Numbered from the stretch's first letter, positions 1 to 30,810 are shown. The stretch is DNA of 30,810 bases from Candidatus Thorarchaeota archaeon (GCA_046758445.1 JBHIAE010000033.1:1-30810); one strand, 5' to 3'. The notes: generated by a model not told the origin, from the letters alone. Numbers and translations are program-made.

Positions 1-96
1 AGGGAGAATTGGTGTTAAGCCTAAGAATAACGCCGCTAGACACACTGAAACAGCCAAGCTAGTTCTGAATCTTCTGATGAGGATAGCACGATGCAA
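1..96 (-). CDS. 5' end of a probable secreted or membrane protein, running off the left edge of the window
   Basis: Not in the ORF track. The minus strand from TTG at 96 reads MHRAILIRRFRTSLAVSVCLAALFLGLTPILP with no stop before position 1. This is a basic n-region plus hydrophobic h-region, with GGAGGA just upstream of the TTG. Confidence 0.5.
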   Translation of the reverse strand, partial: MHRAILIRRFRTSLAVSVCLAALFLGLTPILP

Positions 97-450
97 ATTG
101 TGTCCTCCATGCTTACTGTCACGGCCACTGATTCTGTCCCAGATCACACCTGGCATGCAACAGGGTCGGAAGGGCAAAGCATGCCCTGCACTTAGGGTTC
201 TCATGAGAGAGTCCCTGAGGACTCAGTCGCGAGTACGAGGCCCCCACGTGCCCAGGTCCTTTCTTCCTAGTGGCAACATTGCTACAGACGTCTGATTTCT
301 TATATCGCTATTTTGTCTGGACTTGGAGGAAGAAGGCGTTGACGAATCACAGGGAAGTCGGTTCACCAGATGAGGACAGATCGGCTGAAGAATTCTTGAG
401 TACTCGACCGTGCTAGCGATCTTGTAGAGCGGTACTTCGCACCCAGGTGG

Positions 451-1209
451 CTACATGTCCTTCCAGTCCTTATGCTTCCTGAGAATCTTGAACAGCTTCT
501 GGAACTTCTCAGGAGAGAGATTGGCTAGCTCCTCAAGGTCCACTTCACTCATTGCTTCCAGTCGCTTGTACCGAAATGCCTCTCTAATGTAGACGGGAAG
601 GGCACGAATCAGTTCTTTCTTAGTGGTGGGCCTCGGGACCTCCTTTAGTGCCCCGGGTATTGTCTTCGATGAATCATCTATCACAATTCTGTCTGTTCCT
701 GCCCTCGCTGACATTGAAGCAATTAGCTCCTCAAGCTGCTCCGGTGTAAGCCCTGACAGGTCCTCAAGGTCCTCGACACTAAGCTGCCTGAGCTCTTCTT
801 CAAAGAAGTGATCTCTTACGTGAGTCGGAAGCGCCTGAATCCAATCCTCCTTGGTGATGGGAACACTTCTTGTAAGGGACTCCTCAATTTCATCCAGCTT
901 CTTGAAAGCTTCGGACATCATAGTACTGAGCCCTTCTCCTGGTGCTCCCTCAGCATCCGCAGTTTCATTAGTTTCACTGAGTTTGGACTCAGAGATTGCC
1001 TGTTCCACCTCCTTGACAAAATCCTCCATGGCCGCCTCGTCTGCAGGGTCCTTTGAACGCTCACGACCAGTTCCTTCGACCTCCTCGCCTGAATCTTCAG
1101 GGGCACCCTCTTCAGGCTCTACCAACTTGTGGAAACACCTTCTTGCTAGCTGCTGTGCTCTTAGGATTGTTCGGATAATATATCGGTATTCTGTTTGGAC
1201 TTTGTGCAA
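451..1209 (-). CDS. Hypothetical acidic protein with two copies of a ~47-aa helical repeat
   Basis: 252-aa ORF with an E/D-rich low-complexity N-half and an internal repeat (PITKEDWIQALPTHVR... / PTTKKELIRALPVYIR...). The true start may be the TTG near 1125, which follows an AGGTG. Confidence 0.7.
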   Translation of the reverse strand: MHKVQTEYRYIIRTILRAQQLARRCFHKLVEPEEGAPEDSGEEVEGTGRERSKDPADEAAMEDFVKEVEQAISESKLSETNETADAEGAPGEGLSTMMSEAFKKLDEIEESLTRSVPITKEDWIQALPTHVRDHFFEEELRQLSVEDLEDLSGLTPEQLEELIASMSARAGTDRIVIDDSSKTIPGALKEVPRPTTKKELIRALPVYIREAFRYKRLEAMSEVDLEELANLSPEKFQKLFKILRKHKDWKDM

Positions 1210-1355
1210 TAGTGAATCCTTCAGCCAGCCTGAGCCTACCCGGCACAGATAGTACGCTTCTTCATTCGGGGAAACGTTAATAACCGCTGTACATTCCGTG
1301 GCTCAACGCGCAGAGCAGATATGCTACGCGACATCTTGGCGATTCGGGATGTCAT

Positions 1356-2552
1356 ATGAAACACGGCAAAGTCGCAGCAATGGCGTTCATGTTGGCACTC
1401 GTTCTTTTGAGTGCTGTTGCGGTACCGATAACAGCCAATCCGGCGAGTCGCCGGGAATCACTTCGTGCATACATTGATGCCCACTATGATGCCGTTGACG
1501 GCGGGTACATCATTCCGGATTCAGAATTCTCACAGACGGAGCCAACCTTCGCTGCCACTGCCATATTATACGAATGGCAGCTGGTCGGCGTTAGGCCTCC
1601 AATTGTTGACTGGGTGAAAATGACTAACTTCACAACGAAGCTTCAGCGCGTCGACGACTCAGAGTCCAAAGAAAGATACGGCGGGTTTGCAGAATCAATC
1701 TTGGCCTCAAGCGAAGTAGGTCAAAAGGCAACCTATGACGCGGTCAACCTATACGGTATGCTTGAGCTTCAGACTGACATCCCGGGTATTGGAGACAGCA
1801 CCATAAACAAGACGGCAGTCCTTGTCTGGATAAATGAAACTCAGTCAGTATCAGGGGGCTTTAGCAGTGAACCGGGAATCTCTCCAGATATGATTTCTAC
1901 ATTCTACGCGCTCCACACAATGGACAAGGTTCTTCAGGACCTGCCTGGGGAAACACTGGATGATTGGCTCTTCGACAGAACAGAAACAGTCGATTGGATC
2001 ATGAGCTCCATGGAAGGCGATGCATTCAAGCTAAGTCCAACCTCTAGCATATCGGGAGTTTCGTCTACAGCTGCAGCCATGATGGCCCTGAATATCTTGG
2101 AATCACTTCCATCCTCAACAGTTCGCCAGAGTGTTCTGGACTGGATCTTGGACAGACAAATAACATCATCAGTTCCAGGCACGTTGATTGGAGGTTTTGA
2201 AGAGAGTGTCAGCACCAATGACACGAATGTCGTAAGTACCTACTGGGCTCTCGAAGCATTAGATACATTCGGAATCGTTGACCAGGTCGATGATGAGATT
2301 GCAGCCAGGTTCATCTTGGACTGCCAGGCAGTTGATGGCAGCTGGGGACTAGTGCCTGGTTTTGATAAGGGTACGCTATACTATGGATACTATGCTGTCA
2401 GATCACTAGGCCTCCTTGGTCAAGGCGACATGCTGTTGGAAGAGGATCCGAACAACCCGCCTTTGCCGCTCTTCGATTGGAGAACGATTTTGGCCGTGGT
2501 CGTCCTACTTGCGGCGGCCGCTGCGGGGTTTGCTTCAATCCGAATGGACTAG
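1356..2552 (+). CDS. Prenyltransferase/squalene oxidase repeat (alpha/alpha barrel) protein with signal peptide and C-terminal membrane anchor
   Basis: Repeats such as SGGFSSEPG..DMISTFYAL, GGFEE..TNVVSTYWALEAL and FILDCQAVDGSWG..YYAVRSLGLL. N-terminal signal peptide MKHGKVAAMAFMLALVLLSAVA and C-terminal hydrophobic helix ILAVVVLLAAAAAGF. Confidence 0.8.
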   Translation: MKHGKVAAMAFMLALVLLSAVAVPITANPASRRESLRAYIDAHYDAVDGGYIIPDSEFSQTEPTFAATAILYEWQLVGVRPPIVDWVKMTNFTTKLQRVDDSESKERYGGFAESILASSEVGQKATYDAVNLYGMLELQTDIPGIGDSTINKTAVLVWINETQSVSGGFSSEPGISPDMISTFYALHTMDKVLQDLPGETLDDWLFDRTETVDWIMSSMEGDAFKLSPTSSISGVSSTAAAMMALNILESLPSSTVRQSVLDWILDRQITSSVPGTLIGGFEESVSTNDTNVVSTYWALEALDTFGIVDQVDDEIAARFILDCQAVDGSWGLVPGFDKGTLYYGYYAVRSLGLLGQGDMLLEEDPNNPPLPLFDWRTILAVVVLLAAAAAGFASIRMD

Positions 2553-2626
2553 TGTGCTTCAATAGGTTTATCTCAAACCAGAAGGGGTATCCTGTTGGCT
2601 GCGGTTCTGGCGAATCGCGATGACAG

Positions 2627-4225
2627 GTGCTTCAAATGCCAAACCCAGAGATTGATGATGAGGACATTTCCAGATACAAGAGAGGTTTCGAGTGGTTCTC
2701 TCATCTAGTGAAAAAAGATGTATCTGGGGAGCCCTGGCGTCGATTGGGAGTGATGTCCTTCTACGATGCTCCATTCGCTGAGAGCGATCGTCTGTATCTA
2801 TCGCCCAAACAGGTGATGCTCGCCATGGCAGGCGAAGCGAAGAAGAAGGAACAGGGGCTTGTGTTTGTGGTCGATGCCCTTGAGAAGGGAGAGATGGGCC
2901 TGAGTACGGAGGCCGGATTTGACCAATTCATGGAGGAATTCACCGACGTCTTTCCTCAATCAGTGAAGTTCTATTTCGGCCCTAAAGACTCTGAACGAAC
3001 ATGGCTACACGAATACCCCTCACTTACAATGCCTTTTGAATGGCTGGTCAAGAGACCTAATGTCCTTGCCCAAGTGCTCTCAGATGCCTCGCCTGTGGGT
3101 GAGAAGATCGGACCTGGAGACGCTTCATTTGAAACGGTTGAGGGCCTCATCGAGGTACTCGTGGAGAAGCTCGGTCCTCCATCACTTACCGAGGAGGTGA
3201 TGAGCAAGCTCCGTGACGCCGAGGCAAGCGAATATGCTGGCGAAGCTGTGGGTCTAATGACGGTGTTCATTAGTCCTGCGACTGCGGTTTCGAGGGGAGT
3301 GAGATACCTGGGCAAATTCATGAGTCTTATTCGAGATCGTCGAAAGCAGGAGGTCAAAGACGTATACCAGGATTGGACCAACAGAGTCACCGAGGGATAT
3401 TCTCAGGAAAACCTCGAGAAGTTCTTCAGTCTAGACCCCGAGTATAAGTCAGAACTGATTCAAGCCGTTTCAGAGTTCGTGCCGGTTCTCTTGGTGCTCG
3501 AAACAAGAGGAACACTCTATGATCTATTCCTTCCATTAGTGCTTCAGCATTTGGTGGAGGAGATTGGCTATATCCCACCCCACAGGCGTCCCCGAAGAGA
3601 ACCGGAGCCAAGTGAGAAAGCTCCCAAAGAACGACCGGCAAAAGAAACATGGGATGACGAAACTCTCTCGTATGAGGACTTGTCAACAATAACGGAGAGC
3701 GATCTTCCCCCGGTCACAGATCAGCTGATTCAGGACGTGATTGAGAAACAGGACGTGGAGCTAAGGACTGACATTGACATGTCTGAGGAGGAGTTTGAGG
3801 GGAAGCCAGAAACAATTCTATTCCTTGACGCCGCGACTCATCTCTCCAAGTTCAGAAGGTCTTTCAAGTTCGCCTTGAACCTCCCAGAGAAGTATCCCAA
3901 TATGTCAGTCGCATCCTCATTCTTCACAGACCGTGAGAAGATCAGCAAGGCCTTGGAGGAGGGTGTTCTGGACTACATGAAAGAGAGAGCTTTGGTCTTT
4001 GACCTTCATCCACATTTGTTTGATCTTGCCACAGCCAAGATGCCTGTATCAAGAAAGGCCTGGCTGCTTGAGAAACTACAGGAAATGGAACGTCTCCGCT
4101 CTGAGGGAGGTGTTGCATTCCTAGAGTATGACAGCAGCAAAGACGAAACGTGGAAACTGCATGTAGTTCGGAAACCGGAACCCGCGGCGATAGCAAAGCT
4201 GAGAAGCTGGTTCCGACGAGGCTGA
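2627..4225 (+). CDS. Hypothetical protein (532 aa)
   Basis: Long ORF with globular composition and a central Pro/charged linker. No intact catalytic motif recognised. The start could be the ATG at 2636. Confidence 0.8.
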   Translation: MLQMPNPEIDDEDISRYKRGFEWFSHLVKKDVSGEPWRRLGVMSFYDAPFAESDRLYLSPKQVMLAMAGEAKKKEQGLVFVVDALEKGEMGLSTEAGFDQFMEEFTDVFPQSVKFYFGPKDSERTWLHEYPSLTMPFEWLVKRPNVLAQVLSDASPVGEKIGPGDASFETVEGLIEVLVEKLGPPSLTEEVMSKLRDAEASEYAGEAVGLMTVFISPATAVSRGVRYLGKFMSLIRDRRKQEVKDVYQDWTNRVTEGYSQENLEKFFSLDPEYKSELIQAVSEFVPVLLVLETRGTLYDLFLPLVLQHLVEEIGYIPPHRRPRREPEPSEKAPKERPAKETWDDETLSYEDLSTITESDLPPVTDQLIQDVIEKQDVELRTDIDMSEEEFEGKPETILFLDAATHLSKFRRSFKFALNLPEKYPNMSVASSFFTDREKISKALEEGVLDYMKERALVFDLHPHLFDLATAKMPVSRKAWLLEKLQEMERLRSEGGVAFLEYDSSKDETWKLHVVRKPEPAAIAKLRSWFRRG

Positions 4226-4291
4226 AAACTGCTGCTTCCCGCAAGAGATAAATTCAGAGCACTTCATTCTGCTCAAGTACCCTTTTGGAGG

Positions 4292-4717
4292 GTGATGCAT
4301 TTGAAAGAAGCCGACATGACAAAAGCGAGGGTCCTTGAAATAAAGGAAGGCAAAGCAATAACGCTCCCCGGAGAATTCGTTGAGGGAATCAAACAGCAAT
4401 TTGGTCTCGCGATTCTTGTGATGAAGGACAATAATGTGAAGCTCTATCCTGTGGACGACAAGGAAGTGATGTATCTGAAGCTCGAGATTGAGAAGCTCAG
4501 TAAGAGCTTTCTTGAGGAGCTCACAACCATCTTCATGAAAGCGGGACTTGATGACATTCTCTTCACAAGCGGGATTTGTCAAGCTGCTGATCAGTGCTAC
4601 TATGAATGCTACTTCACTCCGAAACAGCTGAACTTGTCTGTCAAGGAGCTAGATTCCCATCTGAATGGAATCGTGGGTGTTCAGAAAGTCGTGCTTCATC
4701 AGGTGCCTATAGGCTAA
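4292..4717 (+). CDS. Small protein, probable AbrB-like N-terminal domain plus ACT-like C-terminal domain (putative ligand-responsive regulator)
   Basis: EIKEGKAITLPGEF resembles the AbrB/SpoVT 'GrItiP' pattern. The C-terminal half has a beta-alpha-beta-beta-alpha-beta pattern ending LNGIVGVQKV, typical of ACT domains. Confidence 0.55.
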   Translation: MMHLKEADMTKARVLEIKEGKAITLPGEFVEGIKQQFGLAILVMKDNNVKLYPVDDKEVMYLKLEIEKLSKSFLEELTTIFMKAGLDDILFTSGICQAADQCYYECYFTPKQLNLSVKELDSHLNGIVGVQKVVLHQVPIG

Positions 4718-4828
4718 GGGCCATCTTTGCTCAACGCCACATGGGCCGATTTACTCTCATGCGGCTTGCCGGTTTCTTCAGTCGCATTTGTCTATTGTAT
4801 GCAACAAACGATGGGTGTGTCAACCATC

Positions 4829-6328
4829 ATGCTAGGTCTGGCCGGCGTATTGGCGAACAGGCATCCTGATGACATACACTTACTAGTTGATAGGATGGCG
4901 GGTCTTCTTAGTCATAGGGGAAACGGAACGATTCTCAGTTCAGTCTTTGACAATGGGCAAAGTGCAGTGATCTCATGTCATTCCATAGCTAATGACAACT
5001 ATGTGGCTGACACAGGAATCCAAGGGCTCCTTATTGTAGATGGATTGGCGCCCCAATCAAAGGGCATCAATAGTCTGGATGAAATCATGAATCCAGCACT
5101 CACTCTCCCTCCAGAGGAAGTTACCGTGATGGCGCAGTCCCTTGGCCTTTCAGAGTGTTTCGCCTTGAGCGTCACGGATGAGGGGCTAAGTGCAATAAGA
5201 CTCCCATTCTCTATGATTCCCCTCTACTTCTGTATGCGTGACGGACTTCTCACGTTTGCCTCAGAGAGGAAGTGTCTTTGGACTCTGGAAAGCCCCAAGG
5301 TTCAAGCTCTTCAACCAGGAGAGATGCTCTTTGTCAGTAGGGATTCTCGACTGCAACGGACTGCAAGAGCACTTAGGGCTCAACCCACTGTTGACGAGAG
5401 CCTATCGAAACAGTCTTTGATCAAGGAACTAGCACTTCGACTGATGGCCAGGTTTGAGAGCATTCGAGGTCGAGAGATAGGAGTGTTGTTCTCTGGCGGG
5501 GTCGATAGTTCCCTTGCAGCCCTGCTTGCCAATGATATCTGTAACAGGGTGACACTGTACACATCGCGCTCAGAAGACTCCCACGACAGAAGAGTTGCGT
5601 ACAAGTCTGCCAAAGCCATTGGATTGAATCTAGTTGAGGTTGAGATTGACCCTGACGTGGTATGGGAAGTGCTACCAAGTGTCATTTGGGCAACTGAAAG
5701 CTCCAAGCTAATGGATGTTGAGATTGCACTGCCGTTCTTTCTAGCGGCTCGAAGGGCGTCAGATGACGGACTGACATTGATGGTGTCGGGACAAGGTCCC
5801 GATGAGCTCTTTGCTGGCTACTCACGTCACCTTCGTATCTACCAAGAGGAGGGCCCTATCCCACTTGCTCTTAATCTGTGGGACGAAATGTCGATGACCC
5901 ATGAAGTGAACATTGAGAGAGACGAACGGGCAATAGCATTTCACGGGGTGCAAGCATTCTTCCCCTATCTGGAGAGCCGATTCGTCCGCCTAGCACTTGC
6001 AGTACCAGTCGAATGGAAGATTTGTCCTGGAGAAACTCCATCTCGAAAGATTGTGTTCCGAGAATTGGCTAGACATCTCGGTCTGCCTGAAACCATTGCG
6101 ACGATTCCAAAGAGAGCGACTCAATACAGCTCAGGATCCAGTAGAGCGCTTCAAGAAGCGGTTTCTAGACAGGTCAAAAAAGCCTCAGACCTCGGGAAGA
6201 AGAAGCTTGTAGCTCTTACGCAAGCAGTGCTTAACCTGCTTTCTCATGACATGGGATTTCCTGTTGAGAAACCGTCTGAGAACATTGAATTCAGAACAGA
6301 ACCGACTCTTCCTAGTCTGAGAGAGTAG
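4829..6328 (+). CDS. Asparagine synthase (AsnB) family protein with degenerate glutaminase domain
   Basis: PP-loop LFSGGVDSS, SGQGPDELFAGY, ERDER..FFPYL, K.VFRELA..LGLP..IA..PKRATQYSSG. The likely start is ATG 4829 (MLGLAG, aligning with MCGIAG) rather than 4727. Confidence 0.85.
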   Translation: MLGLAGVLANRHPDDIHLLVDRMAGLLSHRGNGTILSSVFDNGQSAVISCHSIANDNYVADTGIQGLLIVDGLAPQSKGINSLDEIMNPALTLPPEEVTVMAQSLGLSECFALSVTDEGLSAIRLPFSMIPLYFCMRDGLLTFASERKCLWTLESPKVQALQPGEMLFVSRDSRLQRTARALRAQPTVDESLSKQSLIKELALRLMARFESIRGREIGVLFSGGVDSSLAALLANDICNRVTLYTSRSEDSHDRRVAYKSAKAIGLNLVEVEIDPDVVWEVLPSVIWATESSKLMDVEIALPFFLAARRASDDGLTLMVSGQGPDELFAGYSRHLRIYQEEGPIPLALNLWDEMSMTHEVNIERDERAIAFHGVQAFFPYLESRFVRLALAVPVEWKICPGETPSRKIVFRELARHLGLPETIATIPKRATQYSSGSSRALQEAVSRQVKKASDLGKKKLVALTQAVLNLLSHDMGFPVEKPSENIEFRTEPTLPSLRE

Positions 6329-6333
6329 TTCAT

Positions 6334-6549
6334 CTAGCCTCCGGCGATGAGTGGCAGTACAACAACAACGGCATTCTCTTCTATTGTTGTGTCGAGAAAC
6401 ATCTTCTTGCCGTCCATCAATACAACATGGTCGAGGGATAGATTCAGTTCCTGCAACAACTCTCTCACTGTCATGCTCTCAGAAACTGTGATGTGTTTTG
6501 CCTTTGTGCCGACTGTTGACAAGGTACTCACTGTGGTGGTACTCGACAC
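6334..6549 (-). CDS. MoaD/ThiS family ubiquitin-like sulfur carrier (SAMP-like)
   Basis: 71 aa with a beta-grasp pattern (TVRELLQELNL..HVVLMDG..VVVVLPLIAGG) and a C-terminal di-glycine. Confidence 0.9.
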   Translation of the reverse strand: MSSTTTVSTLSTVGTKAKHITVSESMTVRELLQELNLSLDHVVLMDGKKMFLDTTIEENAVVVVLPLIAGG

Positions 6550-6813
6550 CTTGACTTATAGCCTTAATTCAGCCAGCACTGGAATCGGTGTTGTCAACAC
6601 TCTTCGACATTGCGCTAGGCATAAATAGTACTTCTCTGGTCCGAATCTCGTCGGCATCATCCTAAGTCGTTGTAGGACATTCGGTAAAAGTCGTTACCAC
6701 CGGAGTTACTCGCAACAACCTTCATAAGAGGTTCAAGCAGACAGAACTAAATCGCACACGAAATGACGTAAAACAATTCGACAATTAACGATTTGAGAAA
6801 GGAGAGAGCGCAC

Positions 6814-7854
6814 ATGGTAGGCATTGTAGGTTATGGAGTCTACGTACCACGCTATCGGATAAAGACAGAGGACATCGCAACAGTATGGGGTGCTAGCCCC
6901 AAGATTGGTAAGGCTCTGGGGGTATTCGAGAAGTCGGTTGCAGGTCCCGATGAGGATGTAGCGACAATCTCAGTCGAGGCCGCACGAAATGCAGTCAAAC
7001 ACGGTGGGATTGACCCCACCAAGATCGGAGCTGTCTATGTCGGATCGGAATCACATCCATATGCAGTGAAGCCAACAGGAACTATTGTTGCTGAGGCAAT
7101 TGGATGCACTGCAGATATGACATGTGCAGACTTCGAATTCGCCTGCAAGGCGGGAACGGCAGCCATTCAGACTTGCATGGGTCTTGTAAAATCAGGAATG
7201 ATTGAGGTTGGCCTTGCCATAGGCTCTGACACGGCCCAAGGTCGCCCGGGAGACGCACTGGAGTACTCAGCATCCTCAGGAGGTGTAGCTTTCCTGATTG
7301 GCGACAAGAAGCCTGTTGCCACAATTGAAGATACGACATCATACACTACTGATACTCCTGACTTCTGGCGACGTGAAGGTGAAGACTTCCCGAGCCACGG
7401 TGCCAGATTCACTGGCGAGCCGGCCTATTTCCGTCACGTAGGAGAAGGCGCCAAATCCATGTTCAAGAAGACTGACACCACGGTTGATGATTACGACTAT
7501 TTTGTCTTTCACATGCCGAATGGAAAGTTTCCCATCAGTATGGGCAGGCAGCTTGGAGTACCCCCTGAGAAGCTGGAAGATGGCTTGGTTGTAAGAAAGA
7601 TTGGCAATACCTATTCGGCCTCAGCAATGATGGGACTGGCTAGAATTCTGGACATTGCTGATCCTGGCTCAAAGATATTCTGTGTTTCGTACGGTTCAGG
7701 TGCCGGGAGCGATGCTTTCGTCATCAAGGTCGAGAAGGAGATTGAGAAGCATCGCGGAGAAGTACCAACAGTAGATGACTATATTGAACGTCGTACCTAT
7801 GTAAACTACTCAGTCTATGCGAAGTACAGACGGAAGATCGTGGCACTTGCATGA
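6814..7854 (+). CDS. Hydroxymethylglutaryl-CoA synthase, archaeal type
   Basis: MVGIVGYGVYVPRYRI, GSESHPYAVKP, catalytic EFACKAGT, FH.PNGKFP, IGNTYS, SYGSGAGSD. ATG 6814 follows AGGAG. Confidence 0.96.
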   Translation: MVGIVGYGVYVPRYRIKTEDIATVWGASPKIGKALGVFEKSVAGPDEDVATISVEAARNAVKHGGIDPTKIGAVYVGSESHPYAVKPTGTIVAEAIGCTADMTCADFEFACKAGTAAIQTCMGLVKSGMIEVGLAIGSDTAQGRPGDALEYSASSGGVAFLIGDKKPVATIEDTTSYTTDTPDFWRREGEDFPSHGARFTGEPAYFRHVGEGAKSMFKKTDTTVDDYDYFVFHMPNGKFPISMGRQLGVPPEKLEDGLVVRKIGNTYSASAMMGLARILDIADPGSKIFCVSYGSGAGSDAFVIKVEKEIEKHRGEVPTVDDYIERRTYVNYSVYAKYRRKIVALA

Positions 7855-7866
7855 GGGAGTGATCAA

Positions 7867-9027
7867 ATGGATAGAAAAGTTGCAGTCGCTGGAGTCGGCA
7901 TAAGCAAGTTTGGCGAACTATGGGACCAGAGTATACGCGACATAACGCTTGATGCAGGGATGGTGTGCATCTTTGACGCCGGTGTGAGAGGTGCAGATAT
8001 TGATGCCATCTGCATTGGGAATATGAGTGCTGGGAGGTTTACCGGCCAAGAACATCTTGGAGCAATGGCTGCGGACATGGGCGGGCTTGGCAACGTCCCC
8101 GCATATAGTGTCGAAGCTGCGTGCGCCAGTGGAGGCGCTGCAGTGCGACAAGCCTACATGGCAATCCGGTCGGGTGAGCACGATATCATGATGGTACTTG
8201 GGATGGAGAAGATGAGTGACGTGACGCAGACCGACGCAATGAACACAATGAGCGTGGCTTCTGACTGGGAATGGGAAGGCATGTTTGGTGCCACATTTCC
8301 TGCACTCTATGCATTCATGGCTCGACGTCATATGATGGAATATGGCACGACTGAAGAGCACCTGAGTCTTGTGACAGTGAAGAATCACGCCAACGCAGCA
8401 CACAATCCATACGCACAGTTTCAGCGGCCGGTACCTCTAGAAGTCGTCATGAAATCAGGTTTCATTGCGGACCCGCTCCGGGTACTGCATTCTTCACCCG
8501 TAAGTGACGGCGCAGCCGGTCTAATAATGTGTTCCGAAGAGAAAGCCAAGGAGTTGACAGATACTCCTGTATACGTACATGCTTCAACACAGGCCAGTGA
8601 TACGCTGGCTCTTCATGACAGAGAGAGTATCACCAGAATGGACTCAGTTATTCTGTCTTCTAGAGAGGCACTGAAGAGAGCTGGTTTGAAGATCACTGAC
8701 ATTGATGTATTGGAGTTGCACGATAGCTTCACCATAAGTGAAATCATGCAAGTCGAAGACGTGGGCATTGTCAAGAAGGGTGAAGGTGGAAAGGCTCAGG
8801 AGGAAGGCCTGACTGAAATCGGTGGCAAATTCCCAGTGAACACCTCGGGAGGTCTCAAGGCTCGAGGACATCCAATCGGTGCGACCGGTGTTGCGCAGAT
8901 TGTTGAACTGGTGCACCAGTTGCGTGGTGACGCGGAGGGTCGACAGGTCGACGGTGCCGAAAAGGCGATGGCAGTGAACATCGGAGGGACGGGTGCCACG
9001 TCCATTGTCCATGTTCTCGGAAGGTGA
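7867..9027 (+). CDS. Acetyl-CoA acetyltransferase (thiolase), archaeal type
   Basis: VEAACASGG (catalytic Cys), KNHANA..NP.AQF, ELHDSF, NTSGGLKARGHPIGATG. Lies in an operon with HMG-CoA synthase. Confidence 0.96.
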   Translation: MDRKVAVAGVGISKFGELWDQSIRDITLDAGMVCIFDAGVRGADIDAICIGNMSAGRFTGQEHLGAMAADMGGLGNVPAYSVEAACASGGAAVRQAYMAIRSGEHDIMMVLGMEKMSDVTQTDAMNTMSVASDWEWEGMFGATFPALYAFMARRHMMEYGTTEEHLSLVTVKNHANAAHNPYAQFQRPVPLEVVMKSGFIADPLRVLHSSPVSDGAAGLIMCSEEKAKELTDTPVYVHASTQASDTLALHDRESITRMDSVILSSREALKRAGLKITDIDVLELHDSFTISEIMQVEDVGIVKKGEGGKAQEEGLTEIGGKFPVNTSGGLKARGHPIGATGVAQIVELVHQLRGDAEGRQVDGAEKAMAVNIGGTGATSIVHVLGR

Positions 9028-9033
9028 TCAAGG

Positions 9034-9462
9034 ATGGCCGAGAAAGGAGTTGCACAGGTCTGGAGGAGAATTCGGTCGATATACAATATAGAAGGAATCG
9101 TCTGCAAGAATTGTGACACGTACTATTTCCCACCGCGGCTGGTGTGTCCGAAATGCAGACGGAAGGGACAGCTAGAGGAATACAAATTCAAAGGCCTCGG
9201 AAACATCCATACTTTTGCAATCGTAAGGCAGGCTCCTGAGAACTTCAAGCGTCAGGTGCCATACGTGGTAGCTCAGGTGGAACTTGACGAAGGGGCTCGA
9301 ATCACGGCCCAAATCGTGAACGTTGACCCAGAAGATGTAGAAATCGGAATGAGAGTGAGAGCTTGCTTCCGCAAGATCATGGAGTACGGAGAGGGAGGGC
9401 TTATCGTATACGGTTACAAGTTCGAGCCTGTTCTGAAGGTGACAGGACATCCGTACCCATGA
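9034..9462 (+). CDS. DUF35 Zn-ribbon/OB-fold scaffold protein of the thiolase-HMGCS complex
   Basis: CKNC..YFPPR.VCPKC Zn ribbon, OB-fold ending YGYKF, and the conserved position after thiolase. Confidence 0.93.
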   Translation: MAEKGVAQVWRRIRSIYNIEGIVCKNCDTYYFPPRLVCPKCRRKGQLEEYKFKGLGNIHTFAIVRQAPENFKRQVPYVVAQVELDEGARITAQIVNVDPEDVEIGMRVRACFRKIMEYGEGGLIVYGYKFEPVLKVTGHPYP

Positions 9463-9469
9463 AAAGCTT

Positions 9470-10168
9470 TCATGTCCACAAATCCAGCTCAGTTATGCCA
9501 CCGACAGCTGGAAAGGCAACGTTCCGAATCACTGATTGACCGATTACTGCCTTGTGGGTAGATGAATTGTGTACATGACCGTGTATCACCAGGTCCGGCT
9601 GTTGCTTCTGGACGACCTTGTAGAACTTCCTACTTCCTAGCCATGCAAATGCCTTATTGTCCTCACCTATACATGTTTCAAGACATGGGCTGTAGTGCAT
9701 TAGGAGTATGGTTCGATCCACTTTCTTTCGTAGTTTCTTCAGCAGGGATGAGGCTCTAGCCGCTCTTCGTTGGAAGATTCGTTTTATGCTTGGTATGTGG
9801 CGCCTCTGCCAGTTCGTGGCCTTGTCTAGCGAGCCTTGAGTGCCAACGACTCCTACCTTCACGCCGTCAGCATCTATGGTCGATGACTTCTCATCTAAGA
9901 ACTCAATACGGTCGCCAGCAATCGCGACCAGCTCTTTCCGGATTTCAGAGTATTCTTCATTTCCAAAGCAAGAAACAATCGGGAAATCTGTTCCTAGTTT
10001 TGCCTCAATCACGTCGAGGACTCCAAGTATCTCATCCACCTTACCCCGGTCGATCATATCTCCCGCCATCAAGAACAGATCAGGGTCTGATGACTTGGAT
10101 AGACCTTCGATGAACTCTTCCAGAAATCGAGGACTATGTACATCTGCAACCGCGAGTATCTTCATCAC
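9470..10168 (-). CDS. Calcineurin-like metallophosphoesterase
   Basis: ADVH, AGDMID, FGNEE (in place of GNHD), MHYSP and IHGHVH motifs. Confidence 0.9.
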   Translation of the reverse strand: MMKILAVADVHSPRFLEEFIEGLSKSSDPDLFLMAGDMIDRGKVDEILGVLDVIEAKLGTDFPIVSCFGNEEYSEIRKELVAIAGDRIEFLDEKSSTIDADGVKVGVVGTQGSLDKATNWQRRHIPSIKRIFQRRAARASSLLKKLRKKVDRTILLMHYSPCLETCIGEDNKAFAWLGSRKFYKVVQKQQPDLVIHGHVHNSSTHKAVIGQSVIRNVAFPAVGGITELDLWT

Positions 10169-10204
10169 TGTAACACTTTGCCCTGATGGTTAGTTTCTAA
10201 GCGG

Positions 10205-10431
10205 AAACAAGGATATTAAGGTTTCAAGATGTGGAACCTAGGCGTAGTTGTTTTCCTGTTTGGGCCTTCGTTTGAAGATATCCCAGTAGACTACATAGAT
10301 GATGACTCAGGAGATCGCTAAGGCTAACCAAGTTCCAGGGTCAGTTATCCAAAACGTGATTGTCATTTGAATAGCTCTCTGGCGTGCCTACAAGGATTCT
10401 CACTGGTTAAACAAGGATATTAAAGTTTCAA
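10205..10431. repeat. 23-bp direct repeat (10205-10227 and 10409-10431), resembling BRE+TATA on the minus strand
   Basis: AAACAAGGATATTAAGGTTTCAA versus AAACAAGGATATTAAAGTTTCAA (22/23 identical). The reverse complement TTGAAAC(C/T)TTAATAT resembles an archaeal promoter. Confidence 0.85.
10238..10366 (-). pseudogene. Small single-pass membrane protein ORF interrupted by an in-frame TGA
   Basis: Hand translation gives MTITFWITDPGTWLALAIS*VIIYVVYWDIFKRRPKQENNYA, with TGA at 10309-10307. The ATG lies about 43 bp downstream of the second promoter-like repeat. Confidence 0.4.
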
Positions 10432-10456
10432 AACACAGAAGCAGGATGTGTGACTA

Positions 10457-11446
10457 ATGGGTGGCACGTATGCTCTGAACCTCTTTGACCGACTTCATCT
10501 CGGACATCGCTCGATGATTGAAAGACTCTCGGATATGCGACAGCCTGCCGCAATCGTAACTGACGGCGAGTTGATGGGCGCAGACCTTCCGTTGGAGAGT
10601 ATCATACAGCCACTAGAGGTGCGCATTGCGAAGCTCAAGGAGTATCTTGAGCAGGTTCAGCTCAGTAGTTCAATTCATGTGACTTCCATGTCTAGTCACG
10701 ATGAGCTGCTCTCAGTCGAGGGGCCCGCCACATTTCTGATGTATCAAGGTCCGTGTTGTGACGAGATTAGGGCGGGTGCATTGGCGAAAAGAACCAAGGA
10801 ATTAGATTACGAAGACGAGCTTGACTATATGACAACTGTTCGGGCATTTGATGGCAACAAACTGACTTCAGCACGTATACGGAAAGGCGAAATCGATAGA
10901 CAGGGTCAGCGTCTGAGAGGGACTAAAGAACCACCTCGAAGACTTGACCTATCTGTGCGTGCAAAGCTCAAGGCACCAAAAGGCGATGTCTATGATAAGA
11001 AAGATGGAGCTCCAGAGGAGCAAGTCGTTGCTAGGATTAGACACGAAGAGCCAAAGACTGTTGTTGCAGTTGGTGATGTGACGAGTGCCACCATGATTGA
11101 ACAGGGGTACTCACCTGATGTGGCCATCGTAGATGGCATTACCAAGAGGGGCAAATTCGAAGAGAAACTCACAGGAGAGCGCGAGTACGTCTTCTACAAT
11201 CCTGCCGCGGTGTTATATCCAGAAGCGTGGTCGACAATTGACACGGCCATTCGAGACAAAGGAAAATCGCTAGTGACTGTAGAAGGAGAAGAAGATCTGA
11301 TGGGATTCCCTGCCGTTCTACTCGCTCCGAATGGCTCGGTCATGGTGTATGGCCAACCAGATGTCGGCATCATATGGGTTCCTGTGGACAAAAGCAACAA
11401 GAGTCTGGCACGCGCGTTTCTTGAGATGATGCCAATCATCACCTAG
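10457..11446 (+). CDS. Bifunctional phosphopantetheine adenylyltransferase / GTP-dependent dephospho-CoA kinase (DUF359) fusion
   Basis: N-half has FDRLHLGH (HxGH) and KLTSARIRKGEID. C-half has VGDVT, IVDGITKR, NPA, VEGEEDL and YGQP.VG, the DUF359 signature motifs. Confidence 0.85.
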   Translation: MGGTYALNLFDRLHLGHRSMIERLSDMRQPAAIVTDGELMGADLPLESIIQPLEVRIAKLKEYLEQVQLSSSIHVTSMSSHDELLSVEGPATFLMYQGPCCDEIRAGALAKRTKELDYEDELDYMTTVRAFDGNKLTSARIRKGEIDRQGQRLRGTKEPPRRLDLSVRAKLKAPKGDVYDKKDGAPEEQVVARIRHEEPKTVVAVGDVTSATMIEQGYSPDVAIVDGITKRGKFEEKLTGEREYVFYNPAAVLYPEAWSTIDTAIRDKGKSLVTVEGEEDLMGFPAVLLAPNGSVMVYGQPDVGIIWVPVDKSNKSLARAFLEMMPIIT

Positions 11447-12963
11447 CGTGCTCTTAGCATGGCTCTCGGGATTCTATCAATACAGTCCGTGGGTACGATA
11501 TGGTTTCCTAGATCTTGGAAAGCTAGCTCACCTGCGAGCCCGGACACATAGGCTCCTGCAGCAGCAGCGAAGAAGGCGCCTTTTCCTTGGGCCAGTAGAG
11601 CGGCCACAATTCCTGTCATGACATCCCCTGTCCCGCCAACAGTCATGGCCGGGACACCTGTTCGGTTCAGCTTGTATCGACCATCAGGACAAGCAACAAT
11701 ATCAACTGGACCCTTCAGTAGAACAACAGAATTGTACTTCTGTGAGGCCATCACTGCCTTGTCTATCTTGTCATCCGTCTCCATCGATTCAGGAAGACTC
11801 TCCTCGAGAAGCAGAGCAAGCTCTCCCCAGTGCGGAGTCAATACGACATTGTCGGCTGTGAATTGAATCTCCGAGCCTGCAAGTGCCTTCAGTCCGTCAG
11901 CATCCACAACCATTCGCTTTCCGAACGACCCAAGCTTCTCTGCTATGGTCCTCACAGCTGAAATGGTTTCCAGATCCATTCCAAGACCAGGTCCAAGAGC
12001 CACAACATCTTGGTTATTCGACTCGTCCAGGACCGCCTCTGCAGCCTCTTGCAGAAGTATCCTTGTTCCTAGGCTACTTACCATGAGGTTAGGACTGTAT
12101 GAACGGACTGCAGCCACCACTGATTCTGGAACCAAGACGCTAACAAGGTCAGCACCCGTCCTCAGTGCAGCCATCCCGGCCAATGCGGGCGCTCCAGAAT
12201 AGACATCGCTACCGCCAACCACGAGGATTCTACCGAACTCACCCTTGTGGGCGGTGGCACGCCGTGGTTCATTGAATAGCGATAGATCTCCCGGCCCGCA
12301 GAGCCGCAAGGCCTCGGCTGGAATCCCAATTGAAACTACGACCTGTTTGCCCACGTGTTCCTTTGCATGTTTGAAACCAACCTTGGGGGCATGCAAGGCT
12401 ATCGTAAAGTCGGACTTCGCGACAAGCCCGTGCGCTGCGCCGGTGTCCGAATCAATGCCAGTAGGTACATCAACTGCGAACTTCATGGCGCTCGACTTGT
12501 TGAAGGCCTTCACTGCAGTAACGATTGGTTCTCTTACGCGGCTCTTCAGGCCAAAACCCATCATGGCATCGATTAAGACATCAGCCTCAAGTATGGATTT
12601 GCATGCCTTGACTGATGATTCAGTCTTCAGAACATCCTTTTTGATATCGTGAAACCTCTTGAGAATCTCCCAATTTAGGAGGGTATCTCTGTTTGATATG
12701 TCGTTCTCAGAACCAAGAAGATACACCTCAACAATAGCACCCTCTTCTTGTAGGTACCTAGCTGCAACAATCCCATCCCCACCATTCCCGCCAAGGCCAC
12801 AGAGAATAACAACTCTCTTGCCTTCAACACTTCTCTTCTGGGCCACTATTCTCGCAACTTCTCTTCCTGCGTTCTGCATGAGCATGCTGTGGGAGATTCC
12901 CAGCAGATTCGCATTGAGCTCTAATACCCGCATTTCCTGAGATGTGAGTGGGGATTTCTGCAT
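11443..12963 (-). CDS. nnr: Bifunctional NAD(P)H-hydrate epimerase/dehydratase (YjeF)
   Basis: LMQNAG, G.GGNGGDG, D.MMGFG, AVDVPTG, HKGEFG, YSGAP, GPGLG, VDAD, TPH.GE, GGTGDV. ATG 12963 preferred over 12972. Confidence 0.95.
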   Translation of the reverse strand: MQKSPLTSQEMRVLELNANLLGISHSMLMQNAGREVARIVAQKRSVEGKRVVILCGLGGNGGDGIVAARYLQEEGAIVEVYLLGSENDISNRDTLLNWEILKRFHDIKKDVLKTESSVKACKSILEADVLIDAMMGFGLKSRVREPIVTAVKAFNKSSAMKFAVDVPTGIDSDTGAAHGLVAKSDFTIALHAPKVGFKHAKEHVGKQVVVSIGIPAEALRLCGPGDLSLFNEPRRATAHKGEFGRILVVGGSDVYSGAPALAGMAALRTGADLVSVLVPESVVAAVRSYSPNLMVSSLGTRILLQEAAEAVLDESNNQDVVALGPGLGMDLETISAVRTIAEKLGSFGKRMVVDADGLKALAGSEIQFTADNVVLTPHWGELALLLEESLPESMETDDKIDKAVMASQKYNSVVLLKGPVDIVACPDGRYKLNRTGVPAMTVGGTGDVMTGIVAALLAQGKGAFFAAAAGAYVSGLAGELAFQDLGNHIVPTDCIDRIPRAMLRAR

Positions 12964-13089
12964 GTGCAACACCCGTGTGATAGTGGAGAAGGTTCCAGAC
13001 TAATGAACTCTTTCAGTGTCAGTCCAATGGAAGCTTACATCACAGGAAGATTGATTCGCTCGGCAGGCACGTAGCGCGTACAAGTAGAC

Positions 13090-13782
13090 ATGCGAGGACC
13101 CGCGATGACGGAGTACTACTCAGCACATCTGTCTGCAGAACGTTTGAAGAGGTGCTATGAGATTGCGCCGCCTCGCATAATGAGGTATCTCAAGGCTGAG
13201 CTGGAATTTGTTGCTCGTCAGGTAGATCCATTTGACCTCGTGCTAGAATTGGGCTGTGGTTACGGGCGTGGCTTGAAGGAGATCTGTGGTCACTCCGGGG
13301 ATGTTGTTGGAATCGATATTTCAGGTGAGAGCCTGAAGTATGCCCTCGATTTCGTCGATTGTGGAAATCTAGTACAGCTGTCACAAATGAATGCGGTTAG
13401 TCTTGCTTTCAACAATGATGTCTTTGATGTCGTGATCTGCATACAAAACGGCATCTCAGCCTTCGGCACAAGTCCCATTGAACTTGTCCGGGAGAGCCTT
13501 CGCGTTACGCGCCCCAATGGATTCTGTCTATTCTCAAGCTACTCAGACAAGATTTGGGAGGAAAGGCTTGAATGGTTCTCGATCCAGTCTGAGGAAGGCC
13601 TCGTTGGCGAGATAGACTGGGCCAAGACAGCGAAAGGACACATCGTCTGCAAGGACGGGTTTGAGGCCACGACATTCAGACCGGGCGACTTCAGAAGGAT
13701 TGCCCAGGAAGTCGGTTTCACCCCCCATCTGATTGAAATCGATGAATCGAGCCTATTCTGCTGCATTGAGAAGGGCGCGTGA
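13090..13782 (+). CDS. Class I SAM-dependent methyltransferase
   Basis: VLELGCGYG, VGIDIS, FDVVIC, LRVTRPNG. Confidence 0.9.
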   Translation: MRGPAMTEYYSAHLSAERLKRCYEIAPPRIMRYLKAELEFVARQVDPFDLVLELGCGYGRGLKEICGHSGDVVGIDISGESLKYALDFVDCGNLVQLSQMNAVSLAFNNDVFDVVICIQNGISAFGTSPIELVRESLRVTRPNGFCLFSSYSDKIWEERLEWFSIQSEEGLVGEIDWAKTAKGHIVCKDGFEATTFRPGDFRRIAQEVGFTPHLIEIDESSLFCCIEKGA

Positions 13783-13853
13783 CATGTTGGAATAGCTCGG
13801 TGTGTCACCCTGTTTCCAAATCCTTTTATGACCAATATAGTCGAGGCCAAATC

Positions 13854-14321
13854 ATGCTCGAGCCTTCCAGAGAAATCCTTGTTTCAGAGCTAGTTTCTTT
13901 GCTACAGAGGATTCAGCAACGTCTTGGATACATCCCCAAGGAGGCTGTACAATGGTTGGCAGAAGAGATGCACATCAGCGAGCAGGAGGTCTATGGCGTT
14001 GCCACATTCTACAAGAACTTCAGATTCTCTCCTCCGGGCAAGCATCAGGTAAAGATGTGCATGGGGACAGCTTGCTTTGTGCAGGGAGGCGAGAAACTCC
14101 TCTCAGCCACTGTTGAAAGGTTAGGTGTCAATCCTGGAGAAACGACTCCAGACGGAAGGTATAGCTTGGAAAGGGTGGCTTGCCTTGGTTGCTGTGCTCT
14201 CGCGCCTGTAACGGTGGTTGACGACGAGATTCATGGCAAAACGACTCAGCGGTCTATTTCAAGGCTCTTCAACAAGATCGACAAACAGGACAGACAAGAA
14301 GCCAAGGGGGTGTGCAAGTGA
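13854..14321 (+). CDS. NuoE/HydC-like [2Fe-2S] subunit (BfuC-like)
   Basis: VYGVATFY, CMGTAC and CLGCCALAP. ATG 13854 is preferred because a TATA-like TTTTATGA lies about 25 bp upstream. Confidence 0.93.
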   Translation: MLEPSREILVSELVSLLQRIQQRLGYIPKEAVQWLAEEMHISEQEVYGVATFYKNFRFSPPGKHQVKMCMGTACFVQGGEKLLSATVERLGVNPGETTPDGRYSLERVACLGCCALAPVTVVDDEIHGKTTQRSISRLFNKIDKQDRQEAKGVCK

Positions 14322-16144
14322 CCAGTGATGATCTCAGGACTGTGTTCATCTGCAGAGGAACCGGATGCGAGTCATCGAAATCAGCTGAGCTCCATGAAAT
14401 GCTGGAGAATGAAGTGGACCAGCACGGACTCGAGCACAGTGTTCAGGTCAAGAAAACGGGCTGCCATGGATTCTGTCAGCAAGGTCCAATAGTCAGCGTC
14501 GAGCCAGAGGGCATTTTCTATGTCATGGTGAAGGAATCTGATGTCTCCGATATTGTCGATTCGCATATCATCAGAAACCAACCCGTGGAGAGGCTCTTCT
14601 ACGTGGAACCGAATTCTGGTGAGAGAATTCCCAAGTATGACGACATCCCATTTTACGCTCACCAGCATAGGATTATCCTTAGAAACTGCGGTGAGATTGA
14701 TCCAGAGAACATTGACGACTACATAGACAGAGGAGGATATGAGGGCCTTAGAAAGGCAATCACGGAGATGACACCTGAGCAGGTAGTGGAAGAAGTAATG
14801 GAATCCGGCCTAAGAGGAAGAGGCGGTGCGGGATTCCCAACCGGAATCAAGTGGAAACTCGGAAGGAATGCACCAGGAAGCCAGAAGTATGTCGTAGCTA
14901 ACGCAGACGAAGGCGACCCTGGAGCATTCATGGACCGATCCCTGTTGGAAGCCGACCCTCACAGTGTATTGGAAGGCATTCTGATTGCCTGTTATGCGAT
15001 CGGGGCAAGTGATGGGTATATCTACGTGCGTCACGAGTATCCTCTTGCTGTAGAGCGGTTTCGAAGAGCGCTTGATGATGCCAGGGAGAGAGGGTTTGTT
15101 GGACAGAATGTGTTTGATAGAAACTTTGACGTCGAAATCCATGTGAAAGAGGGAGCAGGCGCATTCGTCTGCGGCGAAGAAAGTGCACTTCTTGCTTCCA
15201 TTGAAGGCAAACGAGGAATGCCCAGGCCCAGACCCCCATACCCAACCGAGTCCGGTTTGTGGGGGAAGCCCACCGTGATCAACAATGTGAAATCACTGGC
15301 ATCGACTTCTGTGATTATCTCCAAAGGCGCCAAATGGTTTGCTGGGTTTGGGAGCGAGGAGAGCAAGGGTACAGCAGTCTTCGCGCTTACTGGCAAAGTC
15401 GAGAACTCAGGCCTTGTTGAAGTGCCAATGGGAACAACTCTGCGTAAAGTCATATTCGACATTGGTGGAGGGATTGAGAACGACGCGGAGTTCAAGGCTG
15501 TTCAGACAGGTGGTCCTTCGGGCGGCTGCGTGCCCGCTGACAGCCTTGACTTGCCAGTGGACTATGACTCTCTGACTCAAGCGGGCACAATGATGGGCTC
15601 CGGAGGGATGATAGTAATGGACGAGACTACATGTATGGTCGATGTGGCTCGTTTCTTCTTGTCGTTCGCCCAAGAGGAGTCCTGTGGAAAGTGTGTCCCG
15701 TGTAGAGTCGGAACACTACAGATGCTTGAGATATTGGATAAGATAAAGGCTGGAGAGGGTGAGGATGCTGACATAGATATGCTCGAGAAATTGGCCTTGA
15801 CTGTCAAGGAGGGTTCACTATGCGGGCTCGGAGAAACTTCACCGAATCCCGTGCTGACGACACTTCGGTACTTCAGAGATGAGTATGTCGAGCATATTGA
15901 GAAGAAGAAGTGCAAGGCAATGGTATGTAAGGCTCTGATCAGGTACAGAATTGACCCGGAAACCTGCATAGCATGCGGAGCATGTAAGAGAATATGTCCA
16001 GCGAATGCTGTCACTGGCGAGAAGGACGTTGTTCATGTCATAGACGAGGACCTATGCATCAAATGTGGTGCATGCTTCGAGGTCTGCCCCCCCAAGGCTA
16101 ACTCGGTCGAGAAGGTGCCAGCCTTCGAGAAAGGAGGTGCCTAG
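14318..16144 (+). CDS. NuoF/HydB-like FMN/NADH-binding subunit (BfuB-like)
   Basis: N-terminal CRGTGC..GCHGFC, GRGGAGFPTG, NADEGDPGAFMDR, CGEE, GGPSGG, ESCGKCVPCR..SLC, H....C...VC and two C-terminal CxxCxxCxxxCP motifs. GTGA start/stop overlap with the preceding gene. Confidence 0.95.
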   Translation: MTSDDLRTVFICRGTGCESSKSAELHEMLENEVDQHGLEHSVQVKKTGCHGFCQQGPIVSVEPEGIFYVMVKESDVSDIVDSHIIRNQPVERLFYVEPNSGERIPKYDDIPFYAHQHRIILRNCGEIDPENIDDYIDRGGYEGLRKAITEMTPEQVVEEVMESGLRGRGGAGFPTGIKWKLGRNAPGSQKYVVANADEGDPGAFMDRSLLEADPHSVLEGILIACYAIGASDGYIYVRHEYPLAVERFRRALDDARERGFVGQNVFDRNFDVEIHVKEGAGAFVCGEESALLASIEGKRGMPRPRPPYPTESGLWGKPTVINNVKSLASTSVIISKGAKWFAGFGSEESKGTAVFALTGKVENSGLVEVPMGTTLRKVIFDIGGGIENDAEFKAVQTGGPSGGCVPADSLDLPVDYDSLTQAGTMMGSGGMIVMDETTCMVDVARFFLSFAQEESCGKCVPCRVGTLQMLEILDKIKAGEGEDADIDMLEKLALTVKEGSLCGLGETSPNPVLTTLRYFRDEYVEHIEKKKCKAMVCKALIRYRIDPETCIACGACKRICPANAVTGEKDVVHVIDEDLCIKCGACFEVCPPKANSVEKVPAFEKGGA

Positions 16145-16145
16145 C

Positions 16146-18455
16146 ATGCCTGAGCTTTTCGTCGATGGGAAGAAGGTTCACTATGATAAGAACATTAGAT
16201 CAGTGCTCGATGTTGTAAGGTCCGCAGGTATCCATGTTCCCACACTCTGTGACCATCCTGAACTTGAGCCCTTCGGGGGTTGCAGGATGTGTCTGGTGGA
16301 GATTGAGGGATGGAAGGACCTTGTTACAGCCTGCACCACAGTCCCACAGGAGGGAATGGTAGTCAAGACCGACACAGAAGAACTGACAAGAATGAAGAGG
16401 AATATCCTGCAATTGATACTGAGGGAGCATCCTAGTGCCTGTCTGGTTTGTTTCGAGTGGCCAGATTGCCTGAAGTACAGGCACGAGTCCTACAGGGCCG
16501 GAGCAGTAACGGGATGCAATACATGTCCCAATCGAGACATCTGTGAACTCGGAGAGGTTGTCGAGCATCTCGGGATCAGGGATCTTGACTACGACCCACA
16601 ATACAAGTCCGTACCAATTGAGAGAGGCGATCCCTTCTTTGATCGAGACTATAACCTGTGCATCCTTTGCGCGAGATGCGTCAGAATGTGTGAGGAAGTC
16701 AGAGGAACGGGGGCCATAACCTTCTCTCAAAGGGGTCATGAAACCAGAATAGACACAGCGTTTGGGTCATCACACATTGAGAGTGGATGCTGGTTCTGTG
16801 GAGCCTGTGTTGACGCTTGCCCGACTGGTGCATTGATGCCCAGGATGACCAAGTGGACAGGCACAGCTGACTCAGAACAAGAGACCACTTGTGTTCTCTG
16901 CGGGATGGGATGCCAGACAAGGCTGGATGTGAAATGGGAGAAGGTGATGGGCTCAGGACCGGGAGCGACCAATAGCTCTCCCAACCGCGGTCACATGTGC
17001 GTTCTAGGCAGATTCTGCATTCCATCCTTGGTCAATGCCCCGGACAGGATGAAGAGGCCTCTTGTCAGAAAGGATGGGGAGCTCGTTCCAGTATCGTGGG
17101 TTGATGCACTTGACCAAGTCGCAGAGATTCTGTCTGAATCAGAGGCGAGTCGGGTGGGCTTCGTCGGAAGTCCGCAAATGAGTACAGAATCTGCATACCT
17201 ACTCAACAGGCTGGCGCGGGCCGGTGTCAAGAGTGCAAATATCGACTTTCGAGGCTCCGACTTCGCGGCGCTTGTCCACAAAGAACTGGCCCGGGAACGG
17301 GACTCTGCCCGAATTCGCACTCTTGACTACTTGGAGAACGTTGACTGGATTGTTTCAGTGGGCGGTGATTTCGTCAAGACCCATCAAGTAGTCGCGAAGG
17401 CAGTATACAAGGCCGTGAAAGGTGGGGTCCCTTTAGTCGTACTTGACGAAGTCGGCAGGAATCTGCAACGCTGGGCAACGGAGTATGTTTCCCTTCCGCC
17501 AAAGAAGATTCAGCCAGTTCTTTCAAAGTTAGCTGAGCATGATGCAAATCTACGGGGAGTTGGTCGTCAGCAGGCAAAAAGACTAGTCGACATCACTAAG
17601 GATGGAAGAGGGGCAGTCATAGTAGGTCCACGAATACTTGAGTCCAAGGAACCGGGGCTCGCCTTGCGTGCACTTGTAAGGCTAGCAGAAGAGGGTGGTT
17701 CGATATTTCCACTATTCCCACTGGGCAATGAGGCGGGAGTCATCAGAGCAGGCCTAAGACCTGAGATGCTGCCGGGCCCTTCATCGATCACTGTTGAATC
17801 AGCAAGATCATCCGTTGAGAAGGCGTGGGGTGCCTGCAATCTCACTGACGGACTAAACCTCAAAGAGATGCGGCAGAAAGCCCAGAAGGGCCAGCTAGAT
17901 GTACTCTACGTTGCAGACGGTTCTGTTTCTTTGAAGGGCTTTGAGAAAGTTCCCACAGTCATCTACCAATCCCCATATCCGTCCAGTTGGGTCAATGTTT
18001 CAGCCGTCATTCTCCCGTCCACAACCTTCGTTGAGGAGGAAGGGACATTCGTGAATCTTGAGATGATGCCACTCAAGATGAAGAGAGTTGTCAAACCGCC
18101 TGGAGAGGCCAGGGAAGACTGGCGCATCTTTGCAGACATAGGGGAAAGGATTGGAGCAGAGGGATTTGCTCTCGCTGATCCGGATGCGATCTGGGATGAG
18201 CTTCTACACTTCTCACGTAGCATCGAGATTGGAGGACAGTCTAGAAGGGCGTCATGGAAGCCTGCCTCGAAAGAGGAGGATGAATGGTACCCGAGCTACA
18301 GGGGTGCAACGCTACCTGCGAGAATTGAAGACCTGGCCATCTTCATAAAGGCATTGCCGGAGCGGGATGTGCCAACTCCCGAGGAAACTCTGGATGAGTT
18401 GCTGGGACGTCTAGAGAGAGAAACAGCTCCTGAAACAGAGGGGGTGTCTGGATGA
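16146..18455 (+). CDS. NuoG/FdhA-like multi-FeS subunit lacking a recognisable catalytic site (BfuA-like)
   Basis: PTLC..GGCRMC..TAC [2Fe-2S], H-x3-C-x2-C-x5-C, two ferredoxin-type [4Fe-4S] motifs, TTCVLCGMGC..C, and a molybdopterin-oxidoreductase-like remainder (VILPSTTFVEEEGTFVN). ATG 16146 follows GGAGGTG. Confidence 0.88.
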   Translation: MPELFVDGKKVHYDKNIRSVLDVVRSAGIHVPTLCDHPELEPFGGCRMCLVEIEGWKDLVTACTTVPQEGMVVKTDTEELTRMKRNILQLILREHPSACLVCFEWPDCLKYRHESYRAGAVTGCNTCPNRDICELGEVVEHLGIRDLDYDPQYKSVPIERGDPFFDRDYNLCILCARCVRMCEEVRGTGAITFSQRGHETRIDTAFGSSHIESGCWFCGACVDACPTGALMPRMTKWTGTADSEQETTCVLCGMGCQTRLDVKWEKVMGSGPGATNSSPNRGHMCVLGRFCIPSLVNAPDRMKRPLVRKDGELVPVSWVDALDQVAEILSESEASRVGFVGSPQMSTESAYLLNRLARAGVKSANIDFRGSDFAALVHKELARERDSARIRTLDYLENVDWIVSVGGDFVKTHQVVAKAVYKAVKGGVPLVVLDEVGRNLQRWATEYVSLPPKKIQPVLSKLAEHDANLRGVGRQQAKRLVDITKDGRGAVIVGPRILESKEPGLALRALVRLAEEGGSIFPLFPLGNEAGVIRAGLRPEMLPGPSSITVESARSSVEKAWGACNLTDGLNLKEMRQKAQKGQLDVLYVADGSVSLKGFEKVPTVIYQSPYPSSWVNVSAVILPSTTFVEEEGTFVNLEMMPLKMKRVVKPPGEAREDWRIFADIGERIGAEGFALADPDAIWDELLHFSRSIEIGGQSRRASWKPASKEEDEWYPSYRGATLPARIEDLAIFIKALPERDVPTPEETLDELLGRLERETAPETEGVSG

Positions 18456-19336
18456 GCGGCAAGATACTTGTGAACGAGGAGGTAGTACCTAATGTTCGAC
18501 ACCTTGTGCTTGAAGCCCCCGTCATAGCCCGGCGTGCCAAGGCCGGACAGTTCGTCATGGTCATTCCGGACTCGGTTGGAGAGAGGGTTCCCTTTACACT
18601 ATCTGACTGGAACCTCGAAGAAGGCACCATCACGATATTCTACCTAGAAGCGGGTGTTTCAACCATGAAACTCGCGAGGCTGAATGCAGGTGATAGTGTG
18701 CACACTGTTGTCGGGCCGCTTGGCAGACCAACGAAGATTGACAGGGTCGGAACAGTCCTTCTTGGTGGAGGGTGTTACGGACTGGGTGCGATTTATCCGC
18801 TAGCCAGAGCCTTCAAAGAAGCAGAGAACCGTGTCATTGCCCTTCTGGAGGCACGAACATCATACATAGTGTACAATGAGGAGAGTCTACGAGAGGTAGT
18901 TGATGATCTATATGTTGCAACAGCAGACGGTTCGCGCGGCATCAAGGGACACATTCCTGAGGCGCTTCCTCACATTCTTGAGAAGGAAGGAAAGATTGAC
19001 CATGCTCACTTTGTTGGCTGCACCTACATGATGATGATATCATGCAATGGTACCAAGCCCTACGAGATACCGACGATAGCCAGCCTGAACACGTTGATGG
19101 TAGACGGAACTGGAATGTGTGGCGTATGCCGTGTTGAGGTTGGTGGATTGACGAAGTTTGCATGCGTCGATGGTCCCGACTTTGACGGCCACCAAGTAAA
19201 CTGGGACTTGGTCTTCGCAAGGAAGAGCGCTTACGTGGTCGAGGAGAATCTCGCGTATCAGTTCCACAAGTGTCGGAATGACGGAGCTGTATTCCAAGCC
19301 TCAGGAACTCAGCCGTCCGAGAAGGAGGTGGCCTGA
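18452..19336 (+). CDS. nfnA: NfnA/SudB-like FAD/NAD-binding [2Fe-2S] subunit
   Basis: AGQFVMV..GERVPFT, VGPLG, DGTGMCGVCR, CVDGPDFD. ATGA overlap with the upstream gene. Confidence 0.88.
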   Translation: MSGKILVNEEVVPNVRHLVLEAPVIARRAKAGQFVMVIPDSVGERVPFTLSDWNLEEGTITIFYLEAGVSTMKLARLNAGDSVHTVVGPLGRPTKIDRVGTVLLGGGCYGLGAIYPLARAFKEAENRVIALLEARTSYIVYNEESLREVVDDLYVATADGSRGIKGHIPEALPHILEKEGKIDHAHFVGCTYMMMISCNGTKPYEIPTIASLNTLMVDGTGMCGVCRVEVGGLTKFACVDGPDFDGHQVNWDLVFARKSAYVVEENLAYQFHKCRNDGAVFQASGTQPSEKEVA

Positions 19337-20785
19337 ATGACAGAGAAGGCGAAAGCGCTCACTCCCAAGGATAGAATGGCCATCCCGAGGTCCAAGATGC
19401 CTGAACAGCATCCTGATGCGCGTGCGGTGAATTTCGAGGAAGTTCCACTGGGACTCACTCCTGAACAAGCGATGAGAGAGGCCCAGAGATGCCTCAGTTG
19501 TAGAAAGGAGCCTTGTGTTTCTGGGTGTCCTGTAGGAGTACAGGTCCCCGAGTTCATAGCATTGGTGGGCGAGGGCAAATTCGTTGAAGCTGCTAGGCTG
19601 ATTAAAGAGACCAATGTTCTTCCAGCAGTCACTGGTCGCGTGTGCCCACAAGAAACGCAGTGCGAAGGTGACTGCACGTTGTTCAAGAAGTATGGTGGAG
19701 TATCCATTGGTGCCCTGGAACGATTTGTGGCGGACTATGAGAGAGAGAACAATCTCGTCAAGATTCCAAAGAAGCCTAAGCAGACTGGCAAGAAGGTTGC
19801 CGTAATCGGATCTGGACCGTCCGGTCTCACAGTGGCTGGTGATCTAATCCTCTTGGGTCACAGTGTGACTGTATTTGAAGCACTCCACGAGGCAGGTGGA
19901 GTTCTCGTGTACGGAATTCCAGAGTTCCGACTTCCGAAGGACATTGTGGCGGCAGAAGTAGACTACCTCGTGAAGCAGGGAGTCAAGTTCGAGATGAATG
20001 TTGTAGTTGGAATGACTATAACAATGGAAGAACTGCTTGAGGATTACGACGCAGTCTACATAGGAGTCGGCGCGGGACTCCCATGGTTCATGAGAATTGA
20101 GGGAGAGGATCTAAACGGAGTACTCTCGGCAAACGAATACCTGACAAGGTCTAACTTGATGAAGGGCTATCTGTTTCCTGAATATGACTCTCCTTTGCCA
20201 CCTGGGAACCAGGTTTGCGTGGTGGGTGGTGGCAATGTTGCAATGGATTCTGCAAGAACTGCGAAGCGCCTTGGCGCCGAGGTTACGATTGTCTACAGAC
20301 GTGCCAGGGAGCAAATGCCAGCCAGAGCAGAGGAGGTTCACCATGCAGACGAGGAGGGAATCATCTTCCAGTTGCTCACTAATCCCATGAAGATACTTGG
20401 TGATGAGGGAAAGGTGACAGGCATGGAGTGCATCAGGATGGAGCTAGGCGAGCCTGATGACAGTGGCAGACGTCGGCCTATTCCCATTGAAGGCTCCAAT
20501 TTCAAGATTGAGTGTGACCAAGTTATCATATCGATAGGTGCAGGGGCCAATCCCCTCTTGACAAAGACCATACCCAAGCTCAAACTTAGCAAGTGGGGAT
20601 ATATCGAGGTCGACAAAAACAACCGAACAAGCATCGAACAGGTCTGGGCAGGTGGCGACATCGTGACTGGATCGGCCACTGTGATTGAGGCCATGGGGGC
20701 CGGAAGAATAGCTGCCAGGTCAATTCATGCTTACTTGATGGGACTCCCACAGCCCGAGTCAGTAGAAGACCAGCCGGAGTCCTGA
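19337..20785 (+). CDS. nfnB: NfnB/SudA-like (GltD-family) NADPH-binding flavoprotein subunit
   Basis: NFEEV..EAQRCLSC..PCVSGCP, GRVCPQETQC, GSGPSG, YGIPEFRLP, GGGNVAMD, YRR, AGGDIVTG. Directly abuts nfnA. Confidence 0.9.
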   Translation: MTEKAKALTPKDRMAIPRSKMPEQHPDARAVNFEEVPLGLTPEQAMREAQRCLSCRKEPCVSGCPVGVQVPEFIALVGEGKFVEAARLIKETNVLPAVTGRVCPQETQCEGDCTLFKKYGGVSIGALERFVADYERENNLVKIPKKPKQTGKKVAVIGSGPSGLTVAGDLILLGHSVTVFEALHEAGGVLVYGIPEFRLPKDIVAAEVDYLVKQGVKFEMNVVVGMTITMEELLEDYDAVYIGVGAGLPWFMRIEGEDLNGVLSANEYLTRSNLMKGYLFPEYDSPLPPGNQVCVVGGGNVAMDSARTAKRLGAEVTIVYRRAREQMPARAEEVHHADEEGIIFQLLTNPMKILGDEGKVTGMECIRMELGEPDDSGRRRPIPIEGSNFKIECDQVIISIGAGANPLLTKTIPKLKLSKWGYIEVDKNNRTSIEQVWAGGDIVTGSATVIEAMGAGRIAARSIHAYLMGLPQPESVEDQPES

Positions 20786-20808
20786 TGGCCCGGAAAGAAA
20801 TCATACGC

Positions 20809-22539
20809 CTAAGGGCCATACAAACCTCGAACCTCTCTAACGACAAGACCAGGTAGATCCTCCACAGTGTCCACCGGGATTCTCGTTGCTCCGGCTCTAG
20901 CCAGGGCTCTCTCGACCTTGTTACTCAGGCCATAGTACTGCGAGCCAATATGAAAGATGATGAACTTGTGTCCACGTTTCGTTATCTCAGAGATCGACTT
21001 CACGAAACGGTCCCAGTTGGCAATCTCGGCGTCAGTTACCATGATAATCATGACATTGGACTCAGCGGCGTCGCACTTCTCGCGCATCTTCTTTGTGGGA
21101 GCCTGCGTTCCACCCCCCTGATAAGCGAGCAGAACTCTCTCAATTGTGGCTCTCTCTCTTGACCAATCGCACTCACGAGTCCCGTCGGAGAAGTTTATGG
21201 CGGCAACCCTGCAACCCTTACGAAGGACTAGATCCATCGCCGCAAAAGCGGACAAAAGTGCGGTGTGATAGGGCCCGGATACTCGTTTGGAGCTCATGGA
21301 CCAAGTCATGGAACCACTTGAATCAATCACAAGTAGCATGTCAGGGAGTGATTCTAGGTCCGAGTCAGTGGAAGTCTGTGTTCTTAGCCATCTCCGGGTG
21401 GACATGTTTGGCACAAGTATTGGGAATGCTTGCAGGCTCTGTACAATGTCGAGCTCTTCTACAGGGTCCCCCAGTCTCCATGTCTGCAGGCTCAAAGGGA
21501 GCTCTCCAACCTTCTTCCTATCACGCACTTCAATCCGGAGAAGTCCTCGAACTTTCGCTCTATACCAGAAGCGGGTCCAGTCTTTTGTCTTTGACCCGAT
21601 ACCTGCTATGAGATAGACACCTTCTAACTCCTTTGGGTCTCCACCACGCCGCTCGACTTCAATAGCTATCCGCTCCATGTCGCGTTCGATGTCGTGTTCA
21701 TCACCGCCATCCATGCACCTACGAGCCATGTCACCATTTCTTATCTCAACAGGATTGCCCATTACAGCGTCCACATCAAGGGGAACTTGAATTACACCGT
21801 TTTCGTCAAAAGCCGAGTTGGCGCCACCCGACAGAGAGACACCTCCACAACCTGCCAAGGATTCTTCTGCTTCGGGTTGCCATTCTGCCATGATCTTGGC
21901 TATCGCCTCTACTGCTCTGGGCCATTTACTCTCCGCGTCAATGTGTTTTCGTGAGACGGCCACAATGGCTTCTGCTGCCTCATAGGTTCGTTCATCCACC
22001 TTCACTGAGGTTGGGAGAGAGAATCCCCACATTGCTCGATAGCACGATACAATGAGATTCCAGAGCATACTGTGAGCTTGCCCCATCATTGCAGAACCGA
22101 ATATGTTGGCTGTGATACGGTCATGAGTGACACGGGGGTATCTCTTGAGCAAGGCAGAGTCCACCACGACGTCTGCAAAGAGATTGCATACGAACATTGC
22201 CGTTGCATCACTAACATGCCGACGTGCGGCTGCGAACATCATCCCGTTAGTCACCGCGTCGTAAGGGCAGATGAGATAATGCTGCATCTCATGTTGACAC
22301 ACAGACCGTAGGAACGGCTCTGTTTCGCTCATGTCAAGATGAGGAGGGACTCCCGCAGTGTTGAGATGCACCGTCCAGTCATCGGTGTCGATGTAGAAGT
22401 AGCTGCTAGCTCCTTCCTTATGCTCAACGACAACGTCTGGAAGTGGTGGGTGATAGAAGTCAGCCAAAGCCTGAATCCAAGCCCTGTTGGCCGCCTCTCC
22501 GAGTTGGGAGCTTCTGTGGGAATCTGAAACCATTCTCAT
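20809..22539 (-). CDS. VWA domain protein with N-terminal HExxH metallopeptidase-like domain
   Basis: QHEMQHY followed by NLFADVVVD. C-terminal MIDAS elements IDSSGSM, GGGT and MVTDAE. Confidence 0.85.
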   Translation of the reverse strand: MRMVSDSHRSSQLGEAANRAWIQALADFYHPPLPDVVVEHKEGASSYFYIDTDDWTVHLNTAGVPPHLDMSETEPFLRSVCQHEMQHYLICPYDAVTNGMMFAAARRHVSDATAMFVCNLFADVVVDSALLKRYPRVTHDRITANIFGSAMMGQAHSMLWNLIVSCYRAMWGFSLPTSVKVDERTYEAAEAIVAVSRKHIDAESKWPRAVEAIAKIMAEWQPEAEESLAGCGGVSLSGGANSAFDENGVIQVPLDVDAVMGNPVEIRNGDMARRCMDGGDEHDIERDMERIAIEVERRGGDPKELEGVYLIAGIGSKTKDWTRFWYRAKVRGLLRIEVRDRKKVGELPLSLQTWRLGDPVEELDIVQSLQAFPILVPNMSTRRWLRTQTSTDSDLESLPDMLLVIDSSGSMTWSMSSKRVSGPYHTALLSAFAAMDLVLRKGCRVAAINFSDGTRECDWSRERATIERVLLAYQGGGTQAPTKKMREKCDAAESNVMIIMVTDAEIANWDRFVKSISEITKRGHKFIIFHIGSQYYGLSNKVERALARAGATRIPVDTVEDLPGLVVREVRGLYGP

Positions 22540-22551
22540 CTACTGACTCAC

Positions 22552-24264
22552 CTATTCTCGAAGATTAGCCTCAATCTCTTGTCGTACCTCAACAGCCTCG
22601 GTTCCTCCAGATATCTCAAGGAAGACAGAAGAGTCAGGAGAGTCACCTGTGACATAGATAACCAACGTTAGACCATTTGTCCTCACGACTTTTCGTTTTG
22701 GAGGCTCCAGCGTTTCCTTGAGGATTCCGGTCATCTTCGGGAACCTGAGACTGATAATGGTCCAGAGCTCCTTCCACTGCTCAAAGGTCAAGTTGAACTG
22801 AGACAATGTTAGTCTGTGGAGGGCCTCCGAAACTCTGTTGAGCAGGACACTTCTGTTCGGAAATTCAGTGTCCTTCATGAGATCATTGTGGACCTCAGTA
22901 AGTTTCTCCACGTCACGGTTTGCGACTCCCTTGTCAATGGCCTGAACTACTCTAACATACCGTTTCTTCTTTAGCTCCTTTGCAAACTCGACATAGTCAA
23001 TCTTCACGAGAAGATCGCTCTTCGCCATCTCTTTGAGTTCGTCGATGGCGTCCTTTGGAGCTGCTCCCTTTCGAAGCCTGTCCATCAGACCTATGGCTGC
23101 TTCTCGCTGTGCAAAGCGAGCCGACGCAAGCTCTACGAGATGCTGTGTGAAGACGAATCTGTCACCATAGAAAGGCGACCGTTCAATCTCATCGTTTGTG
23201 AACCTTGTTCTATGCCAAAACACAAGAGGTGCTAAGGACTTGACGAGCTCGACACTGACCTCGCTTGTCCCAACGAGCCACGCAGCGGCCTTGCAATATC
23301 GATTCAAGTCCTTTGCGGCTCGGACACTTAGAGGAAGAACAACCTTGTTGCATACACTCTTTGCCGTATTGAAATGGCATCCATCGCATAGACCTGACTC
23401 TACTGTAAGCTCGTGTGACTGACTCTTGTCTACCCTAATGCAAGCTCCGAATTCTCTGACAAGCGAACGCATGTACTCTGAGGCTGCAGGTGAAACTGGT
23501 TTCTTGTCTGCCAGGTTCCAAATCGTCAGAAGGTCTTCCTCGCTCATTAGGGCCGGCACTTGCCACAACTCGTCATAGCCGAACAGGCGTTCGTCTCTTG
23601 ACGCCAATACCAACTCAAGGTCACTAATTGTCGGCATGGTGATTGGGACTGCTACACCAAATCTGTCGAGAAACGGGGGAGCCATTTCGAAGGTGCCAGC
23701 ATCAGAGGGGTTGAGGGTCGCAAATAGACAATACTCTTCGCATCTCTTGACCTCGTCGTAGTACTTTAGCTCCCCTTCAGCGAGCATTGAGAGTAGAATA
23801 TTCTGTGCATGAGGAGTGAGTCTATTGATCTCGTCCAAGATCTTCCAGAAGCCCGTGACGAACTTTCTCCATACCACGACCTCCACACCTTCCTTCATGA
23901 GTGGGCCCGGTCGAAGAGTCGCAACCATTTTCTCCTCAGTGAGTTGAGGATGCCCTCTCAGCATTCCATCTTCAATCTCATGCAGACTTCTACCGGTCAT
24001 CATTCTACCTAATAGCTTGACCAGTGTGGTCTTTCCTCCGCCATGACCACCAATGAGAAGCATAGCTGAGCGGGGCACGAGTGCATTGAGGACGCATGCT
24101 CCTATGATCAGAGGAAGGCGTTTTGCCATCACTTTGTCCTTGGACTTGACTGGTTCTTTGAACCTTATTGCCAAATCCGTGGAATGAACAAAGAGACCTC
24201 TGCTCTCTACAGTCGTTATGACATTCCATACGCGCTCACGAAGGCTGTCTGCAGGTTTGCTCAT
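22552..24264 (-). CDS. MoxR-type AAA+ ATPase
   Basis: Walker A GGHGGGKTT, Walker B ILDEINR, ATLNP and FLDRF, immediately upstream of the VWA gene. Confidence 0.88.
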   Translation of the reverse strand: MSKPADSLRERVWNVITTVESRGLFVHSTDLAIRFKEPVKSKDKVMAKRLPLIIGACVLNALVPRSAMLLIGGHGGGKTTLVKLLGRMMTGRSLHEIEDGMLRGHPQLTEEKMVATLRPGPLMKEGVEVVVWRKFVTGFWKILDEINRLTPHAQNILLSMLAEGELKYYDEVKRCEEYCLFATLNPSDAGTFEMAPPFLDRFGVAVPITMPTISDLELVLASRDERLFGYDELWQVPALMSEEDLLTIWNLADKKPVSPAASEYMRSLVREFGACIRVDKSQSHELTVESGLCDGCHFNTAKSVCNKVVLPLSVRAAKDLNRYCKAAAWLVGTSEVSVELVKSLAPLVFWHRTRFTNDEIERSPFYGDRFVFTQHLVELASARFAQREAAIGLMDRLRKGAAPKDAIDELKEMAKSDLLVKIDYVEFAKELKKKRYVRVVQAIDKGVANRDVEKLTEVHNDLMKDTEFPNRSVLLNRVSEALHRLTLSQFNLTFEQWKELWTIISLRFPKMTGILKETLEPPKRKVVRTNGLTLVIYVTGDSPDSSVFLEISGGTEAVEVRQEIEANLRE

Positions 24265-24338
24265 TGGGAATCAAGTTCATGCAAAAGGGATATGCCTTAA
24301 CACTTGTGCAAAGACTGGGCAGGGAGGCGCGGAATCTT

Positions 24339-25475
24339 GTGACCTTCGAAGACATAATATGTACAAATGATTTGGACGGAGTGGCCAAGACGGTGGGTAA
24401 CACTGTGGGTGAAGAAGAGACCTACACGGATACTGTGCTTCTTGTCACTCCTGAGGAGATGCCAAGAGAACGAATCAGTCAATACTCCGTAGAGGAACAT
24501 GCCAAAGAGTTCTACAGAAGTCTACTCCGATTCAAAGAGGTGAAGGACCAACTGGCCGACACGGGCATAGAGTTCGGCGGCCGTGTCTTACTGATCGGCT
24601 GCGTTGGAAGTGACTTTGAGGCCTTCGTACATCTTTTGGCTCGCGAAACGCCCCTAAACGTAGTTCGCATTCGATTGGAGCGTTTGCTGAGCATATCACG
24701 AACGGCTGCCGATTCCATGGGCATGCTATTTGAGTTCGCGAGAAGAAATGCACCCAGCATTCTATACTTGGAAAGGCTTGAGAGTCTGGCAGAACCGAAT
24801 TCACAAGAGTCTGTCATACTCTCTTTGGAGCTGCAGAAGACCACCTGGGATGAAGATGAGGTGATTGTGATTGCCTCGACATCGAAACCCGACCAAGTAG
24901 ACGTAGAAACACTTTCGGCTTTTGATAGAACATACGTTTCCGAGTCCACAACAATCGAAGACAGAATCCGCATGCTGGAATCCGTGTTGGGGGGACGAAA
25001 GGACCTGGATCCTACAACTATTGCAGAACTAACAGAAGGCTGGAGCTTCCAAGAGATGAAGCATCTTGCAGTCATTCTAGTCATGACAGAGGCCAGCAAG
25101 GAGGAGCAAGTATCCCGAGAGAAAATGGAGGAGACTATCGAGAACAGCATGGTAGTCCCAGCGTCAAGGAAACGGGCCTTGGGCCACCTCATTTCCCGGG
25201 TCGAAGGGCGGCAGCCGCCCGGATTGGATGCCACAGAACGAGTCTATCCGGATGACTTCTTGGACCAACTCTACCTCATGGCAGTCGGGGACGACTATCA
25301 ACAGACTCAGAGAGTGATTGAAACGCTGAACTCTGGTCTCCCTCTCTCTGTCCAGGATTACGAATTCCTAGGCAATTACCCCTTCCTGCTGAAGGGTTCT
25401 CCCGAGGATCGACTTACAAGATTGTTGAGGGCGAAGAAGAGCAATGATAGATTGCGTAGAATAATGGGGAGATAG
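24339..25475 (+). CDS. Degenerate (probably inactive) classical AAA+ ATPase-like protein
   Basis: The scaffold VTFEDI, VLLIG, LFEFARRNAPSILYL, VIVIAST.KPD.VD, FDR, R.RML, IAELTEGWS is of CDC48/Vps4/FtsH type, but the Walker motifs are altered. GTG 24339 after GGAGG is preferred over 24264. Confidence 0.8.
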   Translation: MTFEDIICTNDLDGVAKTVGNTVGEEETYTDTVLLVTPEEMPRERISQYSVEEHAKEFYRSLLRFKEVKDQLADTGIEFGGRVLLIGCVGSDFEAFVHLLARETPLNVVRIRLERLLSISRTAADSMGMLFEFARRNAPSILYLERLESLAEPNSQESVILSLELQKTTWDEDEVIVIASTSKPDQVDVETLSAFDRTYVSESTTIEDRIRMLESVLGGRKDLDPTTIAELTEGWSFQEMKHLAVILVMTEASKEEQVSREKMEETIENSMVVPASRKRALGHLISRVEGRQPPGLDATERVYPDDFLDQLYLMAVGDDYQQTQRVIETLNSGLPLSVQDYEFLGNYPFLLKGSPEDRLTRLLRAKKSNDRLRRIMGR

Positions 25476-25489
25476 TTGGTGGTGGAAGG

Positions 25490-28400
25490 GTGAGCACGTC
25501 AAGGGCCCATATCGACTCGGTTCGACTGAAGAACTTCCTCTCATTCTATGAAGGAACCGTTCAGTTCGACTCCGGACTCACCGTCATTATTGGACCAAAT
25601 GGTTCCGGGAAGACATCGATCTTCCATGCCATGAAATTCGCCCTTGGCTCAAATCAGAGAGAGGCTCGCTATCCGAAATGGAGTGATTTCATCCGCCACG
25701 GAGCTGCGGGTGCAGAGGTCGAGCTCACTGTTTCAAATGACGGGAGCATACACCGTTTCTTGAGAAGGATAGACAGGGATGGCATTCCTCGAGCTTTTGT
25801 AGATGGAAGGCGAGTAAAGGCTGCAGAACTCAGACGACTTGTGAGCTCCCTTGGATTGGACATTGATAACACCTTGGTCTTCATGCCACAAGAACGAATC
25901 AATGCTCTTCGGGATATGAACCCAGTCGAAGTACGCAGGCTCGTTGAGGAGGGCACGGGCCTGAGTGAGATACGAGACCGCATCTCCATCCAAGAAGCTG
26001 AAGTACTGATTAGTCAACAGAAGCTAAGAGAGGCACTTGATGAATCGAGAGTAGTCGAAAGGGAGATTGATCTGCTCAGACACGATCTTGACCGCCTCAA
26101 GAAGAAGAGAGAGCTCCAGAAACAGGAGAGTCGCCTGGCCATTGAAGTCAAGTGGGCCACTCTCGATGAAGTTCACAGGCGCATCAAGGAAGTCAGGAAG
26201 ACCATTGAAGAGAAGGAATCAGGTCTGGTAAGCATTCTCGATGAGCAGAAGTCGTTAGAGGACCAAAGAAAGGAACATGTGCAAAAAACCTCGACTCTTG
26301 AATCTAGATTGGGCCAAGTCCAAAGAGAAATCGGATCAATAGAAGAAAGGATTGAACAAGAGAAACGGCGAGCTCAGAAGTTGCAGGATGAGAGCAGTAG
26401 TACTCTACAAGAGATTGACCAGCTTAGCCTGGAATTGAAGAAAGAAAAGCAGCTGAAGGTGAAAGCCAAAGAAGACCTTGAGAACGCGATAGCAGCTAAA
26501 GAGGACTTACTTCAGAAGCAGAAGGAGATTCAGGCTGATATCGTGAACAATGAGTCAGAAAGAGATGAGGTTGAGGACGTACTTACTGCTTTTGCCGACT
26601 GGAATGTCAAACGAACAGATGCCTACGTTTCATACAAGTCGCTTCAAAATGAGGTTGAGAAGAAAGACGTCCTGTTAAGAAGTCTGAAGGAGCGACTCTC
26701 AACCGAGGAGGCAGAACTGCAAAGCATTGACAGTAAGTGGTCCCACGTCTGGGAGGCAATGGAGAAGACGAATGAGAAGGAGTTGGCTTTAAGAAAAGGA
26801 CAGCTTGAGAGAGAGATTTCTTCCCTGAATGAGATAAGGTTTAGAGAAACCAGTCTAGTGTCCCGACTTGAAAAGGAAATAGACGACATCAAAGCAAGAC
26901 TCTCAGAAACTTCTGAGAGGATTCCCGCTTCAGTGAGAGAACTGAAGACCTCCATCGATGAACATGAGATGAAGTCCGTATTCGGGCCTGTCTTGGAACT
27001 ATTGACAGTTTCCGAAGAATTGTCTCATGCTGTTGAAGCAGTGTTGCCTCATGGCATGGCCTTTGCTTTCATCGTTCGTGATGAGAACGACCTTGTTTTG
27101 ACGCAGAAGCTGAGGGATAAAGTGGATGCTCCATCTCCCATAATCATGCTTCGCGAGATTGAAGAAAGGATTCCCCGAAAGGAACTGCCCAGTGGACGAG
27201 GTGTAGAGGGCTGGTTGTGGGACACGCTCTCCTTGGACGCCGAAACGAGATCTCTCCTTTCTATGGCCTTCGGAGATTTGGTTCTGACAAGGACAAGCAG
27301 AACAGCTAGTCGTGTAGCGACACGTTATGGTCTTGGAGCAGTATCACTCGATGGTTCATTTGTAGTCCCTGAAACAAACAGGATAGTAAGCTTCCCAAAA
27401 CACGAATCTACAGGCCTCGTGTCCACTGCTCCGCTTCAGACAAGGCTTGCCGAGCTCGAGAGGGATATGGTTCTGGCCCGTAAGAGAACCACCGAAGTGA
27501 TGGCGAAGCTGGACAAGACAACTGGTGAACGAGAAGGAATCATAGAGCTTCTTGCTCAGGCAACGAGATGGAGTAGCACCTGGGAACGCAGAAAGAAACT
27601 CCTTGAAAGCATCCCTGAAATCGAGGAGAGAATTCTTGGCCTCGATGATGAACTAAGGGGCCTGCAAGCGAACTTGGGAAATGCCCAAAGACAGCTTAGG
27701 AAGCTGGATAGCACGCAGCCCCCAGAGAGAAGCAGGCTAGTTGGTCAACGCTCCGCAATACGACTCAAGATTCGAAGACTCCAGGGAGACCTAGGGAAAG
27801 TACAGAGCAGTCTCCGGGATACTGAACAGGCCGAGGAAAAAGGGAGAGGTGAACTCAGGCAGCACGTTGATCATATTGGAATGCTCTCTAACCGGACAAA
27901 AGAACTGAGAGAGGAATTGAAGACATCAAAAAGCGAATCTGCGTCCATAGCAGAATCCATTGGGATATTGAACGACGGCATTGTTGAAACGCAGGCAATT
28001 CAGTCGAAGATACGGGAGGAACTTGCCAGCATCAACGAAGTCGTCCGCTCCATCGGTGAGCGCCTAGTTGAGCTCAGTCTTGTGATCAAGGATAGCAAGC
28101 TCCAAGTCCTTCAGGCGAGAAAACGCTTACGCAACTTAGAGGAAGAGCAGGAACAATTGACGAAGGACCTAGAGGCTGAAGAGAGGCCCCAAATCGTACG
28201 ACCCCTCGAAACTGGCATGGCGGATTTGATACGCGTTCGACATCTACTCGACGACTATCAGGATGTTTCTGAAAGCGTTGCCCACACCGAGTCGCAGCTG
28301 AAGAGCCGTCTGGGTGAGCTGACTGCGCGTGTAGGAGATCTGGAAAAGGAGCTCCAAGAAGCAGAGGCAACCGTGAAGCATATTCGGGAACAGTACCATA

Positions 28401-28861
28401 ATGGAATGAATGCCACACTCTCGAAAGTCGAGAAGAACGTGAACGACATTCTGGCAGGTGTGAGGTTCGCAGGACGAGTGCGTTTCGACCTGGCACTGAG
28501 AGATGGAGTCTATGGCGTGGAGTTCAAGTCCAAGATTCGAGGAGATAAGTACGGCAAGATCAGTCAAGGCTCTGGAGGTGAGCGGTCCCTCATAGCCATT
28601 GGTCTGATTCTAGCTCTTCAGAGGTTCAATCCTGCTCCTGCCTATGCTCTCGATGAAGTCGACATCTTCCTGGATGCTACCAACACTGAATCAGTCAGCA
28701 AGCTGCTCTATGATGCATCACGGAGGAGCCAGTTCATTCTCTTCACGCCTGCGAAGAGTACCCATCTCCTGAAGCATGCAGACAGAAGGATCGGTGTCGT
28801 ATCACCGAGAGGTGTGGATCCGTCTGTGATAATTGAGAGTCCAAAGTTTGTCGAGAACTAG
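25490..28861 (+). CDS. SMC family ATPase, SMC5/6-related
   Basis: Walker A GPNGSGKT, Q-loop VFMPQERI, long coiled coils, a central hinge, signature SGGERS, Walker B/D-loop LDEVDIFLD, and QFILFTP. Confidence 0.93.
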   Translation: MSTSRAHIDSVRLKNFLSFYEGTVQFDSGLTVIIGPNGSGKTSIFHAMKFALGSNQREARYPKWSDFIRHGAAGAEVELTVSNDGSIHRFLRRIDRDGIPRAFVDGRRVKAAELRRLVSSLGLDIDNTLVFMPQERINALRDMNPVEVRRLVEEGTGLSEIRDRISIQEAEVLISQQKLREALDESRVVEREIDLLRHDLDRLKKKRELQKQESRLAIEVKWATLDEVHRRIKEVRKTIEEKESGLVSILDEQKSLEDQRKEHVQKTSTLESRLGQVQREIGSIEERIEQEKRRAQKLQDESSSTLQEIDQLSLELKKEKQLKVKAKEDLENAIAAKEDLLQKQKEIQADIVNNESERDEVEDVLTAFADWNVKRTDAYVSYKSLQNEVEKKDVLLRSLKERLSTEEAELQSIDSKWSHVWEAMEKTNEKELALRKGQLEREISSLNEIRFRETSLVSRLEKEIDDIKARLSETSERIPASVRELKTSIDEHEMKSVFGPVLELLTVSEELSHAVEAVLPHGMAFAFIVRDENDLVLTQKLRDKVDAPSPIIMLREIEERIPRKELPSGRGVEGWLWDTLSLDAETRSLLSMAFGDLVLTRTSRTASRVATRYGLGAVSLDGSFVVPETNRIVSFPKHESTGLVSTAPLQTRLAELERDMVLARKRTTEVMAKLDKTTGEREGIIELLAQATRWSSTWERRKKLLESIPEIEERILGLDDELRGLQANLGNAQRQLRKLDSTQPPERSRLVGQRSAIRLKIRRLQGDLGKVQSSLRDTEQAEEKGRGELRQHVDHIGMLSNRTKELREELKTSKSESASIAESIGILNDGIVETQAIQSKIREELASINEVVRSIGERLVELSLVIKDSKLQVLQARKRLRNLEEEQEQLTKDLEAEERPQIVRPLETGMADLIRVRHLLDDYQDVSESVAHTESQLKSRLGELTARVGDLEKELQEAEATVKHIREQYHNGMNATLSKVEKNVNDILAGVRFAGRVRFDLALRDGVYGVEFKSKIRGDKYGKISQGSGGERSLIAIGLILALQRFNPAPAYALDEVDIFLDATNTESVSKLLYDASRRSQFILFTPAKSTHLLKHADRRIGVVSPRGVDPSVIIESPKFVEN

Positions 28862-28873
28862 GAGAGGAATCGA

Positions 28874-29542
28874 ATGGATCAATTGGAAACTCTGGCACTG
28901 CGTGTTTTCAAACTGGCTGAGTCAGTGCGAGAGGGCAAGGTTGATCCACTTGATTTGAAGCTTACACCTGAGTACAAGGAGCTTCAGGCAATGGTCGCTG
29001 AAGTGGACAAGCGCCTCGACATAGACGAACTGCTTAATGAGATACTCGCTGCCAAGATCTCCCGAGTTCAGGAACTCGCAAAAGTATTGGCATCACCTGA
29101 GCTCTACGTCAACCGACTGAAGGGTACAAAAGCTAGAGAGCTTGCCAAGATGATGTCCTATCATCATCCAATGAGAGTGGCCCACCTTGATCATGAACCA
29201 CTGAACCGAGCATTCGATAGAGTGAGTCGCTTCATTGATGCACTGTCAGCCAGCCCACCTGAGGATAATGCTCCGGATACCGCAGGACTACCAGAAAGCT
29301 ACAGATTCCCGACTGAAGATGCAGTCCTACTAGAGGATGCAGAGCTGTTCGGAGCAAGGATTCCTAAAGGGCAGACTGTTTCACTCGACGAGCTTTTGAA
29401 TAGCGAGAGTTTTGATGAGTTTCTCCGTCGATTTCTGTACGTCGTCATTCTTGTTTCCAGAGGAGTCATCGAATACGATGGGTCATCTCGAACCGTAGTA
29501 AGGGCAGACTCCTCAGAACGGGAGGAGGTAGACGCGTCATGA
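28874..29542 (+). CDS. Kleisin (ScpA/Nse4-like) subunit
   Basis: N-terminal GKVDPLDLKL resembles the ScpA 'DPWDIDI' motif. The C-terminal winged helix reads VSLDELL..FLRRFLYVVILVSRGVIEY. Starts 12 bp after the SMC gene. Confidence 0.75.
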   Translation: MDQLETLALRVFKLAESVREGKVDPLDLKLTPEYKELQAMVAEVDKRLDIDELLNEILAAKISRVQELAKVLASPELYVNRLKGTKARELAKMMSYHHPMRVAHLDHEPLNRAFDRVSRFIDALSASPPEDNAPDTAGLPESYRFPTEDAVLLEDAELFGARIPKGQTVSLDELLNSESFDEFLRRFLYVVILVSRGVIEYDGSSRTVVRADSSEREEVDAS

Positions 29543-30036
29543 ATGAGTATGGACTCCTCATGCGGCTGCTCACACGAACTGGAAACCCGATGGGAGCAGG
29601 AGTTGAGGACATGTTGAGCGCTCTGGGTCTGCCTGAAGACATCGGAAGGCATGTCCTTTTCCAGAAGCTGTCATCACTACATGAGAGTCTGGCACCACTG
29701 GGACTCATAGTAAAGCACAACCCAATAGATCACGTATTCTATGTCGACACAGCGATTCGAGGGACTCACCTCTTCGAAGAGGTGGCGATGCCCGACAGGC
29801 TAGCGGCAACTCTCCTCGTTGTGATAACACTTGCATATCAGGAGGAGGGGTGGGTTTCCATAAGAAGAGTGAGCGAGTTCAGGCGAAAGGCTAGACGTGG
29901 TGTAATGTCAGATTTGAAGGAACTGTCAGTAAAAGGATACATTGAGTTCGATAGCGCAGGCGCAAACGTAAGACCAGGACCAAGGTCTGCCTTCGAGATT
30001 GACTATGATGAGTTCTTCAGAAAGCTCATGGCCTGA
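29539..30036 (+). CDS. KITE subunit (tandem winged helix; Nse1/Nse3-MAGE/ScpB-like)
   Basis: Two wHTH-like halves (L..SLAPLGLIV; L.ELSVKGYI) ending in GPRSAFEID. ATGA overlap with the kleisin gene. Confidence 0.7.
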   Translation: MNEYGLLMRLLTRTGNPMGAGVEDMLSALGLPEDIGRHVLFQKLSSLHESLAPLGLIVKHNPIDHVFYVDTAIRGTHLFEEVAMPDRLAATLLVVITLAYQEEGWVSIRRVSEFRRKARRGVMSDLKELSVKGYIEFDSAGANVRPGPRSAFEIDYDEFFRKLMA

Positions 30037-30096
30037 GAGCATCCACGTCGCTAGTTTTATCAGGCCTCCTGAAGCTGAAACGTCTGGTTACAGCAT

Positions 30097-30456
30097 ATGT
30101 CACATCGACGTTCCTTGAGATTCTCAAATGCAACCTGTCCAATCTGCGGAAGCAAAGAAGTGGCTAGGGACGATATCAAGGGCGACCTGCTGTGCACCAA
30201 CTGTGGTAACGTCGTGGAGCGTAGAGAAACAAGAGCCGTTGGGAAGTTCGATGTTGCTCAGCACCTGAAGAGAGAAGGCAACATGGACTTTGAGAAGCTC
30301 AAGAAAGCTACCGGAGCATCTGACGACAAACTCTTTGGAGTGATTCAGAGCATGGTCAGCATGAGTCTATTACAAGAGCTGAGAGGGATCTATTCCCTCA
30401 CCAAACGTGGCCAGCGTTGGTATAGGCAGAGACTCGGACAGGAATGGGGATATTAG
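30097..30456 (+). CDS. TFIIB-type zinc ribbon plus winged helix-turn-helix protein
   Basis: CPICGS.....D...GDLLCTNCG.V followed by a wHTH pattern ending YSLTKRG. Confidence 0.8.
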   Translation: MSHRRSLRFSNATCPICGSKEVARDDIKGDLLCTNCGNVVERRETRAVGKFDVAQHLKREGNMDFEKLKKATGASDDKLFGVIQSMVSMSLLQELRGIYSLTKRGQRWYRQRLGQEWGY

Positions 30457-30534
30457 TCCCTGCTGGGGACATTTTCCCGCTAGTCAGTGGACACTCTTTT
30501 TGACGTAATCACGATGGCACTCTTTTCGAAGTCG

Positions 30535-30576
30535 ACTGTGTATACACAAACCTTTTTCTTAAGAACTGTGTATACA
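30535..30576. promoter_or_regulatory. Tandem palindromic operator-like boxes flanking a T-rich/TATA-like element
   Basis: ACTGTGTATACA occurs at 30535-30546 and 30565-30576 (30-bp period). The first copy extends to the perfect palindrome TGTGTATACACA, and the second ends 5 bp before ATG 30582. Confidence 0.6.
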
Positions 30577-30581
30577 AGATT

Positions 30582-30809
30582 ATGCAGAATCAGAAGCCTG
30601 GTCCGGAACGTGGATGGAAACGGCATATGGACTCTCGAGGGTGGGAACCTATCACTAGTGGTGCTACTACCGTTAAGAAGGAGAGCAGAACCTACTGTGA
30701 TGGGCAGATAGATCGGCTCTATGTCCGACGCCGAAATGAAGAGGGCAAGTGGCGATTCGTCCCAATTGGTTATCGGTGTCAGAAATGCGGTGAAATCATA
30801 CTCGATTAG
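30582..30809 (+). CDS. Small hypothetical protein with a C-terminal CxxC (Zn-ribbon-like)
   Basis: 75 aa reading YCDG..RLYVR..W..VPIGYRCQKCG, with promoter/operator-like sequence directly upstream. Confidence 0.55.
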   Translation: MQNQKPGPERGWKRHMDSRGWEPITSGATTVKKESRTYCDGQIDRLYVRRRNEEGKWRFVPIGYRCQKCGEIILD

Positions 30810-30810
30810 T

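Follow-up and report, generated by a model that had tools for sequence, protein, structure and literature searches.

SMC complexes are universal chromosome-folding motors whose ring loading and release pose a major unanswered question. Eukaryotic Smc5/6 is believed to have arisen from the archaeal SMC5/6-related complex. The operons of that archaeal complex, found in TACK and Asgard archaea, encode, beside a canonical Smc-ScpAB, a second SMC together with a kleisin and a kite that belong to it (PMC8665677; 10.1101/2024.01.07.573240). As published, these operons consist of three genes, and the literature searched presents the complex as a three-gene unit; the term 'AAA' is absent from the text of van Hooff et al. 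2025 (10.1101/2024.01.07.573240), and full-text literature searches found no paper in which an archaeal SMC complex is given an AAA or MoxR protein as partner. The Asgard operon described here differs from the published ones in having a conserved fourth gene, placed first, and a recurrent MoxR-VWA pair.

The product of this fourth gene, here termed pseudo-AAA, may be compared with two kinds of non-enzymatic subunit. Nse5-Nse6 are non-enzymatic accessory subunits that regulate the Smc5/6 ATPase and its loading (PMC8327961). This role, filled by a component that is neither SMC nor kleisin nor KITE nor enzyme, resembles the one proposed for pseudo-AAA, but the two are analogous and not homologous, Nse5 and Nse6 being alpha-solenoids and pseudo-AAA an AAA+ fold with a small helical bundle. 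In the bacterial clamp loader, delta and delta-prime are subunits of AAA+ fold in which ATP binding or hydrolysis has been lost and which are retained as structural or ring-contacting parts of machinery working on a ring-shaped protein that binds DNA. By analogy, pseudo-AAA would likewise be a nucleotide-free AAA+ fold in a ring-handling machine. Delta and delta-prime, however, belong to the clamp-loader clade and form a pentamer together with active paralogues, whereas pseudo-AAA has no active paralogue of its own family adjoining, the nearby active ATPase being a MoxR.

That MoxR and its VWA partner share the architecture of CbbQ-CbbO, RavA-ViaA and NorQ-NorD, in which an AAA_5 MoxR is paired with a MIDAS-containing VWA protein. 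The VWA protein of such pairs docks on a target complex, which the MoxR then remodels; we know of no MoxR-VWA pair that targets an SMC complex. Compared with the known pairs, the VWA protein described here carries an extra invariant HExxH motif.

The SMC operon and its neighbours

The window, meaning the whole stretch of DNA analysed, spans 30,810 nucleotides of a Candidatus Thorarchaeota archaeon assembly (GCA_046758445.1, JBHIAE010000033.1:1-30810); the features discussed are collected in Table 1.

Table 1. Features of the SMC operon, the pseudo-AAA gene and the MoxR-VWA pair, with positions counted from the first nucleotide of the window
Feature	Position	Strand	Remarks
VWA partner of MoxR	20809..22539	-	576 aa; invariant RHExxHYxxCPYD; DSSGSM MIDAS
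MoxR-type AAA+	22552..24264	-	570 aa; AAA_5 and AAA_lid_2; divergent, start 74 nt from 24339
Pseudo-AAA ORF	24339..25475	+	378 codons plus stop; probable true start GTG 24405 (356 aa)
Walker A remnant GCVGSDFE	24597..24620	+	residues 87-94; Asp92 and Phe93 invariant in the Thor family
Walker B remnant ILYLERLE	24759..24782	+	residues 141-148; Arg146 at the catalytic Glu position
Sensor-1 remnant ASTSKP and shortened Arg-finger region LSAFDR	24873..24929	+	residues 179-184 and 192-197
AAA lid (small helical) domain	24948..25088	+	residues ~204-250; conserved TEGWSF; AAA_lid_3 matches in relatives
C-terminal helical domain	25239..25472	+	residues ~301-378; basic tail RLLRAKKSxDRLxRIMGR; family signature
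SMC, second divergent paralogue	25490..28861	+	1123 aa; SMC_N and SMC_hinge matches
Kleisin-position gene	28874..29542	+	222 aa; without ScpA match; same position in all fetched loci
KITE-position gene	29539..30036	+	165 aa; without ScpB match

Elsewhere in the same genome, contig C3 encodes a canonical SMC followed by genes with ScpA (PF02616) and ScpB (PF04079) matches. Against TIGR02169 (cutoff 729) the SMC of this contig scores 854 bits and that of the window 262.6 bits, and the kleisin and KITE of the window found no ScpA or ScpB match even at E<=1. Because a canonical Smc-ScpA-ScpB set is present on C3, the TIGR02169 score of the window SMC is low and its partners are without ScpA and ScpB matches, the SMC-kleisin-KITE set of the window is, as judged from sequence, a second and divergent SMC complex of this genome. 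PDB matches of its SMC are a mixture of prokaryotic Smc, SMC2, SMC3 and SMC5 that decides no affinity; the operon fits the description of archaeal 'SMC5/6-related' operons, a label that rests on operon makeup and not on phylogeny.

The gene heading the operon had been described, in an earlier note made from the sequence alone, as an open frame of 378 codons ending 14 nt ahead of the SMC start. The frame is indeed open throughout and the spacing holds (stop codon 25473-25475, SMC start 25490), but the real start is probably the GTG at 24405, giving a product of 356 aa, because the modal homologue has 356 aa and begins at the equivalent of Val23, and because residues 1-27 are disordered in the AlphaFold2 model (pLDDT <50).

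The AAA+ scaffold, its altered residues and its relatives

Three lines of comparison converge on the fold of pseudo-AAA. Pfam matches it to PF00004 (AAA) at 33.6 bits (cutoff 21.2), in a profile match that begins only at position 14 and therefore leaves the P-loop unmatched; p97/Cdc48 D2 is its top PDB match (phmmer, E ~5e-10); and its AlphaFold2 model, built with 38 family members as input and reaching a mean pLDDT of 85.8, has FtsH, p97 D2, PAN/Rpt and Vps4 as nearest solved folds (Foldseek, E ~1e-11). Together these matches indicate that pseudo-AAA is, as modelled, a classic-clade AAA+ module with its lid and, beyond these, a helical C-terminal domain. The best match in both sequence and structure is the D2 module of Cdc48/p97/VAT, with which it shares the alpha/beta domain and the lid fold; unlike those proteins it has neither N domain nor tandem D1-D2, has lost the ATPase motifs and has gained family-specific C-terminal helices. 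A single AAA module occupies its 356-378 aa, preceded by only ~57 residues, and its score against TIGR01243 CDC48 is 24.3 bits (cutoff 802). MIT and Vps4_C domains were not detected (Pfam, E<=0.01), and a Vps4_C cluster that reached an Atlas feature score of 0.77 against the C-terminal domain is below the level of meaning. The 'CDC48/Vps4-type' label of the earlier note can be resolved no further than the classic clade, in which Cdc48/p97/VAT D2 is the nearest sequence relative.

Residue by residue, phmmer aligns the consensus GPPGxGKT with GCVGSDFE, so that Phe93 occupies the Lys position, preceded by Asp92 at the Gly position and followed by Glu94. The Walker B DE pair aligns with Glu145-Arg146 (phmmer alignment to p97/Cdc48 D2) and the sensor-1 Asn with Ser182 (phmmer alignment), while the Arg-finger segment, LS--AFDR, is two residues shorter and both Arg fingers are missing. 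Pore-loop 1 reads S-I-S-R, against S-Y-L-G in the intact relative P0154 described below. An alignment of 22 Thor sequences contains 54 invariant columns, Asp92 and Phe93 of the former P-loop among them, and in these sequences the Walker B Glu position is always Arg or Lys. The motif strings that the earlier note had quoted (GCVGSDFE, ILYLERLE, ASTSKP, LSAFDR and YPDDFLDQLYLMAVG, the last being residues 303-317) all occur in the translation of 24339-25475, and its central observation, that of an intact AAA scaffold with every catalytic element altered, is borne out by Pfam, the phmmer alignment and the AlphaFold2/Foldseek comparison.

The extra helical domain at the C-terminus, put at ~80 aa in that first reading, proves to be ~78 aa long and the most conserved part of the protein: mean pairwise identity within the Thor family is 0.75 for this domain, 0.51 for the AAA core and 0.34 for the linker. 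Modelled alone, it folds into a bundle of three to four helices with a pLDDT of 76, rising to ~90 over the bundle. Searches for relatives returned none, whether for structure (VIA-align wide search, best Z 5.8), in the Atlas (structure TM <=0.43 by query, feature scores <=0.80) or by PDB profile search (nothing below E 0.04), and hhalign comparison with the operon's own kleisin and KITE gave probabilities <1%; missing relatives at the level of sequence, profile and fold do not amount to proof of a new fold.

Rare relatives at the same operon position retain the catalytic motifs. P0154 (GCA_048885365.1) has GPPGTGKT, DEFD, the sensor-1 Asn, two Arg and a YLG pore loop, and matches Cdc48 D2 at 240 bits (E 2e-70). 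A Freya/Jord-type protein, again at the same operon position, keeps Walker A and has D-N as its Walker B, and P0135 (GCA_054799095.1) keeps Walker A and sensor-1. Families f31 and f16 encode, upstream of the SMC-kleisin-KITE operon, an AAA protein whose Walker A is intact and whose C-terminus differs. Throughout the Thor- and Loki-type proteins G-[ST]-D-hydrophobic replaces G-[ST]-G-K, and in the Baldr-type proteins (275-315 aa) the alpha/beta core is largely eroded, the lid and C-terminal domain being kept. Because the rare same-position relatives keep intact Cdc48-D2-like motifs, we infer from these sequences that the dead AAA descends from an active enzyme, a direction of decay in which the order of events is uncertain. 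In a quick AAA tree that takes the genome's own Cdc48 as its root, the intact-Walker-A forms stand at an unresolved base and the dead forms are nested, in keeping with decay from an active ancestor. The topology has unresolved basal forks, long branches and differences in rate, and slow evolution by itself may have left some rows close to the outgroup; the rows group largely by family.

These relatives also bear on the possibility that pseudo-AAA binds nucleotide or some other ligand non-canonically and acts as a hexameric, non-hydrolysing switch. Degenerate AAA sites that bind ATP without hydrolysing it are known, as in NSF D2, and the Freya/Jord-type relatives, with Walker A intact and D-N at Walker B, resemble such a bind-only state; pseudo-AAA itself retains the AAA fold and lid. 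Yet its P-loop Gly-Lys-Thr has become Asp-Phe-Glu and its Arg fingers are gone, leaving no phosphate-binding groups and adding negative charge, and Baldr-type members are without much of the alpha/beta core, all of which makes a switch very improbable.

Linkage, inheritance and selection

The comparison covered 20 regions from ten families (nine besides that of the window), along with 20 complete Thor operons and a number of metagenomic contigs. Pseudo-AAA, SMC, kleisin and KITE follow one another in this order, co-directionally, in every fetched locus with enough flank, with SMC proteins of ~1120-1190 aa, kleisins of ~175-270 aa, KITEs of ~145-190 aa and gene junctions ranging from small overlaps to ~90 nt. 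At 29/30 Thor loci the SMC N-terminus directly follows the pseudo-AAA gene, and at 29/30 a MoxR lies divergently upstream of it, the exception in each case being a contig end. Close homologues (48-67% identity), whose sources are by name only Asgard metagenome-assembled genomes, have the dead motifs in common. The matches to the C-terminal domain listed by an exhaustive protein search show only an AAA-plus-C-terminal-domain or a truncated architecture, and the six contigs fetched from that search (6/6) all carry the gene directly upstream of SMC. Homologues unlinked to the SMC genes, or close orthologues with intact motifs, had been named in the earlier note as grounds for abandoning its proposal; linkage was found in every locus examined across the Asgard genomes, and the close orthologues share the same dead motifs.

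Distribution over the phylum leads to a similar picture. Profile A3 finds the C-terminal domain at one copy per genome in 219 of 400 Asgard genomes and in ten GTDB-level families, which include Baldrarchaeum, Freyarchaeota/Jordarchaeum and, the largest, Promethearchaeota/Promethearchaeia (Loki-type); profile A5 finds the operon KITE in 225 of the 400. Family by family the two counts run in parallel: 65 and 67 of 85 genomes in f1, 122 and 121 of 135 in f9, and identical figures in f24 (14/14), f19 (6/6), f33 (4/4) and f7 (3/5). Both are zero in f5 (31 genomes), f22 (22), f12 (19), f14 (12) and f27 (12), and Thor genus g5 has each in 1/7. Since these tallies mirror each other, the pseudo-AAA and KITE genes share their inheritance and their losses. 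In family f20 the KITE and the MoxR-VWA pair are present, with the C-terminal domain unmatched.

Selection could be read from one genome pair (dS 0.22), dS being saturated in the others; in that pair dN/dS is 0.134 for pseudo-AAA, 0.071 for SMC and 0.105 for kleisin, the first and last of these being similar. Pseudo-AAA is under purifying selection and is not decaying, in place of the neutral evolution that the earlier note had set down as an adverse outcome. The loss of all catalytic residues might be expected of a functionless, decaying relic of a former ATPase gene, but this explanation is contradicted by the selection data, the dN/dS of 0.13 standing beside the 54 columns invariant among 22 Thor sequences, and by a frame that is open in every fetched locus and a domain kept in single copy in 219 genomes; we give it next to no credence. 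Purifying selection and phylum-wide co-occurrence with KITE strengthen the case, first made from the window alone, for a retained non-enzymatic role tied to the SMC complex.

Linkage of this kind would also arise if pseudo-AAA were co-expressed with the SMC operon and worked outside the complex as a DNA-binding or regulatory protein, for instance an autoregulator acting through its basic C-terminal helix. The invariant tail RLLRAKKSxDRLxRIMGR is strongly basic, and fusion proteins of >662 aa bearing the C-terminal domain were not found, which is weak evidence in the same direction. We regard such a regulator as unlikely, however, given the strict single-copy co-occurrence and co-loss with KITE across families, a pseudo-AAA gene that in distant lineages lies tight against the SMC gene or overlaps it, and descent from a protein-remodelling type of ATPase; nor was an HTH or other DNA-binding family detected in pseudo-AAA.

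MoxR-VWA neighbours and the proposed role

Five gene arrangements connect the MoxR-VWA pair with the SMC operon. The pair is divergent from pseudo-AAA in Thor; directly upstream and co-directional in Baldr-type genomes, forming one overlapping six-gene operon; represented by a VWA gene upstream of the AAA gene in locus L036; downstream of KITE in f20; and on both sides of the operon in L118. Its conservation in this neighbourhood was missed by the first reading of the window, as were the distant members with intact ATPase motifs. In the Loki-type families, f9 among them, the MoxR orthologue lies on contigs other than that of the SMC operon, and therefore its coupling to the operon is not universal.

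MoxR orthologues were found in families with a dead AAA (f1, f2, f7, f8, f9, f24 and f33) and not in those whose AAA keeps Walker A, namely f19 (0/6) and f16 (0/5); at E<=1e-10 none was found in G038 (f19) or G041 (f16), genomes both scored as 100% complete. This pattern, drawn from few independent lineages, suggests a motor role assumed by MoxR.

The presence of a MoxR-VWA pair beside an SMC operon raises a further alternative, in which MoxR, VWA, pseudo-AAA, SMC, kleisin and KITE together constitute an SMC-based defence system of the Wadjet or Lamassu kind, with pseudo-AAA as its sensor or adaptor. Extrachromosomal DNA is restricted by eukaryotic Smc5/6 and by bacterial Wadjet, and MoxR-vWA pairs are known in conflict systems. 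PADLOC returned weak matches of the SMC to LmuB, mad3 and JetC and of the AAA to IetA (33.6 bits), but these reflect generic ABC and AAA similarity far below family level, and kleisin, KITE, MoxR and VWA gave no PADLOC match. Moreover, a nuclease or other effector is absent from the operon, and the cluster is single-copy and distributed along family lines, in place of the patchiness typical of defence islands. A defence function consequently appears doubtful, with most of the weight against it.

We consider instead, with a probability of roughly 0.6, that pseudo-AAA serves the second SMC complex as a non-catalytic subunit or adaptor; that it binds the complex is our inference. It would then be a dedicated fourth component of the Asgard SMC-kleisin-KITE complex, whether structural subunit, regulator or adaptor. 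The ancestor may have been an active, single-module Cdc48-D2-like ATPase whose gene had this same place in the operon and whose task was presumably to remodel the SMC-kleisin ring, loading, opening or releasing it; a few lineages would still hold the active enzyme of ancestral type, and the Thor-, Loki- and Baldr-type lineages would have lost the nucleotide pocket and the pore loop. The lid and the new C-terminal helical domain are the parts most likely to contact the complex because they are under the strongest constraint, although the contact surface so proposed is a guess. The fuller account, in which pseudo-AAA belongs to the second SMC complex without being catalytic, contacts it through lid and C-terminal domain and is the remnant of an operon-encoded Cdc48-like ring remodeller, we likewise think probable, to about the same degree. 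A co-fold of pseudo-AAA residues 23-378 with the kleisin and a two-chain SMC head (1-205 and 915-1123) gave no answer (score 0.00) and was counted neither way. The proposal of an undescribed SMC accessory subunit, loader or adaptor, as the earlier note had phrased it, is therefore supported in part, by linkage, selection, co-occurrence with KITE and the literature searches; the association is a putative one, and loader and adaptor are indistinguishable on these data.

In lineages with a dead AAA, the co-occurring and often adjacent MoxR and its zinc-motif/VWA partner may supply ATP-driven remodelling in trans. More specifically, pseudo-AAA could be a docking piece through which a MoxR hexamer and its HExxH/VWA adaptor open, unload or process the kleisin-closed SMC5/6-related ring, a tentative elaboration to which we assign low odds. 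If true, the archaea most closely related to eukaryotes would have a prokaryotic equivalent of the regulated loading and release of SMC rings, the motor function having passed from an ancestral operon-encoded Cdc48-like ATPase to MoxR.

That the fourth gene is conserved and co-inherited in Asgard lineages of the Thor, Loki, Baldr and Freya/Jord types implies a component of the SMC5/6-related complex that has gone unrecognised. Its intact-to-decayed series would represent a clean natural case of an enzyme that turned into a pseudo-enzyme without giving up its position in a complex. Within the AAA family an intact Cdc48-like ATPase stands at one extreme and a fully dead scaffold at the other, active and dead forms alike being expressible and testable, and the operon appears to be carried by cultured Asgard strains, with 14/14 genomes of the Loki-type family f24 positive, closed ones included.

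The SMC operons and adjacent genes

In Thor genus g9 the kleisin and KITE genes are separated by about 2 kb (L098, and at the same position in loci L099, L101, L103 and L104); the pseudo-AAA, SMC and kleisin genes are still contiguous. Two other Asgard families, f31 and f16, carry a different AAA gene immediately 5' of an SMC-kleisin-KITE operon (L093:7034-13446 and L096:4442-10292), encoding a protein with an intact Walker A motif and a C-terminus unlike that of the pseudo-AAA family; the KITE of L093 matches ScpB at 41.7 bits. Directly upstream of the canonical operon in the genome of the window there is no AAA-sized ORF, the adjoining one encoding only 143 aa. The zinc-ribbon ORF of the window begins 60 nt past its KITE gene.

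Features located in the window and in related loci
Feature	Location	Strand	Remarks
MoxR (AAA_5) gene and VWA partner gene	window 20809-24264	(-)	back to back with pseudo-AAA gene
119-aa ORF, TFIIB-type zinc ribbon	window 30097-30456	(+)	PF08271, 34.8 bits
Canonical Smc-ScpA-ScpB operon	G000 contig C3:15830-20715 (L091)		same genome as window
MFS transporter gene, 446 aa	L098:5894-7234	(-)	inside kleisin-KITE gap, opposite strand

The MoxR-VWA pair

The VWA partner of MoxR (576 aa) contains an invariant RHExxHYxxCPYD motif, which looks like a zinc-binding site, together with a DSSGSM MIDAS motif, and both are kept between Thor-type and Baldr-type orthologues at 35-37% identity. On one metagenomic contig (L118:3657-15590) MoxR-type and VWA genes flank the pseudo-AAA, SMC, kleisin and KITE genes on both sides, and genes of 374 aa and 170 aa, with no family assigned, immediately precede the pseudo-AAA gene.

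Public annotation of the pseudo-AAA family

Public records (entry of family protein P0059) label the pseudo-AAA family, among other names, as 'ATP-dependent zinc metalloprotease FtsH 4', 'SpoVK/Ycf46/Vps4 family AAA+-type ATPase' or 'ATP-binding protein'. These annotations are misleading; the proteins so labelled lack the P-loop lysine.

Follow-up and report, generated by a model that had tools for sequence, protein, structure and literature searches.

A second, non-canonical SMC operon in a Candidatus Thorarchaeota genome, probably of the archaeal SMC5/6-related kind

Operons that combine an SMC5/6-related SMC with a kleisin related to Nse4 and a kite related to Nse1/3 have been described in Asgard and TACK archaea, and in two independent published phylogenies the second archaeal SMC groups with SMC5/6, and archaeal kites other than ScpB group with Nse1/3 (PMC8665677; 10.1101/2024.01.07.573240). 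In the same published work, monophyly of all eukaryotic SMCs is not rejected (p-AU 0.317), and a Thorarchaeia representative is listed as having SMCs related to SMC5/6 and a kite related to Nse1/3, with no Nse4-related kleisin entered for it (PMC8665677; 10.1101/2024.01.07.573240).

Here we analysed a stretch of 30,810 nucleotides from a Candidatus Thorarchaeota archaeon (GCA_046758445.1 JBHIAE010000033.1:1-30810; hereafter the window), in which three plus-strand genes at 25490-30036 code for an SMC, a kleisin and a kite (Table 1). With the published operons, the locus has in common that an SMC is present in addition to that of a canonical smc-scpAB, that a kleisin and a non-ScpB kite of its own are encoded alongside, and that it occurs in Asgard lineages including cultured Lokiarchaeia; it differs in an apparently dead AAA+ gene and a Thor-specific zinc-ribbon/winged-helix neighbour, neither of which is mentioned in the portions of those reports considered here. 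The first-pass annotation of this DNA had stated that archaeal SMC5/6 relatives were noted phylogenetically with little functional work, a statement overtaken by the published description of the three-gene operon itself in Asgard and TACK archaea.

Table 1 Genes of the locus and motifs of the SMC protein, in window coordinates
Feature	Coordinates	Strand	Description
Degenerate AAA+ gene	24264..25475	+	first gene of the operon; Pfam AAA 33.6 bits
SMC	25490..28861	+	GTG start, 1123 aa; divergent hinge-type SMC ATPase
Walker A GPNGSGKTS	25592..25618	+	residues 35-43; G35, G40, K41 invariant in family
Q-loop VFMPQERI	25877..25900	+	residues 130-137; Q134 invariant
Hinge domain	26972..27316	+	residues 495-609; entry VFGPVL; without SGxMTGG glycine block
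Signature motif SGGERS	28571..28588	+	residues 1028-1033; S1028, G1030 invariant
Walker B and D-loop YALDEVDIFLD	28643..28675	+	residues 1052-1062; D1055, E1056, D1062 invariant
Last head strand QFILFTP	28730..28750	+	residues 1081-1087; Pro1087 family-specific, invariant
Kleisin	28874..29542	+	222 aa; helical N-terminal domain joined by a linker to a C-terminal winged helix
Kite	29539..30036	+	165 aa; tandem winged helices, without RING
Zinc-ribbon/winged-helix gene	30097..30456	+	119 aa; TFIIB-type; Pfam Zn_Ribbon_TF 34.8 bits

The SMC and its separation from canonical Smc

Judged by its profile matches, the window SMC is a full hinge-type SMC, its hinge flanked by a long coiled-coil arm on either side, with Pfam SMC_N at 134 bits across residues 8-1105, Pfam SMC_hinge at 38.8 bits (cut-off 22.5) over residues 495-609, and an end-to-end alignment (residues 7-1108) to the 1165-position model TIGR02169. 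The scores of 262.6 bits on this model and 260.5 bits on TIGR02168 are far below the curated cut-offs of 729.4 and 567.35, respectively. A separate canonical smc-scpAB, for which the first-pass annotation had proposed to search the genome, is present: the genome's other SMC is a canonical smc of 854 bits (1196 aa versus 1123 aa for the window SMC) in an smc-scpA-scpB operon on contig C3, and PF04079 gives 112 bits for the true ScpB of the genome.

In a tree of 123 SMCs built on 473 head and hinge columns, with no eukaryote SMC sequences included, the window SMC falls into an Asgard-only clade of 40 rows that stands apart from 83 canonical rows (SH-aLRT 100), among which the genome's own canonical Smc is found; the Jordarchaeales and Loki cassettes share the clade of the window SMC. 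Scores below the equivalog cut-offs and the separate clade together bear out the earlier claim that this is not a canonical prokaryotic Smc, and the window SMC is the second, non-canonical SMC of this Thorarchaeote genome. Named members of the family come from the Thor, Baldr, Jord, Odin, Hel, Hod, Sigyn and Loki lineages and include the cultured Lokiarchaeum ossiferum, and the kite family was detected in 62 of the 151 Asgard genomes searched (22 of 26 in the organism's own family).

The divergent motifs of the SMC are systematic across the family and not a product of chance. All motifs quoted earlier occur in the translation, namely LGLDIDNTLVFMPQERI (with Q134), SGGERS and QFILFTP for the head, and VFGPVL, AVEAVLP, AFAFIV, END and SLDGSFVVPETN for the hinge. 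In the alignment of the 123 SMCs (40 relatives of the window SMC and 83 canonical ones), all 40 relatives keep Pro at the QFILFTP position and GP at the hinge entry (G499/P500; both positions invariant in the family alignment), have a residue other than Asn following GK[ST] and lack the SGxMTGG glycine block, whereas the 83 canonical SMCs read GKSN, G[TR] and either ITHN or VSLR, and possess the glycine block, retained in the canonical consensus as G660/G671/G672. The proposal that Pro replaces the usual H-loop His stands as far as the Pro is concerned; His is usual in bacterial-type Smc only, and archaeal canonical Smc, including the copy of this genome, reads VSLR at this position.

The kleisin and the kite

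By profile and fold, the 222-aa ORF is a kleisin. Its family aligns with Asgard ScpA in hhalign at 93.7% (E 2e-7, 191 columns), compared with 0.3% in the ScpB control. The AF2 model is of moderate quality (pLDDT 66.5, pTM 0.29), and the best match of its C-terminal winged helix among 48,161 PDB chains searched with VIA-align is the corresponding domain of an ScpA bound to the Smc head (4i99_C; Z 8.1, rmsd 2.0, 61 aa), which is the sole match with a Z of at least 8 and is followed by Scc1-C (Z 6.7 and 6.5) and CAP-H2 (Z 6.2). Foldseek likewise places other kleisins among its top rows, with E-values of about 0.1. Pfam returned nothing at E<=1 for 19 family members, the Nse4 models included (PF08743 Nse4_C / PF15412), and no ScpA match for the window kleisin. 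The earlier designation as the kleisin of an SMC5/6-like complex thus holds for the kleisin part, while the profile points to ScpA and the Nse4 models are unmatched.

The 165-aa ORF is, by the same two kinds of evidence, a tandem-winged-helix kite. Both winged-helix domains are seen in its AF2 model (pLDDT 81.9), and the top Foldseek matches (1e-5 to 8e-4) are ScpB 2z99 at 1e-5, then ScpAB 3w6j; the Wadjet JetABC entries 8as8_C/8dk1_E, MukE 3rpu_D, MAGE-G1/Nse1 5hvq_D and Nse1-Nse3-Nse4 7dg2 are also matched, a fold ranking that does not separate Nse1/3 from ScpB. In hhalign, the kite family matches ScpB as a distant homologue at 72.1% (E 3.4e-5, 154 columns) and the ScpA control at 0.4%. Among 20 family members, Pfam found no match to SMC_Nse1 (PF07574), MAGE (PF01454) or ScpB (PF04079), and the protein stops at residue 165, leaving the kite with no RING. 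Of the label Nse1/3-like KITE, it is therefore the kite that is retained, given that the profile points to ScpB and the Nse1 and MAGE models are unmatched.

Taken as a whole, the locus shares with Smc-ScpAB the three-part architecture and a kleisin and kite that are profile homologues of ScpA and ScpB. It differs in an SMC below the SMC_prok cut-offs, in a separate clade and with distinct head and hinge motifs, in its coexistence with a bona fide smc-scpA-scpB, and in small ORFs that miss the Pfam ScpA and ScpB models.

Operon layout and neighbouring genes

The three genes are tightly coupled, as had been reported: between the SMC stop codon TAG and the kleisin ATG lie the 12 nt gagaggaatcga, which are Shine-Dalgarno-like, and the kleisin gene overlaps the kite gene in a shared ATGA that holds the stop codon of the first and the start codon of the second. 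The description as a complete minimal complex has to be given up, as an apparently dead AAA+ gene heads the operon in 10 of 10 loci from five other Asgard families, and in most Thorarchaeota the kleisin and kite genes are split by an MFS transporter gene on the opposite strand. The order AAA-SMC-kleisin-kite is retained in the Thor loci and in all ten of these other loci.

In the window, the AAA+ gene ends 14 bp ahead of the SMC start; in the two junctions read elsewhere, it overlaps the SMC gene by 4 bp. Its start codon is uncertain, with TTG at 24264 giving the longest ORF and a later start being likely. The protein is of the Cdc48/FtsH type (best PDB phmmer match p97/Cdc48 D2, 42 bits) and, with GCVGSDFE as Walker A, ILYLERLE as Walker B and the Walker A lysine absent from all 10 aligned Asgard homologues, is predicted to be catalytically dead. 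The gene lies immediately 5' of the SMC gene in all 28 Thor loci that cover the upstream DNA (33 Thor loci in total), and equally in the ten loci from the other families. Its product is probably a fourth subunit of the complex, with a regulatory or loading function.

On the other side, the zinc-ribbon/winged-helix gene begins 60 bp downstream of the kite gene. It is a conserved neighbour in Thorarchaeales, located 3' of the kite in the Thor loci reaching that far and also in a locus of the same order (L079), and is found in none of nine loci from other Asgard orders.

Relation to SMC5/6, alternative readings and proposed working

Eukaryotic SMC5/6 resembles the locus in combining SMC, kleisin and tandem-winged-helix kites with no HAWKs, in a hinge without the canonical glycine block, in an SMC shorter than the canonical SMC of the same genome, and through fold matches to Nse1/Nse3/MAGE and to the Smc5/6 entries 7tve_G and 7qcd_F. 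In SMC5/6 proteins, the corresponding readings are GKS[SA] following the P-loop and ..TP[KQ] following the last strand. Differences are the single SMC and single kite gene here (homodimers would be expected), the RING-less kite, Nse2 and Nse5/6 homologues that were not seen, small subunits without significant match to the Nse4, Nse1 or MAGE models, and a family SMC profile that scores SMC1-4 above SMC5/6. We consider it likely that 24264-30036 encodes a second SMC complex of the archaeal SMC5/6-related kind, apart from canonical Smc-ScpAB. The SMC5/6 label rests on the published trees, because SMC1-4 outscore SMC5/6 and the small-subunit profiles match ScpA and ScpB, and a sister relation to eukaryotic SMC5/6 would likewise be taken from the literature only.

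The same profiles could be read as those of a second, condensin-like complex that is a divergent copy of Smc-ScpAB specific to Asgard archaea and has no special relation to eukaryotic SMC5/6; the SMC5/6-like motifs would then be convergent or ancestral and the published grouping a long-branch effect. We regard this as unlikely, even though the kleisin profile matches ScpA (93.7%) and the kite profile ScpB (72.1%), neither of them matching any eukaryotic family, and the family SMC profile gives 299-227 bits for SMC1-4 versus 210-172 bits for SMC5/6 (SMC2 299, SMC3 288, SMC5 210, SMC6 203). In keeping with such a duplicate, the GPR..E wing motif, which we take to be MAGE-like, is limited to Thor kites and does not occur in the Loki-type members of the kite family. 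Compared with the canonical archaeal SMC profile (SMC4 613, SMC5 138, SMC6 <127 bits), however, the family profile appears shifted towards SMC5/6, a shift that is relative and not absolute. Against a duplicate there are also the Atlas leads for the kleisin, of which the language-model ones point to a Bathyarchaeota cluster (0.94; Nse4_C on 18% of members) and a eukaryote Nse4_C cluster (0.86) and the structural one to EID3/Nse4 (TM 0.48). The published phylogenies themselves bear on both sides, since monophyly of all eukaryotic SMCs is not rejected (p-AU 0.317), yet both trees favour the SMC5/6 and Nse1/3 grouping.

A Wadjet/MksBEF-like system for defence against plasmids or viruses, which it would sense and restrict much as in the surveillance suggested earlier, is very improbable. 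Eukaryotic SMC5/6 restricts extrachromosomal DNA. The locus has in common with Wadjet JetABCD and MksBEFG an SMC-family ATPase, a kleisin and a kite, with JetABC chains among the kite fold matches and weak matches in four kite family members (best E 0.0018) to Pfam DUF4194, presumably the JetB/MksE kite family. However, the genes flanking SMC-kleisin-kite are those of the dead AAA+ candidate and the zinc-ribbon/winged-helix protein, and neither the cassette nor the scanned flanking genes hold a JetD/MksG-type nuclease or other effector. PADLOC models match neither the kleisin nor the kite, and the SMC, which is hinge-type and not MukB-type, scores no more than 32 bits on JetC; the synteny is fixed in 22 of 26 family genomes and across Asgard families, unlike that of a mobile defence island. 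A Rad50-, ASRP- or ClsN/arcadin-type SMC-like ATPase that forms no ring and has unrelated neighbours can practically be dismissed, as the weak NCBIfam scores for ASRP (127.9), Rad50 (<=79.7) and arcadin-4 (52.6 bits) are far under their cut-offs and under the 262.6-bit end-to-end SMC match, the Pfam SMC hinge is present and a zinc hook absent, and the neighbours match kleisin and kite by profile and fold.

Returning to a second complex of the SMC5/6-related archaeal kind, structure prediction with the SMC head halves, the kleisin as partner and the kite gave a score of 0.55 versus 0.33 for the best control, with runs agreeing in at least 43% of contacts and a partner pLDDT of at least 51. This lends weak support: of 80 solved complexes, 58 attain the mark used, as do 2 of 110 mismatches, but with scores no higher than 0.60 only seven of the 80 do so, and both mismatches; the score may also be caused by likeness to solved Smc-ScpA structures. 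The earlier view of a homodimeric, single-KITE complex agrees with the one SMC gene and one kite gene. The SMC would homodimerise via its hinge, the kleisin would link the two SMC heads, binding one at its neck and the other at its cap, and the kite, probably dimeric, would sit on the kleisin middle. ATP binding and hydrolysis are expected because the Walker A, Q-loop, signature, Walker B and D-loop residues are intact, and the ring would use them to clamp, entrap or extrude DNA, with the dead AAA+ protein as a probable regulatory or loading subunit. Its role would be chromosomal rather than in defence.

In conclusion, the operon is real and not new, its kind having already been published as an archaeal relative of eukaryotic SMC5/6. 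Where the published listing has no Nse4-related kleisin for its Thorarchaeia representative, our analysis adds the identification of the Thor kleisin.

A second SMC system beside canonical Smc-ScpAB

The source contig of the window (C33) belongs to a 3.25-Mb MAG that is 92.7% complete, and the closest relatives of its SMC, kleisin and kite (tandem-winged-helix SMC partner) proteins come from Thorarchaeota and Promethearchaeota MAGs, which identifies the organism as an Asgard archaeon. Pfam SMC_N was found across both ends of the large protein (134 bits), residues 495-609 matched the SMC hinge (38.8 bits), and the protein aligns end to end with two curated prokaryotic SMC equivalogs at 262.6 and 260.5 bits, the cut-offs of these models being 729.4 and 567 bits, respectively. 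Judged by its sequence, it is a real SMC and not a canonical Smc; readings as Rad50, ASRP or arcadin-4 were rejected, as they score far below the SMC equivalogs and the hinge is present. A six-frame search of the organism's own genome located a canonical smc, scoring 854 bits to TIGR02169, on contig C3, where it is followed by ScpA (PF02616, 28.9 bits) and ScpB (PF04079, 112 bits). The separate canonical smc-scpAB that the first-pass annotation had suggested looking for is thus present. What the window encodes is therefore the second SMC system of this organism, which carries two complete sets of SMC, kleisin and kite.

For the second SMC, only 67 proteins at E<=1e-30 were retrieved when 1.84 billion cluster representatives were searched exhaustively with HMMER. 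The best 150 representatives were all archaeal or bacterial except for two rows branching basally in the canonical clade, with motifs that look SMC2-like, and all full-length, single-stretch matches with a source name were Asgard (Thor, Baldr, Jord, Odin, Hel, Hod, Sigyn, Loki), the cultured Lokiarchaeum ossiferum being among the family members. For phylogenetic placement, an ML tree of 123 SMCs was calculated from 473 head and hinge columns, comprising the long hits, the canonical Smc of the same genome and the SMCs from ten further Asgard loci. Here, the window SMC belonged to a clade of 40 rows, split with an SH-aLRT of 100 from the 83 canonical SMCs of bacteria and archaea, and the Jordarchaeales cassette (L077) as well as Loki-type cassettes fell into the same clade as the window SMC. 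In addition, the Thorarchaeote MAG JAEOUM01 (isolate FT5_021) encodes a second SMC and a kleisin on each of two contigs (L029 and L030), with 54-55% identity of these SMC copies to the window SMC, which reflects either a genuine duplication or a bin of mixed strains.

Every motif string quoted in the first-pass annotation was found in the translation. In the second-SMC family, the P-loop GK[ST] is followed by S, A or T (canonical: GKSN), the hinge entry is an invariant GP (canonical: G[TR]), the last head strand is followed by an invariant Pro (QFILFTP; canonical: ITHN or VSLR), and the hinge glycine block SGxMTGG, present in canonical SMCs, is absent. These differences follow the split of 40 versus 83 sequences, and the sequence features first noticed are therefore real family characters. 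The proposed replacement of the usual H-loop His by Pro held for the Pro but not for the His, which canonical archaeal Smc, the own genome's copy included, lacks at this position.

The kleisin and kite subunits

The first small ORF is a kleisin, although its sequence yielded no match in Pfam, NCBIfam, PADLOC or the PDB and its relatives retrieved by word search are all annotated as 'hypothetical'. In its AF2 model (pLDDT 66.5), a helical domain at the N-terminus is joined by a low-confidence linker to a winged helix at the C-terminus. Compared with 48,161 PDB representatives (VIA-align), the top and sole match at Z>=8 was the ScpA C-terminal winged helix on the Smc head (4i99_C; Z 8.1, rmsd 2.0, 61 residues, 20% identity), with further matches to Scc1-C (Z 6.7 and 6.5) and CAP-H2 (Z 6.2). 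Foldseek gave no row under E 0.1, its weak top rows including the Smc5/6 entries 7tve_G and 7qcd_F together with ScpA, Scc1, CAP-H2 and Wadjet JetABC entry chains. Furthermore, an Asgard-wide alignment of the genes at the same position (A6) was compared with 30 Asgard ScpA from canonical operons, resulting in an hhalign probability of 93.7% (E 2e-7, 191 columns), with 0.3% for the ScpB control. Profiles A1, A2, A5 (kite family) and A6 retrieved sub-threshold rows only from PDB sequences (ScpA C-WHD, E 0.056 and 0.1; Lrs14 wH, E 0.0086).

The second small ORF is a kite. Searches of Pfam, NCBIfam, PADLOC and PDB sequences with it gave nothing meaningful; its model (pLDDT 81.9) shows two winged helices. 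Significant Foldseek rows included ScpB (1e-5), ScpAB, Wadjet JetABC entry chains, MAGE-G1/Nse1, MukE and Nse1-Nse3-Nse4, and VIA-align returned mostly generic single winged helices, only 7dg2_A spanning both domains. The kite-family alignment matched the Asgard ScpB family by hhalign at 72.1% (E 3.4e-5, 154 columns; control 0.4%). An 'Nse1/3-like' and a 'ScpB-like' kite are separated by neither fold nor profile. None of 20 kite-family members had a Pfam match to MAGE, Nse1 or ScpB, four touched DUF4194, which we take to be the JetB/MksE family, and no RING was found on the window kite. A MAGE-like GPR..E wing occurs in Thor kites only, being absent from the Loki, Jord and other Asgard kites aligned, and was dropped as a MAGE-type synapomorphy.

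The kite profile was found in 62 of the 151 Asgard genomes searched, including 22 of 26 in the own family and 23 of 25 in a large second family, with no match in several other families; in several Asgard families ScpB co-occurs with the kite. In one genome, a 52-residue fragment similar to the kite N-terminus (G137:C8:66452-66607) lies just upstream of a full kite (67251-67748), its sequence suggesting a partial duplication or remnant beside an intact kite gene.

Operon organization and conserved neighbours

The three co-oriented genes and their junctions are as first described: a purine-rich spacer of 12 nt separates the SMC stop codon TAG from the kleisin ATG, and the kleisin and kite genes overlap by ATGA. 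The view of a minimal, complete operon was not borne out, given that a conserved dead AAA+ gene precedes the SMC gene and that most Thorarchaeota have kleisin and kite separated by an MFS transporter gene on the opposite strand (gap ~0.5 to 3 kb), so that the kite cannot be co-transcribed with SMC and kleisin there. The fully coupled kleisin-kite arrangement of the window is thus a minority form among Thorarchaeota. One such MFS gene is L013:8068-9420 (-) (PF07690, 106.8 bits); likewise in loci L015, L016, L021, L024 and L028.

Coordinates of the second SMC cassette, its neighbours and the canonical operon
Feature	Location	Strand	Remarks
Two large ORFs	20809-24264	-	576 and 570 aa; divergent from AAA+ gene start
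Cdc48/FtsH-type AAA+ fold	24264-25475	+	ends 14 bp before SMC; first gene of cassette
SMC	25490-28861	+	1123 aa; GTG start
Kleisin	28874-29542	+	222 aa
Kite	29539-30036	+	165 aa
TFIIB-type zinc-ribbon + winged-helix protein	30097-30456	+	119 aa; 60 bp downstream of kite
Canonical smc-scpA-scpB operon	own genome (G000), contig C3:15929-20691 (locus L001)

The window's AAA+ protein is dead in both Walker motifs (A, GCVGSDFE; B, ILYLERLE). In the Thor loci that extend far enough, and in 10 of 10 loci fetched from five other Asgard families (L074-L083), a homologue is encoded directly before the SMC, with a 4-bp AAA+/SMC gene overlap in the two junctions read. None of the homologues keeps the Walker A lysine, and the most conserved part of the family is not the AAA core but a C-terminal helical region of ~75 residues. 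It is conceivable, at somewhat less than even chances, that the Asgard second SMC complex is a four-subunit machine in which the dead AAA+ protein binds the SMC-kleisin-kite core as loader or ATPase regulator. In eukaryotes this role is held by Nse5/6, which have an unrelated fold. The conserved pseudo-AAA+ partner is the sole element without mention in the accessible parts of published accounts of archaeal SMC5/6-related operons. The zinc-ribbon/winged-helix protein keeps its position across Thorarchaeales loci (62-87% identity), where it may be a further partner of the complex; its gene was not found beside the cassette in loci of other Asgard orders.

Relation to SMC5/6, putative function and significance

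As a substitute for a tree with eukaryotic SMCs, two profiles were searched against PDB chain sequences. The second-SMC family profile (A3) scored 299 bits with SMC2, 288 with SMC3, 260 with SMC4, 255 with SMC1, 210 with SMC5 and 203 with SMC6, whereas the canonical archaeal clade (A4) reached 577, 569, 613 and 550 bits with SMC2, SMC3, SMC4 and SMC1, 138 with SMC5 and below 127 with SMC6. Measured against canonical Smc, the second-SMC family clearly leans toward SMC5/6 in these profiles, its raw similarity to SMC5/6 not being above that to SMC1-4. The SMC5/6 label therefore rests on published phylogenies. Yoshinaga & Inagaki defined 80 'SMC5/6-related aSMC', some of them from Asgard archaea (PMC8665677). 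Van Hooff et al. describe complete TACK and Asgard operons, e.g., in Prometheoarchaeum syntrophicum, comprising an SMC5/6-related SMC, an Nse4-related kleisin and an Nse1/3-related kite; their table gives all three subunits as neighbours for Jordarchaeum, and SMC5/6-related SMCs and one Nse1/3-related kite with no Nse4-related kleisin for a Thorarchaeia genome (bioRxiv 10.1101/2024.01.07.573240). Accessions TFG29096 and TXT55943 are absent from the supplements of that study. Together, the original observation is confirmed, and its interpretation as an SMC5/6-like complex is partly supported; the window operon is a Thorarchaeote member of an already published class.

All catalytic head residues of the second SMC are intact, and we infer that a homodimeric SMC-kleisin-kite ring would most likely perform ATP-driven DNA clamping, entrapment or extrusion by the generic SMC mechanism, would serve chromosome maintenance or repair alongside canonical Smc-ScpAB, and would have the dead AAA+ protein as candidate loader or regulator. 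Assembly was modelled with four chains, namely the SMC segments 1-230 and 900-1123, the kite, and the kleisin, which served as the scored partner, giving 0.55 versus 0.33 for the best control, graded as weak support by the tool; the runs share at least 43% of contacts, with a kleisin pLDDT of at least 51. Among 80 solved complexes, 58 attain this mark, as do 2 among 110 mismatches, seven of the 80 and both passing mismatches lying at 0.60 or under, and the pass may be partly memory because Smc-ScpA complexes are already solved, so that this prediction carries little weight. A role in plasmid or virus surveillance, as initially proposed, is unsupported, since the cassette contains no nuclease, neither small subunit has a PADLOC match and the synteny is fixed across relatives.

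Eukaryotes have their closest known relatives in the Asgard archaea, and the yeast SMC5/6 complex has eight subunits. A compact homodimeric single-kite SMC5/6 relative is the natural model for the origin of the eukaryotic repair and restriction SMC complex, an argument already in print, and its reconstitution would be far simpler than that of the yeast complex. To this, the window contributes a Thorarchaeote example that is clean and fully coupled, the identification of a very divergent Thor kleisin unlisted in the published survey, support for the subunits from independent profile and fold comparisons, and confirmation that the cassette is accompanied by a dead AAA+ gene. As the family includes the cultured L. 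ossiferum, experimental follow-up is feasible.
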